Origin: a virus
Lineage: Duplodnaviria; Caudoviricetes
DNA: 64,000 nucleotides
Direction: 5' to 3' (one strand)
Virus record (IMG/VR): IMGVR_UViG_3300021255_001748
Coordinates: 1-64,000 of that record
How positions within the stretch are numbered: the first letter of the stretch is position 1; each line of letters begins with the position of its first letter. The position numbers were made by a program, and so were the translations under genes. Below the pieces are notes generated by a model, which worked only from the letters and a program-made list of their open reading frames with translations, was not told where the DNA came from and made no database searches. Below, one piece after another: positions 1 through 64,000 of the stretch.

Positions 1-51
1 AATGAGGATTTCTATTGCGGATACGCAGAAAGCGGGCGGTGAAATAGAAAG

Positions 52-264
52 ATGGCAGACTCCTATGAAAAAGTTATTGAACATTTGTATGAAGCGACAG
101 ATAATCGCGTGATTGGGGTCAATGAGGAACTTGGCCCTATTTGTTCTATTCCAGCTATTTGGCTTTATGATGCGGCCGCAACTCTTAAGACCCAGCAGGG
201 TATTATTGATGAGTATAAGAAAGCGGATACTTTTCTAGCAGTACACGGATGGAAATGGAGATAA
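52..264 (+). CDS. hypothetical protein
   Basis: ORF in a tightly packed run of small same-strand genes. Confidence 0.6.
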   Translation: MADSYEKVIEHLYEATDNRVIGVNEELGPICSIPAIWLYDAAATLKTQQGIIDEYKKADTFLAVHGWKWR

Positions 265-270
265 ATAAAT

Positions 271-528
271 ATGGATAATCTTGAAGCTATAAAGATTGTA
301 GAAAGAGAAAAGAATAGATTTCTTGATAATTATGTAGATTTTAGTGGAACTGAAGAAGCATATAATCGTGCCGTTGCAGCCTTAAAGCGGCAGACACCCA
401 CCCCGGTAGTACATGCATATATGGGCAATGGTATTGTATTATTTACTTGTCCTGAATGTAAAACTATGGTACTTTATACACAGCGATTTTGTAATATGTG
501 TGGGCAGAGGTTGAAGTGGAATGAGTGA
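271..528 (+). CDS. hypothetical protein with C-terminal zinc ribbon
   Basis: CPEC...CNMC motif. Confidence 0.65.
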   Translation: MDNLEAIKIVEREKNRFLDNYVDFSGTEEAYNRAVAALKRQTPTPVVHAYMGNGIVLFTCPECKTMVLYTQRFCNMCGQRLKWNE

Positions 529-1099
529 AATGAATAATGTTGGGAAGATGTGGCGACATTTTAAAACCATCTGCAGGCATAAAGCAATCGTATATAGAGA
601 ATGTAAGGCTTGCGGCATTTGGTGGCAAGGTGTTGTGCATGACCTATCTAAATTTAGCATACAAGAGTTTGCTCCGTCCGCGCGGTATTTCCAAGGGAAC
701 AGAAGTCCCATTGAGGCCGAAAAAGAAGCCATTGGATATTCAAACGCTTGGCTTCATCATAAATCGCATAACAAACATCATTGGGAATATTGGTGTGACT
801 ATGATAACAATACAGGAGAAGTATTCCCGCATAATATTCCATTGCGATACGTGATTGAAATGGTGTGTGATTGGATTGGTGCGGGAATGGTATATAGTGG
901 CGAAAAATGGACTGAGGACGAGCCGCTAAACTATTACTATAAAGTCAGGAATGGACGGCATTTTCATAAAGATACGGAGGAATTAATTGTCTATCTTCTT
1001 ACAGTAATTAAGCAAGATGGGCTCACAGAATTTCACCGTGTATGTCGTTCTATGTTGAGTGGAGCTTCGAAGTTGAAGGAGATGAAGCGGAATGAATAA
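521..1099 (+). CDS. DUF5662-like HD-domain protein
   Basis: HFKTICRHK, HDLSKF and HHKSHNKHHWEYW motifs; EMVCDWIGAG. Confidence 0.7.
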   Translation: MSEMNNVGKMWRHFKTICRHKAIVYRECKACGIWWQGVVHDLSKFSIQEFAPSARYFQGNRSPIEAEKEAIGYSNAWLHHKSHNKHHWEYWCDYDNNTGEVFPHNIPLRYVIEMVCDWIGAGMVYSGEKWTEDEPLNYYYKVRNGRHFHKDTEELIVYLLTVIKQDGLTEFHRVCRSMLSGASKLKEMKRNE

Positions 1100-1349
1100 T
1101 ATTGCTACTAGAGTTGGCGGTGGCTCCTTTAAAGTTGAGTTTGAAACCTCATATTATGATAATTATCTTCAAGTTGAAGCCCTTTGCCGCAAGCTAATTG
1201 ATAAAAGGCCAAAATCTTTTTATGGTTGTTGCGCTAATTGCAAATGGTTTACTATGGAAGTATGTGTAAATAAAGAATCAGACTGGTGTGGTGACTTTAG
1301 AACACCAGATAAACTATGTGAATGTTGGGAGTATAAAGATGGAGCTTAA
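1092..1349 (+). CDS. hypothetical Cys-rich protein
   Basis: ORF overlapping both neighbours by a few nt; CANC motif. Confidence 0.55.
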   Translation: MNNIATRVGGGSFKVEFETSYYDNYLQVEALCRKLIDKRPKSFYGCCANCKWFTMEVCVNKESDWCGDFRTPDKLCECWEYKDGA

Positions 1350-1683
1350 ACATACAATTGATTTAAAATGGAAACATGGATACCCCGTAATTACCTTGTG
1401 TGGCAGCACGCGCTTCAAACCCTACTTTGAAGAAGTTAATCGCATTCTTACTCTAAAAGGATGCATTGTCATTAGTGTAGGCTGTTTTGGTCATGCGGGT
1501 GATGTATTTACAGACGAACAAAAACTAATGCTTGATGATATTCACAAGCGCAAAATTGATATGGCGGATGCAATTTATGTTATTAACAAAGATGGTTATA
1601 TTGGTTCATCGACTAAATCGGAAATTGCGTATGCTAAAGAGCATGGTAAAGGCGTATATTATATGGAGGAAATTGAATCATGA
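1339..1683 (+). CDS. nucleoside deoxyribosyltransferase-like/DUF4406-like small protein
   Basis: ITLCGSTRF...HKRKIDMADAIYVINKDGYIGSSTKSEIAYA; ATG at 1339. Confidence 0.55.
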   Translation: MELKHTIDLKWKHGYPVITLCGSTRFKPYFEEVNRILTLKGCIVISVGCFGHAGDVFTDEQKLMLDDIHKRKIDMADAIYVINKDGYIGSSTKSEIAYAKEHGKGVYYMEEIES

Positions 1684-1937
1684 ATAATAGATATGGTTGG
1701 ATTTGTCCACAGTGCGGCCGCGTATGGGCGCCGACAGTAAGTAAGTGTGGCCCCTGTGAAGTAGTAGCAACCGGCGGCCACGGTATTAAGTCTAAGTGGT
1801 CCATAGAAGAAGAGGATGGTGACGATTACTGCACCTGCTACAATGATGGTGAATGCTGGGGTACTAAGGAACGTGAAGAAACTAATTGCGGCGGCAAGGC
1901 CAGCAAGTGTGACAAGTATAATAGTGAATGGAGGTAA
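1680..1937 (+). CDS. hypothetical Cys-rich (zinc-ribbon) protein
   Basis: GWICPQCGRVWAP motif; ATGA overlap with upstream stop. Confidence 0.55.
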   Translation: MNNRYGWICPQCGRVWAPTVSKCGPCEVVATGGHGIKSKWSIEEEDGDDYCTCYNDGECWGTKEREETNCGGKASKCDKYNSEWR

Positions 1938-1943
1938 TTAATT

Positions 1944-2144
1944 ATGATTGATGCTACTTATACTATTATGTGTGAACATGAAGTTGTGGCTAGGAACGTA
2001 CCAGAATATTATGTTTGCATAATTGTTCAGTCTATTATGACTCGTTTCAATAAGTCTGCGGCCGCCGGTGACCTAAAGATTACTATTGAGGCGGAGAACC
2101 ATACAATGTCACTTGATGATGACTACCGTTCTAAAGGAGAATAA
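1944..2144 (+). CDS. hypothetical protein
   Basis: GGAGG RBS; packed ORF. Confidence 0.55.
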   Translation: MIDATYTIMCEHEVVARNVPEYYVCIIVQSIMTRFNKSAAAGDLKITIEAENHTMSLDDDYRSKGE

Positions 2145-2146
2145 AA

Positions 2147-2356
2147 ATGAAGATTATTCGTGAAGGCGACCGCGATGCGGCCTATCGTAAAGAACATCAC
2201 ATTGTTCAGTTCTTCTGTGATAAGTGCGGCTGTATTTGGGATGCGGAGGAAACTGAATACCATATGGTATCAAATAGTTATAATGAAGTTTATGCTGTGT
2301 GCAATTGCCCAACTTGCGGCGAAAAGGAATATGAAAGAACATGTATGGCTACTTAA
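2147..2356 (+). CDS. hypothetical zinc-ribbon protein
   Basis: MKIIREGD start; CDKCGC and CPTCG. Confidence 0.6.
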   Translation: MKIIREGDRDAAYRKEHHIVQFFCDKCGCIWDAEETEYHMVSNSYNEVYAVCNCPTCGEKEYERTCMAT

Positions 2357-2542
2357 TTAAGAATAATTCGGGCTATGTTTGCTCTAATTGTCGTATGCGG
2401 CAACCCTCTGTTACAGAGGTTTGCCATTTTTGTTCTACTCCATTCTCTAATTTTGAAGATATAATTTTAGAATTATATAATGATTTGACTTATGGTGAAA
2501 TTTCTGATATAATATATACAGAAAGTGAGGGAAAGAGTGAGT

Positions 2543-2836
2543 ATGGAGACGAACGTGAAGGTAATCAACTTTGAGGGTGAGGTCTTTGACACTGAAGTCG
2601 CCTATGAGGATGTTGTGGCTATCGCCGTCAACGTCTGGAGTGGCGACGAAATGCTGACTATCTTTACCAAGGATGGTAAGGTGCGTCAGTATGATGCTGC
2701 CGACTATCATTATTATCGTAGTGATAGTCATGACGATGGCAGCTATGCCATTTATCCCGCAGACTTCGAGAAGTGGGATATGCGTACTAGCGCAGACCCG
2801 TGGGCTGAAGGAGGCTACCATAGCGACGATGAATGA
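2543..2836 (+). CDS. hypothetical acidic protein
   Basis: ORF with GAGGGA RBS; codon usage like the neighbouring TAG-free genes. Confidence 0.55.
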   Translation: METNVKVINFEGEVFDTEVAYEDVVAIAVNVWSGDEMLTIFTKDGKVRQYDAADYHYYRSDSHDDGSYAIYPADFEKWDMRTSADPWAEGGYHSDDE

Positions 2837-3248
2837 CTCACACCTGTTTAAGGCCGCACGCAAGGCAAGTAAGAACGCCGATTACACCGGAGCTAATAGC
2901 GTTCAGATTGGGTGTGTGGCCGTTTACAAAGGAACCATTTTGGCTAAGGGATGTAACAGCGACAGAACGCATCCCATGCAGGAGCGATACAATCGTTTTA
3001 GATATAAGAATGTGGGCAACCGATACTTGCCCGCTAAGTGTCATGCCGAGACTGCTGTAATTTCCAAAATAAAGAATCTTGACATTGACTTTTCTAAGGT
3101 ACATATTTACCTTTATCGTGAGTTCAAGAATGGTGAACTTGGGCCGTCTAAGCCTTGCCCTTCATGTATGGCTTATCTTAAAAGCATTGGAATTAAACAT
3201 ATTCACTTTACAGACATTGATGGTTATTACCATCTCAAAGGAGTATAA
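2829..3248 (+). CDS. cytidine/deoxycytidylate deaminase family protein
   Basis: zinc motif HAE...PCPSC; GCVAVYKGTILAKGCN. Confidence 0.8.
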   Translation: MNDSHLFKAARKASKNADYTGANSVQIGCVAVYKGTILAKGCNSDRTHPMQERYNRFRYKNVGNRYLPAKCHAETAVISKIKNLDIDFSKVHIYLYREFKNGELGPSKPCPSCMAYLKSIGIKHIHFTDIDGYYHLKGV

Positions 3249-3251
3249 AAT

Positions 3252-3659
3252 ATGGATCTTTACGCATATGCACTTAGTCAGAATGAACGTGTAAATAATT
3301 ATATTCAAGAGCACTATGGCCCTATCCCTCGGCTTCGTGGTGTGCGCTTTATGCGCTATGAGACACCTGATGCGTGCGAAGGTATGGGACTGCAGTCTGT
3401 ATTTTGGAGTGAGAACTGCGGAAAAGATGTAATTTATATTCATACGCGTTGTGGCGGTGGCTATGATGAAACTGATCCGGACAGCAACTACATTGCTTGC
3501 GGCGGTAAGGAATGGGAAGAAGCTCATAAGGATCTTTTTATCTGTTCTGTGGACGATGAATATGATTGTACTTATCGTGACCACTACTTTACCGCAGTAA
3601 TTGATGATGATTATGATAAAATCTGTCAGCTAATTGAGGCTGACGAAGTAATTGATTAA
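3252..3659 (+). CDS. hypothetical protein
   Basis: ORF with RBS; YIHTRCGGG motif. Confidence 0.6.
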   Translation: MDLYAYALSQNERVNNYIQEHYGPIPRLRGVRFMRYETPDACEGMGLQSVFWSENCGKDVIYIHTRCGGGYDETDPDSNYIACGGKEWEEAHKDLFICSVDDEYDCTYRDHYFTAVIDDDYDKICQLIEADEVID

Positions 3660-3676
3660 AAGGAGATAATTAACAA

Positions 3677-3988
3677 ATGTTTTATAATGAGGGCGCAGAT
3701 GCTGTCTTTGCTTACGGGGACGACGATGCTAAGCCGATTAACTGGGATGGTGAGCCCTTTACTTTTTGGAATCTTGTTGAAGAGCGTGGTGAACATTACG
3801 CGCATATTAATCCTGCGGCCGTAGTTGAAGCTATGGAGCAGTATCATTTCTTTCATAACGCCAAGACTAATGATAGAGCGAGCATTAATAAGTTTTGGTC
3901 GCTGTCTCATGAAGAGCGCGTGAATATTCTTTATGATTATTTTAATGAAGATATTGCCTATTGGCAGGCTGAACTTGAAAAGGAGTAA
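3677..3988 (+). CDS. hypothetical protein
   Basis: AAGGAG RBS; packed ORF. Confidence 0.6.
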   Translation: MFYNEGADAVFAYGDDDAKPINWDGEPFTFWNLVEERGEHYAHINPAAVVEAMEQYHFFHNAKTNDRASINKFWSLSHEERVNILYDYFNEDIAYWQAELEKE

Positions 3989-3994
3989 TTAATA

Positions 3995-4405
3995 ATGAAG
4001 TACGAAGCTAAGTATTATGTGAATGAGGAAAAGCGGACAGTTGTTTGCACTATTGAGTGTAGTGAGTGGGATGCATTTGATTATATTGAAGGCAGTGATA
4101 TTGTAATCTCTGTTCCCGGCCAGAGCAAGGCTCTATATAAGCATGGCAGGATGCCGTCTAAGTTTGTCGGTATTGCTAAGTGCGCACCCGGCGATAAGTT
4201 TGATGAACATATTGGCCGCCTACTAGCATTCAACCGTGCAAAGGGTAAGTATGATCACGCTTTTGAGGCACGAGTTGTGTATCTGGTGAATCAGTGGGAT
4301 AGACTGCGACAGGAGGTGCTAGAGCGGCTACTACATTATAATAAGAAGGCCGCATATCATCAGAGTCGGCGCAGTAAGGAAATTGAAGAGTATCTAAATA
4401 AGTAA
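3995..4405 (+). CDS. conserved phage hypothetical protein
   Basis: GIAKCAPGDKFDEHIGRLLAFNRA motif typical of phage small proteins. Confidence 0.65.
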   Translation: MKYEAKYYVNEEKRTVVCTIECSEWDAFDYIEGSDIVISVPGQSKALYKHGRMPSKFVGIAKCAPGDKFDEHIGRLLAFNRAKGKYDHAFEARVVYLVNQWDRLRQEVLERLLHYNKKAAYHQSRRSKEIEEYLNK

Positions 4406-4445
4406 AAAAATAAAGAGGGAGCCATTAGGCTCCCTCATTTTTTAA
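4406..4445. terminator. bidirectional intrinsic terminator between convergent genes
   Basis: GAGGGAGCC-ATTA-GGCTCCCTC stem with an A-tract on one side and a T-tract on the other. Confidence 0.8.
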
Positions 4446-5939
4446 TTGCTTTTCAAGTGCGGCAATGCGTGTACCAAGTTCAGTATACAAATGCTTAATA
4501 TTTTCAAACTCTTCAATAATAAGGTTATTGTCATTATCATTCTCATTATCTTCAGGTTCTTCAATAACGGCAGGCTCAGTCTCAGCAGGTCTTACTCTGC
4601 TCTCCAATAGCGTCCAAGTCTGCTTGCCTACTATACCATCAATTAATAGCCCTTCCTTCTGCTAAAATGCACGAACCGCTACATCTGTTTTAGTACCAAA
4701 AATACCGTCAGCAGTGCCGCAATCATATCCTAGCGCATTTAACATAGTTTGAAGTTGCTGAACATCAGTTCCCTTAGAACCCTTCTTTACTGTTCTCATA
4801 ACTTTTACCTCCCCGGCATTTTTAATTTCTTTTTCATCATATAATCCAACTGGAATAGCGTAGTGTGTCCAGGCTTTATCAGCTACAGAGCCAGTCTATA
4901 CATTTACGGAACAATGAATAATATCACCATCGCCTATGTGTAAGCCAGTATGTGCCATTTTACCAGTTGATTTATTATATTGAAATACACAACATACAAC
5001 ATTGGGCATATCTTTAATCTCGCCTTTCTGCACCCAGTTGGGATTGTGGTTATACTGTGAAGTGCAGCCGCCGCCAGCTAGTGCAACTGCTCCCGCTTCT
5101 TTTAGACAATCATATGTAAAGCCGCGGCAATCAAATATTTTTGTATTGTGCCATTTGCATGTTTCGCATGTGGCGCCTTTAGTACCATTTAATACAGGGC
5201 ATTTACTAATAATAGTTGGATGGTCACTTCTAGCTCTGCGCTTACGATTAGCGGGCGTACATGCTTCACCCCATGCGCCAAATACATATGGATAGCCTAA
5301 ATAACTTTTAGCAAGTTCTACAACTTTCTTCGCTTTTTCGCTCATCATTCTCACCTCTGCTGCTCCATATTCACTCATAAGAGTGGTGTTTGGATAATAA
5401 AAGTCTAATATTTGTTTATATGTAAAGCCGTGACTTGAAGCATATTTGGCACCTCGCTAGCTCATGCCAACGCCATGACCTTTTTTACCTTCACCTGCGG
5501 CCGCATCCCATGGGTCATCATAGGCAAGCAAATAGCCTCTTACACCGCCCCAGCGTTCTTGACTTGATACTGTGCGGCCGCCATTACTTGCAGAAAATAC
5601 AGTGCTTGCAACTTTTCCGCCATAAAATAATACTTGTCCTGCTGTTGCATTAGCAGCGTCAATGCAATTCTAGTAATTCTTACTATAACGTGGAGCTCTA
5701 TAGGCTTGTGCACTAGATGAAGAATCTGAAATTGCTGCGCCATTTAGTACTCCGCGTGACATTGCAAAGGTACGGCTAGCTACTGCCTGAGCTTTTAAAG
5801 CCTCTGGGCCACCAGACGCAAGTTCCGATGCTACTACTGTTGCAACATATTGTTCAAACTCAATTTCTACAATATCATTAATATTACAGCCGAAGAAATT
5901 AGCATTCTCCGTTCTAGTTATTTTTACCTAAATTAGCAT
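4425..5939 (-). CDS. modular endolysin: SpoIID/LytB + NlpC/P60-like peptidase + peptidoglycan-binding domain (504 aa, code 15)
   Basis: One frame when TAG=Gln: EALKAQAVASRT, GHGVGMS(Q)RGA, QILDFYYP; YVFGAWG..DCRGF..HTGLHIG; KKGSKGTDVQQLQTMLNALGY..DGIFG..DGIVG; GAGGTG RBS. Confidence 0.85.
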
Positions 5940-6086
5940 ATTTCTTCACCTCTTATAGAAGAGTGGTGGCACAACAAAATATAATTATTAATTTCTACAA
6001 TAGTCAAAGAAAAAAGTATAGATTGTGATAGGGCCGATTACACTTACAATGAAATGAGACATATTATATCCTTAAAATAAGGAGGT

Positions 6087-8738
6087 ATGAAACTAATGAG
6101 TACAATTGAAGAATTAAAAAACTTACAATATGTGCCTGCGGGAAGTTTAACTGATAGCGCCCCGCCTGTTTCAGAAACGGTATTGTATTGGGAGGCTGGA
6201 GAATAGATTACAGCTTCAAAATTAAATTAGATTGACTATGGCGTTTCAAGCGCAACATAGGCAATTAATGATTTAGCAACATATTTAGATAATGAGATTA
6301 CAACGCGTAGTAGTGAAGACACACGTGTAGCACAGTAGGAAGCGAAAATAAGAGAAGCGTATATAACTGCTGAAACCATTTATCGGCAAACCGCTGATGA
6401 AAAAATTCAAAATAATTTAGATGCTGAAATTGAAAATAGAAAGATGGGATTTGTGAATTATGGGTCGCCCAGCTTCACCGATGTGACCATGACCCGGTAG
6501 GGCGTGCGGGTTGTGTGGAATTACACTTTCCCATACAGCTCTACGGCAACCAAGTATGTGCCAACTGGTGAAGGGATTGTGGATCAGACCCCATCGTCCA
6601 GTATCCCGGGGCTTGTGCTGGAGGATGGCCACATCTACAGGCTGAGAGCTGATTACGTCTCCGGCAGCGCGACAAACGATGTAAGCGTTATCTGGTCTAC
6701 ATCGGGCGCGTATTCGCGGATTGCTCCCTCGTACTCGGTGGCGAACGGCGATTACGCAAACTGGTACACCGACCTGACCTACAGCACGGACGAGTATCCG
6801 AATGGCGTATGGCCTATACTGTTCGTATTCAGAGGTACTACTGGCGGCAACAAGCTGGTTAACTACACCGTGGACTTCTACATCGAAGACATTACGGAAG
6901 ATGTTGAGCAGTCAGTTCGCCATGGCGGCGATATCGGGTTGAACGGGCTTGTGGACTATGGTCGCGGGCCTTTACAGGCTAACACCGGGATTACTAATAC
7001 TAATGGTATCAACCTCTCTGCTGTCGGTGATGGCATGGATCTGGTGCTCGACACTAATGGCGACCAGATGGGCGGCGGAACAGTTGCTGCATACGGTCGG
7101 CTGAACGGCGGGTTCAAGTATTACAACACGGGGGCATTACTGGCGAAATCCGGCGATGCAAAAGTTCGGCTCACCAATGGGCACAAGTACAGGCTGTTGA
7201 CGCGGTATGTCAGCGGCGACTGGCTGTATGGGTCTGGTCAGGAATCGACCCCGACTTATGCACGTGCGTTTAGCGTTACTGGCACGGGTGATGATGCCGC
7301 TCTGTCCTCGCTCGGCACGGCTGAATGGGCACCGAACGGCAGAGACATCGTGTGCGAGTTTGAGTACAACGAGGGCACGGACTACCCGGACGGCATCTAC
7401 ATCGGGCTTTTCATTCGCCGGACAAGCGCGAATCGGTGTACTTTCGACGGCTATCACATCCACATCACGCTGGAAGATCTGACGGAACCTGGGACTCATG
7501 AAGTATGCTACGACATCGAGCAAGTCCTGACCGATGAGCAGAAAGCACAGGCGCGGAAGAATATTGGGGCGGAAAACGCTTCGGCTGTACGGATAATCCC
7601 GAATGTAGTGGGATATGTTGCCGCGAATGCAACTGCAGTGACGGTCGAAGTAGACGAAAATGGCATCCCCATTAATGCGGGTTCCAGCACGACTACAGTC
7701 AGGTATATCGTGTTGCCGTGCAGCCCCGGAGACAAAATCACAGTGCGTTCGCCCTCCCCGGTATCGAACAACACGCGCAACTGGATGATGCTTGGGGCTG
7801 TAGACACCAGTACCACTCCTAATACCCGACCGATTCTGGCAAAACACAAGAATGCTGCCACGCCTACGGTTTTTACCGCGCCCGCTGGCACAGAACTCAT
7901 CGTTTTCGCATCTACGACGACCCTAATCGCTAACGACACTGACCGCTATTGGATGGGTGGATTGACGGAAGCCCGGCTTGACGCGCTGGAAGTTTTGGCA
8001 GAACCTGGGGTGCGTGAAGTACGTTATGATACTGTACAAGCTTTAACAGATGAACAGAAAGCACAGGCTAGAAGAAATATTGCTACGAAGGAAGATACGG
8101 CTCCAGAGATTATGTTTAACTACGAGAATAAGTACATTGCACTTGCGTCTGCTGATGCTACATCAGTTAGTATGGAAAATGATTTACCAAAGTTAACTAG
8201 TCAAACTAATTTTTACTGTTATCTTGATGAGTGCGCTCCTGGTGATGTCTTTACTGTTAAAGGCGTTAACCGCTCAGCCACAATCCCAGGATTCCTATTC
8301 ATTGCGGAAGATGGCACAATTCTTACCAGAGGATTTACAGCTACTTCTGCTGTGAATTCTGAACGTAAAGTGATGATTGCACCAGAAAATGCAAAATTTG
8401 TGTATCTATTTACAGCGAATGGTGAGACAGCAAATAACAAACTGTGGCGTGGTGCAAATACTGATGCACCGTTTAATTTTAGAGGGAGTGCCCTAACCAT
8501 TGATGCAGTAACAGATGGACGTTATACTTGCGGCACGCTCAGCAGTTTATCCTTCACCCCCTGCTCCAGCGGTCTATGTGAAGTAGAATTTACTAGCGGC
8601 ACGACTGCCACGACATTACAAGTTAACGGTGTAACATGGCCCAGTTGGTTCGATCCAAATCACTTAAGTACGTCAACCATTTATGACATTATGATTAAAG
8701 ATGGTCATCTTGGGGCGGTGATGGTATGGCCAGCTTAA
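6087..8738 (+). CDS. tail fibre/receptor-binding-like structural protein (883 aa, code 15)
   Basis: GGAGG RBS; 4 in-frame TAG join the N-terminus to the 744-aa ORF; WEAGEQITASKLN motif; duplicated LTDEQKAQARxNI motif. Confidence 0.65.
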
Positions 8739-8926
8739 TGGATAGATGGTGGATGTTTGCTTCAATGTATAATAATAATAATAATCTATTATCTTCTTTA
8801 AATATACCAGAAAATGATACCGATATTTAGTAGTCTAGTGATATTACAATTGATGAATTAGACCAAGTTGAAAATATTGAATCAGATTCCGATATGACAA
8901 TTGAAGAAGACCAAACCAATATATAA
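8738..8926 (+). CDS. small acidic hypothetical protein (code 15)
   Basis: TAATG overlap; open with two TAG read as Gln. Confidence 0.45.
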
Positions 8927-8943
8927 AAGGTCGGGTGATAGCT

Positions 8944-9504
8944 ATGATAAGGCTGATACAGCGACGCTTAATTATTCCACGCGGTGATACGGGAACTTTT
9001 ACCGTGCCTTTGTTAGCCACGGCCTAGACGGGTGATGCATCAGTATTTACAATCTTTGACTAGAAAACACAGAAAAAAGTTTTTGAAAAGATTGTAACTA
9101 TTAATGGTGAGACACTATAGATTGAGTTTTCTCACGCAGATACAGTTAATCTACCAGTCGGTGATTATGTATGGGATATTAAGTTTTATAAAGACCCTGT
9201 AATTGTTGATGATAAATTAATAAATGGAACAGAAATTGATTCATATTATGCAGCTTTTAAATTACCTGTTTGTGAAATTAGATAGACAGGTGATACATTA
9301 TTAACCGCAGATGACGCGCCAACAACCACTATCGCGCCTGATTAGCTAAATATTATATTAGCGGCAATTAATGAGGCCAATATCGTCAAAGATGCAATAA
9401 CTACATTGAACGAAGCTGACATTATATCTCGTATTACACAGTTAGAAGAAAAAGTAGAAGCTTTACAGTAGGCACTTTCAACACTTGTAGATTCTACTAC
9501 ATAA
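8944..9504 (+). CDS. BppU-like baseplate/tail Ig-like protein (code 15)
   Basis: IIPRGDTGTF..EFSHADTVNLPVGDYVWDIK; open only when TAG=Gln. Confidence 0.65.
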
Positions 9505-9532
9505 ATATAATATCAAAATAATTTTAATTTTA

Positions 9533-9578
9533 GGGCACAAACAGGTATATATATCTGCTTGTGCCCACACTTTTTTTA
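9533..9578 (+). terminator. intrinsic terminator
   Basis: GGGCACAA...TTGTGCCC stem followed by a T-tract. Confidence 0.65.
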
Positions 9579-9588
9579 TGGAAAAGAT

Positions 9589-9619
9589 TTGACTTTTACA
9601 AACTTTTATGATATAATAT
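9589..9619 (+). promoter_or_regulatory. sigmaA-type promoter
   Basis: TTGACT...TATAAT. Confidence 0.6.
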
Positions 9620-9645
9620 AATTATCAAAGAAAAGAGAGGTTAAT

Positions 9646-9852
9646 ATGGGACGAAATAGAGATGATTATTACTATGAAGAAGTATATTCTTCTGAACCAG
9701 AACAGCAAGTAAATGAAATTGAAATTGAAATTGGTTGCGGCTTTTGTCATGATAAGCGTAAAAATAAAGATATTGAACTTTATTTCCTAGACCGCGCAAG
9801 TAATATGCGTCCTTGCACTTATTGTCCATCATGCGGCCGCAAGTTGGGGTGA
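9646..9852 (+). CDS. small zinc-ribbon protein
   Basis: CGFC...CPSCGR; GAGG RBS. Confidence 0.65.
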   Translation: MGRNRDDYYYEEVYSSEPEQQVNEIEIEIGCGFCHDKRKNKDIELYFLDRASNMRPCTYCPSCGRKLG

Positions 9853-9857
9853 CTTGA

Positions 9858-10271
9858 ATGAATAATACTTACAATTGGAATAATCCTTTAATGGCTTAGC
9901 AGATGATGTAGCAACAGAGCTATTATCAAATGCCTGCTCCTAGATATGAAATTAATCAAGTAAAAGGTGAAGCGGGTGCTAACAATTTCCGTATGGCGCC
10001 AAATAGTAGAGCAATTTTAGTTGATGAAACAGCGCCAATGATTTGGTTTGCCCGCACAGATAGCGGCGGCTACTTAACTGTAGAGCCTTATGATATTTTC
10101 CCGCATAAAGCGCAAGAACAAGTAAATGTAAATGATTTAGCCGAACGAGTAAAGAGATTGGAGGAACAATATGTACAACAATCCACTTCTAAACCCAAGA
10201 AGCAACGTTAGCCAGTAGCCGCAACAGAGCCCACAAATGGGTCAATTGAGGCAAATGGTACAACTGTATAA
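9858..10271 (+). CDS. conserved Clostridia-phage hypothetical protein (code 15)
   Basis: QVKGEAGANNFRMAPNSRAILVDE motif; both ends extend through TAG. Confidence 0.7.
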
Positions 10272-10446
10272 AAATAGTAGGAATCCAATGCTCGCAATGC
10301 AAAATATGCTTGAGCAAAATAAAGAGCTTAAAACTGTTATGAATTTTGTTAATAAAAATGGTGGAAATGCACAACAGTTATTTTATGAATTAGCGCGTGA
10401 AGCGGGTGTAAATCCGCAAGACGTGTTAAATGGATTAGGGATATAA
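10252..10446 (+). CDS. hypothetical protein
   Basis: NPMLAMQNML..GGNAQQLFYELAREAGVNP motif. Confidence 0.6.
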   Translation, partial: QMVQLYKNSRNPMLAMQNMLEQNKELKTVMNFVNKNGGNAQQLFYELAREAGVNPQDVLNGLGI

Positions 10447-10452
10447 TTTTTA

Positions 10453-10478
10453 AGCACGCGAAAGCGTGCTCTTTTTTA
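10453..10478 (+). terminator. intrinsic terminator
   Basis: AGCACGC-GAAA-GCGTGCT followed by a T-tract. Confidence 0.75.
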
Positions 10479-10510
10479 TATCAAAATATTTTAACAGGGG
10501 CGTGATTCAT

Positions 10511-11140
10511 ATGGATGGTAATCTTTCTGCTGCTGATATGGCGGCTGTAACTGGCCGTAATAATGGTGATTGGGATAATGGCTTATGGCTATTCGCTATT
10601 CTAGCTTTAATGGGCGGTGGCTTTGGTAACTGGGGTAATCGTGGTGGCTACGAACAGTACGCTACTCGCGATCAAGTTCAAAATGGTTTTGATACCCAGA
10701 ACCTCCAAGCTCAGACACGCGACATTCTAATGTCTGTAAATGATGCTTCTGCTCGTGGCTTAGCCGCGACCAATCAAGTATATCACGACGTAGTAGATTA
10801 CGTTGGAGACAAATATATGGAACTTCAGCGCGATATTGCTGGTCTAGCAGTTGGGCAAGCTAATGCTCTTGCTAATTAGAATCAATGCTGCTGCAATATT
10901 CAGAGAGCCATTGATGGTGTCAATTACAACACCGCAATGTAGACTGCCGCAATCAATCAAAATACTACTGCTGCCATACAAAAAGTACTTGATGCTATTC
11001 AAGGTAACCGTATGGATGATATGCAGAACCGTATTAATCAGCTTGAGCTACAGAACCAGCTTGGCAATGTAGTTCGTTATCCTCAAGGTTTTGTTTATAA
11101 TGCTGGCAATAATCCTTTCTGTGGGTGTGGATGTAATTAA
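10511..11140 (+). CDS. Gly/Asn-rich protein with CCC motif and Cys-rich tail (spore-coat-like; code 15)
   Basis: AN(Q)NQCCCNIQRAIDGVNYN reads through TAG; ends FCGCGCN. Confidence 0.7.
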
Positions 11141-11166
11141 TAGAGCGTATAAAGTACGCCAATATT

Positions 11167-11199
11167 GAGGGGACGTACTTAACGTCCCCTCTTTTTTTA
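11167..11199 (+). terminator. intrinsic terminator
   Basis: GAGGGGACGT...ACGTCCCCTC followed by a T-tract. Confidence 0.75.
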
Positions 11200-11215
11200 T
11201 TTGGAGGATTATAAT

Positions 11216-11524
11216 ATGAAGATAATTGAAAAATTATGCGACATGATTGAGGATGAACTTAATTGCGCCGAAAGTTATGCAAAATGCGCTATTGAGAAAA
11301 AAGAAGAATATCCTCAATTAGCTGAAACCTTCTATAAAATAGCCAATGATAAAATGGGGCATATGAATTTATTACATACTCAGGTAGTTTCTATAATAGA
11401 AGATTATAGAAAGAAGAAAGGAGACCCGCCAGAGGCAATGAAGACATTGTATGATATATTGCACAGACGATATATTGCACATGCAGCCGCTGTTAAAGGT
11501 ATGCTTGCATTATATAAAGAATAA
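11216..11524 (+). CDS. ferritin-like four-helix protein
   Basis: IEDELNCAESY..DKMGHMNLLH pattern; GGAGG RBS. Confidence 0.55.
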   Translation: MKIIEKLCDMIEDELNCAESYAKCAIEKKEEYPQLAETFYKIANDKMGHMNLLHTQVVSIIEDYRKKKGDPPEAMKTLYDILHRRYIAHAAAVKGMLALYKE

Positions 11525-11537
11525 GGAGTGGTGACTT

Positions 11538-11948
11538 ATGTTATAGGCTTATAGTTCTAATCTAGCTATTGCGGCTAATACTGCTTTTCCTTTTAATAAT
11601 TCTCCCGTCGATAAAGGTTGCGCTGAAAAGCTATCTGCGCCCGCTACTATTTAGCTAAATCAACGTGGTGTATATCTTGTTGAAGTTGATGGCTATGCTA
11701 CTGGTGAAGCCGCAGGCAACAACCTAATTCAACTTTACGTTAATGGCGTGGCTATGCCGCAAGCAGTCAGTGGATTTACCGCCGCAGCCGATACTATTTC
11801 TAACTTCGGGTTTAAAACTTTCGTACAAGTTAGTGAAAATAATTGCAATTGCAATTGTTATACTAGCCCAACGATTCTACAAGTTTTAAATGGCGAGCAG
11901 GCTCTTACTGACGCTCATATTAACATTGTAGTAACTAAAATTAGATAA
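11538..11948 (+). CDS. BclA-C/C1q-like beta-sandwich protein (code 15)
   Basis: IQLNQRGVYLVEVDGY..IQLYVNGVAMPQA..NIVVTKI; two TAG read as Gln. Confidence 0.5.
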
Positions 11949-11992
11949 TGAATATGCTGGATTTGAAAAAATCCAGCATACTTTCTTTTACT

Positions 11993-12547
11993 ATGACAAT
12001 AGAAAGTATTTTTATATAGCTTGCGGCACACATGAAAACTGGCGTAGATATGCATTATAAAATGATGGAAGCATATAATTTTATATCGCTAAAAGGATAT
12101 AAAAAATGCCAAGAATATCACTATCTTTCAGAACTGAAAGAATATTTAAATTTATGCCAATATTATTTGGAACATTACTATAAACTACTTAATGTTCCAC
12201 CAGCGGCAGAAACTAATATATTTTCTTCTTCTTGGTATAAATACACACAACAAGAAGTTGATACAAACACAAAGCGCACCGCTGTTAAAGATATAATGAA
12301 GAAGTGGATTGATTGGGAAACTGAAACAAAAACATTATATCAAAATATGTATAAAGAGCTCATTGCTTTAAATGAAGTCGCAGCCGCTAGTTTTTTAGAA
12401 AATTATATTAATGATGTTTCAAAAGAACTGCGGCAAGCATAGCAGAAGCAAATTGAGTTGGAGACAATTAATTATGATGCTGTAGAGATAATAAAAGAGC
12501 AACAGCATTATGAGAAGAAATATAAAAAGAAACTAAAAGGGGAGTGA
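11993..12547 (+). CDS. ferritin-like protein (code 15)
   Basis: GYKKCQEYHYLSE..KWIDWETETKTLY..DVSKEL; extends through TAG at both ends. Confidence 0.55.
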
Positions 12548-12553
12548 TTTCAA

Positions 12554-12940
12554 ATGTGGAAAAATTGGAATCATGAACGGTGGCGTACTCGTGATTTATT
12601 ATTAGAGTATGATACTGCAATTATGCCCCCTCATCCACGTGCTGGCGGCTTATCTATAATTTATCCTTGGGAAGAATTTAATTTAGGACCAATGTTATAT
12701 GAGCTTGCTAAAAATAGTGGATATGATGACACTTATACTAATTTTATTAATTCATTTGGCACTTTTATGTCTGGAAAAAGTATTGTTTACGCATTATTTA
12801 ATGAATTTCCAGAGGAAGGAAACAGTGAATCATTATATTTCGCTACAGATGAAAAAATATTATATTATTGGGATAATGGATATTATCCAATTAATGCAAT
12901 GTTAATTGCAAATACTACATTAGAAGGCGGTGGGGCATAA
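12554..12940 (+). CDS. hypothetical structural-region protein
   Basis: ORF with RBS; TAATG overlap with the next gene. Confidence 0.6.
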   Translation: MWKNWNHERWRTRDLLLEYDTAIMPPHPRAGGLSIIYPWEEFNLGPMLYELAKNSGYDDTYTNFINSFGTFMSGKSIVYALFNEFPEEGNSESLYFATDEKILYYWDNGYYPINAMLIANTTLEGGGA

Positions 12941-13797
12941 TGGCTAGTAATAATAATTCAGTAAGAGTTACGCTTAAAATTCGTAATGACATCGCCGCCA
13001 ATTGGACTAATAATAATCCCATTTTGGCAATGGGTGAGTTTGGATTAGAACAAAGCTCTTTATTGTTCAAAATTGGTGATGGCGTAACTCGTTGGAACGA
13101 CTTACCTTATTTAAATAAAATAGATAATACAAAATTAAAACATAATGCTGATGGTACAATTACTTTTAGTGATGACTTTACTGCATTATTAAATAATGTT
13201 ATAACCACTGATGGCGGGCAAACTATTAATGGCAATTTAACTATTATGGGGACGCCTACAGATAATACTCATGCAGTTACAAAAGCATATGTTGATGCAG
13301 CGGTAGCAAATGCTGGACATTTAAAGCGCGAATTAGTTGTTAATTTACCACAAGTTAGTAATGCAGAAGAAAACACTATTTATATGGTAAAAGATAATTC
13401 TGCTACTGGCGCTGATAAATATAAAGAATATATGCTTATTAATGAAGAATTAGTACAAATTGGCGACACCTCCGTTGATTTAACAGGATTAATAACAGGA
13501 ACTTCAGTCGCTGGCAATCTAATTATGACTGATAATACTGGTGCTTTAGTAGATACTGGTATTGCTGCGGCAGATATTGGGAAATTAGAACCAGGTACTC
13601 CTGCTTTATTAGGTGGCGTTAAATCTTCAACCGCGGACGATTTTATTCGTATTACAGTTGAAAATGATGAGACAGGAGTTAATGCCGGTTTTATGACTTT
13701 AAATAGAGTCTCAACTTCTAAATTATACGTACCTAATGGGGATACTTTAATCCTTGAAGGTGGAAATTCCTCAACAGGGGTGATTACAAATGGATAA
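12940..13797 (+). CDS. tail fibre protein with Mtd_N/hyaluronidase-like N-domain
   Basis: IRNDIAANWTNNNPILAMGEFGLE..FKIGDGVTRWNDLPY. Confidence 0.75.
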   Translation: MASNNNSVRVTLKIRNDIAANWTNNNPILAMGEFGLEQSSLLFKIGDGVTRWNDLPYLNKIDNTKLKHNADGTITFSDDFTALLNNVITTDGGQTINGNLTIMGTPTDNTHAVTKAYVDAAVANAGHLKRELVVNLPQVSNAEENTIYMVKDNSATGADKYKEYMLINEELVQIGDTSVDLTGLITGTSVAGNLIMTDNTGALVDTGIAAADIGKLEPGTPALLGGVKSSTADDFIRITVENDETGVNAGFMTLNRVSTSKLYVPNGDTLILEGGNSSTGVITNG

Positions 13798-15127
13798 TAT
13801 TTTAAATGCGAGAATAAAATTAAAATATGATACTTATGAACATTGGGAAAGTATCAAAAATTCTTTTAAACCTTTAGCGGGCGAGGTAATTTTATATTAG
13901 ATTCCTGCATAGCAAACATCTACTGGATTAACTCCTCCTGCTGTTGGAGTTAAAGTTGGTGATGGTACTAATTTTTTAAAAGATTTACCATGGATTCAGG
14001 CAATTGCTGGAGATGTATATAGTTGGGCTAAGGCACAAAATAAGCCTAGTTATAATGCTACTGAAATTAGTGCGACAAGAACTGACACAATAAGTGGAAC
14101 TACCGTAGAATCATCCCCCACAGTTAATGCTTGGTTACAAGCATTAACAGATGATATAAGTAGTCTATCTGGTGGCGCTGGTAGCATATCGAGCCAAATT
14201 GCTAACGCTTTAGCAGCATTAGATGTGACTAATTCCGGCAGTGATCCTCATAATATTACAGGCTTTTCACCCGCTAAAACATTAGCAACATTAATTGAAA
14301 GTGACGGATATATTTCTGCTACTTTCCAAGATATTTTAATTGCACAAAGTTAGGTTAATGGATTAACCGATGCGTTAGCTACAAAGGCGCCGTTAGCTTC
14401 TCCAGATTTTACTGGCACTCCAACAGCTCCAACCGCAGCCGCTGGTACTAATACCACTCAAATTGCTACAACTGCGTTTGTAAAGAATGCTGTTGATACA
14501 GCGACGCAAGGTCTTACTGGTGCAATGCATTATAAAGGAGCGATAGCGGCTGACCCGACTGTTACACCACCAGCTGATACTTATGAGTCCGGTGACGTTG
14601 TAACTAATGGTAATAAAGAATATGTTTATGACGGTGTTGATTGGAGAGAATTAGGGACAGAAGGCGATTATGCTATTAAAGGTAGTATCAGTAACGATGA
14701 TATTGCAGACGACGCTGCAATTGATTTATCTAAATTAGACATTGCTTATATAGGTAATTATGATGCGAGCACAAGTCCATTAACCACAAAAAGCTATGTA
14801 AGCGGACTAGTTGATGATGCTAGTTTAGGAGCTTTACTCACTGTTTCTGATATGTATAAATTCCATCCCGAACGTAGTGATAGCACAACAGATGCAACAA
14901 TTCAAGATGGCGAAATTAAAGTAACTGTTGGAACTACAGATGCTACTACTGGTAATACTAATACATTATATACGTATTATGCGAAACCTAAAAATCTAAA
15001 AACGGTGGCAACTTCAGCAGACGTTTATGATCTTTTAAATGCACAAACCGCTTCTAGTGTTGCTACTGGTCGTACCGCTAAGTATTTCATATGGGATTGC
15101 GGCGATGCTACACATTTAATAGACTGA
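13790..15127 (+). CDS. tail fibre protein, Mtd_N-like (445 aa, code 15)
   Basis: NARIKLKYDT..FKPLAGE..VKVGDGTNFLKDLPW; GAMHYKG module. Confidence 0.75.
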
Positions 15128-15211
15128 ATTAATAGTAGGGATACGATTAATTCTTTTAATTACATAGCTGAAATGATGCTATGATTTTAAATTCAGTTGA
15201 AAACGACACTG

Positions 15212-15258
15212 AAAAGAGGGGCGAATACTGTCAACTGATAGTATATTGCCCCTCTTTT
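15212..15258. terminator. hairpin/terminator
   Basis: AAAAGAGGGGC...GCCCCTCTTTT. Confidence 0.6.
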
Positions 15259-15280
15259 CTTGTTATAAAGAGGTGAAATT

Positions 15281-15841
15281 ATGGCTGATAATATTGTAAA
15301 TGCGAGAATATAGTTGAAGAATGATACGGAAGCTAATTGGCAATCTGCAATTAATTTTAAACCGCGTAAAGGAGAACTTATCATTTCTACGACGGATAGT
15401 ACACATCCATTTCCTATGTTAAGAGTAGGAGATGGAGTAACCGCTGTAAAAGATTTACCTATATTAAATTTACAAACAGATTGGAATGCTGCAGATTCTT
15501 CTTCTGGATATATTAAGAATAAACCAATTATTGTAAAAAATACATCAGCCTGGAATAGTGATAATACAATTTATTCTGCTGGCACAATATTAATTTATTC
15601 AGACTATAAAATTGTTAATATTGGTTCACAAGCATACAACGTGGCAGGCATTAAAATTGCTGATGGTAGTCACACAAGTAGTATCTAGCCTTTTATTGAC
15701 ACTGATACAGTTGAATTACTTGCGGCGCATATTAACAATACTACAATTCATATAACACAAGCTGAACGAGAATTATGGAATAATAAACTTAATTATGAAA
15801 ATGAGATTAATAATGAAACATTAATCTTTAATAGACTATAA
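15281..15841 (+). CDS. short Mtd_N-like tail protein (code 15)
   Basis: NARI(Q)LKNDTEANW..FKPRKGELII..RVGDGVTAVKDLP. Confidence 0.7.
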
Positions 15842-15854
15842 TGGAGGGATACTT

Positions 15855-16505
15855 ATGGCAGATATTAGTAAAATTAAATTGCCTGGTGATGCCACAGTAT
15901 ATAATTTAAAGGATGCGGAGGCTAGAACTTCTATTGCCAATTTACAAAGTTCTGTAACAGGTGCAATGCATTATATTGGTACTTCATCTACAGCAATAAC
16001 TGATGGCGGCTCGGAACTACCTACTATTAATGGGACTGCTATGGTAGCTTCTGATCTACATTCTGGTGATGTCGTGGTTTATGGGACTACAGGAGAAGGA
16101 ACAGCGGCAGCCCCAAAAGAATATATATGGAATGGCACTAAATGGGAAGAATTTGGTTCAACTGGTTCATTGAAAGCATTAGCTTTTAAAGATACCGCCA
16201 CTGCTGCCGCACAAGCTATTACAATTAAGACTGACGTAGCATTAAATACTACTACCAAATATACTGCAAGCAGTGCAACTGGCGGAGGGTCAGTAACTGC
16301 TGGTTCTGCCGCGGAATGTACTTTTCCTCAGTTAACAGCAACAGTAACTACTGCAACAGAGTTATTAGAATTAGGATGGACCAACGGAAGTTTTACTGCT
16401 AATACTCCTACCGCAGTTACGCTACCATCTTTTACTAGCACAACAATTGCAACAGGCGTAAAAACTTAGCCTGCATTTCAGGCTGCGGCATCCACTGTAA
16501 CTTAA
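15855..16505 (+). CDS. tail fibre-like protein (code 15)
   Basis: ISKIKLP..GAMHYIG..SGDVV..KEYIWNGTKWEEFG. Confidence 0.7.
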
Positions 16506-16517
16506 TGAGGTGATAGT

Positions 16518-16880
16518 ATGGCAGAAGGACGTATTAGTCAAATCAAGCTACCAAATGGATAGACATATGATATTAATGCTAAACTTGTAAATGGACATAC
16601 TGTTGCTGCCGATGTACCTGCGGATGCCACTTTTATAAATACTGATACCTTACAAGATACTTCTCTCGCTACTAATACAAAAGCTTATATTACCGGCGTT
16701 ACCACCACACCAACCGTTGCTGCTGCAGCTATGACGGCAGTAGCAGATACCGGTATCTATACTACTACAACCGCAGGCGAATTATCAGCCGTTCGCCATT
16801 CTTGGAACGTTAGCGGCGTTGAGAAGGCTCACACGGAATATGACGCAACTAACGATTGCATTAATTTTATATTTGATTAA
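16518..16880 (+). CDS. short tail fibre-like protein (code 15)
   Basis: ISQIKLPNG(Q)TYDINAK; GAGGTG RBS. Confidence 0.65.
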
Positions 16881-16891
16881 GAGGTGATTTA

Positions 16892-17227
16892 ATGTTTTCT
16901 TTACAATTAGCAGATGGTACGTTAATTGACGGATTAAAACGCATAAATCCTTCAACATTTGAACTTATAAGTAACGATAACATATTATATCACCAGCTTA
17001 ATGATTTTAATCTCTCGTTCGCTATTCTCCTTGATGAAGACGGCGTAATGAGTGATGTTTATTTGGACTATACACTGCAAAATTTTATATAGCAAAGTGG
17101 TATAGTTTATTTTAGATTAACTAGTATTAACGAGTTAAAAAAACAAATAAAACATAAGAAAGAAAAAGAAATAGAAAAGTGGCAAAAATACAATGAAAAA
17201 ATGAAGAAAAGGAGGGAGCGCAAATGA
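16892..17227 (+). CDS. hypothetical protein (code 15)
   Basis: GAGGTG RBS; ATGA overlap with the next gene after TAG readthrough. Confidence 0.6.
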
Positions 17228-19590
17228 GTTTGAAAATATGGCTGCCCCTCTGTGATAACAATAATATGCTAAAAAATTTAGGGCTTTAGCCGCTAACATG
17301 GATAAATACTGGATTAAATATTGTAGAATCTGGGAAAATTGGTGGATATTCTCATTATGCTCAAACTGCAGGTGATGGCTTGTCAGCAGGACCAATTACT
17401 ATTCCCGTAAATAGCTAGATTTCTATTTGTGCGTGGGTTAATTTTTTAGATACAACTAGAACTACTGGTTATATCTGTGGATTTGGTAATCCAACAGCAA
17501 CAGCTGATTTTATGATAGCACGACATCAGTATACTAGTATTGGCGTTTATTTAGGTGACTCACAGCAATTAAGTGCAAATGCTAGTGAGTATAATTATAA
17601 TATGCAAGATTGGATGCATGTTGCCGCCACTTATGATGGTACTAAATTAAAATTATATGTTAATGGCCAATTTTTAAAAGAAAAAGAAATTACTACTACA
17701 GTACAATCCACCAATTATTTTTTAATTGGCTCTCGTAGTATTGCCACTGCAGGCAATTTTCATAACAGTACTTATGCTAATGCAGAAATAAATGATGTGC
17801 GTTATTATGATCACTGTCTCTCCGCTGCAGAAGTTAAAGAGATTGCATAGGGATTAATACTTCATTATAAATTAGATAATGGTGGAATGAATAATTTATT
17901 AAAAAATAGTAATAATTTTACTGCTGCAGATTTCTCATGCACACGTTCAACTGTACCATCTAATGGTATATTACAGGTAACACCAACTACTTTAGCCGCA
18001 TATGCTAAATATATTACTGATTTAGATTATGATTTTTATAATAATAAAACCTATACAGTATCATATGATATGCAAGAAATAGAATCAAGTGATACTACTT
18101 ATACTTCTGCTCCAATGCGAGTATACTGTGGTTACACTATCGCATCTCGTAAAACGGCAGCATTTAGTTCAAATTATGACAGATATACATATAAAACAAT
18201 CTCAACTATTGGCTCAGGTTGGCATCACTATTCGGTTAGTTTTTCTGTCCCTGATGAATTAAATATTGGAAAAACTGAAGCATTAACATCAGGTTCTAAT
18301 TTGTGTGTTGAATTTTATAGAGTTGCTTAGCACATACCAGTTCAGATAAAAAATATAAAATTAGAAATAGGCAATAAAGACACTGGATATACACTAAATC
18401 CAGCCGATTTAAATATTGATCCTACAATAATTGAAGATAGTAGCGGCTATAATCATAATGGAATTTCGTCATCGCTTTAGTTGTATTCTTCGGATACACC
18501 ACGATATACTACTTCTAATTATATAACAGATGCTGCAACTGCATATTTATCAGCTGATAATTTAGCATTTAATATAAGAAATATTACTACAAATATTTGG
18601 TTTAAAAGCACCAACACTTCACCAACAGGAGGACACCATTGTCCACTTACATTAAGTACGAATGATGGGAATAATTTAACTTTATTTGTTCATAATAGCG
18701 GAAAGTATCGTTCAGGAATAAATGTAAATAATACATCTTATCAAGTAAATTGTGAAAATACAAATTGTCTTGATGGGAATTGGCATATGTTAACTCTAAC
18801 ATATGATGGCGCCACTTTAAAACGTTATTTTGATGGAACATTAGTTTCTACAACTGTTGTCAGTTATACTACAGATCTTTATTTGACTAATTTAGTTATA
18901 GGTAAAAGAGGCATATATATAAGTGAAAATATTTATATAAGTGACTTGCGTATTTACGCCACTCCATTACTTGACGATGATATAAAATAGTTGTATAATA
19001 TAAGTATGGGAATAGATAAAAATGGTAATACTCATACTGGTGAATATATAGAAAATCAAATAAATATATTCAATAATAAAAATGTTTCATAGTATTGTAA
19101 AACAAATTACTCAAATGAACCAATATTACGTAATGGAATATTAAGTATTAGAATTTATCCTGCAGATTATTATCACAATATTAGTAATTCAGAATCAGCT
19201 ATTTTAAAAAATGAATTTTTACCTAATACTCAATATTATTTTGATATATGGGCAGATGGTGATTCCAGTACTAGTACAAATAATACTGGTTTTAGAATTA
19301 ATTATACCGATGGAACGGATACAGAAATGCATTTTATTGGAAACGGTAATAATGGCTGGTAGCATAAAGTTCTAGTATCCGATGAAAATAAAAGCATTTT
19401 AAATTGTTCAGAATTTTATGGCACTAATACGCCAGTATATTATGGATTAAACAGTTTTATCGGCCCTATTAGTAATTTACAAATTCAAAAAAATACTCAA
19501 ATAAATACCACTACAATATCTGAAAATTATCAACAAACTTCATTCCATCACGGTGGAGCATTAAATACTAAACAAATAATAGAGCGTTAA
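17224..19590 (+). CDS. LamG/concanavalin A-like lectin domain protein (788 aa, code 15)
   Basis: WMHVAATYDGTKLKLYVNG..INDVRYYDHCLSAAEVKEIA(Q)GLILHYKLD; second WHMLTLTYDG..ISDLRIYATPL; three ORF fragments share one frame. Confidence 0.8.
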
Positions 19591-19602
19591 GGAGGAATTA
19601 CA

Positions 19603-21384
19603 ATGGCTCAACTTAAAGATACATTAATATAGGGCAGTGCCAGAGTTACGGATACGCTCTATGCTAGTACAATTAATGGACTAACGTTAATTGCTGAGGC
19701 AACAGGCTTTACAATTACAGGAGGCACTACTTCTAAAACATTAACAGTAAGTGATACAATTACATTAAAGACTGGTACAGCGGCTTATTTAGCATATTAT
19801 TCAGCGGCTGGAACTATTAGCGGACATAGTATAGCACATTTTTCTGATGAATTTGATAGTTCGGTTGCTAATAAGAAAAATGAATTAGTACTAGGTAATG
19901 CAATAGCAAAAGCCACCAATGGTAGCTCATGGGGACAAATAGCATTATATAGTCCAGGAACCAAAGGAACGAATATTAATAGTGTAGAGAATAGTACAGC
20001 TTGGTATACAGCTACTTTACAAGCTAAAACCGGTACTATTGCCTTAACATCAGATATTCCAACTGACTTAAATTAGTTAACTAACAGTCCGGGTTATGTT
20101 ACTTCATCTGGTGTTACTTCAATCACATTATCTGCTGGAGCCGGCATTTCCTTAGATACTACTGAAGCTATCACTACTACCGGTACACGCACCATTAGTA
20201 TTTCTGGTGTTGATACGACCAATGGTTCAGAAACATAGTGTCTAACTAAAAAAGGCACCTGGAAAACTTTTGGTACTTCTAACCTTATAGTTGGTACTGA
20301 TGCTTCCAATGCAGCTGCAGGTAACCATGTTCATGGCAATATTACTAATACAGGCTGCATTACTGAAGTCATTACGCCAACTAATGGTGACTACTTAATT
20401 ATAGGTGATAGTGACGCAAGCGGAAAATTAGGCAAAGGTCCAACTTTTGTTAGTCCAACAGCTAATTAGTTTTTAAAAGATACTGGTGCTTTTGCTGCTA
20501 TTACAGCCGCTGATTTACCCGCGGCAACTATATCTGCTAAAGGGGCAGTTGTTATAGGAACTGGCCTAACTATTTCATCTGATACTGTAAGTGTTGCTTA
20601 TGGCACAAGCGCTAATACAGCATTAGAAGGAAATACTGACATTAATAAAGTAAAACAAAATGCTGCGTCTACCGCTAATATTGATTATCCAATATTATTA
20701 GCTTCTGGTTCAGATACCACATTATAGACAGATTATGTAAATAAAACTGCAACTTTAACATATAATCCAAATAGTACTATTTTAACTACGCCACATCTTA
20801 CAATCAGTAATGCTGCAGCACATTCACATTTAACGTTTAGTAGAACTACTTGGAATTATATTACAGGGCCTGCAGAAAGTGTTATTGCATTTAATTTTGG
20901 TACTATAGGTGCAAATGATTCTACTTTAGCAGTATCAGCAACCAGTGCATCTCCCGGAAAAAGTAATACTTATGATTTAGGTGAGTCTGCTACTCGTTGG
21001 CGAGCGATATATGCAAATAACTACGTGCCTCTTGCTAGAACCAAATCTACTTTACAAAATACAGCTGGAACATATATTTTTGCTTTAAATGATACTATAT
21101 TGCAAATTAATAGTGATAGTAATTATTATTATGTTGGCCTATAGATAGGTGATGATGATAGCAAATGGCAGCTTACTAATTATAATAACACTCTATGGTT
21201 CCGATAGAACAGTAACGGTGGGACAAATACTACTTGGGAAACTTGGACACAAGTTTTAGACACATCATTATTAGATAATACAATTTCAACAACTATAGAT
21301 GCTTCTCATATTCCCACAACTTAGGCGGTAGTTAGTTATATTGCTGAAAATGCTGGTTCAAGCATTGAAATTATTAGATTATAA
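19603..21384 (+). CDS. tail fibre protein (593 aa, code 15)
   Basis: MAQLKDTLI(Q)GSARV; Thr/Ser/Gly-rich; LWFR(Q)NSNGG..WETW near the C-terminus; GGAGG RBS. Confidence 0.7.
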
Positions 21385-21395
21385 GGAGTGAAATT

Positions 21396-22127
21396 ATGGC
21401 TTTATATTTAGGAAATGCAAAAGTTGGCCTCACTACACCACCGACATTAAAACATATAGCAATGCGGCCAGATGCTGAATTGATTTAGACTTATACGCAT
21501 GATAGTATGTTAGTGGAAGACGATGGAATAACGCTTCCTTCTTACTCTACAACTGCTACAACTTTAGTGGCCGTTGCTGATTTAACTCCTACTATTAGTA
21601 TAGATTTAGATGAATATGATTATTTTATTAGCGAAAGAACCTTAACTATCCCAGAATATAATATAACTACAATTGCCAAAGGGAGACAGGAATATAGTTG
21701 GAGTGCTTACAATTATGAAATTGTATATATACCTGTCGATACTTTTAATGCATTAATCGACCCAGTTGAAACACCAGCAAGACAATAGGTTTTATTTGCA
21801 AAAGGTTGTTTTCGTGATTTATATTATTCAAGTGCGACAGCAACATCATTGTATACTGCTACTACATATGGGCTTCATTAGGTAATATAGGCACCAACTG
21901 TTACCGCGACGGTTTTAACTATAAAAGCGCCTAGCGTTACAATTCGTGGAAGTACTACCTATTTTACTAATACTTTTTATAATGCACTAACTGACTGTCG
22001 TAGAGAGTTTATTATTGACGTATATCGTGCGCCTAAAAAATCATTAAATTATGATGGCTGGGATTTAACACAAGGTATATTATCAATTGCTAATGATATT
22101 AAAAATAATAATGGAACATTACGCTAA
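21396..22127 (+). CDS. hypothetical structural protein (code 15)
   Basis: MALYLGNAKV start; one frame when TAG=Gln. Confidence 0.65.
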
Positions 22128-22139
22128 GGAGGTAATAGA

Positions 22140-22826
22140 ATGGCTAATTTAAATAAAATTGTAACTTTAACAACAGCGCAATATAATACTTTAGTAAATA
22201 ATGGTTCTGTTACTTCTAATGGTGTAACAGTAACATATGATACTAATTCATTATACTTAACAACAGATGATAGTACTGCTGGTGTTTCATTAACTTCATA
22301 GACAACACAAGTTAATTTAACTGGGGCAGCTACCGTAAATGATGAAAGCTTATAGCTAACTTCAGCTTACGTTACAACAGCCGGAGCCTTATATTCTACT
22401 ACAGTTCATAATGCAGTCTGGAATGACTATGCTGAATATCGTGCGGCCGCAAGCTATATTGAACCTGGCCGAGTAGTAATTGATACGGATAACGGTGAAA
22501 TAATTGTAGCTACATAGCGATTATAGCCAGGCGCACAAGTAGTGTCAGACACGTGGGGCCATATTATGGGTGAGACTGAACAAGCTAAAACGCCAGTTGC
22601 AGTTGCGGGGCGAGTATTAGTATATCCATATCGTGACCGCAGTGAATATCATGCGGGAATGGCCGTATGCTCCGCGCCTAATGGTACAGTAGATATTATG
22701 ACGAGGGATGAAATTCGCGACTATCCTGATTGCATTATTGGTATTGTTAGTGAGATTCCTAATTATAAAGAATGGGGTACTGATAATATAAAAGTCAATA
22801 ATAGAATTTGGATAAGGGTGAAATAA
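22140..22826 (+). CDS. tail protein with C-terminal Peptidase_G2-like intramolecular chaperone (code 15)
   Basis: NAVWNDYAEYR..PVAVAGRVLVY..IIGIVSE..RIWIRVK. Confidence 0.7.
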
Positions 22827-22827
22827 A

Positions 22828-23433
22828 ATGGGCACTTTTCAATTTAATCATACAGTTACCAAAAATGGCACAGGATATGCTGTATTTAATAGTTATGGAG
22901 CAATTACCGTGCCAGAAAATTATAGATTAAATTCTGTACCGCTTACGTGGTCAATTGGAATAGCTGGTAGCACTGGTTCTACAACTAATTCTGGGCAATA
23001 GTTATTATATAAAACCGATGGAACTCAATCAGAAAATAAAGTTATTACTACTGCATTAAATACCAATTATACATCAAATCTGATATTAACAAACGCTACA
23101 ATAGTAAAATTTATGTTTCAGACATATTTTGTTGTGGGCAGTGGTGCGAGTTATGGATAGAGAATTTGGTATTGCTTATTAAAATTACCATTCGGCGGAA
23201 TTAATTCAGAAACAATTATTACTGCAGCTAAACTTAATGAAGTTGCTGATGCCTTAAATAGTAATAATAAAGTTACTGCAGGAGATTTTTTAGTTAGAAG
23301 TGCTTGGCAAACATTGGCTGATAATTATTCTATTAATTTTAATAATACTCAGCCATAGTTCGCTGATTTAAATGCTTTACTTGAAGAAATACCAGCAACT
23401 TGGGAAATAAGCGGAGATAATGTAGAATGGTAA
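22828..23433 (+). CDS. hypothetical structural protein (code 15)
   Basis: open 606-nt frame when TAG=Gln; ITAAKLNEVA motif. Confidence 0.55.
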
Positions 23434-23478
23434 ATATTTATTTTAATTTTAAAAATATTAAAATGGAGATGATTAATA

Positions 23479-23739
23479 ATGGCTCACAAAATGACACGCC
23501 GTGGTTCATTAGATAATGTAATCACATATGAACATTATTGCGATACAGTCGCAGATTTAAATACTATTCCGGAAACTGAAATTAATTTAGGCACTATTGC
23601 TCTTGTCCTTAAGGGTACTACTGGTCTAGAAGTATATATGGCAGATAGTAATAAAAATTGGATACGTATTTATGGCGGAAGTGGCTCTTCTGATGAGGGT
23701 CAAGGCCCTATAGCTGATGAAACGGTATTAAAAGAATAA
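23479..23739 (+). CDS. hypothetical structural-region protein
   Basis: YEHYCDTVADL..GTIALVL..YMADSNKNW motif. Confidence 0.65.
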   Translation: MAHKMTRRGSLDNVITYEHYCDTVADLNTIPETEINLGTIALVLKGTTGLEVYMADSNKNWIRIYGGSGSSDEGQGPIADETVLKE

Positions 23740-23751
23740 GGGGTGATTAAA

Positions 23752-24123
23752 ATGAGTTATGAAAAATAGACTTGGGCCGCTGGTGATAAAATCACCAGTG
23801 CAAAGTTAAATCATATGGAAGATGGTATTCTTCAAAGCGGTTTTAATACATCAGGTAACATACTAATTTTATTTGACCCATCATTAGATGATTCTTTACA
23901 TTTAAGTTATAATGAAATTGAAGCAATGCTAGAAAGAAATATACTTCCTTACTTACATCTAGTAGAAGAAGGAGGACATGCTCTAGCTTTCTTAGAATCA
24001 TATAGCGTGAATCAAGATGGCAATACTACAACATATGAAGTACGCTTCTATACTCCGTATCCGACTAATGATTTAGTATTTACAGCTAATGATGCCGACG
24101 GAACATTGACAATAGTGGGGTGA
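23752..24123 (+). CDS. hypothetical structural protein (code 15)
   Basis: MSYEK(Q)TWAAGDKITSAKLNHMEDGI. Confidence 0.7.
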
Positions 24124-24129
24124 AAATAA

Positions 24130-26064
24130 ATGGACATAATTGATGTAATTTTAGGCGGCGGTTTTTCACCTCAAGGTTAGATTTCAACTTATGCAGCTCT
24201 CGCATAGCAAGCAGTTGCTGATGCAAATACTGCAGTAACAAATATTAATACAATTACAAATTAGACAAATGCTAATAATGCAGCTGCAGAAGAAGCATTA
24301 GATAATGCTAATGCAGCACTCGCAGCCGTTAATGAGGCATTAGAAAATATAACACAAAATATTGATATTACAACCATTCATAATGAAATTGATAAATTAG
24401 TATTAAGTGTTACTACATCAATGACTAATGGCTCAATTTCTAAAAATCTAGTAACTACTTATCCAGACAATAGTATTAATACATTACGTAACTTAATTAC
24501 AATGTATACTGATTCTGGCAATAGCACTAGTGGCACAATGACTCAAAAAGCTATTACGCAATATGTAGAAAGTGTACGGCAAGAATTATTAACTGCAATT
24601 AATAATAGTAGCGGAGGTGGCGGTTCTACTAATTTAGGACCAGAAAATGCTGGCAATATCGTTATTATTGGACCTGATGGAAATATAATTGCAGGCGATG
24701 CTACTGAAGCTGATATTATTGAAGCTTTAATTAAATCAGGCATATATAATGTTGAAGGCGTTGTAGGCATGGAATTAGACTATGAAAATAAAGTTTATTC
24801 TCGTACACAAGATGGCAGAACACTATCTCCAGGCGCTGATTATAATCAATATCCAATGTATGGCGGCCGCAGACGTTGTAACGTAAATGATAATGGTGCA
24901 ATAACTGCATGGTATGGTGACTCTAATTATGCCGATGACGGTAGTAACGGCCAAGTTATGGTGTATCAGCCTAAATTTTATTATTAGAGAACACTTATTA
25001 ACAGTCAAAATAATCCTACTGGTGGAAAAGTTATAAAAAAAGAGTCACTAATTTTGAGTGATACTCAATTAAGTGGTTTTAAACTCCATCCTTTATTCAT
25101 TAATGAAGATGGTGAAGAAGTTGATTATGTATTACTTCCTGCATATGACGGATCAGTTTATGATGTTTCTGAAGGTCAATATTTAAATAACGATCAGGGT
25201 GGCATCGCTTTTGAAGTAGATAAATTAAGTTCAATTGCAGGTAGCAAACCAGCTAGTGGTATAAATAATATGTTTAATATAAGTAACGCTGAACAACTAG
25301 CACAGAATCGCGGTGAAGGCTGGCATATTACAAATATGAGAGCTGACAGTGCAAATCAAATGTTATTTATGGCTGAATATGGGTCTCCTAATGGCCAAGT
25401 TTCACTTGAATTAGGTATATGTTATATTGATGCAGTTGTGAATAAAAATTGCAGTAGTATTACTGGCTCTACGGCCTCTTTAGGCAATAACTCCGGTGCC
25501 GCAACATCAACTATTAATGAAATTAATGGTACATATACTACTTATTCAGAAGTTGGAAAACGAGCAATTAGTTATCGTGGTATGGAGAATCCTTGGGGCA
25601 ATATGTGGCATATGGTAGGTGGCACGCTATTATATGGCAATAAGAATTATCAAGGTGGAGTACCTTACATTTGTACTGATTATAATTATAATACCACATT
25701 AAGTGATAATTATGAAAGTATAGGATTCCAATTACCAGTATCTGAATCATATATTTCAGCATTTGGCTATGGAAATCCTAAATATGATTGGGTATATATG
25801 CCAATCGAATGTTCCTCTACAGCAAATAATATATTACCTATTGGCGATTGTTTATGGACTATTAATAATTTAGATGGTACACATATTATATTAAATGGCG
25901 GACATAATGCTTTTAAAGAAAAAGATGGTCTATTCTGCTATGCTGGCGATATTAATGGCACTCAATACGGTCGTTCTTATGGAGCAAAATTAATGTTTAT
26001 CCCAACAAAAAATAGTATTTATACTAATAACATTGCTTCTTGGCATGCACAAATAGGAGGTTGA
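24130..26064 (+). CDS. tail protein with C-terminal FGE-sulfatase/C-type-lectin-like fold (644 aa, code 15)
   Basis: GQVMVYQPKFYY(Q)R..GFKLHPLF..YRGMENPWGNMW. Confidence 0.7.
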
Positions 26065-26069
26065 TATTT

Positions 26070-26327
26070 ATGACAAATTATGGTTTAGTCAAAAGTAAAA
26101 CATTGCCTCCTTCTGTAGAAATTACACCAAATTATGTATACGTTGCTTCTAATATCCAATCTGTTGAAGAAGAAATAGATGAAAATGTAGAGACAATTTA
26201 TACATATAATTATGTAAGTTATACAAAAGATGAATATATTTCCACCATTACAGCCGAAAATGCTCGCGCCATTGATGAACTTAATGATGAACTCGCGGCC
26301 ACAAAGATACTATTGGGAGTTGATTGA
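26070..26327 (+). CDS. hypothetical tail-associated protein
   Basis: GGAGG RBS; YTKDEYI..coiled-coil end. Confidence 0.65.
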   Translation: MTNYGLVKSKTLPPSVEITPNYVYVASNIQSVEEEIDENVETIYTYNYVSYTKDEYISTITAENARAIDELNDELAATKILLGVD

Positions 26328-26328
26328 T

Positions 26329-26736
26329 ATGACATTATATGAATTAGCAATGAAATTACGCCCATATATTGAAAAAGCCGCTATATCTTTAAGTGATGAA
26401 GATGCTCTTGAAGCAAAAGAACTTTATCCTCAATGGTCTGAAAACAGTATAAATTATGTTCCAGATATGAGAGTGCGTTATGATGGAATACTTTATAAGG
26501 TATTACAAACTCACACTTCACAATCAGCTTGGACGCCTCCTGCTGCTCCAAGTTTGTTTGCAAAAGTTCTAATACCAGACCCCGATGTTATTCCTGACTG
26601 GGAACAACCTGATAGCACCAATGCTTATTCTATGGGCGATAAAGTACGCTTTAATGGAAAGGTATACGAAAGTCTTATTAATGGCAATGTTTGGTCACCC
26701 GCTGATTATCCAGCTGGATGGAAAGAAGTACCTTAA
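26329..26736 (+). CDS. CBM5/12 (chitin-binding-like) repeat protein
   Basis: RVRYDGILYKVLQTHTSQSAWTP..AYSMGDKVRFNGKVYES..WSPADYPAGW. Confidence 0.75.
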   Translation: MTLYELAMKLRPYIEKAAISLSDEDALEAKELYPQWSENSINYVPDMRVRYDGILYKVLQTHTSQSAWTPPAAPSLFAKVLIPDPDVIPDWEQPDSTNAYSMGDKVRFNGKVYESLINGNVWSPADYPAGWKEVP

Positions 26737-26739
26737 TAT

Positions 26740-26767
26740 TTGACTTTTTTAAAAAATAGTGTATAAT
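26740..26767 (+). promoter_or_regulatory. sigmaA-type promoter
   Basis: TTGACT-N16-TATAAT. Confidence 0.7.
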
Positions 26768-26851
26768 ATATATAGTAAATGAGGGAGAAATCCCTCATCT
26801 ACTATATAAAATGTGGGATAGGAACCACATAATATAAGGAGAGGAACTTGT

Positions 26852-27190
26852 ATGAAGATTTATTCTGAAAAGCTAAATAAGCTATTCGATACTGTAGAAG
26901 CCTGTGAAAAGGCAGAGTTCGAAGCCAAAGAGGCCGAGAATCGCGAAAAGATTCGTAAGGAGCGTGCTGAGGCAGAAGCCAAGGCAAAGAAGGAGAAGGA
27001 AGCCGCAGAGCGCAAGGCCGCTGCCGCTGAACTTGATGAAGCCCGCAAGGCAATGGTTGCAGCCCAGAAGCATTATGCAGAGCTACTTGACGATTTTATT
27101 AAGAAGTATAAGTCTTACCACTATACAACTAATTCAATTGCCGATATTCCGACTCTCTTTGAATCCCTAAATCTTTTTAATCTTCTATAA
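26852..27190 (+). CDS. coiled-coil hypothetical protein
   Basis: GAGAGG RBS; Ala/Glu/Lys-rich. Confidence 0.7.
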   Translation: MKIYSEKLNKLFDTVEACEKAEFEAKEAENREKIRKERAEAEAKAKKEKEAAERKAAAAELDEARKAMVAAQKHYAELLDDFIKKYKSYHYTTNSIADIPTLFESLNLFNLL

Positions 27191-27234
27191 TGTAGGTTGG
27201 CGGCCTTATAGGTTGAGCCGCAATCAACCTATGT

Positions 27235-27310
27235 GCGGTAGTAGCTCAGTTGGTAGAGCGCCACCTTGCCAAGGTGGATGCCGTGAGTCCGAATCTCATT
27301 TACCGCTCCA
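27235..27310 (+). tRNA. tRNA-Gly(GCC)
   Basis: cloverleaf; loop TTGCCAA; encoded CCA. Confidence 0.9.
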
Positions 27311-27648
27311 AGGTTTCTAGTCCTGGCCTGCCCGCGGCGAAAAGACTAGCGTTTATGTAACTGTCGATATCAGTGCCAGTGATGACGTTTGTGCTGAAAA
27401 GGGACTCCGGATTACCAAAGCGTCAGGTGATGTGAGCCAGCCTAGTACGAAATGGCACCATGGAGAACACGGCATGACAGAACCGCTCGGTTCATCTTCG
27501 ATATAGATGTAACGCCCACCGCGGCGTGACTCAAAATGGCGGCCGCCAGCGTCATTACGCGAATGACGAAGGCACTTACCTGTAATTTTGAACCTATATT
27601 TATACCCCAATATAAATTATACTAGTAAAAATTACAGGTATTTCTTTC

Positions 27649-27676
27649 TTGACAATTTTCAAAATTATGATATAAT
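27649..27676 (+). promoter_or_regulatory. sigmaA-type promoter
   Basis: TTGACA-N16-TATAAT. Confidence 0.7.
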
Positions 27677-27706
27677 ATAATTGTAGAAAGGGAGGAGATA
27701 GACATT

Positions 27707-27865
27707 ATGCCTGACTATCTTGATGATTTTGTAAGTGACCGTACCTGTGAGGAACAGTATGACGACGATTACCGCTATGATTACGATTTCCACGAGACTT
27801 GGTATGATGTGGAATCTGCTTTCTGCGAACAGATGGAAATTGAGCCGGAAGTTTACGAAGATTAA
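27707..27865 (+). CDS. small acidic hypothetical protein
   Basis: GGAGG RBS just downstream of a promoter. Confidence 0.55.
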   Translation: MPDYLDDFVSDRTCEEQYDDDYRYDYDFHETWYDVESAFCEQMEIEPEVYED

Positions 27866-27868
27866 CAA

Positions 27869-27896
27869 TTGACTTTTCTCAAAAATATAGTATAAT
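27869..27896 (+). promoter_or_regulatory. sigmaA-type promoter
   Basis: TTGACT-N16-TATAAT. Confidence 0.7.
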
Positions 27897-28006
27897 ATAT
27901 ATACAAGGTAAGGGAAAAGCCTTGATGAGTATCGGGTTCTGCGGCCGATTAATAAATACGTGGAGTAGTGGTTCAGGCGCTGGGATCGCCTTTAAAATCC
28001 CAATAT

Positions 28007-28079
28007 GACTTCGTAGCGTAGTGGTTATCGCGTCTGCCTGTCACGCAGAAGATCGCGGGTTCAATTCCCGCCGAAGTCG
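28007..28079 (+). tRNA. tRNA-Asp(GTC)
   Basis: cloverleaf; TCTGC-CTGTCAC-GCAGA. Confidence 0.9.
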
Positions 28080-28476
28080 TCATCGCTCCTTTGTACACAT
28101 TTCAGAGCGATTAATAAATAGTTAAATGGTACAAAACCGAGAGCAGTGACCGCCGGTATAAAAATTAGGCTCACCGCTATAGGAGAGATTGCTTAATGTG
28201 ATCCTCACTCCTTGCCCGAAAGCTAAACAAAGAAGTCTCACATTACCGAAGGCAGCTGAGCAACTGCGGGAACCACCTTTGGATAACAGGGAGGAAAACG
28301 TAATAGCGTGATGTCCTCGCCAGTGTAAAACTGGAAAACTCACGTGTCGCACAGGAGTGTTATCGCAACAAAAGGTGCCGGTGTTCCAGTGAAAGTCTGG
28401 ACGAGAACCAATAAAATGGCTCACAACGCGTTGGGGTTGTAGGTATATCCTCTCTGTGGAGAAAAACCTTCTATGA

Positions 28477-28548
28477 TGCGGGATAGATCAAAGGTAGATC
28501 AACACCCTCATAAGGTGAAGGTTATGGGTCCGAGTCCCATTCCCGCTA
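28477..28548 (+). tRNA. tRNA with CAT anticodon (Met, fMet or Ile2)
   Basis: loop CTCATAA; mismatched 1:72 pair. Confidence 0.8.
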
Positions 28549-29452
28549 TCAAAGCCTCAACCGACCGGCTTAGAATAGGTGGGTCGTGGATAAGCGCCGA
28601 ATCGTAATTGGTGCTAGGGCGAAAAGGTAGAAGGCACTGTCCGGGTTCGACTCCCGGCGTTGGAGGGTCGTGGTGTCAAAAACCCTGATGCACTTAGAGT
28701 CTAGCCTCGCTCAAAGGCGGCCACCGGAGAGCGCATACTGAGCCCATAACAGATAAGAGAGTGGGCAGTAGTCACGCTACTATAAAAAGGTGTAAGTTCC
28801 ATCTATGGAAAAGTATCGTAGGTGTCGGCAAGCAGGGCCAAACTGCTGCAACTCTGGTAGTCAGGCAGAGTATTAGAGCAATGACAGGACTTTATGTGTG
28901 AAACTAAGCTCTTCGGCATCCTCACCAAATTGAGGGGAGAAATCCAAAAAATGGGATGGAACACATACGCTGAGGAAAACTGCGTAACAAAAAGAGAAAG
29001 TAAGACGCTCAATAATGGTCTACAAGGTGCCCAAATGCTGTTATATGCTGAAGAAGGATTTGAGTCGGATCATAAGTAGCTAATATGATTAATTTCAGCA
29101 TATGAGAAGAATGGGTTAAATGGAATTTGAAGAACAGCCAATGCGCAAACTGTATGGCTTTGCATGTGCCAGATTGCTCGGCGCGTTAGAAAAGAAGAGC
29201 AAAGTAAGCACACGGGATGGAAGGAAACGAGCCACGTCCTTACCGGCCCTGAGTAGTTGCGACGAAATGGGCGGGAGAAGCAGAAGTAGTAACTGCACCC
29301 ACAAATAGGTGAAAAACGGGAAGGCAGGGAAATGGATTGGTAGTCCCGGTCAGCTCTTAGGGTAGCTCCCTAAACTGAAAAGGAAGCGGCATCATCAACC
29401 GCTCCCGTCACACAGTGTAGCCTACTCAGTTGCGGCTGAGTTATCAAACCGC
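28549..29452 (+). ncRNA. candidate large structured ncRNA (GOLLD-like in size and context)
   Basis: about 900 nt, GC-richer than coding DNA, between two tRNAs, no credible ORF, many short helices. Confidence 0.45.
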
Positions 29453-29458
29453 TAATAT

Positions 29459-29530
29459 GCCTCATGGGACGGTCAGTTAAGTCGCGTGCCCTTCAAGCAC
29501 GAGGGTCCGGAGCATCCCCGGAATGAGGTA
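29459..29530 (+). tRNA. tRNA-Glu(TTC), non-canonical
   Basis: CGTGC-CCTTCAA-GCACG (C33); T-loop AGCATCC. Confidence 0.75.
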
Positions 29531-29556
29531 CTTATTTTTATTATTTAGGTGATAGA

Positions 29557-31257
29557 ATGAGAGCAGCAGTTTATAGCGGAACTCGTAATATATATTAGGA
29601 TATGATGACAGCGGCTAAGTCATTATTAGAACATTCTAATGTTGAAAAAATATATTTTCTTATTGAAGATGATATTTTTCCATATGAATTGCCGCCAGAA
29701 ATTGAATGTATTAATGTCAGTAATTAGACTTATTTTCCTAAAAATGGGCCTAATTATAAAAACGTTTGTACATATATGGTTCTTTTACGAGCCGCTTATA
29801 CTAAAATTTTCCCGGAACTAGATTAGATATTATCAATTGATATGGATACGATTGTTAATGAAAACATATCTGATTTATGGGAATTAGATTTAACTGACTA
29901 TTATATTGCTGCTGTTGAAGAAGCTTAGTTGACAAAAGCCGAAGGTTCATATTTTAATATGGGCGTAGCAATGCTAAATCTTAAAAAAATACGTGAAGAC
30001 CATATGGATGATGTATTAATTGAGGCTTTAAATACTTATTGGTATAGATATAAAGAACAAGATTGCTTCAATGAATCTTTTAGAGGACATAGTTTGATTT
30101 TGCCTAATGATTATAATGTATGTATTTAGGCAAACGAGCCAAAGCATGAAAAAATTACCCATTTTGCTGGCATTTATAAAATGGATCTTTTTCCTCATTT
30201 TAATCACTATAAGAATCTTTCTTGGGATGATGTCAAATATAATTAGCCAGATAATATTACACTCGATATTATTATTCCAACCTATAAAAATAAAAATGCT
30301 TTACGACGCACATTGAATTCATTTGAGCTAAATAATTTAGTAAATGTTATTGTAGTTGATGATTGTTCTAATATGGATTACAGCGATATTTTAAATGAAT
30401 ATCCGTACATTCATTTTTATACATTACCAGAAAATAGCGGACCTGGTATAGCCCGCCAATATGGTATAGAACATAGTAATGGTACATATATCTGTTTTCT
30501 AGATAGCGGCGACTATTTCTATAACGATGGTATAAATACAATATTAACAGCAATATAGGAAAACACTTATATTAAATTATATACTTTTTCATATATTTAT
30601 GATGATAAAAACATTTTAATGGATAGAACAGACGATAAAACAATCGGCTCTGTATATAAACGTTCTTTTATCGAAATGTACAATATTCATTTTAGTAAAG
30701 AAGGCTCATATGCAAATGAAGATTATGGTTTTAGCCGCGCATGTAAAATAATTATTGATTTCTTAGAAGAAGAATGGCATTTTCATCCTATGACAAAACA
30801 TATTTATATGCCAACTTTTTATGAGCATATAGATAAAAATTCTCTTACTAAAAGTAATAACAACGAATTCTTTTATAAAAAATTACCTGCTGGTATTATC
30901 ATTAATGGTACTCACGCAATTAATATAGCTGAAAAAGCTAATGTTTCTGTACAATATATTATTAAAGAATTATGCCATATAATGGCTCAAGAATATTTTT
31001 TCTTTTTAAGTATTGTTCAAGAAAGGCCAGAATTAGCAGATGAAGTTTGGGAATTAATTCGTAACTTCTATTTTAACTATTATAGAACATATAGTAAATT
31101 TTCATATAATACATTAAAAATTTACTTTAAAGCTACTTCTTTACCAAAAATTTATGGTAGATCGAAATGTTGGCAGAAAAAAATCGCATTTAATATAGAT
31201 AGGTTTATTAAAGAATTAGAAACTGAATATTATACACCACTTAGATATTTGACTTAA
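29557..31257 (+). CDS. GT8-GT2 fused glycosyltransferase (566 aa, code 15)
   Basis: SIDMDTIVN..YFNMGVAMLNL..EQDCFN..ITHFAG (GT8); DIIIPTYKN..IVVDDCS..NSGPGIARQYG..FLDSGD (GT2). Confidence 0.85.
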
Positions 31258-31276
31258 ATCAAATTTATGATATAAT
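31249..31276 (+). promoter_or_regulatory. sigmaA-type promoter
   Basis: TTGACT-N16-TATAAT overlapping the glycosyltransferase stop. Confidence 0.7.
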
Positions 31277-31388
31277 ATATATGAAAAGAGGGTAAGTTTT
31301 GCGGAACTTACGGAGGATGAAAACCACTCCCGCCAAGATATTGGTAGTTAGCAAACACTTATGCGTAAGTAAAGGCAAATATCGTATT

Positions 31389-31459
31389 GGGAGATTCGCT
31401 AATCGGATTAGCACGCGGCTGTTAACCGCGCTAGAGAGGTTCAACTCCTCTATCTCCCG
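31389..31459 (+). tRNA. tRNA-Asn(GTT)
   Basis: CGCGG-CTGTTAA-CCGCG; T-arm AGAGG-TTCAACT-CCTCT. Confidence 0.85.
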
Positions 31460-31780
31460 CTCGTGCTTTGAGATCAAATGTGGCTTCAGCAGTATAAATA
31501 TGTAATGCCGATGTGAGATTATGATGTAAGCCTTTAGCTTTAAAGACTATTTAAGTGGTGAGGCATACTCCTAATTATGCCCTGGCTACCAAAGCAAGAA
31601 AAAATATTGGAACTCTTAACACGGATTTAGCACTTAAACTACCATCGGCACGAAAGCCGCCGCGAAAGCAATTAAGAATGCTTGGATTAACAAGTAGGCG
31701 GCTCAGTAGTGATATGTGGCATAGCGGAAAAGAGTATAAATGAAGCGAAGTAAAGTGCATTTTATAACAGGAGTGATACA

Positions 31781-32722
31781 ATGGGAGTTTATACAGCGAC
31801 GGATCTAAGGCAGATGTAGTCTCTGCCATTAGAGGCAAAAATTGTAAAAAGTCAAGAACGAATCAAAGAATATTACGATTACTTCAATGGAGAAGTATAT
31901 GTATCTTTTTCAGGCGGAAAGGATAGCACAGTTCTTCTACACTTAGTAAGAGAATTGTATCCAGATGTAAGAGCAATGTTCGTTGATACTGGACTTGAAT
32001 ATCCGGAAGTCAAAGAATTTGTAAAGTCACAAGAAAATGTTACTATTGTAAGACCATCAAGAACTTACAAACAAGTCATTGAGCGCTTTGGTTATCCAAT
32101 GATTAGTAAGATGACTGCTAACTGTATTGCGACCGCACGTCGTGATCCAAACTCTACTCGCGCCAAGTACTTAACAGGAGAAATCCCAACAAAAGCATTT
32201 GGATATGGTAATGGTAGATGGTGGCCTATGGTAACAGATGCTCCCTTTAAAACTAGCGGCTATTGCTGCGAAGTAATGAAGAAACAACCTGCTCATAAGT
32301 TCAATAAAGAAACTGGGCTAGTGCCTTTTATCGCTACGTTGGCTGATGAATCAGTTAATCGGCGGCTAAATTGGTATAAAGAAGGTTGTAATAGTTTTAA
32401 GGGCAAAGATTCACAAAGTAAGCCTTTATCATTTTGGACTGATTAGGACATATATCATTATCTAAAAGATAACAATATTCCATATTGTCCTTTATATGGT
32501 GATATTGTAGAGAATGAAAAAGGCGAACTAGTTACTACTGGTATTGAACGTACTGGTTGTATTTTCTGTGGATTTGGCGCCCATCTTGAAAAAGAACCTA
32601 ATCGTTTTCAACAGTTAAAGAAAACTCATCCAAAACTATGGGACTATTGTATGCGTCCTATTGAAGAAAATGGATTAGGAATGCGCGAAGTTTGTGAATT
32701 TATGAAAATTCCCATTGAGTGA
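31781..32722 (+). CDS. PAPS reductase family protein (313 aa, code 15)
   Basis: M(Q)SLPLEAK..VSFSGGKDSTVL..DTGLEYPE..CCEVMKK..RTGCIFCGFG. Confidence 0.85.
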
Positions 32723-32737
32723 GAAATCACTCTTTAT

Positions 32738-32812
32738 CGGGCATTAACTCAGTAGGTCTAGAGTGGCATCCTTATAAGTTGCTGGTCCTTGGTTCGAGTC
32801 CAAGATGCCCGA
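32738..32812 (+). tRNA. tRNA-Ile(TAT)
   Basis: cloverleaf; loop CTTATAA. Confidence 0.85.
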
Positions 32813-32821
32813 CTAATCAAA

Positions 32822-32945
32822 TATTTAGTGGCGGAATATGTAGACGCTTACGGGAGCAATAAGATTACTGCGTCAAAGCGAAATTACTTGTTCGCAGTGC
32901 TTGCACTAATGTAATTATGTTTGGTGAAAATCCAGACCTAAATAT
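32822..32945 (+). ncRNA. tRNA-like RNA (copy 1) with non-canonical central region
   Basis: acceptor TATTTAG/CTAAATA; Leu-type D-arm; 6-bp T-stem; no standard anticodon arm. Confidence 0.6.
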
Positions 32946-32974
32946 TTGACTTTTTCCCAAAATTCTGCTATAAT
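32946..32974 (+). promoter_or_regulatory. sigmaA-type promoter driving the 567-nt RNA
   Basis: TTGACT-N17-TATAAT. Confidence 0.75.
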
Positions 32975-33001
32975 ATATATGTAAACAAGGAAAGGAGATA
33001 T

Positions 33002-33568
33002 TAGGTTAGTAAATTTTGAACCAAGTGAAGATGTGCTAACCACACAGCTTGGGCTATCCGTATAGTAGCTGTCACTGCCCGAAGGATACTTTTGGTTAAA
33101 CAGCCGCCGAAACAGTAATGTTAGGTGATAAAGGAGAAACTCCAAATACTAAGGATAGGCGCTTGGGTGTTCGCAATCAAAAGCACTTTTCCTCTCGGCT
33201 ACATAATAGAAAGCTTGTTGAATAGACGAGCCGAATCCAGATAAGGCATTGGGGTGGTAGCCAGTGCAAACTCTGGAAATACCATAAGTAGCTATCGGCG
33301 TTGATGAAAGCCGGAAACGGCATATAAGAGAGGTTTATGGTGGGAGTAGGCCAAAGCGACGTACAAGTAATATTGAATAAGAATTATTGAATATTGCTGA
33401 ATGGTTTGGCTGAAACTTGAAGGTAGTCAATCCTTCCTACACTAGGCGAAAGCGGATCGAAGAAGCTATGGGGTCGCTACCTATGGCTCAGCCTTTGGTT
33501 CTGTAGTGGCTGAATATGATTGAAGAATGACTTGAGTACGGCGAAGGTCGCAATAGTTTACTAACCTA
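33002..33568 (+). ncRNA. large structured ncRNA, ROOL-like candidate
   Basis: 12-bp perfect terminal helix TAGGTTAGTAAA/TTTACTAACCTA; own promoter; no ORF; length and tRNA context fit ROOL. Confidence 0.6.
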
Positions 33569-33598
33569 ATATCTCCTATTTCTTTTTTGGAGGATAAT

Positions 33599-34057
33599 AT
33601 GAAACGAATTACTACAATTATTTTGACATTATGTTGCCTTTTAATGCCTTTTGCCGCATTTGGAGAGAGTCTATCTCCAACACTTGATGGTTTATGGTAT
33701 GCGGAACCGACACTTGATTTTCAACTAATTCAAAGTATGGATGACTTTGCTGAATATCTTGAACTTATTTCTACTTATTATGACCTTGAAGGCTTCAGTG
33801 AAATGGTTCTTGGTACAGATGAATTTCATATTGTTGACATGATTATTGTTACTCTAGACCAAACATATGGACGAGTTGTGTGGCATACCCCCTATGGCTT
33901 TACTCCAGATGATAATATTTGCGTATTTATGATTGCTACAGACTTGCAGCAAGGCTATGTCATGAATGCAAATGGTGATAGAGACACTAATCTAGTTGTA
34001 AATTATAGTGAGGTTTCTCCCGGAGCATACTTTATGATTATCTATGCGGCTGATTAA
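33599..34057 (+). CDS. secreted/surface hypothetical protein
   Basis: signal peptide MKRITTIILTLCCLLMPFAAFG; GGAGG RBS. Confidence 0.7.
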   Translation: MKRITTIILTLCCLLMPFAAFGESLSPTLDGLWYAEPTLDFQLIQSMDDFAEYLELISTYYDLEGFSEMVLGTDEFHIVDMIIVTLDQTYGRVVWHTPYGFTPDDNICVFMIATDLQQGYVMNANGDRDTNLVVNYSEVSPGAYFMIIYAAD

Positions 34058-34076
34058 AAATCAACCGCATTTTTAT

Positions 34077-34104
34077 TTGACTTTTTTAAAAATTGTAGTA
34101 TAAT
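34077..34104 (+). promoter_or_regulatory. sigmaA-type promoter of the main tRNA operon
   Basis: TTGACT-N16-TATAAT. Confidence 0.75.
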
Positions 34105-34123
34105 ATAAGTGTAGTAAGGGGAT

Positions 34124-34196
34124 GGGGCCATAGTGATAATAGTTAGCACTACTGCTTTGCACGCAGTGAGTCCGAGTTCGATTCTCGGTGGCTCCA
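34124..34196 (+). tRNA. tRNA-Ala(TGC)
   Basis: GGGGCCA/TGGCTCC acceptor; loop TTTGCAC. Confidence 0.9.
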
Positions 34197-34200
34197 CTTT

Positions 34201-34277
34201 CGGGATGTAGCACAGTTGGTTAGTGCAGCGCTCTGATAAGGCGAAGACCGATGGTTCAAGTCCATCCATCCCGACCA
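34201..34277 (+). tRNA. tRNA-Ile(GAT)
   Basis: loop CTGATAA; CCA. Confidence 0.9.
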
Positions 34278-34374
34278 GAGCGGGCGACCGCCCCGCAGAA
34301 GCGTCTGATCAACGCAAAACCGGCCATGTGCGTTCCGCAACTCCACATGTAAAACTAAGAAAGTTGCGGCGCGT

Positions 34375-34447
34375 GCGAGGTTAGCTCAGTTGGGAGAGCA
34401 TCACGTTTACACCGTGAGGGCCAGCGGTTCAAGCCCGTTACTTCGCA
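34375..34447 (+). tRNA. tRNA-Val(TAC)
   Basis: TCACG-TTTACAC-CGTGA. Confidence 0.9.
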
Positions 34448-34453
34448 CTATAT

Positions 34454-34528
34454 GCGCCATTAGTCTAAGGGAAAGAACGAGTGGCTACGGACCACTAGAT
34501 ACGCGTTCGAGTCGTGTATGGCGCGCCA
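34454..34528 (+). tRNA. tRNA-Arg(ACG)
   Basis: AGTGG-CTACGGA-CCACT; CCA. Confidence 0.9.
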
Positions 34529-34531
34529 TAT

Positions 34532-34885
34532 GGGGTAGTTTTGGTTTCGACAGGTTATGAATGGTATTGAAATCACGGGTAGGCGGAGCACCTTACGCAG
34601 CAAAACAATTGAACTGACAATGATTATTTTTATAGCGAACTAAAGGCTGCTTAATTGCAGTTTCGCACCTAAACAACAAACCTGCTAATCGGTAAATGTT
34701 TGCGGTTCAAAGATAGATTAGTAGATTGGCTTCAGGCCAGCTGATTTTCTCTATTCACAGTCCAACGAATAGAGTGGTGGAAGGATCATTCCCAGTTTGT
34801 CAGAACTTAAAACTGACTATCGTGTAAGTAATTTTCAATATTGATTGTAGCTTGGACAGGGGTTCAACTCCCCTCTACTCCACCA
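34532..34885 (+). ncRNA. ssrA: tmRNA
   Basis: 5' GGGGTAG..GGTTTCGACAGG; 3' GGACAGGGGTTCAACTCCCCTCTACTCCACCA; tag frame DNDYFYSELKAA-TAA. Confidence 0.92.
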
Positions 34886-34888
34886 TAT

Positions 34889-34979
34889 GCGTCGGTGTGG
34901 CTAGTGGCGAAGCCAGCAGACTGTAAATCTGCTACCCGCAGGGTAAACATCGTAGGTTCAACTCCTACCCGGCGCACCA
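34889..34979 (+). tRNA. tRNA-Tyr(GTA)
   Basis: GCAGA-CTGTAAA-TCTGC; long variable arm; CCA. Confidence 0.9.
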
Positions 34980-35175
34980 TTCAACCACATAAAGCCTGAA
35001 TTGACAGGATATGACTGGCCGGTTGAGGTCCGGCGGCTGGATAGGGAGAGGTAAGTATAGATGAACTTCTTACTTAATACTTCAAAATCTAACTAGTGTC
35101 TCGTGAGCGACGACAGCAGTGGTGAGGCTTAGACTTGTGCCGACAAGAGTCGAGTTAAAAACAAGTCATTTCTAT

Positions 35176-35248
35176 GCTCCTGTAGCTCAGTTGGTAGAGT
35201 AACGGACCTTTAATCCGTGTGTCGCGAGTTCGATTCTCGCCAGGGGCA
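35176..35248 (+). tRNA. tRNA-Lys(TTT) with C33
   Basis: ACGGA-CCTTTAA-TCCGT. Confidence 0.8.
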
Positions 35249-35350
35249 CTAGGGACGCTTCATCTTGTCAAAGCCGTAATACGTGGCTAAAGTAACGAAT
35301 GGCGTGAAGCATAGCATAGTTGTTGGAAGAAGGCTTGACTATGCTAATAT

Positions 35351-35424
35351 AGGGGTGTGGTGTAATGGCAGCATTAGACTCTCCAAAAGTCCAGATTGGG
35401 GTTCAAGTCCCTGCGCCCCTGCCA
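35351..35424 (+). tRNA. tRNA-Trp(CCA)
   Basis: loop CTCCAAA; AGGGGTG/CGCCCCT; G73; CCA. Confidence 0.9.
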
Positions 35425-35427
35425 TAT

Positions 35428-35499
35428 GCCCCATTAGCTCAACGGATAGAGCCCGCGCCTTCTAAGCGCGTCATATATGTTCAACTCATATATGGGGTA
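35428..35499 (+). tRNA. tRNA-Arg(TCT)
   Basis: CGCGC-CTTCTAA-GCGCG. Confidence 0.85.
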
Positions 35500-35541
35500 T
35501 TAAGCCGCAAGGCGAAAATAAAATAAAAGAGGTATAAAATT

Positions 35542-36081
35542 ATGAGTAATGCAAGACTAAAGATTCTACCCCCATGGACAATTGCTATTCGCAAGTTCGA
35601 GGCTCTATTCGATGGTGACCCACAGATTGCATGTAATTGTGACTTTGGCGGCTCTGCTCCTTCTATTGTTCTAGCCTGTAATAATGGCGATAAGGTTGCA
35701 GCACTACAGCAGATTCTTCCTGACGAGATTAGTTTTGGTAACATTAAGCTAAAGGTAGCCGTTGATGGCACACCTTCTAATCGTGCTTTTACTAGTAAGG
35801 TTGACCTATTTGATACTGCTTTCAAGGGCAACCCCGTTTATGCTTATTCTGTATGCCCAGCTGAGGAAGGTTATCAGTGGATTGGTACTACTTATGTTGT
35901 ATTTAATAACTGTGTTGTACAGTTCGCGGCTGATAATCTAAATGACTGCCATGGAGTTATCAGCACTCTATATGAGACTATTGCTGATGAGCTTCTAACT
36001 GGTCCTGCTACTGAAGGCGTATTTTTCAACACTAATGTTGAGCGCGCTGGTCTAGGTATGCCTCTTGGCGAGTGGCCGTAA
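35542..36081 (+). CDS. conserved phage hypothetical protein
   Basis: GAGG RBS; strong codon bias; no TAG. Confidence 0.75.
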   Translation: MSNARLKILPPWTIAIRKFEALFDGDPQIACNCDFGGSAPSIVLACNNGDKVAALQQILPDEISFGNIKLKVAVDGTPSNRAFTSKVDLFDTAFKGNPVYAYSVCPAEEGYQWIGTTYVVFNNCVVQFAADNLNDCHGVISTLYETIADELLTGPATEGVFFNTNVERAGLGMPLGEWP

Positions 36082-36088
36082 TTAATTA

Positions 36089-36192
36089 AATGCGGTGGCG
36101 GAATATGTAGACGCACATTGCCGGAATGTGAGGGCTTCTGGCTCCGGCTACGCAGATTAGACTCATGTGAGGTGCGAATCCTCACCCGCATT
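36089..36192 (+). ncRNA. tRNA-like RNA (copy 2)
   Basis: AATGCGG/CCGCATT acceptor; D-arm identical to the 32822 element; 6-bp T-stem. Confidence 0.6.
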
Positions 36193-36263
36193 GCCTCTTT
36201 AGTTTATAGGCAGAACAACGCTTTCGTAAAGCGTGGAGATTGGTTCGATTCCAATAGGAGGCT
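36193..36263 (+). tRNA. tRNA-Thr(CGT)
   Basis: ACGCT-TTCGTAA-AGCGT. Confidence 0.85.
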
Positions 36264-36268
36264 TTTAT

Positions 36269-36340
36269 GCCGTCGTGGCCTAAAGGTAAGGCAGCGGTTT
36301 TGTAAACCGCTGATTGTAGGTTCGACTCCTATCGACGGCT
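36269..36340 (+). tRNA. tRNA-Thr(TGT)
   Basis: GCGGT-TTTGTAA-ACCGC. Confidence 0.9.
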
Positions 36341-36360
36341 CTTTTGAGGAGGATAGACTA

Positions 36361-36861
36361 ATGGAAATTAATCGTAAGGAAAATAAGCGTCTATGTGATA
36401 CTTATCCATTTCTAATCCCATTTAACCGATTTAGTGGCAAACGCATTAATTGCGGCGAAAAGGGATTTTGGCCTGGTGACCCAGATGAAATGCCGCCAGA
36501 ATGGGATTATGAATACACCGAACTTGATAATATGCCCGATGGCTGGCGGCGAGCATTTGGTGAACAAATGTGTGCTGAAATTAAACAAGCGCTACTTGAT
36601 GAGGGTGGCGAAAAACTTCTTGACGAGTATCGTGTTGACCAAATTAAAGAGAAGTATGGGTATTTAAGATGGTATGATAATTTCAGCACTGACAAAACTC
36701 GTGCTATCGTGGATAAATATGAAGTCTTGAGCTCTCGTACATGTATCAATTGCGGCAAACCAGCCACTAAATTAAGTCGTGGATGGATTGCTCCTTGGTG
36801 TGATGAATGCGGCAATGATAAAGATGAAGAGTATATGAGTTTAGACAACGCTTTTATTTGA
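36361..36861 (+). CDS. conserved phage hypothetical protein with C-terminal zinc ribbon
   Basis: MPDGWRRAFG..QIKEKYGYLRWY..CINCG..WCDEC; GGAGG RBS. Confidence 0.75.
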   Translation: MEINRKENKRLCDTYPFLIPFNRFSGKRINCGEKGFWPGDPDEMPPEWDYEYTELDNMPDGWRRAFGEQMCAEIKQALLDEGGEKLLDEYRVDQIKEKYGYLRWYDNFSTDKTRAIVDKYEVLSSRTCINCGKPATKLSRGWIAPWCDECGNDKDEEYMSLDNAFI

Positions 36862-36904
36862 CTTTTGATAAAAAATTTGATATAATATATATAGAAAGTG
36901 AGGG

Positions 36905-37087
36905 ATGATAGTGAAGATTCTTATACTCAATAAAAAAGAGCGTAAGGCACTTGCTACTCTGCTAGCATCATTGGTTACTACTGCCGGGTGTTCGTATGAG
37001 TTAACAACTATTTTAGAGAAATTAGATTGGCGTGTTTATGACCTAGCTTTTAAACATCCTGAAATCTTTCATAAAGATAAAAATTAA
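36905..37087 (+). CDS. small hypothetical protein
   Basis: follows the promoter at 36858-36886; GAGGG RBS. Confidence 0.5.
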   Translation: MIVKILILNKKERKALATLLASLVTTAGCSYELTTILEKLDWRVYDLAFKHPEIFHKDKN

Positions 37088-37195
37088 TAGTTTGGAAATC
37101 AGCGAGTTCTCCCACGAATAAAGTCAGCGCTGTAAAAGTGAGTAACGGTCGGTAAAATAAAAGTTGTGAGGTCGTTGATAGGCAACAAAATATAT

Positions 37196-37284
37196 AGCCC
37201 CTTAGTTGAATGGCACAACAGCGCTCTCTAAAAGCGTAAGCGTGGCTGACACCGCGGGTCTCCGTTCGAATCGGAGAGGGGCTG
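37196..37284 (+). tRNA. amber suppressor tRNA (anticodon CTA)
   Basis: AGCCCCT/AGGGGCT acceptor; GCGCT-CTCTAAA-AGCGT; about 22-nt variable arm; canonical T-arm. Confidence 0.85.
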
Positions 37285-37288
37285 TTAT

Positions 37289-37422
37289 CTGGGTGTAGCG
37301 CAGTTTGGTAGCGCATCAGATTTGAAAATCTAGCATAATGGTAATGCTTTATATCAGAGTTCAACTCTCTGGATTTTCACGGGATCTGAGGGTCGTGGGT
37401 TCAAATCCCACCACCCAGACCA
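37289..37422 (+). tRNA. tRNA-Pro(TGG) interrupted by a 57-nt tRNA-like insert
   Basis: canonical Pro arms and CCA; removing 37324-37380 restores TCAGA-TTTGGGA-TCTGA. Confidence 0.85.
37324..37380 (+). ncRNA. anticodon-less mini-tRNA nested in tRNA-Pro
   Basis: acceptor GAAAATC/GATTTTC; D-arm GCAT-AATGGTA-ATGC; T-arm CAGAG-TTCAACT-CTCTG. Confidence 0.8.
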
Positions 37423-37555
37423 ACAGGATGGCATGTAACCTGTCACAATCTGCATAGCTGAGTGTAGATAAAAACATGCTTATCAGCATTTAGCGCCGTT
37501 TGATTTATTCTGTAAAAGAGGAGACTCTTTCGGCGCATTTTTAATTGGAGGACAT

Positions 37556-37861
37556 ATGCAAGAAGATTATTTTTACAGAGTAATTACATTTGTAGAACTT
37601 CCAAAAGAAACCGATTTAGTCCCACCAGAACATGATACAGACGCAAATTATTTGAAAAAAAGTGATGCCTTTCAATGCGTATTAGAAAATTGGTGTGATA
37701 TTTATGAGGGCAGCTATCCAGCCGCGATGGTAATTGAAACGCCTTTTGGCCTCTATCCTTTTTGCCCAAATAGATGGTATTTTGAATGGGAAGGTGACTG
37801 GGAAACTGGCGGTTATGTTGAAAAGGAAGAGCCTAAATCATTGGAGCATTGGAATATATGA
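37556..37861 (+). CDS. hypothetical protein
   Basis: GGAGG RBS. Confidence 0.65.
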   Translation: MQEDYFYRVITFVELPKETDLVPPEHDTDANYLKKSDAFQCVLENWCDIYEGSYPAAMVIETPFGLYPFCPNRWYFEWEGDWETGGYVEKEEPKSLEHWNI

Positions 37862-38301
37862 AAATATATACATCGTATTGGGCGCAAGTTCGCAATTTTC
37901 CTCCTAATTTAATAGGGCTTTCAACTTGCGTTTGGAATCCTAAATGGCGGCCGCTAGGCAAAGACGCAAGAGGTGTTATTGTTATAGATTGCCCGCCCAT
38001 TAAACCCGGAGCCGCGTGTGAAGGTTTATGCAATGGAAAATGTAGCCCTAAACATCCACAAGATTGTGAATTTTTAAATGTATATCAGCGGCAACTAGAT
38101 GAAATTGATTTTAATCAATTTATGAATTCTTTACAAAAATTACACGATAAAATTTGTGTCGAGGAAGGTTTTGAGGATGTAGATTTTGCCCTCATCGTAT
38201 ATGAGACACCGCAAAACCATTGTAGCGAACGTTTGCCGCTATGGATATGGCTTCAAATGAATGGCGTTGACCCTCAAGAATTTAACAAAAGTAGTATTTG
38301 A
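37858..38301 (+). CDS. DUF488-like protein
   Basis: MKIYTSYW..ALIVYETPQNHCSER. Confidence 0.55.
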   Translation: MKIYTSYWAQVRNFPPNLIGLSTCVWNPKWRPLGKDARGVIVIDCPPIKPGAACEGLCNGKCSPKHPQDCEFLNVYQRQLDEIDFNQFMNSLQKLHDKICVEEGFEDVDFALIVYETPQNHCSERLPLWIWLQMNGVDPQEFNKSSI

Positions 38302-38355
38302 CAATTATAAAAATTGTGATATAATATAATTGAACAAAAGGAAAGGAGCATTTGT

Positions 38356-38571
38356 ATGAAGTCTAGGGTAATTAAGAATCGTATCGAGTTTAATCTGTAT
38401 CCTGATGATGATAGTTATCAGCAGGCTGTAAGTCTTGGTTTTGATGTAGATCAAGATATGCAGCTTGAAACTCTTCATCGTATGTGCCGCTATTTTGCAC
38501 TTTGTCTTGGTTTTGCGGAGTCTAGCGTAGATAAGGTATTTGGCGAGGAAAGTTATGATGACCTCTGTTGA
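38356..38571 (+). CDS. hypothetical protein
   Basis: follows the promoter at 38298-38325; AAGGAG RBS. Confidence 0.6.
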   Translation: MKSRVIKNRIEFNLYPDDDSYQQAVSLGFDVDQDMQLETLHRMCRYFALCLGFAESSVDKVFGEESYDDLC

Positions 38572-38747
38572 TATTGACCGATTATATCACGATTTAATTA
38601 ACGCATTGAGTATTACATTTCGTGGCTCTAGTAAAGTAGGTTTGACAGTAGCTGTTTTAGAAGATATTTACAACGCATATCAAGAAAAAAATTACGATCG
38701 TATTGTAGAATGGGCAGTACAAGAAGGATTTAATTTGGAGGATTATT

Positions 38748-38951
38748 ATGTTTAAGTATAAGGTTCGTTACTGGGATGATGTTGAAAATAAGGTGCTGAA
38801 TGAAACCGGTCTTGTTGCCGCGAAGTCTTGGGGTAAGGCAGTAAATAAGGTGCGCAATTACTATGGCGCCAAGAACGTATATGAAGTCACCATTGAAGAG
38901 TGGGAAGATGTTGTATGGGCTGAAGAGGCTATTGAAGGACTGACTGAATAA
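38748..38951 (+). CDS. hypothetical protein
   Basis: GGAGG RBS; packed ORF. Confidence 0.6.
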   Translation: MFKYKVRYWDDVENKVLNETGLVAAKSWGKAVNKVRNYYGAKNVYEVTIEEWEDVVWAEEAIEGLTE

Positions 38952-38971
38952 TTGCGGCGAAAGCCGTATAT

Positions 38972-39380
38972 GCGGGTATGGCGGAATAGGCAGACGCCAC
39001 AGACTTTTGTAAAACAAAGAGCACTAGAATAGGAAACTTTCTGAGTGAATGCTGGCTAATTCGGTGAAAGTCCTGATAGGATAACGCCGAGCTAAATTAA
39101 ATATGGCGTGTCTAGTATAAGATAGCAGATAATAATTTATCTCTGAAAACATATAAACTGCAGATAGGTATATGCAAGTAAGTAATACAAAAATAGAGGG
39201 GCAGTACCTCGGCACGTCTCATATTTATAAATGTGTAGAGACTATATACCAGCCACCTAAGTCGTAAGATAAGGTGAAGACATAGCCCAGACTACAACGC
39301 AGTAATGCGGCTATGGTAACATAGAGTAGTAAGAAAATCTGTTGTCTTCGGACGTGCCGGTTCAAGTCCGGCTACCCGCA
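38972..39380 (+). tRNA. tRNA-Leu(TAA) split by a group I intron
   Basis: exon 1 38972-39006 and exon 2 39334-39380 join to ACAGA-CTTAAAA-TCTGT. Confidence 0.88.
39007..39333 (+). ncRNA. group I self-splicing intron (327 nt, no internal ORF)
   Basis: P1 with U.G pair at the 5' splice site; AATTCGGTGAAA; R GTAGAGACTA; S GAAGACATAGCC; terminal G. Confidence 0.88.
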
Positions 39381-39427
39381 CTCCTTATTTCATTTTTCTA
39401 TGCGGCGTCTCCTTTCCGCCGCATTAT

Positions 39428-39504
39428 GCCTCTCTATCCCAATCGGCAGAGGAGATTGACTCAAAATCAATATAGTCTCGGTTCAAATCCGAGGAGAGGT
39501 ACCA
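39428..39504 (+). tRNA. tRNA-Leu(CAA), short variable loop
   Basis: ATTGA-CTCAAAA-TCAAT; CCA. Confidence 0.85.
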
Positions 39505-39579
39505 ATGTGCTTTTAGAACAAAAGAGGTTAGCCCGCGCAAGAACCCATATGTCGTTGTGGTGACGTGAAGCCACACCAT

Positions 39580-39653
39580 GCGCCATTAGTGTAGCGGTAA
39601 CATCTTTGCCTTCCAAGCAAATGTGGCCGGTTCAAATCCGGTATGGTGCTCCA
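39580..39653 (+). tRNA. tRNA-Gly(TCC)
   Basis: TTTGC-CTTCCAA-GCAAA; CCA. Confidence 0.9.
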
Positions 39654-40178
39654 TTAGGGTTGTGTTTAATGAGCACGGCCTTCGGGAAGAATTTCCCGTG
39701 TGACCAGCAAGTCTAAAAACTGTCATGGGCTGGGTGGGATGCCCTAGGTCCATCGTATTATAAATACTGAGTTTCTCTTGACTCTGGGAAGTTCCCTAAA
39801 CAAGATTATAATCCTTGCCCACCTGAAAGCACGGGTTCAAGGCAGAAAACATGCGGTCCAGCTGGACGCGACGATGGTTAGTTTGGGGTTTTACACCACT
39901 AACAAGGGGCTCGTCTAATGACCTCTTCAAGAACGAAGAAGTAAGCGCTTTGAGCCCTTATTAAAAATCAATAGGAGCTATGAAGTACTGCTATTTGGCT
40001 TAATATTCGGCAGTTAGGCAACGCAGACGTGTGATCCTATAAACAAATCCTATTGATACTATAATGAGTAGATGTTTATCTACCTAGGACTATTGAGGAC
40101 GAGAGCGGTGGGAATGTTTGAGCGGCAAAGCCGAAGGTAAATAGTCTAAGTACAGGCCACCTGAGCGTGGTCTGAGTA
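39654..40178 (+). ncRNA. candidate structured ncRNA of about 525 nt
   Basis: ORF-free and GC-richer, between two tRNAs; helices such as CCATCGT/ACGATGG. Confidence 0.4.
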
Positions 40179-40179
40179 T

Positions 40180-40264
40180 GCAGATGTGGCTGAGTGGTTG
40201 AAAGCAGCGGTTTGCTAAACCGTCGTACTTAACAGTACCGAAGGTTCAAATCCTTCCATCTGCG
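40180..40264 (+). tRNA. tRNA-Ser(GCT)
   Basis: loop TTGCTAA; long variable arm; G73. Confidence 0.9.
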
Positions 40265-40283
40265 CTTTAAGGAGACGATTACT

Positions 40284-40544
40284 TTGGATAGTGAAAATAA
40301 AAGTATACTTGAAGGTTGGCGTTGTCCACAATGTGGGGCTGTAATGGCTCCGTTTGTGCGTAGCTGTGTAAATTGCGTTGGTAAATCTTTACCCACAACT
40401 ATTCAACCAAATATAACTACTCCACTAACTGAGCCATATCCATCTACAACTACACCTATATATGAAGAAGTTCCTTGGTGGATAACATACAATAGACCAA
40501 TTACTATCACTTGTGAAACTAAGCCATATCAATGTTGGCTATAA
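40284..40544 (+). CDS. hypothetical zinc-ribbon protein
   Basis: GWRCPQCGAVMAP..CVNC; AAGGAG RBS. Confidence 0.6.
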   Translation: MDSENKSILEGWRCPQCGAVMAPFVRSCVNCVGKSLPTTIQPNITTPLTEPYPSTTTPIYEEVPWWITYNRPITITCETKPYQCWL

Positions 40545-40556
40545 AGGAGAATTATT

Positions 40557-40793
40557 ATGGGAAGACTTCGCATTCGTATCTTAAATCAGAATGATGTCGT
40601 CGCGCTAGTTAATGCTCTTAATACTTGGACTGATAAGTTTATTCTTGAGAGCGAAGATAGTATGTATAGAGTTAATGCTAAGAGTGTGCTTGGAGTATTT
40701 TATTTTACAACTGAGCACCCACTTGATACATATCTTGTAAATCTAACTAGCGGCGGATACTATCCTGATGGAGCTAAGCGCTTTCAGTTTTAA
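40557..40793 (+). CDS. HPr-family phosphocarrier-like protein
   Basis: RVNAKSVLGVF motif (HPr regulatory Ser region). Confidence 0.6.
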   Translation: MGRLRIRILNQNDVVALVNALNTWTDKFILESEDSMYRVNAKSVLGVFYFTTEHPLDTYLVNLTSGGYYPDGAKRFQF

Positions 40794-40805
40794 GAAAGCG
40801 TATGA

Positions 40806-40878
40806 TGGGGTGTCGCCAAGTCGGTAAGGCACGGGACTTTGACTCCCGCATTCGCAGGTTCGAGTCCTGCCACCCCAG
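40806..40878 (+). tRNA. tRNA-Gln(TTG)
   Basis: U1-A72; CGGGA-CTTTGAC-TCCCG. Confidence 0.92.
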
Positions 40879-40883
40879 CTTAT

Positions 40884-40969
40884 GGACATGTGGCCGAGTG
40901 GTTTAAGGCAGCTGACTTGAAATCAGCCGTAGTGAATAGCTACCGTGGGTTCAAATCCTACCATGTCCG
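40884..40969 (+). tRNA. tRNA-Ser(TGA)
   Basis: GCTGA-CTTGAAA-TCAGC; long variable arm. Confidence 0.9.
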
Positions 40970-40981
40970 TATTTTTATAAG

Positions 40982-41260
40982 GTGGTGATAACTATGCGTG
41001 AAACTGCCGAAAAGCGTCATAATGATTGGGTAAAAGCTATTCGTAAACGTAACTTATATCCAGATTATTATGATAATTTACATCAATATAGTAAAAACAA
41101 AATCCATTGTTCTTGCCCTATGTGCTCCCGCAAACGTAATAACAAAGGTGCTTATGCCTTCTACAATGGAACGCATAATTTATCTATTGCCGATAGACGT
41201 CGGCAAGAAGAAATGGATTATGAACTTGAAGATTTGACTTCTGACGAAATTGATGTATAA
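40982..41260 (+). CDS. hypothetical protein
   Basis: KNKIHCSCPMC motif. Confidence 0.6.
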   Translation: MVITMRETAEKRHNDWVKAIRKRNLYPDYYDNLHQYSKNKIHCSCPMCSRKRNNKGAYAFYNGTHNLSIADRRRQEEMDYELEDLTSDEIDV

Positions 41261-41284
41261 TATAATTGTAGAAAGGAGATAATC

Positions 41285-41770
41285 ATGCCTACTTTGTACA
41301 TTATGTGCGGTATTCCTGGCTCCGGAAAAACTTATTTTGCTCGTAATTTTCTTCATGCTGATGTTACTGTATCTCGTGATAATATTCGTTTCATGATGCT
41401 TGATGATGAAGATAATTATTTTGACCATGAGCCAGAAGTATTTAAAGAATTTGTAAAAACCTTAGTACATCACTTGCATTACTTTGATACAGTAGTAGCA
41501 GACGCCACTCATCTTAATGCGTGGTCTCGTAAGAAGCTTACGAATGCTATTGATAAGTATATTACCGATTACCGCATTGTTTATGTAGTGTGTGCTCCTT
41601 CTCTTCAAACGTGCCTCTATCGTAATAATAAGCGCACTGGCCGCGCCCGTGTACCAGAAAAAATTGTGAAAGAAATGTATGATAAATTTTGTCCGCCAGT
41701 AAATGACGCATACAAACTGGAAGACCCCCGAGCTGTTGGCGTTTGGTGGATTAACGGCGAACCAAAATGA
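41285..41770 (+). CDS. polynucleotide kinase-like P-loop protein (AAA_33)
   Basis: MCGIPGSGKT; VSRDNIR; DATHL. Confidence 0.8.
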   Translation: MPTLYIMCGIPGSGKTYFARNFLHADVTVSRDNIRFMMLDDEDNYFDHEPEVFKEFVKTLVHHLHYFDTVVADATHLNAWSRKKLTNAIDKYITDYRIVYVVCAPSLQTCLYRNNKRTGRARVPEKIVKEMYDKFCPPVNDAYKLEDPRAVGVWWINGEPK

Positions 41771-42363
41771 ATATTTTCTTCACTAGTGATACTCATTTCT
41801 TTCATAACCAATCATTCATTTACGAACCTCGCGGTTTTACTTCCGCAGACGAAATGAATGAAGCGCTAGTAGAACGATGGAATGAAGTAGTCAAAGAAAA
41901 TGACATTGTTTATCATCTGGGCGATGTATTGATGGGAAATTATGATGTTAATATTCTCAAACGACTTAATGGGACTATCCATTTAATTCAAGGCAATCAC
42001 GACACAGATAACAAACTTAGCGACATCTACGCAACTGGAAAGGCGACTAATATTACACAAACCAGCGAACTTATAAAGTTCGGCAAACTAAGACTTTTTT
42101 GTTGCCACTATCCAGTTCTTACTGCTAATTTTGATGATAAGCATTTTTCTCAACATATCATTTCATTACATGGACACACTCATCAAACCTCCGATTGGTT
42201 ATTTTCAGATAATCCCTTTATTTATCATGTTGGTTTAGATTCACACAATTGTTATCCTGTAAATTTAGATACAATTATTGCAGATATTCGTAACCGTTGG
42301 AACCAATTAGGCCAATTACCGATTATGTTAAATAATGACCATCATAAAAATTTCACCTCCTAA
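41767..42363 (+). CDS. calcineurin-like metallophosphoesterase
   Basis: SDTHFFH, HLGD, GNHD, CHYP, HGHTH. Confidence 0.85.
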   Translation: MNIFFTSDTHFFHNQSFIYEPRGFTSADEMNEALVERWNEVVKENDIVYHLGDVLMGNYDVNILKRLNGTIHLIQGNHDTDNKLSDIYATGKATNITQTSELIKFGKLRLFCCHYPVLTANFDDKHFSQHIISLHGHTHQTSDWLFSDNPFIYHVGLDSHNCYPVNLDTIIADIRNRWNQLGQLPIMLNNDHHKNFTS

Positions 42364-42441
42364 AAAGTCAAGAAAAAATTCTTGACTTTTTTTAAATTTA
42401 TAGTATAATATATATGTAAAGAGGAAAGGGGAGATTATAGA

Positions 42442-43293
42442 ATGGCGGTTGCTAAATCTTATGAAAACATGGAAATCATTGGCGAGCCTTATGCGCACGA
42501 AGATGACGCCAAAAAGCTTTACGTGCGGGTAAAAAGCCCGTGTCATCGGTGCGGTGGTTCCGGCCATTACTCCTATAACCCGATGGACGGTACTCGCTGT
42601 CTTGCTTGTCGTGGTTGTGGCTATGAAGTCAAAGAAGTTCGGTGGTATACTGATAAGCAGCGTGAAGCTCTCGACCGTGCGGCTGAAAAGCGCGCTGCGG
42701 CCAAGGCTGTGAAAGTTGAAGAGCGGCGCGTGAAGTTTGCCGCCCGCAATGCCTTTGGCTTTGGTGAAGCTGGTTTCATCACTCTTTTCAAAGGCGATAG
42801 CACCATTCTTAATGATTGGGCTCACGAAACCAATCCTTGCCGTGCTCGGTTTAATCTCCTGTTTGGATGGTTCTGCCCTTCCAAGCTTGAGATTGTTAAT
42901 CTTCCCGCTGAAATCACTCCCGTTGTCCTCAAGTGGGAAGACATTCACAATCCCGATGACCCGGAAGACCTCACTATGCGCGACGAAGCCGAAGTCCGCA
43001 AGCTTATTCACGAACTGCTGGATGACCTGAGCAAGAGTGAATATCAGGGTGAAGTCGGTGATTGGCTCGAACGCGAAATTACCATTAAGAAGAATGTTCC
43101 TGTGGATGGCCGCTTTGGTGAAAGCCGCGTTCACATTATGGAAGATGCTGATGGTAATGAGTATGTTTGGATTACTGCTTCCAAAAACCTTGAAGTTGGT
43201 TATAAGTGTGTAATGCGCATGAAAGTTAAAGAACATAAAGAATACAATGGCGTAAAGCAAACTGTTGTATATTATTGTAAAATGAAAGGATGA
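42442..43293 (+). CDS. zinc-finger plus OB-fold-like phage protein
   Basis: CHRCGGSG/CLACRG; C-terminal VKEHKEYNGVKQT; follows the promoter at 42382. Confidence 0.6.
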   Translation: MAVAKSYENMEIIGEPYAHEDDAKKLYVRVKSPCHRCGGSGHYSYNPMDGTRCLACRGCGYEVKEVRWYTDKQREALDRAAEKRAAAKAVKVEERRVKFAARNAFGFGEAGFITLFKGDSTILNDWAHETNPCRARFNLLFGWFCPSKLEIVNLPAEITPVVLKWEDIHNPDDPEDLTMRDEAEVRKLIHELLDDLSKSEYQGEVGDWLEREITIKKNVPVDGRFGESRVHIMEDADGNEYVWITASKNLEVGYKCVMRMKVKEHKEYNGVKQTVVYYCKMKG

Positions 43294-43541
43294 TAAGTAT
43301 GACTCTGTATTTTGAGAATAGTCGTGGCGTCTGGCGGCCGATTGCGGATTGCGCTAACAAGATAGAAGTCGGCATTGCTATTAAGCGATTCCTCGATGAG
43401 CATAATTATAAGAATTATTATACTCGCACTTGGGATGAAGATGGCTGGCGGCATTATGATGTTGGTAGTTGGAGTGAATTCTTTCATTGGCAGATAAGTT
43501 CGGAGGCTAAGATTCCCGATGGTGACGAGAGCGGCAGTTAA
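43290..43541 (+). CDS. hypothetical protein
   Basis: YYTRTW..YDVGSWSEFF motif. Confidence 0.6.
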   Translation: MISMTLYFENSRGVWRPIADCANKIEVGIAIKRFLDEHNYKNYYTRTWDEDGWRHYDVGSWSEFFHWQISSEAKIPDGDESGS

Positions 43542-43785
43542 AATCTTTGATAATAAGCAACAAAAAGAAATTATTATTCCATGTCATCGACATTGTGATG
43601 CTTTTCAAATTTTACATGATTTTGGATACACTATTAGAGATTTTAAAGAATTAGGACAGGGTTTCTTAAATGAGCATGATGAATATATGAGCCGTTTAGA
43701 AGCCATGAAAGAAGCTAAACGATGCCGTCAAGTGTCAGATTTTAAATTAGTAACTAGTGAATTATATAGTGAGGATTTATGGTAA
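43519..43785 (+). CDS. hypothetical protein
   Basis: PCHRHCD..QGFLNE..YSEDLW motif. Confidence 0.6.
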   Translation: MVTRAAVKIFDNKQQKEIIIPCHRHCDAFQILHDFGYTIRDFKELGQGFLNEHDEYMSRLEAMKEAKRCRQVSDFKLVTSELYSEDLW

Positions 43786-44040
43786 TGAGTAATGAATATA
43801 AAGATTGGCAATGGGATATGGCACAAGAAGTAGCGCTTAACAACGGCATTGTAGAAATTGAATTTTGTGATACTTATCGAGATGGGTACTTAGTGATTGG
43901 AAAAAATTTAGATTATATTCGTTGCGCATATTTTATTTATCTTGATGAGGATTATGGCTGGTGCTATCATGAATTAAACCCTTGATTATTGATGAAAATT
44001 ATAGTATAATAAATGTATCAAAGAAAAGGAATGAAAAAGT

Positions 44041-45282
44041 ATGTTAAATGCTAAACAAGAACGTGAACTTGCTTATGTTGTAATTATTGATGGTATTGAG
44101 CCTATTCCCGGTTATGATCGCGTTGAAACTGCAATCGTTGGCGGCTGGCATGTAATTGTTCAGAAGGGTCAGTTTAATGTAGGCGATCCGGCTATCTACT
44201 TTGAAATTGATTCCCGTGTGCCTTCTGATAAAGAATGCTTTGCTTTCCTTGAGAAGCGGCATTACAAAATTAAAACTTTGAAGATGTGTAAGACTATTTC
44301 ACAAGGTTTGCTTATGCACGCTTCCGATTTTGGTTGGGAAACTTGTGAATGGACCGATACTAATACTGGTGAAGGTGATGTTGGTATCGCCGATGAAACT
44401 GGAGAAATTCATTGGAGTAAGCGAGAATCTCGTTTCCTTACCAAGAAACTTGGTGTAACTTATGCCGACGATGAAGACAACCAGCGTAAGGCTCCTACTG
44501 TAGATAAGTATAAGAAAATGGCCGCCCGTCATCCCGAAATCTTCAAGAAATCTTGGGCTAAGTGGATGATGAAACATAATTTTGGCAGAAAAGTGATGTT
44601 CTTCTTCTTTGGTAAAAAGAAGGATAAGAAAAACGGCTGGCCAGTTTGGGTAAAAAAGACTGATGAAGAACGAGTGCAAAATATGCCTTGGATTCTAAAT
44701 GATGATGGTGACTGGATTGCCACCGAGAAGATTGATGGAACTAGCACTACTTTCTCTATGAAGCGCGGCAAATTTGGGCACAAATCTTTCTATGTTTGTT
44801 CCCGCAATGTATGCTTCGGAGAAGAAAGCAAAGAATGCTATTATGATACCAATGTATATTGGGAAATGGCTAAGCAATATGACATGTTCAAAGTGCTATC
44901 TAATTTGATGGCGGCTTATCCTAACGAAGAATGGATTACCATTCAAGGTGAAACTTTTGGTGATGGCATTCAGCGGCGAGATTATTCTCTCTGTGGTGAG
45001 CATGATTTTCTAGCATTCAATCTAATTTTCTCTTCTCGCGGTCGTGTAGGCACTCTTGAAATGATTGATATTCTAGACCCATATGGAATTGAATGCGTAC
45101 CTGTACTTGATCGTAAAATGAAAATTAATCAATTTGAAAATGTAGACGATATTCTTGCTTATGCAGAAGGTAAATCTTGTTTGGATAATCTGCCTCGCGA
45201 AGGTATTGTATTCCGTTCTATTGATGGTTCCAAGTCTTTTAAAGCTGTAAGTAATAGTTTTCTTCTAAAGTATCATGCTTAA
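44041..45282 (+). CDS. RNA ligase, Rnl2/Rnl5 (DRB0094-like) family
   Basis: N-terminal IEPIPGYDRVE..YFEIDS; motif I EKIDGTS; QGETFG; EGIVFR; FKAVSNSFLLK. Confidence 0.85.
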   Translation: MLNAKQERELAYVVIIDGIEPIPGYDRVETAIVGGWHVIVQKGQFNVGDPAIYFEIDSRVPSDKECFAFLEKRHYKIKTLKMCKTISQGLLMHASDFGWETCEWTDTNTGEGDVGIADETGEIHWSKRESRFLTKKLGVTYADDEDNQRKAPTVDKYKKMAARHPEIFKKSWAKWMMKHNFGRKVMFFFFGKKKDKKNGWPVWVKKTDEERVQNMPWILNDDGDWIATEKIDGTSTTFSMKRGKFGHKSFYVCSRNVCFGEESKECYYDTNVYWEMAKQYDMFKVLSNLMAAYPNEEWITIQGETFGDGIQRRDYSLCGEHDFLAFNLIFSSRGRVGTLEMIDILDPYGIECVPVLDRKMKINQFENVDDILAYAEGKSCLDNLPREGIVFRSIDGSKSFKAVSNSFLLKYHA

Positions 45283-45500
45283 TTTGTAAGTCAAGGATAA
45301 AACCTTGACTTTTTCCTAATTTATGATATAATAATTATAGAATAAAGGAGGAAATATGTTTGACGAAGCATTATGGGATGAAGCTTATGAACTAGCAATT
45401 CAACGAGGCCACGAAGAAGGCACTTATGGAATTGATTATGAAGAAGAAGATATAGAATATTGGGCCGAAGACTATTACAACTATTTGAAGGAGCTTCAAG

Positions 45501-46136
45501 ATGTTACCAAAGATTCATCTAACAATTGAACGCTGGCGAAAAAATAAAGAGTATGGTGTATATGTATCAACTTGTGGGCGGGTTAAATTGATTAAAAATA
45601 AGGAATTACTTAACCCGCGCATTAATGAACGAGGCTATTGCACTGTCTTCACAGACAAAGGCGCTGTAATGGTGCATAGACTCGTCGCATATACATGGCT
45701 TGGCGGTAAACGCAATGCTATGTATAATGTTGACCATATTAATAGTAATAAGCGTGATAATTCAATTAAAAATCTACGTTGGGTTACTATTGAAGTAAAT
45801 AATCAGTACGCGCAGTATACACAGACTAACATTGTGCCAGCGGCTACTGAAGTAGTAGAAGAAACGCCTATTGAAAAAATTGAAGATGAATTTACAATTC
45901 TTTATTCAGAAGAAGCAAGTATTAATGACAAGATAAAGGCATTTGAACAGTTGTATAAAGATAAGCGTCTTTATTTGAAATATAATGGACGAGCAATTAT
46001 AGAATATTTACAGCTGTTTGATATTAAATTTCCTGGCAATAAGCCAAGAAAAAATGTTTTTCTAGAAAATGTTATTAATGCTTGCATCAATAGGCAAGAA
46101 TATGGTGGTTATAAATGGGAATTAATTAAGAAATGA
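45501..46136 (+). CDS. HNH endonuclease
   Basis: VHRLVAYTW..VDHINSNKRDNSIKNLRWVT. Confidence 0.8.
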   Translation: MLPKIHLTIERWRKNKEYGVYVSTCGRVKLIKNKELLNPRINERGYCTVFTDKGAVMVHRLVAYTWLGGKRNAMYNVDHINSNKRDNSIKNLRWVTIEVNNQYAQYTQTNIVPAATEVVEETPIEKIEDEFTILYSEEASINDKIKAFEQLYKDKRLYLKYNGRAIIEYLQLFDIKFPGNKPRKNVFLENVINACINRQEYGGYKWELIKK

Positions 46137-46263
46137 GGTAATAAAATATGAATACAAAGTTACTACGACTAAAGTATGAATATAGAATTAAGTTACTAAC
46201 AATGAGAGACGAAATTGGTAATATGGGAATTATCAATAAGTTGAAGAGAAAGTTGAGAAATCT

Positions 46264-46292
46264 TGAAGCCCGCTGAGAAGCGGGCTTTTTAT
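46264..46292 (+). terminator. intrinsic terminator
   Basis: AAGCCCGCT-GAGA-AGCGGGCTT followed by T residues. Confidence 0.75.
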
Positions 46293-46310
46293 TTATTATG
46301 AGGTGAGAAA

Positions 46311-48770
46311 ATGGGAGATTTTGATTGGGCTCAAAATGGGCGATATATTTTTTTTTCGAGCCTTTATGAACAAAATAAAGTATTATATAGAATTGGTGTT
46401 CAACGATTAAAAAATACTAAAATTGCTGCAAGTCTTAATAATCAACAATCTAGTAATTTTGCAGAAGAACAAAGATTTACTGCTCAAATTGCAGCATATT
46501 TATCTATGTTGCAATCTATGCATCAAAATTTATTAAATAATGAATAGTTTTTTCTAAATCAAAATATTGATATTTTAAAAAAAAGTAAATTTTTTTCTAA
46601 TATAACAAGCATAATAGAAAGTATGTCTGATGGTAAGTCAATTACAGAAAATGAATACCGATAGATTATTGCTTTTTTTAATGTTATTTAGAATCATACA
46701 GATTTAGATACATTAAAATCTAGAGTTGATCAAGAATTAAATAATATAAAATTATTAAATGCTAATTTTTAGAAATTATCAAAAGAAGAGCAAAAGGATG
46801 CTAAATAGAGCTACATTGAAAATCCTAAAGCGTATAATAGCCAATTTGGAGCATAGTTTTATCAAACTATAGTATCTGAAGTAGAAGGAAAAGAAATTAC
46901 TTTAAGAAAAACAGAACTAGATACAGAAGCTTATGCTAAACGTATTAATAGTATATTAAAAAATTTATCGAAAAAACCGGAATTTAGAGACTTAATAATA
47001 AAAATTTATAATTAGCATATAAATGAAACTAATTTTACTGTGATTCATGAAGGATTAAAGGCGCTTATATTAGAGCAAGCCACATTAATAATAATGAATA
47101 AAAGTAATAGCGCGAGACAAATTAATGATTTAACGAATGAATTATTTATAACTATTACAGAAGCAATAAAAAATGTGGATTTAACTATTCCTACAGAATT
47201 ACAGCGTTATAATATTTTTGGTGGAGATGTAAAAGATACTACACTAGAAAAATATGCTTTAACAACAGATCAAAATCTTGTTTATTTATTAGAACTGGCT
47301 TCTAATGCGCAAGAAATTCTTGAAAAATATCAACAACTTGGTACAAATAAAAATTTAATTCAATTATGGAATGAATTAGAACAAATTGCTCAAGAAGGAC
47401 AATCTGGCAGGTCTCATCACGGTAGCAGTAGATATGGTAAAAAAGCTAATGAATTAAATAAATTTTTACGACAAAATATTGGATAGTTTTTTTTTGGAGA
47501 GAAATTTAGCGGTGATTTACGTACTTATTTTAAAAATCAGAAAAAAAGATTAGCTGATCTTTTAAAAGAAAAAAATGCTAGTTCTACTTATATAGACAAC
47601 GGAATATTATCTATCCTTCCTGAATTTGCTGATAGTTGTACTTTAACAGTAACAAAAAGTGATACCGCAGAAATAATTGCTTTAGCTTGCGCAGAAAAAC
47701 TGCCTAGTATTTTTGAAGGGAAACTTCCTGGAAAGGCTATTAATTTAAAAGATGATGTGCAATTTATTATTACACCCACTAAAAATATTGATGAATTATT
47801 AAAAAACTTTTCAAATAAAGTATCAAAAGAACGAATAACTCAAATACAAGAAACTGTAAGAATATTTATTAAAGAAACTATTGGTTCATTTTTAGATAAA
47901 TACCACGACGCAGGAAAGGGTTCGACAAATGTTAATATGGCTAAAAATATATATATAGACTTATTAAATGAATTACAAAAAAAATTAACAAGCATTTATA
48001 AAGATACAAATGAACTAGAAATTGCATTTAATTTATTAAAGAATACTATGTTAGGCGGCGTTAGTGTTAAAGAATATGGTATGTATAATAATGATTTAGG
48101 CTATCACGGAGGCTCACTTGGTGCAAGCGGTGCTCCTGAGGGCGTTTTAAATAATATTGAAACAATGTACAATTCAGGCGGTTTAAAAATGATAGATAAA
48201 GAAAAATTATTATTTGCTATATTAAATTGTGCTCCAAGTGCAATAGGTAGTAATTTAAAAGAAAATTTAGAAAATTATCTTTTAGGCGGAGCAGCATTAA
48301 TAATGTTTGATGAAGGATTTACCGCTGGTGCTAATTATGTTAAAGAAGTACAAGCAGAACTGCAAAATGATATGATGGTTGGACCTAAAAATATTAGTTT
48401 ATATTTTTTAAATAATGCTTATGTTCCAGCATCATATATTTTATATAATATCTATAATAGCGTATATGCATTTTATAATAGACTTCCTCATGAAGTAAAT
48501 CAAGTTAAACAACGAAATCGGGTAGTAATTACTAACAATGCTTCTGAAGCTCTAGTTTAGCGTTTAGAGGGGGATTCTAAAAATACAAAAGAATCTAAAA
48601 CATTTTAGGGCTATTAGAAAAGCTATAAAAGCAATTCTAATAATTTACAAGAACGTTTTAAAATTATAGGCCAAGCAGCAATGGATGAAATTACAATACA
48701 ATTTTTATTTATGGCTGGTATGCTCGACATTTTAGAAGATTTACAAAAAACATTAACTATAAAAAAATAA
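46311..48770 (+). CDS. large AT-rich hypothetical protein (819 aa, code 15)
   Basis: ORF fragments at 46311, 47040 and 47757 share one frame broken only by TAG; ends TAA; GAGGTG RBS. Confidence 0.75.
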
Positions 48771-48836
48771 GTTCAAATATATTAATTAATATTACTACAT
48801 ATATATCGGGGATAAGCCCCACGGAGGTGAAATCTT

Positions 48837-49271
48837 ATGAATGAGAATGAAATTCTCAACTGGCTATCTTCAAATATAATACAAATAATAATCATACTCT
48901 CCATTTTTGTCCAAATTTCCCCGATTAAATGGAATCCAATCTCATCATTTGTAAAATGGTTTGGAAAATTAATCACCTCTGATTTAGAGCCTAAAATTAA
49001 GTCTTTAACTGATACAGTTAATGATATTCAAAACCAAGTTAATGAAAATGAAAAGGATCGCATTCGTTGGGAGATACTTGATTTTGCTAATTCCTGCCGT
49101 AATGGCAGACTTCATACTAAAGAAGAATTTAAACATATCATTGATTTAAATGATAAGTATAAAAAATTATTAGCATTAAAAGATGACAAAAATGGAGTGT
49201 TTGAAGCAGATTACGAATATATTCGTCATCTTTATCAAATTAGATTAGAGAAAAATGATTTTCTCGTATAA
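48837..49271 (+). CDS. membrane protein, putative lysis-module component
   Basis: N-terminal hydrophobic helix; RIRWEILDFANSCRNG..HTKEEF; next to the holin. Confidence 0.65.
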   Translation: MNENEILNWLSSNIIQIIIILSIFVQISPIKWNPISSFVKWFGKLITSDLEPKIKSLTDTVNDIQNQVNENEKDRIRWEILDFANSCRNGRLHTKEEFKHIIDLNDKYKKLLALKDDKNGVFEADYEYIRHLYQIRLEKNDFLV

Positions 49272-49283
49272 GGAGTGATTCAT

Positions 49284-49517
49284 ATGGATTTTAAGAAATG
49301 GTTAGCAGCCGCAGGCATTCGTGCGATTAAAACTATTGCTCAAACTGCTATCGCCACTATTGGCTCTAGCGCTATTATTGCTGATGTAAATTGGGGCATT
49401 GTTGCTTCTGCTTCTGCCCTAGCTGGCATTCTTAGTATTCTAACAAGTGTTGCTGGACTACCAGAGGTTAAACTACAAAAGCAGTTAGAAGAAGCTACTG
49501 AAAATGAAGAAGCTTAA
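49284..49517 (+). CDS. holin (r1t-type)
   Basis: [33 protein letters not shown]. Confidence 0.85.
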
Positions 49518-49575
49518 TATTTGCCTTTTCTGATATTTTATGATATAATAAAGTATAAAAGAAAAGGAGAAAATT

Positions 49576-50073
49576 ATGGATAGACGAAGTAAAGAGCGAG
49601 TAATCCCATTAGAAATTTACACCGATGGTTCTTGTAAGAAACTTGGAAAAAAGAACTTTGGTGGCTGGGCTTACATCGCTATTGAAGATAGCCAACAAGT
49701 CTATTATGCAACTGGCGGAGAACCTGATACTACCAATCAACGTATGGAGTTACAGGCAATCCGCCAGGCTCTTGCATATGCTGCGACTCACCGCAAAGAA
49801 AGTCAACCCGTAATTATTTATAGCGATTCAGCTTATGCTATTAATTGCTATGCAGAACGCTGGTATGATAACTGGCGACGAAATGGCTGGGTCAATGCTG
49901 CTAAGAAAGAAGTAGCAAATCAAGACCTATGGATTGATATTATTCCTTACTTTGAAAATGTATGGTACTACTTTAAAAAAGTAGAAGGCCATAATGGAGT
50001 TTTTTGGAATGAAAAATGCGATGAGTATGCACAACGAGAAGCACAAGAATTAAAAATAAATTGGCGAGGATAA
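49576..50073 (+). CDS. rnhA: ribonuclease HI
   Basis: YTDGSC; TTNQRMEL; YSDSAY; NQDLW; VEGH..NEKCD. Confidence 0.9.
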   Translation: MDRRSKERVIPLEIYTDGSCKKLGKKNFGGWAYIAIEDSQQVYYATGGEPDTTNQRMELQAIRQALAYAATHRKESQPVIIYSDSAYAINCYAERWYDNWRRNGWVNAAKKEVANQDLWIDIIPYFENVWYYFKKVEGHNGVFWNEKCDEYAQREAQELKINWRG

Positions 50074-50076
50074 GGT

Positions 50077-50400
50077 ATGAGAGAAGAATTATATAGTGTA
50101 ACAAGGGATGAGTATGTAGGGTTTGTTAAGTAGCTTATCCCACAAAATATGCACACTGAACATATCGAAAATGATGATGAAACTGCAAGTCTTAAAATTT
50201 ATGCTAATAGAGATGATACTTTAATCGCTGAACAATATCTTAATTCTGATGGTATTTATGAATATTATGTTTATAATATGCCAGCAAATGAAGATAGACG
50301 TGCGCCAAAACCTGTTTAGAAAATTGTTCTTGAAACGCAAGAAGAAGTTCAAGCATTTTTTGATATTTTACAAAAGGCTATGGGCAAAAAAAATGACTGA
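50077..50400 (+). CDS. hypothetical protein (code 15)
   Basis: open frame with two TAG read as Gln. Confidence 0.55.
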
Positions 50401-50582
50401 ATTATTTACAGAAGTCTCAGAATTTGATAAGCATTTAACAAGACTTGCAATTGATACTGCTTTTATGTTAAATGATGCGCCAAAAACAATTAAACGCATT
50501 GAAGAATATAGAACAGTTTGTTCTCCTGCTGTATAGGAGTTCGTTGATTTTTATGTACAGCTTAAATTGGAGGAAATGAAGA

Positions 50583-51137
50583 ATGAAGAAAATAATTCTA
50601 ATTAGCGGTAAAAGTGGTTCTGGTAAAGACACTTTTGCTAAATTTTTAAAAGATGAATTAGAAAGTCGTAATGAACGAGTATTAGTAATTCATTTTGCAG
50701 ATATGGTTAAAGAATATGCCAAGCTATATTATAAATGGAATGGCGAAAAAGATATTAGCGGCCGCCAGCTACTTCAACAGATGGGCACAAATGAAGTACG
50801 TGCGGTATTTGAAAATTATTGGGCTGATTTGGTAGCACAGTTTATTAAAGCTACAGAAAATGATTGGGATTATGCACTTATTCCTGACCTTCGCTTCTTA
50901 AATGAATTAAAAAGAGTTAAAAAGTTCAATAAAAATAAGTGCGTATCTGTAGGCATTCGTCGTTATACTGACGAAGGCGACATATGGGAAAATCCTCTTT
51001 TAACTGAAGAACAGCGTAATCATCCATCAGAAGTTGATTTAGATGACTACTGTTTAGATTGGTATGTTGATAATGTAGGTGCCTTTGAAGGCATGAAGAC
51101 TTCTGCAATTGAGTTTTTAAAAAAGATAGGAGAATAA
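50583..51137 (+). CDS. deoxynucleoside monophosphate kinase
   Basis: ISGKSGSGKDT; FADMVK; RQLLQQMGT; IPDLRF. Confidence 0.8.
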   Translation: MKKIILISGKSGSGKDTFAKFLKDELESRNERVLVIHFADMVKEYAKLYYKWNGEKDISGRQLLQQMGTNEVRAVFENYWADLVAQFIKATENDWDYALIPDLRFLNELKRVKKFNKNKCVSVGIRRYTDEGDIWENPLLTEEQRNHPSEVDLDDYCLDWYVDNVGAFEGMKTSAIEFLKKIGE

Positions 51138-51138
51138 T

Positions 51139-52263
51139 ATGACAGATTTTTTCTCTCTAGGTGTAATGAAATATTGGAGCCCAACTAGTGCTATGTCAGC
51201 AGAAACCCGGCGCCAACATTTAGAAGATATGGCGGCCAGCGGCAAATATATTTGGAGTGAAAAATTTGACGGTAATTTTAGCCGCGCAGTTATTACTCCA
51301 GATAGAAATGCGCTGCAAACTCGTGGTATTAGTAAAGTAACTGGTACTTATTCTGAACTGCAAGATAAAGTATTTTTCTGGAATGATGTACTTAAAGCTT
51401 TTCAAAAGACTACAGTAATTTTAGGTGAGTTATATTTACCTGGCGGTATAGACAAGGATGTAGGTAGTATAGCAAGATGTCTAGTTGATAAAGCACGCGC
51501 TCGTCAGAAAGACGTTAAACTTGAATGGCGTATTTTTGATATTTTGGCACTTGATGGTGAAGAATTTCTTGATAAACCAATTGAGTATAGAGTGCAATTT
51601 ATTCCAGAAGTCGTTAAACGTATTAATTCTCCATTAGTAAAAGGTATTCCATATCATCAAATGAATGAAACTTTCTTTGATGAGATTCTAAAAATTTTTG
51701 AACGTGGCGGTGAAGGGGCGGTCTGTTATAAGAAAGGCATTCTTTATACCCCCGATAAACGTTCAAGTGCTTGGACAACTTGTAAAGTAAAGCAAGAAAT
51801 TTCTTCCGATATTGATTGCTTTATTACTGATGTTGAAAATCCAACAAAGCTTTACACCGGTAAAGAATTAGCTTCTTGGCCTTTTTGGGAAGAGGCAAGA
51901 ACTGGTAAGCTTGTATATGGTGAATACTTTGGTGAATATCAAACTGGCGGTGCTTACACACCAGTAACTAAAAATTATTATTATAATTATCCGGGCGCAA
52001 TTTATGTAAGCGTATATAATCGTAAGGGTGAACCAGTGCAGCTTTGTAAGGTAGCCGGTTTAACCGACGAGCTTAAAACAGAACTAAGAGATAATTTTGA
52101 AGATTGGTACTTATGCCCGCTAACTATTGGCGGCATGATGGTTTCTACTGCAAATGCGGCCAAAGATGGTACAGGCATTTCAATTCGGCATCCTTATATT
52201 AAACGTATTCGTAAAGATGATATTAATCCAGAGGATTGCACACTAGAAAAAATTATCTCATAA
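51139..52263 (+). CDS. ATP-dependent DNA ligase
   Basis: SEKFDG; GELY; IFDIL; EGAVCYK; KVK. Confidence 0.85.
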   Translation: MTDFFSLGVMKYWSPTSAMSAETRRQHLEDMAASGKYIWSEKFDGNFSRAVITPDRNALQTRGISKVTGTYSELQDKVFFWNDVLKAFQKTTVILGELYLPGGIDKDVGSIARCLVDKARARQKDVKLEWRIFDILALDGEEFLDKPIEYRVQFIPEVVKRINSPLVKGIPYHQMNETFFDEILKIFERGGEGAVCYKKGILYTPDKRSSAWTTCKVKQEISSDIDCFITDVENPTKLYTGKELASWPFWEEARTGKLVYGEYFGEYQTGGAYTPVTKNYYYNYPGAIYVSVYNRKGEPVQLCKVAGLTDELKTELRDNFEDWYLCPLTIGGMMVSTANAAKDGTGISIRHPYIKRIRKDDINPEDCTLEKIIS

Positions 52264-52308
52264 ATATTATAAATAGCTGTCTCATTGAGAGATAGAAGGA
52301 GGGTAACT

Positions 52309-52914
52309 ATGGACCCAGATTTTGGTTTCCTAATCTCAGACGATACGTCTGGATTAGACCCTGTAATGTATCAGTATTATCATCAAATGAATGATAATAG
52401 AACGCTTATTTTAAATGCTGATATTGATGAGCGTATTGTAGAAATGATTTATTTACCTATGAGAGATTGGGAAAATGATAGTGATACACGCCCAGTAACA
52501 CTTATACTTAATTCACAGGGTGGGTGCGTATCAGATGGATTCTTCCTTGCTCAATATATTAGCCAATATAAAAAGCCATTGCATATTATTGTTCCTGGAT
52601 ATGCGGCTTCTATGGCAGCTGTGATTTTAGCTGGCGGCGGCAAGAATGAAAATGTAACTCGTTTTTGTTTTCCTAGTACATATGCTCTTATTCATGATGG
52701 ATACGTAGCTTTAAGTGCAAGCGAAGCCAAGACAGCAAATGATATTATGGCCTTTAATAATAAGGTAGATGAAAGCATTCGACAGTTCATTGTTGATAAT
52801 ACAAATATTACTGCAGAAGAATATGACGCTCAAGCTAGACATCAATGGTTTTTATCCGCGGATGAAATGAAGAAATATAATCTTGTGGATAAAATTTATG
52901 GTGTTGATGCTTAA
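52309..52914 (+). CDS. ClpP-family protease
   Basis: LNSQGG; AASMAAVI; ALIHDG; GGAGG RBS. Confidence 0.8.
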   Translation: MDPDFGFLISDDTSGLDPVMYQYYHQMNDNRTLILNADIDERIVEMIYLPMRDWENDSDTRPVTLILNSQGGCVSDGFFLAQYISQYKKPLHIIVPGYAASMAAVILAGGGKNENVTRFCFPSTYALIHDGYVALSASEAKTANDIMAFNNKVDESIRQFIVDNTNITAEEYDAQARHQWFLSADEMKKYNLVDKIYGVDA

Positions 52915-54155
52915 TGAATATTAATTTTTTAGATACTTCTGCAGTACTCAATGGGGCTTATAAAAGATTTCAAAATATATATATTAGTCCTATTGTATTA
53001 ATGGAACTTGAAAATATAAAAACTTCATAGCAGAAAGATGATAAAACTAAATATCTCGCACGGTAGGCTGTGCGAGATATTATTACATCTAGAGATATAC
53101 ATTTTATTACTGATAATAATCATGTTAAAAGAAAATTTAGAAAATATCCAATACTATAGAATATTCATGATCACTGGCTAATTGCTGAGGCTGCCGCATT
53201 AAAAAATTATTCAAATGAAGTATTTTTTATAACTGCCGATGGCGCTTAGTTTTTAATTGCTAAATAGATTAAAGAATTATAGGCAATATATTTAGATGAC
53301 AAAGAAGAAAGTCGTATTGAATAGATAGAATATTGTGGCTGGGGTAAATATTATCCTAATAATTCACAAATGGCCCAATTATATCAATGTCCAACAATGA
53401 ACACCTTAAAATGTCCTACTAATTCATTTGCTGAAATATTCGCAGGTGATGAATTAAAGGACGTATTATTCTGGGACGGACATGAATACAAACCTTTAAA
53501 TTATAAAGATATTAAAAATGTATATACTGGTGAGGTAATTAAGCCTCGTAATTTAGAGCAAAAAATGGCTATACATCTACTTCAAAACTAGGATATAAAG
53601 GTTAAATTATTAACATCTGCTTGGGGTAGCGGAAAAACATTATTAGCTCTAAATTATGCATTAGAACAAGTAGCTCGCGGCCGCCAGCCTAAAATTACTT
53701 TTATTCGCAATAATATTATAGTTGCAGATACTAAAGATATTGGTTTTGTGCCTGGTGATGTACGACAAAAAATGAGCTTGTGGGGAGGAGTAATTGCCGA
53801 CCATTTAGGCGGTCAAATGATGCTTGACCAATTAATTGATGATGGTATTATTGAAATATTCCCTATTTCTCATATTAGAGGACGTTCTATAAAAGGTATT
53901 ATCTTTTGCGATGAATGTGAAAATTTAAATGATAAATTAGTTACATTATTACTTAGCCGCGTAGAAGATGGCGGCGAAATTATATTTTGCGGGGATGTAG
54001 CATAGATTGACAATCCTAAATTTGAAAAAAATAATGGTATTAAAGCTATGCTGGATAATTTAGTAGGTGACCCACTATTTGGAACTGTTAAATTATTAAA
54101 ATCAGAGCGCGGACCAATTCCACAACTCTGTGATAAAATTATTCCTCCAAGATAA
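52914..54155 (+). CDS. PIN-PhoH family ATPase (413 aa, code 15)
   Basis: FLDTSAV (PIN); SAWGSGKT; IRGRSI; DECEN; GDVA(Q)ID. Confidence 0.85.
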
Positions 54156-54213
54156 CTAAATGGGGTAAGTCTAATGACTTACCCCGCATATTTTCATTTA
54201 TAGGAGAGATTAC

Positions 54214-54888
54214 ATGAAAGTATTAGTAGCTTGTGAAGAATCTTAGAGAATAACTATTGAAATGCGTAAATTAGGAAATGAATGTTATTCTTGTGATATT
54301 GATGAACCATCGGGCGACCATCCTGAATGGCATATATTGGGAGACGTCTTGCCGTATATAAATGGTAATTGTACTTTTAAAACTATGGATGGTACGGAGC
54401 ATACAATAGATGGTCAATGGGATTTACTTATTGCCCATCCGCCCTGTACTTATCTTACAGTATCCGGTAATAGATGGTTCAATGTAGAAAAGTATGGTGA
54501 AAAGGCATTAGAGAGAATTAAACAGCGTGAAGATGCCGTAGAATTTTTTCTTAAATTTATTAATGCTAAGTGCGACCACATATGTGTAGAAAATCCAGTG
54601 GGATATATGAATACACATTATCGCAAGCCGGATCAAATTATTCAACCATTTTGGTTTGGTGATCCGGAGCGTAAAACTACTTGCTTATGGTTAAAAAATT
54701 TACCCGCGCTAAAGCCAACTGATATGGTAGACCCAGATATTACAGATAGTTCTACTGGCCATAGTGGTTACAGCTCTTGGCATATGGATATGCAATTTAT
54801 TGGTAAATCCAAAAAAGAAAGAAGTAAATGGCGTAGTAAAACATTCCCAGGAATAGCAAAAGCTATTGCAGAATAGTGGGGACAATAA
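54214..54888 (+). CDS. DNA cytosine methyltransferase-like protein (code 15)
   Basis: MKVLVACEES(Q); IAHPPCTYL; ENPVG; RSKTFPGIAKAIAE(Q)WG. Confidence 0.8.
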
Positions 54889-54944
54889 TATTTGACAAGA
54901 TTAGAAAATTGTGTTATAATAAAGAAAAAATGAGGTATTTTAAT

Positions 54945-55622
54945 ATGGAACAAAATAAACCACTCGGCTACTTAGGTGGCGACATTATGACTTTTGGTTC
55001 TAATTTAGCACGTCAATATGAATACGATAAGTTTAAGGAAGCTAACATTCCTGGCTCTGTATATAGTCCAGTAATGAATAAATCTATTAATGACAAATCT
55101 AATATGACAGAGGAAGAAAACAATCATCTAGCCGAAAAGATTTGTGAAGCTGATATTGAAAGACTTTGGCATAGCGATTATACAGTACTCTGCCCAGAAC
55201 AGTCAGCCATTGGTACTATGTGTGAAATGGGCGTTCTTTATGGATGGAAATACATGGCAGAGCATTTATGGGAAGATATGATAGAAGAATATTTTAATCG
55301 TCATCCGGATGCTGGATTAGCTTGGTGGATGCTTCCAGTTGAGCAACAACCAGAAGGATTTAAAGTAGAAATGTATGATATTTTCTGTACTGTACTTCAG
55401 CGGCAAGCAAATAAGAAAAATTATGCTCATTATTTTGATATTCGTACTAACCATCTTAATGAGAAGGATTGGCGCCGAAGCTTTTCAATCAATTAGATGT
55501 TATATGGAATGTGCTTATATGCCACAGAGGATCATGAATTACATAATTCATTTGATGAAATTATTCCTCTCCTAAAAGAACAATATGGAAGTGAGGCGAA
55601 TGAATCATCCAGTTCTAATTAA
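54945..55622 (+). CDS. nucleoside 2-deoxyribosyltransferase-like protein (code 15)
   Basis: GYLGG..VYSP..ADIERLWHSD..IGTMCEMG..DIRT..SIN(Q)MLYG. Confidence 0.7.
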
Positions 55623-56139
55623 TCACGATACTCATACATTGATTGCTACAAAAATAGAACCAATATTAGATCAGTATAATAAACCATCACCATATCATAT
55701 TCGTCAATTAACATGGAGATATTGGGCAAAAGACGAGACTCATTATGATAGAATTGAAATTCAAATTCTTTCAGACAGAGAAGAATATTTTACATTTGCT
55801 CGTAATTGCCCAGATACCCCTCCATTATTATATGTAAAACAATATAACGAGGAATTTATTATTTCATCGGGCGATTATCAATGTATATCAATTTATAATT
55901 TAACACGCCGTGAATTTAAAGAATATGTATATCCACGAGATGAAGAGTTAATTCATTATAGAGGATTCTGCCCTAAAGAATATGAATGGCGTGACTTTGA
56001 TAATACTTTAACAGTCGTTGGCCAAGTGCCATATGGCCCAATGGAAATAATGTTAATACATAATATAGATTTAAATAATATAACATTCCAAGAAATAGAT
56101 TGGGATGATTATTATGAAGATGAAGATGAAGGAGAATAA
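55600..56139 (+). CDS. hypothetical protein
   Basis: GAGG RBS; acidic C-terminus. Confidence 0.6.
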   Translation: MNHPVLINHDTHTLIATKIEPILDQYNKPSPYHIRQLTWRYWAKDETHYDRIEIQILSDREEYFTFARNCPDTPPLLYVKQYNEEFIISSGDYQCISIYNLTRREFKEYVYPRDEELIHYRGFCPKEYEWRDFDNTLTVVGQVPYGPMEIMLIHNIDLNNITFQEIDWDDYYEDEDEGE

Positions 56140-56144
56140 AATAT

Positions 56145-57422
56145 ATGCTTTATAATATCAATGATAAGCTTCCTTTTAAGCGACTAATCGTTGCTGCATT
56201 TCAGCAAGTCATCGCTTGCTTTGTGGCCACCGTTCTTATCCCCTCAATTTGCGGCGTTCCTATTGCTCCGGCTATGGTAGGCGCAGCAATTGGTACTCTT
56301 ATTTACCAGCTATGTACTCGCGGCCAAAGCCCTATGTTTATCAGCTCTTCAGGTGGATTTGTCGCCGCAGTAATTGGCGCTCTAACCCTTGGAACTGCTC
56401 CTAACTTTACAGCCGTTCTAATTGGCGGTATTATTGTATGCCTTATTTATTGTATTGTCGGCCTAGTAATTAATAAGTGTGGAACAGCTTGGATTAACAA
56501 GCTTCTGCCGCCATATGTTATCGGTCCGGTCGTTATGGTAATTGGTCTAAACCTAGCTACCTTCTTACCAACCTACTTCCAAGTAAATGGTGAATATAGT
56601 CTAATTGGATTTGGACTTGGTATGCTAACTCTAGCCATCACTGCGCTAATTTCTCACTATGGAAAGGGATTTGTAAAGAATTTACCATTCCTATTCTCAA
56701 TTTTTATTGTCTATGGATTATCTGTAATTCTTACACTTTGCGGCGTTCCAATTGTTAATTTTGAGCCTTTCCATAATCTCCAGATTTTCCAGATGCCAGA
56801 CTTCGCGTTCTTCCATCTTGACTTTGCTAACTTTGATTGGGGTCTAATGCCACAGATTCTACTACTATTTGCTCCACTATCTCTTGTATGTCTATGTGAG
56901 CATATTTCAGACCATAAGGCTTTAAGCGCAGTTATTGGCACAGACCTAACCCAAAATCCCGGCGTAGGCCATACTCTAATTGGCGATGGTATTGCTACAG
57001 CTTTTGGTACCCTAATTGGCTCTATTCCTAACACTTCTTATGGCGAAAGTGTAGGCACAACAGGTTTCAGTAAGATTTGCTCTAAGTATGTAATTACACT
57101 AGCGGCAATTATTATGGGCGTCGCAGCTTTCTTTGGCCCACTACAGGCTCTACTTATATCACTACCTTCCGCAATCTTTGGCGGCTGTGCGGCCATTCTC
57201 TATGGCTACATCACTCTTTCTGGTGTAAGAACCATTAAGGATAATAATCTTGACCTTAACGATAATAAGGTCGTAACTATTATTGCCTCAATTCTAACTA
57301 TTGGTGTCTCTGGTGTTGTATGCAATTTTGGTGTTATCAGTATCGGTACTACCGCTCTTGCAATGTTCGTAGGTATTATTTTAAATCTAATTCTAAAGAA
57401 CAAAAAGGAGATTAATCTATGA
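56145..57422 (+). CDS. NCS2 uracil/xanthine permease (UraA/PyrP-like)
   Basis: many hydrophobic helices; ISSSGGFV; IGPVVMVIGL; EHISDH; GDGIAT; PNTSYGES. Confidence 0.9.
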   Translation: MLYNINDKLPFKRLIVAAFQQVIACFVATVLIPSICGVPIAPAMVGAAIGTLIYQLCTRGQSPMFISSSGGFVAAVIGALTLGTAPNFTAVLIGGIIVCLIYCIVGLVINKCGTAWINKLLPPYVIGPVVMVIGLNLATFLPTYFQVNGEYSLIGFGLGMLTLAITALISHYGKGFVKNLPFLFSIFIVYGLSVILTLCGVPIVNFEPFHNLQIFQMPDFAFFHLDFANFDWGLMPQILLLFAPLSLVCLCEHISDHKALSAVIGTDLTQNPGVGHTLIGDGIATAFGTLIGSIPNTSYGESVGTTGFSKICSKYVITLAAIIMGVAAFFGPLQALLISLPSAIFGGCAAILYGYITLSGVRTIKDNNLDLNDNKVVTIIASILTIGVSGVVCNFGVISIGTTALAMFVGIILNLILKNKKEINL

Positions 57423-58729
57423 GATTTTTAGATAAGCATTTTCATATCACTGAACGTGGTTCTACATTTGGCCGCGAGGTTATTGGCGGCCTCGTGACTT
57501 TTATGGCTATGGCCTATATTATCTTTGTTAATCCATCCATTCTAGGTGTAACCGGAATGGATTATACTGCTCTAACTCTAGCCACTTGTATTAGCGCGGC
57601 AGTAGGTACATTATTAACAGCCTTTATGGCCAATGTACCATTTGCGCAGGCTCCTGGCCTAGGTATTAATGCTCTATTCACTTATACCCTTTGTATGAAG
57701 ATTGGCTATACGTGGCAGCAGTGTCTTGCTATTACATTTATTAGCGGCTGCGTATTTCTTGCAATTACACTCTCACCACTCCGTAATAAAATTATTGAAG
57801 CAATTCCAGCCCAACTAAAGCGTGCTATTAGTGTAGGTATCGGCCTCTTTATTGCTCTAATTGGTCTCATTAATGCTGGTATTGTTACCGCAAATAATAA
57901 TCTACTTGACCTTGGCTCAATCACATCCGGAGCGCCTTTACTTGCTCTAATTGGCCTAGCAATTACAGCTATTCTACTTGTATTTAAGGTTCGTGGTGCA
58001 ATTTTATATTCAATTATTGCCACTACTCTAATTGGTATTCCTCTTGGAGTAACTAATACAGCTATATCTTTCAATTTTGAAAATCTCTCACTTGCTCCAA
58101 CATTCTTCCAGCTTTCATTTACTGGACTAACCGCCCTCGGTATTTTCCCGCTAATTACATCTATTCTAACTCTATGCATGTGCGACTGCTTTGATACAGT
58201 AGGAACTCTTACTGGATGCGCGGCCGGTTGCGATATGCTTGATGAAAATGGCAATATGAAGAGCAAGGATATGTCTCGCGCTCTTACTGCTGATGCTCTT
58301 GCTACTGTTGGCGGATCATTACTAGGCACAAGCACTGTAACCACCTTTGTAGAGAGTTCTACTGGCGTTGCCGCTGGCGCTCGCACTGGTCTTGCTTCTG
58401 TGATAACTGGACTACTATTTGCGCTAGCTTGCCTATTAGCGCCAATTGCCGGTATTATTCCATCCGCGGCAACAGCTCCGGCGCTAATCATTGTTGGTAT
58501 CTTTATGATGAAGAATGTCAAGTATATTGATTGGAGTGATATGGAAATTGCTATTCCAGCTTTCCTAACAATCGCAATGATGCCATTCTCCTATTCAATT
58601 AGTGATGGTATTGGATTTGGACTAATTTCTTATGTTCTATTAAAGGCTATTCGCGGCAAGTTCAAAGAAATTCCAATTCTAATGTATTTCTTGGCGGCAT
58701 TGTTCGTAGTAATGTATATTGTGGCATAA
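57419..58729 (+). CDS. NCS2 AzgA-type guanine/hypoxanthine permease
   Basis: GGLVTFMAMAYIIFVNP; APGLGINA; FDTVGT; ESSTGVAAGARTG; MPFSYSI. Confidence 0.9.
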   Translation: MRFLDKHFHITERGSTFGREVIGGLVTFMAMAYIIFVNPSILGVTGMDYTALTLATCISAAVGTLLTAFMANVPFAQAPGLGINALFTYTLCMKIGYTWQQCLAITFISGCVFLAITLSPLRNKIIEAIPAQLKRAISVGIGLFIALIGLINAGIVTANNNLLDLGSITSGAPLLALIGLAITAILLVFKVRGAILYSIIATTLIGIPLGVTNTAISFNFENLSLAPTFFQLSFTGLTALGIFPLITSILTLCMCDCFDTVGTLTGCAAGCDMLDENGNMKSKDMSRALTADALATVGGSLLGTSTVTTFVESSTGVAAGARTGLASVITGLLFALACLLAPIAGIIPSAATAPALIIVGIFMMKNVKYIDWSDMEIAIPAFLTIAMMPFSYSISDGIGFGLISYVLLKAIRGKFKEIPILMYFLAALFVVMYIVA

Positions 58730-58819
58730 TTTTTGGAGGAGCCATTTGGCTCCTCTTATTTGACTTTTTTCAAATTTCGGGTATAATATATATAGAAAGA
58801 AAAGAAAGGAGCCTGAACT

Positions 58820-59194
58820 ATGGGACTTGATATTTACATCATTATGGCTAAAAATCGGCAGCAGGTTCAAGATGAAAACTTTTGGAATGAATGTCATACT
58901 GGCTGGGTAAAAGACGAAGACGGTGATATTGATTTTACTGTACCAACCGAAGTTTACTATGCACGCAAATTCTGGGACCTCTATACTCCTATGTGCCAGC
59001 GGCTTGACCTTGATAATGGAGAATGGAGCGCCCCATTAACTAAGGAAGATATTGAGGAAATGATTCATATTGCCACCCACGAAAAAGATTATTTCTATTC
59101 TTTCGATACTGTTGCAGACTTGTGCGAAATTTTGTATAACTATGACCGAGCAACTGAAGCAGGAATGGTATTCTTATTTAGCGGAAATTATTAA
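58820..59194 (+). CDS. conserved phage hypothetical protein
   Basis: MGLDIY..YARKFWDL; follows the promoter at 58760-58787. Confidence 0.7.
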   Translation: MGLDIYIIMAKNRQQVQDENFWNECHTGWVKDEDGDIDFTVPTEVYYARKFWDLYTPMCQRLDLDNGEWSAPLTKEDIEEMIHIATHEKDYFYSFDTVADLCEILYNYDRATEAGMVFLFSGNY

Positions 59195-59255
59195 AGTTTG
59201 GAATTAATTATATTACCTATCTGTTGAAGATAGGTAATTTCTTTATATAGGAGGT

Positions 59256-59450
59256 GTGGGAATATTGATTGAAGAGATTATTCAAAAATATAAAAAATTT
59301 ATGATGGAACATTACAATTGTCAAAGTGAGGCTGCAGAAGAACTACATATCAGCCGCTCGCATTTAAATAAAATTATTAATAGACGTGATAACCCTTCTA
59401 CAACTTTACTTATTAGAATGGAAGAGGTAATGAAGAAATATGGATATTAA
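59256..59450 (+). CDS. XRE-family HTH protein
   Basis: QSEAAEELHISRSHLNKIIN. Confidence 0.75.
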   Translation: MGILIEEIIQKYKKFMMEHYNCQSEAAEELHISRSHLNKIINRRDNPSTTLLIRMEEVMKKYGY

Positions 59451-59622
59451 ACAAGGATTCCGAGTATATACTCGTTGGATAGCATTAGAATTACGACGGC
59501 AAGGCTTTAAAATTATAGCAACAGATATAAATGAATATAATCCGGAATTTAAAGTATGGATATTTGAAGAGACTCCGGAATTTATTGAAGCTTTCCGTAA
59601 AGTATCGCAATCTAAGCGATAA
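59440..59622 (+). CDS. DUF5659-like protein
   Basis: IALELRRQGF..NPEFKVWIFEETPEF. Confidence 0.6.
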   Translation: MDIKQGFRVYTRWIALELRRQGFKIIATDINEYNPEFKVWIFEETPEFIEAFRKVSQSKR

Positions 59623-59634
59623 GGAGGAAGCAAA

Positions 59635-59979
59635 ATGGCAAATTACGCAAATCAATTAACTTTTTATTTAAATTTAGATAAAACTATTCGTCTTACTGGC
59701 GATACTAGCGGCGATAGTTTTACGCCGTGGATATATTGGAAATATAAGAAAGCCGCGATGAAAAAACTCACTGGTAATGGTTATAAATTATGGGAATATA
59801 TGTTCTCATGGGCCGGTAATGGCAAATTTGATTTATCGCCAAAAACAATTACAGAAGAAATTGGTATTAGTGATAAAGGAATCCGCATTGCACGAAAAGA
59901 ATTAGAAGATTGCGGCTGTATTAAATTACGTGAAGGGAAGCATAATGTTTATGATTTCTTTCCTGACGCAATCCTGTAA
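59635..59979 (+). CDS. winged-HTH protein, putative replication initiator
   Basis: GYKLWEY..LSPKTITEEIGISDKGIRIARKELEDCG; its stop overlaps the iteron array. Confidence 0.6.
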   Translation: MANYANQLTFYLNLDKTIRLTGDTSGDSFTPWIYWKYKKAAMKKLTGNGYKLWEYMFSWAGNGKFDLSPKTITEEIGISDKGIRIARKELEDCGCIKLREGKHNVYDFFPDAIL

Positions 59980-60165
59980 TTTTTACCGTGTTCAATGCGG
60001 TAAAAATTACTAGAACATTCCGGTAAAAATTACCGGAACTTATGGTAAAAATTACAGGATGGTACGGTAAAAATTACCGGAGATTCCGGTAAAAATTACC
60101 GGAGTAATATAAATATAATATAAATATAAATAATAATATAAAATATAAATATCAAATAAAAATAT
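59976..60165. repeat. iteron array plus AT-rich unwinding element (putative replication origin)
   Basis: GGTAAAAATTAC direct copies at 59999, 60022, 60044, 60066 and 60088; inverted copy at 59976; near-pure AT tract at 60105-60165. Confidence 0.8.
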
Positions 60166-60244
60166 GGTTGGCGGCCGCCAACATAAATAAACATTTGACA
60201 ATAAGATAAAATTATGATATAATAAAAGAAAAAGGAGTATAGTT

Positions 60245-60604
60245 ATGAAGTAGAAAATTTCAATTTTTTTACTAATCTTATTATGTTTATTCTCCATTGG
60301 GCAAGCGGAAGAATTAGTTTCGCCTGCAATTCTACCAGACACATCTATTGAACTATAGCCTGTTATGTCAGTAAGAATTTTTACTGATAGAAAACCAGTT
60401 ATGCATGTAGATGAAATTGTACATCTTACAAGCGTTTTAACAGGCTTTGAATGGTGCGAAGAAATTCGGTATCAATGGGAATGCGACAAGAACGATGAAT
60501 TAGGATTTCAGCCTATATCTGGCGCCACACAAGACCATTATGAATTTGCCGCAACTGCCGAAACTTTAAGTTGGGCATGGAGATTAGTAGTATATTATAG
60601 GTGA
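60245..60604 (+). CDS. secreted hypothetical protein (code 15)
   Basis: reading TAG as Gln reveals the signal peptide MK(Q)KISIFLLILLCLFSIGQA; follows the promoter at 60195. Confidence 0.6.
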
Positions 60605-60608
60605 TAAT

Positions 60609-60893
60609 ATGATTAAAATTATTGGTGCTCGTAATACTGGGAAAACTAAACAGCTACTTGAAGCCGCAAATAAAATGCAAGGCACTGTACTTGCCGAAAA
60701 TAAAGAAGCCTTAAAAGTAAAGGCCAATTCTTACGGCTTTTATGATGTAAATATTATTAATTATCAAGACTTAATTGATGGTAATTATTACTACGGTCGA
60801 CCTTTCTTTATTCAGAAAGCCGAATTGTTTCTTGAAACTTTTGCTAAAAAACAAGGCTTAGATTTACAAGGTATAACGTTCACGGAGGATTAA
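60609..60893 (+). CDS. small P-loop-like protein
   Basis: IIGARNTGKT. Confidence 0.55.
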   Translation: MIKIIGARNTGKTKQLLEAANKMQGTVLAENKEALKVKANSYGFYDVNIINYQDLIDGNYYYGRPFFIQKAELFLETFAKKQGLDLQGITFTED

Positions 60894-60896
60894 AGT

Positions 60897-61289
60897 ATGA
60901 TTATTCCTACTCAATATACGCCTCAAACATTTGCTCAGCAAGTTCAAGAGATTATGGAAAATTATCAAGCACGTGCTGAACAAGCAGAAAAGTTTGCGGC
61001 TAAAACGCGAGAAGAAATTAAAGCCGAAGCACGCCGATGGAAGGATGAAAAATTTGAACAATTAGAAGAGCGAGAAAAATTAACTTATGGCCGCTTCGAC
61101 TTTCCACAAGAAATGGAACGATGGAAGCAATTTTGCGATAAACACAAGATTTGTTGTTCAACTTTTAAAGCCAACGGCGGAAAAATGCCTTATATTATTC
61201 CTTATGGAACTAGTATTGGAACCATATATACTGCTGTCTGTCAAGTATGCGGTGAAAAAGAAAATATTACATATACTGAAGGATGGTAA
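60897..61289 (+). CDS. hypothetical protein
   Basis: GGAGG RBS; C-terminal CQVCG. Confidence 0.65.
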   Translation: MIIPTQYTPQTFAQQVQEIMENYQARAEQAEKFAAKTREEIKAEARRWKDEKFEQLEEREKLTYGRFDFPQEMERWKQFCDKHKICCSTFKANGGKMPYIIPYGTSIGTIYTAVCQVCGEKENITYTEGW

Positions 61290-61292
61290 TTT

Positions 61293-61667
61293 ATGGAGAA
61301 ATATGATTATTATACAGCTATATATAATGATGTTGCTGATTATGTAAAAGATAATAATATTAATTTACATAGTTATGGTGATGATATAGAAGAAGTTATC
61401 GAGAAGCTAGAAGAAGAACTATGGAGCGAAGATATAATAACCGGAAACGGCGGCTTCGGTTATGATAGCAATTCTAATTGTGAAGAATATTTGTGTCATA
61501 ATTTAGATATTCTATTTGAAGCGATTTATGACTTTGATTTTGGCATTAATTATCATCATTTAGATAAAGATAATTTACCAAAAACACTTGATAGCTTAAT
61601 TCGTTGTTATCTACTAAATAGCGTGTTATACAATTATGTAAAAGATAATTGGAGGAATGAGGGATGA
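61293..61667 (+). CDS. hypothetical protein
   Basis: DIITGNGG..LDSLIRCYLL motif. Confidence 0.6.
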   Translation: MEKYDYYTAIYNDVADYVKDNNINLHSYGDDIEEVIEKLEEELWSEDIITGNGGFGYDSNSNCEEYLCHNLDILFEAIYDFDFGINYHHLDKDNLPKTLDSLIRCYLLNSVLYNYVKDNWRNEG

Positions 61668-61907
61668 ATAAATACCCATATATAAAAATTAATTGCACGC
61701 TCGAAGCAGACGCAGAGGCAATTAATAAAGATGTTGATGAATTAAAAAATATTTTAGAGCGCTTCTCTGTTACAATGAATCAAGAAATTATTCTTATTAT
61801 TGGTAATGAAGTTTATAGAATTGATAAAAGTGATAAGTCAAGTAATTAAAACTTGACTTTTTTCTATTTTATGATATAATATTATTATAAGAAAAAGGAG
61901 AGATATA

Positions 61908-62216
61908 ATGCTAAAATATCATGAAATTACTCCTCAAACTTGCGATATGGGATTTAGTACTGGTGAATATCAAATAGATAAATCATTAAACTTAAATCAA
62001 ACTTTACGACAATTACAAAACATACTTAAAAGTTGGGGCACTATTACTATACTTTACCCTAATAAAGATATTTGTAGAATATTTGATTATGATTTATATA
62101 ATGATACACAGTTCTACCATCATTTATCAGGATGGGTATATAATATGAAAGTAGATAAAATTACTACTAAATCATGTTTTATGAATCACGATTTAGTTAT
62201 AGAATTGATCAAATAA
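61908..62216 (+). CDS. hypothetical protein
   Basis: follows the promoter at 61853-61880; AAGGAG RBS. Confidence 0.6.
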   Translation: MLKYHEITPQTCDMGFSTGEYQIDKSLNLNQTLRQLQNILKSWGTITILYPNKDICRIFDYDLYNDTQFYHHLSGWVYNMKVDKITTKSCFMNHDLVIELIK

Positions 62217-62228
62217 GGACGTGAGGAA

Positions 62229-64000
62229 ATGCCAAAAACCTACGATATTAACTCAATTGAAAGTCTTACTTTTAAAGAGGGCGTAAGAAAAAGAATAAAC
62301 ATGTATTTAGGTTCTGATGATATTGAAGGCACATATCAGGCCCTTAAAGAAATCATCAACAATAGTACTGATGAAGCTCTCGCCGGATACGGTAAGAAAA
62401 TTGAAATTACTCTTGATGAGAGTATGAATAGAGTAGCAGTTCGTGACTATGGCCGCGGCTGCCCGTTTGGTATTCGTGAAAATGGTGAGAATGTACTTGT
62501 TTCTATTTATACTCAATCTCATACTGGCGGCAAGTTTTCTCACGATGCTTATAAAAATGCTTCAGGTCTTAATGGCATCGGAGGTAGCTGCGTATGTCTT
62601 TCAGCCGCAGAATTTACTGTAAAGAGTTATCGTGACGGGAAATGTGCGACTGCCTATTTCCAAAAGGGAGACCTTAAAGATTATAAAGAAGTTCGCACTA
62701 CGGTAAAAACTACCGGAACTTTTATTGAATTTATTCCAGACCCGGAAGTATTTTCTAATGGGCCTATTGGTTATTCTTATAGCCGTATTTGCCGCGATAT
62801 TCAGGATATTTCTTATCTATATCCAGGAATTGAATTTGTAGTTTCTAATGGAAACGATACAAAGACATATTGCGCTAAAAATGGTATCGTAGATTTCGTA
62901 GCTGAACAAGTAACAAAGCCTCTTCAAAAACATATCATTACCAGCTCAGCAACTGACGGCACTGACCAAGTTGAAATTGCTTTCCAATGGGGCAGCCGTC
63001 GTGAAACTCCATATGTCTTTGTAAATGGTCTCCGTTGTCCAGAGCTTGGAACCCCAGTAACTGGTGCGCGCAGTGCTATTACAAAGACGTTTAATTCACT
63101 ATCTGGCCAGGATTTTGATGGTGAATATATTCGTAATAATTTATTTTACGTAATTAATTGTAAAGTAGAAAATCCTTCATTTGCTAACCAAACCAAGACT
63201 AAAATTAACAACCCATCACTTCGTACTCTTGCAACTACTGCTTTCACTAACGCTCTAAAGGATATGTATGTAAAATATCCTTCAGAATTTACTACTATTG
63301 TAGAAATGCTGAAGAAAGTAGAGAAAGCAGAAGCTGCAGCAGAACGTGCTCGCAATGCAGTTCTCAATCTTGAAAAGAAAGAAACCGAACAAAAGAAGCA
63401 GAAGATTACTTCTTCTGATAAATTCAAAGATTGCGAAAAGCACGGCCAAGACTCAATGCTAATTATCTGCGAGGGTAATTCGGCACTTGGCGGCCTAATG
63501 CCTGCACGTGATGTAAATAAAGAAGCTCTTTATGCCGTAAGAGGTAAAGTAAAAAATCTTCTAAAACATCCGCTTGAAGAATGTCTTGAGAACCAAGAAA
63601 TCAGCGATATCATTATGGCACTTGGTTGCGGTATTCAAGAACGCTATAATAGTAAGAAATTAAACTATGGAAAAGTTGCTATTGCTGTTGACGCTGATGT
63701 TGACGGATATAATATTATGTGCCTTATCGCAACTATGTTCTATGTACTAATGCCAAAATTTATTATGGAAGACCGGCTATGTTGGCTTCGCGCTCCACTT
63801 TATCGTTTTACCCAAGGTGATAAACGACTATTTGCTTATACTGATGAAGAAGCAATCAAACTTCATCAACAGCACCCCAACTGGGAACAAGGCTATAATA
63901 AGGGCCTTGGTGAAATGACAGCTGCTGATATGGAAAATTCTATGATGCATCCCACTAATAGAAGACTGGAAGTTCTTACTATTAAAGATGTAGAACTAGC
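62229..64000 (+). CDS. gyrB: type II topoisomerase/gyrase subunit B (runs off the window end)
   Basis: EGVRKRINMYLG; EIINNSTDE; DYGRG; HTGGKF; GLNGIG; CEGNSA; RGKVKN; DADVDG; NKGLGEM. Confidence 0.9.
   Translation, partial: MPKTYDINSIESLTFKEGVRKRINMYLGSDDIEGTYQALKEIINNSTDEALAGYGKKIEITLDESMNRVAVRDYGRGCPFGIRENGENVLVSIYTQSHTGGKFSHDAYKNASGLNGIGGSCVCLSAAEFTVKSYRDGKCATAYFQKGDLKDYKEVRTTVKTTGTFIEFIPDPEVFSNGPIGYSYSRICRDIQDISYLYPGIEFVVSNGNDTKTYCAKNGIVDFVAEQVTKPLQKHIITSSATDGTDQVEIAFQWGSRRETPYVFVNGLRCPELGTPVTGARSAITKTFNSLSGQDFDGEYIRNNLFYVINCKVENPSFANQTKTKINNPSLRTLATTAFTNALKDMYVKYPSEFTTIVEMLKKVEKAEAAAERARNAVLNLEKKETEQKKQKITSSDKFKDCEKHGQDSMLIICEGNSALGGLMPARDVNKEALYAVRGKVKNLLKHPLEECLENQEISDIIMALGCGIQERYNSKKLNYGKVAIAVDADVDGYNIMCLIATMFYVLMPKFIMEDRLCWLRAPLYRFTQGDKRLFAYTDEEAIKLHQQHPNWEQGYNKGLGEMTAADMENSMMHPTNRRLEVLTIKDVEL

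Follow-up and report, generated by a model that had tools for sequence, protein, structure and literature searches.

ROOL RNAs constitute a family of large structured RNAs with a mean length of 581 nt, which are encoded near tRNA genes both in prophages and in other genomic regions (PMC5737381) and are also found in bacterial chromosomes and megaplasmids devoid of RNA islands such as the one described below (PMC12990946). They are among the very few natural RNAs known to form a closed cage without protein. The env-120 ROOL forms an RNA-only octamer of D4 symmetry that measures ∼280 Å across (PDB ID: 9MDS) (PMC12286853). The E. faecalis ROOL is also an octamer (PDB ID: 9J3T), whereas the L. salivarius ROOL is a hexamer (PDB ID: 9J6Y), the sole difference between the published hexamer and the octamers being a short apical stem (PMC12990946). 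The cages rely on kissing loops and A-minor contacts, and their disordered variable linker lies inside (PMC12286853, PMC12990946). No function is known for ROOL in the literature (PMC5737381, PMC12286853).

A described RNA close to ROOL in its general character is GOLLD (RF02032), likewise a large ornate RNA of phages and prophages, found beside tRNA islands and of no known function, whose RNA-only cage encloses a disordered linker (PMC12286853). GOLLD differs from ROOL in its unrelated sequence and secondary structure, in its larger size (often >800 nt) and in being a 14-mer.

Here we compare with these systems a locus found in a 64,000-nt stretch of viral DNA (hereafter, the window; positions 1–64,000 of the IMG/VR record IMGVR_UViG_3300021255_001748). 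A preliminary description of this DNA had proposed a ROOL-like RNA at the locus on the grounds of size and context, and its outline of the family (∼580 nt, phage location near tRNAs, RNA-only cages, no known function) agrees with the published accounts (PMC5737381, PMC12286853).

Identification of the ROOL RNA gene

The Rfam model of ROOL (RF03087) matched the window at 32997–33570 on the plus strand with a score of 340.7 bits (gathering score 99.1; E-value 7e-78). All 574 positions of the model (1–574) were aligned without truncation at an average posterior of 0.89, and every consensus stem, from P1 to the last hairpin, was recovered. At E-values up to 1, ROOL was the sole Rfam family matching the locus. 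GOLLD gave no match at the locus (E up to 1) or over the entire RNA island surrounding it (E up to 0.5), and OLE (RF01071) gave none in the window, the locus at E up to 1 included. The full-length ROOL match, together with the silence of GOLLD and OLE in the very cmscan comparison that the preliminary description had proposed as a check, therefore confirms its ROOL assignment. Size and context by themselves could not have told ROOL from GOLLD, so that the locus might have belonged to another or a new class of large RNA (GOLLD, OLE or an unclassified one) that is ROOL-like in these two respects only. We found no support for this, and since ROOL alone was recovered at the locus when E-values up to 1 were allowed and the scan of the island brought up neither GOLLD nor OLE, its probability is negligible. 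When the locus was used as a nucleotide query against 50,697 GenBank phage records, no match was obtained.

We put at about 0.9 the probability that region 32993–33577 (plus strand) is a functional ROOL RNA gene (RF03087) located in the island of tRNA and tmRNA genes that a large TAG-recoded phage carries. The features of the locus are as follows.

32738–32813, plus strand: tRNA-Ile(UAU), upstream neighbour of ROOL
32946–32974, plus strand: sigma-70-type promoter (−35 hexamer 32946–32951; 17-nt spacer; TG 32966–32967; −10 hexamer 32969–32974)
32993–33013, plus strand: 5' arm of the closing helix P1, perfect 21-bp inverted repeat
32997–33570, plus strand: ROOL RNA core, match to Rfam RF03087
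33038–33042, plus strand: L2 loop, putative bridge B1 (L2 with L13'), 5-nt complement to 33402–33406
33255–33259, plus strand: L8 loop, bridge B4, perfect 5-bp complement to 33280–33284
33280–33284, plus strand: J8/6, partner of L8 in bridge B4, complement to L8
33354–33400, plus strand: variable AU-rich linker (GC content 0.28), falling in a long loop that is unstructured in the Rfam model
33402–33406, plus strand: 3' flank of the linker, partner of L2 in putative bridge B1, complement to L2
33474–33478, plus strand: L18 loop, same sequence as in the Rfam consensus; site of the symmetric inter-shell kissing bridge B6
33557–33577, plus strand: 3' arm of P1, perfect 21-bp inverted repeat
33579–33588, plus strand: T-run, one base 3' of P1
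33599–34057, plus strand: 152-aa open reading frame (ORF), N-terminus signal-peptide-like; ribosome-binding site 33589–33593

The locus is an ordinary further example of a catalogued and structurally solved RNA family, not a new kind of RNA. With the ROOL family (Weinberg et al. 2017, PMC5737381) it shares all consensus helices, the closure by P1, the length, the phage location at the side of tRNA genes, the L18 loop of the consensus and both sets of complements (L8–J8/6 and L2–linker flank); its variable linker, too, occupies the equivalent site. The RNA measures 574 nt in its core and 585 nt from arm to arm, compared to the family mean of 581 nt (PMC5737381), and its genomic setting is that of the family, i.e., an IMG/VR virus record with tRNA-Ile 180 nt upstream of ROOL. 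None of the differences is categorical: P1 overruns the Rfam model by ∼4–7 nt at each end, as it does in most other ROOLs examined; the apical P7 stem (∼7 bp) is longer than in the consensus, as it also is in one distant relative (L096); the L8/J8/6 pair is a compensatory variant of the consensus; and the phage carrying the gene is TAG-recoded, with an RNA island of unusual size. This copy, whose transcription unit is well bounded by its strong promoter, 21-bp closing helix and T-run, offers a tidy natural test system for an RNA of this cage-forming family.

Closing helix and coding content

The arms of P1 (32993–33013 with 33557–33577) form a perfect 21-bp inverted repeat and lie 543 nt apart, whereas the longest inverted repeats in shuffled versions of the same 800 nt (n = 30) were 6–10 bp. 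The preliminary description had rightly noticed a perfect terminal helix, but had given it 12 bp; with 21 bp, the RNA extends over 585 nt from arm to arm rather than the 567 nt first reported. Helices of 21–28 bp with unrelated sequences close 8 of the 11 ROOLs, and a long P1 is therefore a trait of the family and not a quirk of this copy. In the minimum free energy fold (−211 kcal/mol; z = −7.6 relative to shuffled sequences), the closing helix continues into the purine-rich leader and the T-run.

Long terminal helices also bracket the 16S and 23S rRNAs, where they serve as processing stems and are cut by RNase III. The resemblance consists in a long perfect terminal duplex around a large structured RNA among tRNA genes; the difference is that P1 belongs to the mature RNA in the solved ROOL cages.

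The stretch had initially been described as ORF-free, GC-richer and hairpin-rich, and on all three counts the description holds: the longest stop-free run inside is 68 codons with genetic code table 11 and 114 codons with TAG as sense, the GC content of the element is 0.432 as against 0.373 in the window, and the fold is strongly structured, as the free energy given above indicates. Since TAG is read as sense elsewhere in this phage, and a run of 114 codons opens in the region when it is so read, one may ask whether the stretch encodes a protein masked by the recoding. ORFs of at least 120 aa overlapping the ROOL region are absent both under table 11 and with TAG read as Gln, the substitutions relative to G003, a close relative with a complete genome, fall in base-paired partners with no codon pattern, and the score of the covariance model is decisive; a hidden protein is accordingly among the least credible explanations of the locus, with hardly any probability left to it.

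Comparison with other ROOLs and selection on structure

Motif scans of viral contigs followed by an nhmmer filter and confirmation with Rfam yielded ten further ROOLs. The comparators were those of a complete 179.6-kb phage (G003), a G003-like fragment (G001), a 402-kb phage with two copies (G002) and the loci L066, L150, L136, L096, L141, L135 and L137; all of them adjoin tRNA genes. A looser scan of the viral contigs with the 5' motif gave >119 loci, all of which were chance matches according to nhmmer, except for L066 and L096. In the 402-kb phage, the two full ROOL copies lie ∼200 kb apart (L126, 1501–2114; L127, 1501–2092), each with a tRNA-Tyr gene downstream.

Among the informative relatives are G003, whose ROOL carries telling compensatory changes, L096, which has RNA-repair genes next to ROOL and few tRNAs in the stretch of the locus covered, and G002 with its two ROOLs. 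The window ROOL is 93% identical to that of G003, and 97.5% identical outside the linker. Mapped on the predicted fold, 9 of 9 changed pairs outside the linker are canonical (three double compensatory changes and six wobble-compatible single ones) and none is broken; of the five changed pairs within the linker (33355–33405), one is canonical and four are broken. Relative to G003, there is in addition an indel of 11 nt in the linker, a region whose counterpart in the solved cages is disordered and faces the inside (PMC12286853, PMC12990946). Mapped on the predicted pairs, the changes follow the pattern expected of a functional structured RNA with an unconstrained linker, and the ROOL described here evolves under selection for base pairing.

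Phage genomes of this group are mosaic and their segments are often replaced, which might allow a decaying, non-functional ROOL relic to hitchhike in the tRNA island. Such a relic is very improbable, given that the match to the model is full-length and untruncated, all pairs that have changed outside the linker show either compensation or a change that wobble pairing tolerates, the complements of the inter-subunit bridges are intact, and the promoter is strong and conserved. A recent exchange of a promoter and ROOL cassette between the window phage and G003, considered in view of flanks that are only 64–72% identical, was rejected because identity is mosaic genome-wide, with other segments reaching 95–96%.

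Predicted cage contacts

Covariation of the cage contacts was read from MAFFT blocks and from the alignment provided by Rfam. The L8–J8/6 interaction corresponds to bridge B4 (PMC12286853), which is intermolecular according to Kretsch et al. In the window the pair reads UGGUA with UACCA, compared to UGGCA with UGCCA in the Rfam consensus, and it covaries across the 11 ROOLs, for which at least four complementary variants were found, UGGA/UCCA, GGAG/CUCC and UGAG/CUCA also among them. The complement between L2 and the 3' flank of the linker occurs in three covarying variants across the 11 ROOLs and, from the text of the structural reports (PMC12286853, PMC12990946), we infer that it represents the published bridge B1. 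The central GC of L18 is common to 8 of the 11 ROOLs, three of which carry a 4-nt palindrome there.

With these contacts intact, the RNA would be expected to assemble in the manner of its solved relatives. In the proposed assembly, ROOL RNA would associate without protein into a closed homo-oligomeric cage, with the AU-rich linker facing the interior. Stoichiometry is not predictable from sequence, but an octamer, as in the env-120 and E. faecalis ROOLs, appears most likely because the apical P7 stem, far from being ultrashort as in the hexamer, exceeds that of the consensus in length.

Promoter and transcription unit

The consensus promoter that had been placed at 32946–32974 is borne out: its arrangement, TTGACT-17-TATAAT, agrees with the consensus in 11 of 12 positions and has a TG preceding the −10 hexamer (extended −10). 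Transcription is predicted to start near 32981–32983. When one mismatch at most was allowed, the promoter pattern occurred at 10 sites in the window (1.2 expected by chance), nine of them on the plus strand. Eight copies, that of ROOL and seven near-identical ones, can be aligned over ∼50 nt, including the bases that follow the −10 hexamer; the family is characterized by an invariant −35 hexamer, a −10 hexamer and an AT-repeat after it. Sites of this promoter family are located at 2485, 9589, 26733, 27869, 32946, 34077, 36858, 42382 and 58757, among others. Copies are found ahead of the tRNA clusters at ∼27.9 kb and ∼34.1 kb, which makes co-regulation of ROOL with the phage tRNAs probable; a single temporal class, to which ROOL and the tRNA operons would belong, is probably marked by the near-identical promoters. 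In G003 and G001, the two promoter hexamers are unchanged, and P1 and the T-run have likewise been conserved. In L066, L136 and L096, promoters agreeing with the consensus in at least 10 of 12 positions are located 17–30 nt upstream of P1.

At the other end of the unit, a terminator scan revealed no canonical intrinsic terminator with a short hairpin. The T-run, a feature read from the sequence, is the probable 3' end, or an attenuator, of the ROOL transcript, while it should be kept in mind that a helix closing over 543 nt is no proven terminator. A T-rich tail follows P1 in ∼4 of 10 ROOL lineages, including L136 and L096; in lineages without such a tail a tRNA gene is often found within ∼100 nt downstream, and co-transcription with tRNAs may there be the alternative to ending at P1 and a T-run. 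According to the scheme that we propose, host RNA polymerase would start ∼12 nt 5' of P1 from a strong promoter of the tRNA-operon class, P1 together with the T-run would end most transcripts while the remainder would be read into the small secreted-protein gene, and the long blunt P1 would shield both ends of the RNA.

The 152-aa ORF downstream of ROOL

There is no separate promoter for the 152-aa ORF in the 22 nt between the RNA and the ORF, and its expression must therefore depend on read-through. The encoded protein matched no Pfam, PHROG or NCBIfam family. The ORF was found only in close relatives, with a protein identity of 53%, and is absent beside distant ROOLs. As a candidate for a conserved ROOL partner it was rejected, being missing at all distant ROOL loci and without a family match; more generally, no recurrent ROOL-side protein from this window was found outside its own phage group.

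The lack of a promoter and the strong ribosome-binding site located right after the T-run raise the question of whether ROOL acts mainly in cis, as a giant 5' leader or attenuator of the 152-aa secreted-protein gene in which P1 and the T-run set the level of read-through. G003 and G001 share the layout, and L096 has a ribosome-binding site and an ATG directly 3' of P1. The ORF is nevertheless absent at all distant ROOLs, several of which have a tRNA within ∼100 nt instead; the RNA is 93% identical to that of G003, whereas the ORF is only 64% identical at the DNA level and 53% at the protein level; and ROOL is known as a free, abundant, cage-forming RNA (PMC12286853). We consider a leader function improbable, and the ORF is probably a read-through cargo that is not part of the RNA.

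The RNA island and TAG recoding

The IMG/VR virus record that contains the window has a length of 77 kb and is estimated by CheckV to be 44% complete; the phage genome would be ∼175 kb. The best protein matches are only ∼32% identical, to phages from the gut and to Staphylococcus and Listeria phages, and this level of identity of one protein is the sole pointer, no stronger than a hint, to a Bacillota host. The RNA island extends over 14 kb (27.2–41.0 kb) and comprises 22 tRNA genes identified by ARAGORN, one further interrupted tRNA gene, a tmRNA gene and a group I intron. The neighbours of ROOL that are relevant to its possible role, in addition to tRNA-Ile(UAU), are the following.

37195–37285: tRNA with a CUA anticodon (amber suppressor), 91 nt, within the island
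41285–41770: AAA_33 P-loop kinase, directly after the RNA island
41767–42363: calcineurin-like metallophosphoesterase, directly after the RNA island
44041–45282: RNA ligase with an OB domain, after the RNA island

Immediately upstream of ROOL, the order tRNA-Asn, tRNA-Ile(UAU), ROOL is kept in G003 and G001. The segment between tRNA-Ile and the promoter (32814–32945) is not significantly structured (z = −1.2) and does not match the 'drum' RNA. In G001, the tRNA-Asn and tRNA-Ile genes that precede ROOL are separated by a 'drum' RNA (L002, 6116–6209; 53.9 bits); the corresponding position in the window is occupied by a PAPS-reductase-like gene (31781–32722).

Several further RNAs were observed in the island. 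The tmRNA (34532–34885; 92.7 bits), with the predicted tag peptide GAPYAAKQLN, is located between tRNA-Arg and tRNA-Tyr. A 131-nt tRNA match at 37289–37419 corresponds to a tRNA with a large insert, and the group I intron match at 38997–39312 is borderline (50.3 bits; cut-off 50). A 'cow-rumen-3' RNA motif at 39657–39754 gave a significant match, although one below the threshold (74 bits; cut-off 86.7; E-value 3e-15), and hints both at a rumen origin and at a further small structured RNA within the island. The ORF-poor segment between tRNA-Met and tRNA-Glu (28549–29452) gave no Rfam match, not even to GOLLD, when E-values up to 0.5 were allowed.

With TAG as a sense codon, broken ORFs between positions 4400 and 60600 of the window are joined into long, abutting genes, one of which (17224–19590) contains eight in-frame TAG codons; the phage, as its reading frames indicate, reads TAG as sense. 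Suppressor tRNAs are found near ROOL in the window and in G002, and a link between ROOL and TAG recoding was therefore considered. The suppressor tRNA of the window has no match in G003, where the segment 36905–37524 is replaced, and ROOL is known from non-recoded hosts; for these two reasons no such link is claimed. G002 possesses two adjacent tRNA(CUA) genes as well as a short partial match to OLE, covering model positions 437–594 only, with 53.4 bits against a cut-off of 50, which may be spurious (coordinates in L003 for these genes and the OLE match: 4043–4192 and 2050–2137).

RNA-repair genes and possible function

In Pnkp and RNA-ligase systems, kinase, phosphoesterase and ligase activities heal and seal cut tRNAs. 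Genes for a kinase, a phosphoesterase and an RNA ligase follow the RNA island in the window. L096 is a more distant relative, with 64% identity in ROOL; there, ROOL is located within ∼3–4 kb of the kinase and phosphoesterase genes, and the stretch of the locus covered contains a single tRNA, most of the tRNA array being absent there.

Because the neighbours of ROOL include 23 tRNAs, a tmRNA, a suppressor tRNA, a kinase, a phosphoesterase and an RNA ligase, the neighbourhood is suggestive of a role in translation support or RNA protection; that the cage could, for instance, house or shield some macromolecule involved in translation is a guess. The occurrence of the healing-and-sealing genes near ROOL in a TAG-recoded phage likewise suggests, on the basis of the neighbourhood, a testable role in protecting or handling translation RNAs. 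A more elaborate proposal combines these elements: in this phage group, ROOL would work in a tRNA-supply and RNA-repair module composed of the tRNA array, tmRNA, amber suppressor, kinase, phosphoesterase and RNA ligase, with the cage protecting or storing translation RNAs against host defences that cut tRNAs, and would at the same time be ended by a fold-completion terminator, in which the 21-bp P1, closing over 543 nt directly before the T-run, would release the polymerase. Taken as a whole, this combination is speculative and rather unlikely.

Two further features lie outside the island. An HNH/NUMOD4 endonuclease gene (45501–46136) is located after the RNA ligase gene, and two adjacent genes of the xanthine/uracil permease family (56145–58729; 206 and 126 bits) form an unusual auxiliary pair for a phage.

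Follow-up and report, generated by a model that had tools for sequence, protein, structure and literature searches.

In tRNA punctuation, and likewise in the processing of MALAT1/mascRNA, RNase P and RNase Z excise a tRNA-like module from the longer RNA in which it is embedded. Another group of systems, known as heal-and-seal, is exemplified by the T4 Pnkp/Rnl1 enzymes acting against PrrC, by yeast Trl1 and by bacterial Pnkp-Hen1. Protein-dependent splicing of tRNAs is not known from bacteria or their viruses, and the tRNA introns known from them are self-splicing introns of group I or group II. The closest described counterparts of the element analysed here are the tRNA introns of the Lak megaphages, which were called 'enigmatic' by Devoto et al. 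2019 (Nat Microbiol, PMC6784885; Fig. 4, Table S6). It was stated there that the Lak Thr(TGT) intron 'itself may encode a tRNA', and no mechanism was given (PMC6784885). A full-text literature search found no paper on a mechanism for such introns.

The DNA under study (from here on the window, 64,000 nt) corresponds to the initial 64 kb of an IMG/VR virus record of 77 kb, for which CheckV estimates a completeness of 44%, and represents a rumen-type phage fragment. Its tRNA array includes a tRNA-Pro gene interrupted in the anticodon loop by a 57-nt insert with the shape of a mini-tRNA. We consider, with a confidence that stops just short of an even chance, that this insert is a protein-dependent tRNA-mimicking intron, excised by RNase P together with an enzyme of the RNase Z/E type and followed by phage-ligase sealing between nucleotides 34 and 35. 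A reading of the letters alone (the sequence-only reading) had proposed a nested-tRNA splicing route of this kind; to call it new would overstate the novelty of the object itself, which has its precedent in the Lak megaphage introns (Devoto et al. 2019).

The interrupted tRNA-Pro gene and its array

The 134-nt gene (37289-37422, + strand) matches the Rfam tRNA model from end to end with 58.8 bits. Its ends, CTGGGTG...CACCCAG-A-CCA, provide C1-G72 followed by A73, a combination which is the proline signature in bacteria and which identifies the gene as tRNA-Pro. Removal of the insert (37324-37380) restores the anticodon arm TCAGA-TTTGGGA-TCTGA, with a 7-nt loop UUUGGGA, the anticodon UGG and G37, and the gene without its insert is thus a tRNA-Pro by its cloverleaf, UGG, G37, C1-G72 and A73. 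The 5' exon (37289-37323, +) covers nucleotides 1-34, that is, the acceptor strand CTGGGTG, the D-arm, the anticodon stem TCAGA and the loop bases UUU; the 3' exon (37381-37422, +) covers nucleotides 35-76, with GGGA, the stem TCTGA, the variable loop, the T-arm, the acceptor strand CACCCAG, A73 and an encoded CCA. The insertion point accordingly lies between nucleotides 34 and 35, with an ambiguity of one base in the boundary of the insert, since a G flanks both sides of the junction. When run in intron mode, ARAGORN reports a Phe(GAA) gene with a 55-nt intron, an artefact forced by the fact that this mode permits introns only after position 37 (37/38). This call was rejected on the basis of its shifted stem, the Pro identity elements and the intact orthologues of the relatives, which are Pro(UGG); such intron-less UGG genes are found in L003, L008, L011 and L034.

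The array extends over 14 kb on the + strand, and ARAGORN finds in it 22 tRNA genes and a tmRNA by default and 24 tRNA genes when introns are allowed. The interrupted copy is the sole Pro gene of the array both in the window and in the related IMG/VR record G001. The window's array also holds a ROOL RNA (Rfam scan) and free-standing RNAs of tRNA-like shape that have no proper anticodon. Its tRNA-Leu(UAA) gene is interrupted by a genuine group I intron (38972-39381; Rfam match at 38997-39312).

The same interrupted gene is present in G001 (L002:3243-3376) and in a 174-kb metagenome contig (L056) that is identical to L002 in the tRNA-Pro region. The window differs from these two copies by five bases, three in the insert and two in the T-stem of the tRNA-Pro. 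The three differences of the insert fall at loop positions that are variable in real tRNAs (D-loop 16/17, T-loop 57 and 59), and the two T-stem differences constitute one compensatory G-C to A-T exchange relative to L002. With a sole Pro gene, a compensatory T-stem pair and intron differences confined to loops, the exons of the interrupted tRNA-Pro look functional, and, as judged from sequence comparison, the tRNA-Pro gene with its insert is real and under selection.

Anatomy of the insert

The 57-nt mini-tRNA insert (37324-37380, +) is supported by the Rfam tRNA model run on the insert alone, by folding and by a strict scan compared with shuffled sequences. It starts exactly at +1 of a 7+5 bp acceptor/T stack and is preceded by U. 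Along the + strand, it comprises a 7-bp acceptor read from the sequence, GAAAATC/GATTTTC (37324-37330 with 37372-37378), the dinucleotide UA corresponding to U8A9 (37331-37332), a D-arm GCAT-AATGGTA-ATGC (37333-37347), a 7-nt linker replacing the anticodon arm (37348-37354), a T-arm CAGAG-TTCAACT-CTCTG (37355-37371), the discriminator A73 (37379) and an extra C (37380). All these elements had been named by the sequence-only reading and were found where it placed them, as was the UGG loop that it predicted upon removal of the insert.

Taken alone (37324-37379), the insert matches the Rfam tRNA model RF00005 with 42.9 bits (E 8.7e-9; curated cut-off 29). The match covers model positions 1-71, ends at A37379 and keeps the acceptor, the D-arm and the T-arm in register, while 18 anticodon-arm positions of the model are replaced by 3 nt. 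The elbow set is complete, with U8, A14, G18G19, A21, T54-T55-C56, A58 and G53-C61, and this set, together with the score above the cut-off, upholds the initial description of the insert as a tRNA-shaped element. A decoding tRNA would have an anticodon arm with a 7-nt loop; the insert has only the 7-nt linker in its place and is therefore a tRNA mimic and not a tRNA. It folds into the described shape with -13.7 kcal/mol (z -3.1), and in the predicted fold of the 134-nt precursor (z -4.2) both sets of cloverleaf arms are formed and the mini-acceptor stacks on the anticodon stem. When the window was scanned strictly for acceptors of 7 bp directly joined to a T-stem of 5 bp whose loop reads TTCRA, 20 sites were returned, all on the + strand, which correspond to 18 other tRNA genes, the interrupted tRNA-Pro and the insert, whereas the average over 30 shuffled versions of the window was 0.03 sites. 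RNase P and RNase Z read the elbow nucleotides of tRNAs, and the features of a substrate for both enzymes are found in the insert, namely the 12-bp acceptor/T stack, the D/T elbow, U(-1), a purine at 73 and C74.

The known classes of tRNA intron and of small ribozyme do not account for this element. No match to a group I or group II core (RF00028, RF00029) was obtained on the insert at E<=10, in the same scan that detects the group I intron at 38997-39312. The earlier claim that the insert has no catalytic core is in agreement with these Rfam scans, and a self-splicing intron of group I or group II was rejected for an element of 57 nt without a core. Rfam models of small self-cleaving ribozymes (hammerhead, twister, pistol, hatchet and others) gave no match on the transcribed strand of the insert; its only match to a ribozyme model is a twister-P1 fragment on the minus strand, with 10.8 bits against a cut-off of 67, and a known small ribozyme was discarded as the identity of the insert. 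The BHB motif (two 3-nt bulges and a 4-bp helix) is absent from the predicted precursor fold, in which the 5' splice site lies within a continuous helix and a single 3-nt bulge is located at the 3' site. A BHB tRNA intron was rejected for this reason and because no PF01974 endonuclease was found in five related records.

A family of mini-tRNA inserts at position 34/35

Relatives of the window were fetched via the ligase gene described below, and the ARAGORN intron calls in their tRNA arrays were re-parsed by hand. The design seen in tRNA-Pro recurs in other tRNAs of these related phages: in Thr(UGU), with inserts of 117 nt (L003, L034), 87 nt (L011, L026) and 72 nt (L013, L028), in Lys(UUU) with 69 nt (L015), in Gln(UUG) with 86 nt (L073/L128) and probably in Asn(GUU) with 46 nt (L128:5899). 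A second insert in Pro(UGG), of 48 nt, is located on a short metagenome contig (L055). The insert of the window is a phage mini-tRNA intron in the sense of a short anticodon-loop insert with an acceptor/T-arm module, and the subtype located at 34/35 includes the inserts of the window, L002, L003, L011, L013, L015, L055 and L073, and probably that of the Asn gene L128:5899. In all members of the family, base +1 of the 7-bp acceptor stands directly after nucleotide 34 and the T-arm abuts the 3' strand of the acceptor, the central region ranging from 7 to 66 nt. When the inserts are removed in silico, the remaining loop always has 7 nt and an anticodon in keeping with the body of the tRNA, in eight independent cases. 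Among the inserts keeping a full D-arm, that of the window is the most reduced.

Pairing was compared across seven inserts (window, L002, L055, L013, L011, L003 and L015), with the helices registered by hand (MAFFT misaligned the inserts). All 49 acceptor pairs and 34 of the 35 T-stem pairs are standard on stem sequences that are unrelated to each other; each acceptor position shows 2-4 types of pair, and G53-C61, the last pair of the T-stem, is invariant, as in real tRNAs. When scored alone, the L013 and L015 inserts exceed the Rfam tRNA cut-off with 33.1 and 32.4 bits, and the L055 insert, which is devoid of a D-arm, is below detection by this model. The interrupted gene is the only copy for its anticodon in the case of Pro in the window and in that of Thr(UGU) in the complete genome G002.

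Searches for further copies met with limited returns. No match was obtained by blastn of the locus against the INPHARED phages, and an exact 24-mer from the insert found none in IMG/VR. A pattern anchored on the Pro exons returned only G001 in IMG/VR and 18 matches in metagenome contigs, of which L056 and L055 (the 48-nt Pro insert) are real and the rest is noise. The two new matches of a Thr-anchored pattern proved to be false, consisting of pairs of adjacent tRNAs. A search by neighbouring genes produced three loci only, and a search with the ligase profile 71 new loci, with 47 tRNAs among them and one more intron.

The inserts come and go between related phages. The window and G001 have the Pro insert and an uninterrupted Thr(UGU) gene; G002 and the record of L034 have the Thr insert and an uninterrupted Pro gene. 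When intron-plus and intron-minus alleles are compared, the exons are identical at 58/73 positions for Thr and 58/74 for Pro, whereas identity reaches 84/88 upstream and 71/79 downstream of Thr, and 101/108 upstream and 75/80 downstream of Pro. Overall, exons are 78-79% and flanks 90-95% identical. This higher divergence of the exons indicates that whole tRNA cassettes or long co-conversion tracts have been exchanged, and not the bare insert.

Insert boundaries and tRNA end processing

The base that precedes the insert is U in all members of the family except the probable Asn insert (L128:5899), which follows G34. U(-1) is the leader base preferred by bacterial RNase P, and it precedes the real tRNA genes in 48 out of 58 cases in the window clade, in 21/32 and 24/32 in two further phage groups and in 12/13 in G018.

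At the 3' side, NCCA is encoded by 31 of the 32 tRNA genes of G010-G014, and the Thr and Lys inserts end in UCCA or ACCA immediately before nucleotide 35. In the window clade, 37 of 58 tRNA genes do not encode CCA and show C or T at 74 followed by T at 75; in G018, CCA is lacking from 12 of 13, of which 11 have C74. The tails of inserts in genomes of this CCA-less style measure 2 nt (A-C in the window, A-U in Gln) or 1 nt (Asn); the window's insert does not carry an NCCA end but A-C, and the tail of the L073 Gln insert is likewise of 2 nt. The style of the 3' tail of an insert follows the style of the tRNA genes of its own genome, with the exception of the L003 Thr insert, which ends in UCCA despite belonging to the mixed-style window clade.

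It has been reported that RNase Z from B. subtilis and methanogens cuts after the discriminator of CCA-less precursors and immediately after CCA when this is present, and that the Thermotoga enzyme cuts after CCA (PMC7479834). In the proline tRNAs of E. coli, the cut made by RNase E directly follows CCA (PMC5291269). C1-G72 is found in 4 of 6 distinct mini-tRNAs, a frequency that echoes the cut suggested for RNase E right after CCA in C1 proline tRNAs (PMC5291269) and is taken as a lead only.

In the window, the canonical RNase Z site after A37379 is 1 nt short of the junction corresponding to the 7-nt UGG loop, which lies after C37380, so that a simple rule of RNase P plus RNase Z does not by itself yield a mature tRNA-Pro. 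A cut one base beyond A37379 can be accommodated, in that pairing of U37323 with A37379 would make C37380 the first unpaired base. No single ruler starting from the helix of the insert accounts for tails that measure 1, 2 or 4 nt; on the host tRNA, by contrast, the site 34|35 is constant.

Enzyme genes near the array

Genes for a kinase, a phosphoesterase and a ligase are located 4-8 kb downstream of the tRNA-Pro, all of them on the + strand. The first (41285-41770) encodes a predicted polynucleotide 5'-kinase with a P-loop (Pfam AAA_33), which matches phrog_505 polynucleotide kinase (E 6.6e-22) and, in the PDB, Pnkp1 and the Pnkp kinase of C. thermocellum. The second (41767-42363) encodes a metallophosphoesterase (Metallophos_2; phrog_547 phosphoesterase, E 3e-47) that is a candidate 2',3'-phosphate end-healing enzyme. 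The third (44041-45282; phrog_968), at 6.7 kb from the tRNA-Pro, encodes an Rnl5-type RNA ligase that is a candidate exon sealer, with the N-terminal OB fold PF21189 at 11-92 and the nucleotidyltransferase PF09414 at 224-403. Its earlier assignment to the Rnl2/Rnl5 type is supported for Rnl5, as manifested by the match to the Naegleria gruberi RNA ligase (5cot, E 4.8e-30), its best relative of solved structure. Enzymes of the Rnl5 family seal 3'-OH/5'-P ends, such as those left by RNase P and RNase Z. A ligase of this type is present in all relatives; these were found through that very ligase, so that finding ligase and introns together does not test their association independently.

As for the cutting enzymes, the splicing endonuclease PF01974 (tRNA_int_endo), which to our knowledge is not known from bacteria, is absent from G000, G001, G002, G004 and G007. 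RtcB, an RNase Z-type metallo-beta-lactamase and a CCA-adding enzyme gave no match in five related records, three of them complete. Since no family of cutting enzymes was found in these five records, cleavage would have to be the work of the host's enzymes or of a nuclease that escaped recognition. The window also contains a free-standing HNH endonuclease gene (45501-46136), which nothing connects with the insert sites.

Proposed route of excision and its alternatives

From the observed anatomy, family, boundaries and presence of the enzyme genes we infer every catalytic step of the following route. The pre-tRNA-Pro would fold with the mini-tRNA stacked on the anticodon stem, and host RNase P would cut at +1 of the mini-tRNA (U37323|G37324), leaving a 3'-OH on the 5' exon. 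A 3'-end endonuclease of the RNase Z type (or of the RNase E type) would cut the 3' tail of the mini-tRNA; a 7-nt loop would result only if this cut fell after C37380, and the 3' exon would then begin with a 5'-phosphate. Both halves would stay together through the body of the tRNA, and the phage Rnl5-like ligase would seal 34/35 to give tRNA-Pro(UGG) and a free mini-tRNA of ~57 nt. Splicing by RNase P, RNase Z and the phage ligase had already been put forward by the sequence-only reading. The elbow, the start at +1, U(-1) and the type of the ligase sustain this part of it, whereas the canonical RNase Z cut is 1 nt off; the route so proposed would be chemically coherent and is supported by the boundary statistics, but it stays one base off at the 3' site here. 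Taken as a general scheme, a third kind of tRNA splicing, based neither on self-splicing nor on a BHB endonuclease, may operate in phages of bacteria, in which host RNase P and RNase Z/E would excise a mini-tRNA intron and a phage ligase would join 34/35, making tRNA supply dependent on the ligase and releasing a free anticodon-less mini-tRNA. This is advanced tentatively, as a proposal with a somewhat smaller chance of being right than of being wrong.

A point against excision by RNase P and RNase Z is that their products need neither a kinase nor a phosphoesterase, yet both genes adjoin the ligase, an arrangement that suits the chemistry of 5'-OH/cyclic-phosphate ends equally well. The ligase alone would suffice for such ends, and the other two enzymes would be needed only for 5'-OH/cyclic-phosphate ends. 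Their presence keeps a Trl1-like heal-and-seal pathway as the main rival, although it remains on the unlikely side. According to it, an anticodon-nuclease-like endonuclease of phage or host origin, positioned on the host tRNA, would cut both 34|35 junctions and leave a 2',3'-cyclic phosphate and a 5'-OH; the kinase and the phosphoesterase would heal these ends and the ligase would seal them, as yeast Trl1 does, and the tRNA shape of the insert would serve folding, recognition or a second function. In favour of this pathway, the full set of kinase, phosphoesterase and ligase adjoins the array, the cut is constant on the host tRNA and not with respect to the insert helix, from which tails of 1, 2 and 4 nt extend, and the bond 34/35 is the cut site of colicin E5 and of the zymocin gamma-toxin. 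However, no candidate endonuclease was found, tRNA_int_endo being absent in five related records, and the pathway leaves unexplained the start of the inserts at +1 of a tRNA-type helix, their NCCA ends and the elbow nucleotides they have kept.

It has also to be considered that the insert might not be an intron for tRNA-Pro at all. The mini-tRNA released by RNase P and RNase Z could be the useful product, acting as a decoy against tRNA-targeting defences or as a mimic of uncharged tRNA, or it could be a selfish element, with the tRNA-Pro halves as by-products or the gene dead. The free-standing anticodon-deficient tRNA-like RNAs of the same array are consistent with this, and so are the presence and absence of inserts among close relatives, with intron-plus alleles that resemble swapped cassettes. 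We nevertheless regard it as quite improbable, in view of exons that stay perfect and undergo compensatory change, of a 7-nt loop with a sensible anticodon restored in each of the eight independent cases, and of the interrupted genes for Pro (window) and Thr(UGU) (G002) being the sole copies for their anticodons.

A further possibility retains the same route with another product. RNase P cutting at +1 and RNase Z after A37379 would leave an 8-nt loop, UUUCGGGA, already pointed out by the sequence-only reading, in a possible +1 frameshift suppressor; alternatively, RNase P cutting at -1, with U34 paired to A73, and RNase Z after A37379 would give the 7-nt loop UUCGGGA (CGG). After the discriminator is indeed where the canonical RNase Z site lies, and U37323 could pair with A37379, just as the corresponding bases of the L073 Gln insert could with each other. 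In that insert, with its 2-nt tail, a cut one base further on and an RNase P cut at -1 give an identical CUUUGAC, so that it cannot discriminate between the two. On the other hand, the family rule sets the 5' junction at +1, and an 8-nt loop would be odd to conserve in the sole Pro tRNA. The intron-less Pro genes of the relatives are all UGG, and for this reason the cut after C37380 that restores UGG is favoured and little probability is accorded to the other products. Practically none is left for an assembly chimera or chance hairpins, for which no point was found in favour and which are refuted by the same 134-nt gene with 5 substitutions in two other assemblies (L002 and L056), by the shuffle scan with ~0.03 sites expected per window and by the Rfam E-value of 8.7e-9.

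If excision by RNase P and RNase Z/E with sealing by the phage ligase is the true route, it would represent a new splicing logic, composed of universal housekeeping enzymes and a ligase so far tied only to repair. The Lak megaphage introns, 'enigmatic' since 2019, would then be explained, and the RNA ligase and end-healing kits of phages would gain a constitutive job beyond the countering of anticodon nucleases. Mini-tRNA introns would also point to an easy means by which a phage could gate or protect its own tRNAs, and a 134-nt substrate with three small enzymes would make a system testable in vitro.

Comparison with known systems

The window's insert shares its location in the anticodon loop with the BHB tRNA introns of archaea and eukaryotes and with the group I tRNA introns of bacteria and phages. 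It lies, however, at 34/35 and not at 37/38, no BHB and no splicing endonuclease gene were found, and an insert of 57 nt without a group I or II core cannot self-splice. With the heal-and-seal systems, the window has in common that a kinase, a phosphoesterase and an ATP-dependent RNA ligase are encoded together and that an anticodon-loop break would be the substrate. It differs from them in that the ligase is Rnl5-like (with an N-terminal OB fold) and not Rnl1, in that the three activities reside in separate genes, and in the origin of the break, which is due to a defence nuclease or to the Sen endonuclease in those systems and would be set by an encoded insert here. As in the proposal made for the window, in tRNA punctuation and mascRNA a tRNA-shaped module sets two endonuclease sites, with a 3'-OH upstream and a 5'-P downstream; the flanks are never rejoined in those cases, whereas the flanks in the window are tRNA halves and would need ligation.

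The Lak introns are the nearest to the window's insert. Like it, they are short anticodon-loop inserts in phage tRNAs with no Rfam intron match, they are present or absent between related phages, and a Lak insert has a D-arm, GCAT-AGTGGTTA-ATGC, that is close to that of the window's insert. In our own reading of the sequences printed in Table S6, nevertheless, the Lak inserts are located at 36/37 and that of the window at 34/35. Moreover, in the Lak inserts a hairpin leader of ~30 nt precedes the tRNA-like part, a central hairpin is retained and the discriminator is the last base, whereas the window's insert is a mini-tRNA as a whole from +1 onwards, has no anticodon arm and ends one base later. 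The layout of the window's insert thus differs from that of the Lak introns, and the insert would appear to be a new form of a barely described kind of tRNA intron.

Sequences flanking tRNA-Pro and other RNAs of the tRNA array

On its upstream side, the interrupted tRNA-Pro gene is preceded at a distance of 3 nt by a tRNA(CUA) of the amber-suppressor type, in which the variable arm is long (window 37195-37285). The counterparts of this tRNA(CUA) in three relatives carry inserts of 173-177 nt after the anticodon (L002:2798-3063, L022:15711-15979 and L023:9787-10055), a length that is too small for a typical group I intron. Immediately 3' of the tRNA-Pro CCA lies a 66-nt segment with two hairpins (37423-37488), for which no Rfam match was obtained. 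The window shares this segment with L002, the related locus with the same tRNA-Pro insert, whereas the intron-less tRNA-Pro allele of L003 does not have it.

The window also encodes two free-standing tRNA-like RNAs (32822-32945 and 36089-36192) whose D-arm is of the Leu type. Both have an acceptor of 7-8 bp together with a T-arm and lack a proper anticodon arm. Their existence may bear on the proposal that tRNA mimics without an anticodon constitute products in themselves. Other RNAs embedded in the tRNA array are a ROOL RNA (32997-33570; 340.7 bits), a tmRNA with the tag GAPYAAKQLN (34532-34885) and a cow-rumen-3-like RNA (39657-39754) whose score of 74 bits falls under the cut-off of 86.7. 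Outside these RNA genes, a free-standing HNH/NUMOD4 homing-type endonuclease gene (45501-46136) is located just downstream of the RNA ligase gene.

3' ends of CCA-less tRNA genes

In this phage group, many CCA-less tRNA genes keep C74 and are devoid of C75 and A76. The sequence N73-C74-T75 is found in 11 of the 12 CCA-less tRNA genes of the related record G018 (locus L128), while position 74 of such genes in the window clade is C in 19 cases versus T in 18. Retention of C74 may reflect either an RNase P contact with this nucleotide or a 3' cut after it.

Additional interrupted and possibly interrupted tRNA genes

A 180-nt tRNA-like gene of L128 (3624-3803; G018 31623-31802), with an Rfam tRNA score of 23.7 bits and an insert of about 106 nt, may represent a further interrupted tRNA. 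In the distant relative G015, two AT-rich tRNA genes on the minus strand (L029:4388-4505 and 9130-9252), one of them with a TCCA end, contain putative 42-49-nt inserts in the anticodon region. Within the window itself, tRNA-Leu(UAA) (38972-39381) harbors a genuine group I intron, matched by the Rfam Intron_gpI model at 50.3 bits (38997-39312), and consequently a single tRNA array holds two different intron types.
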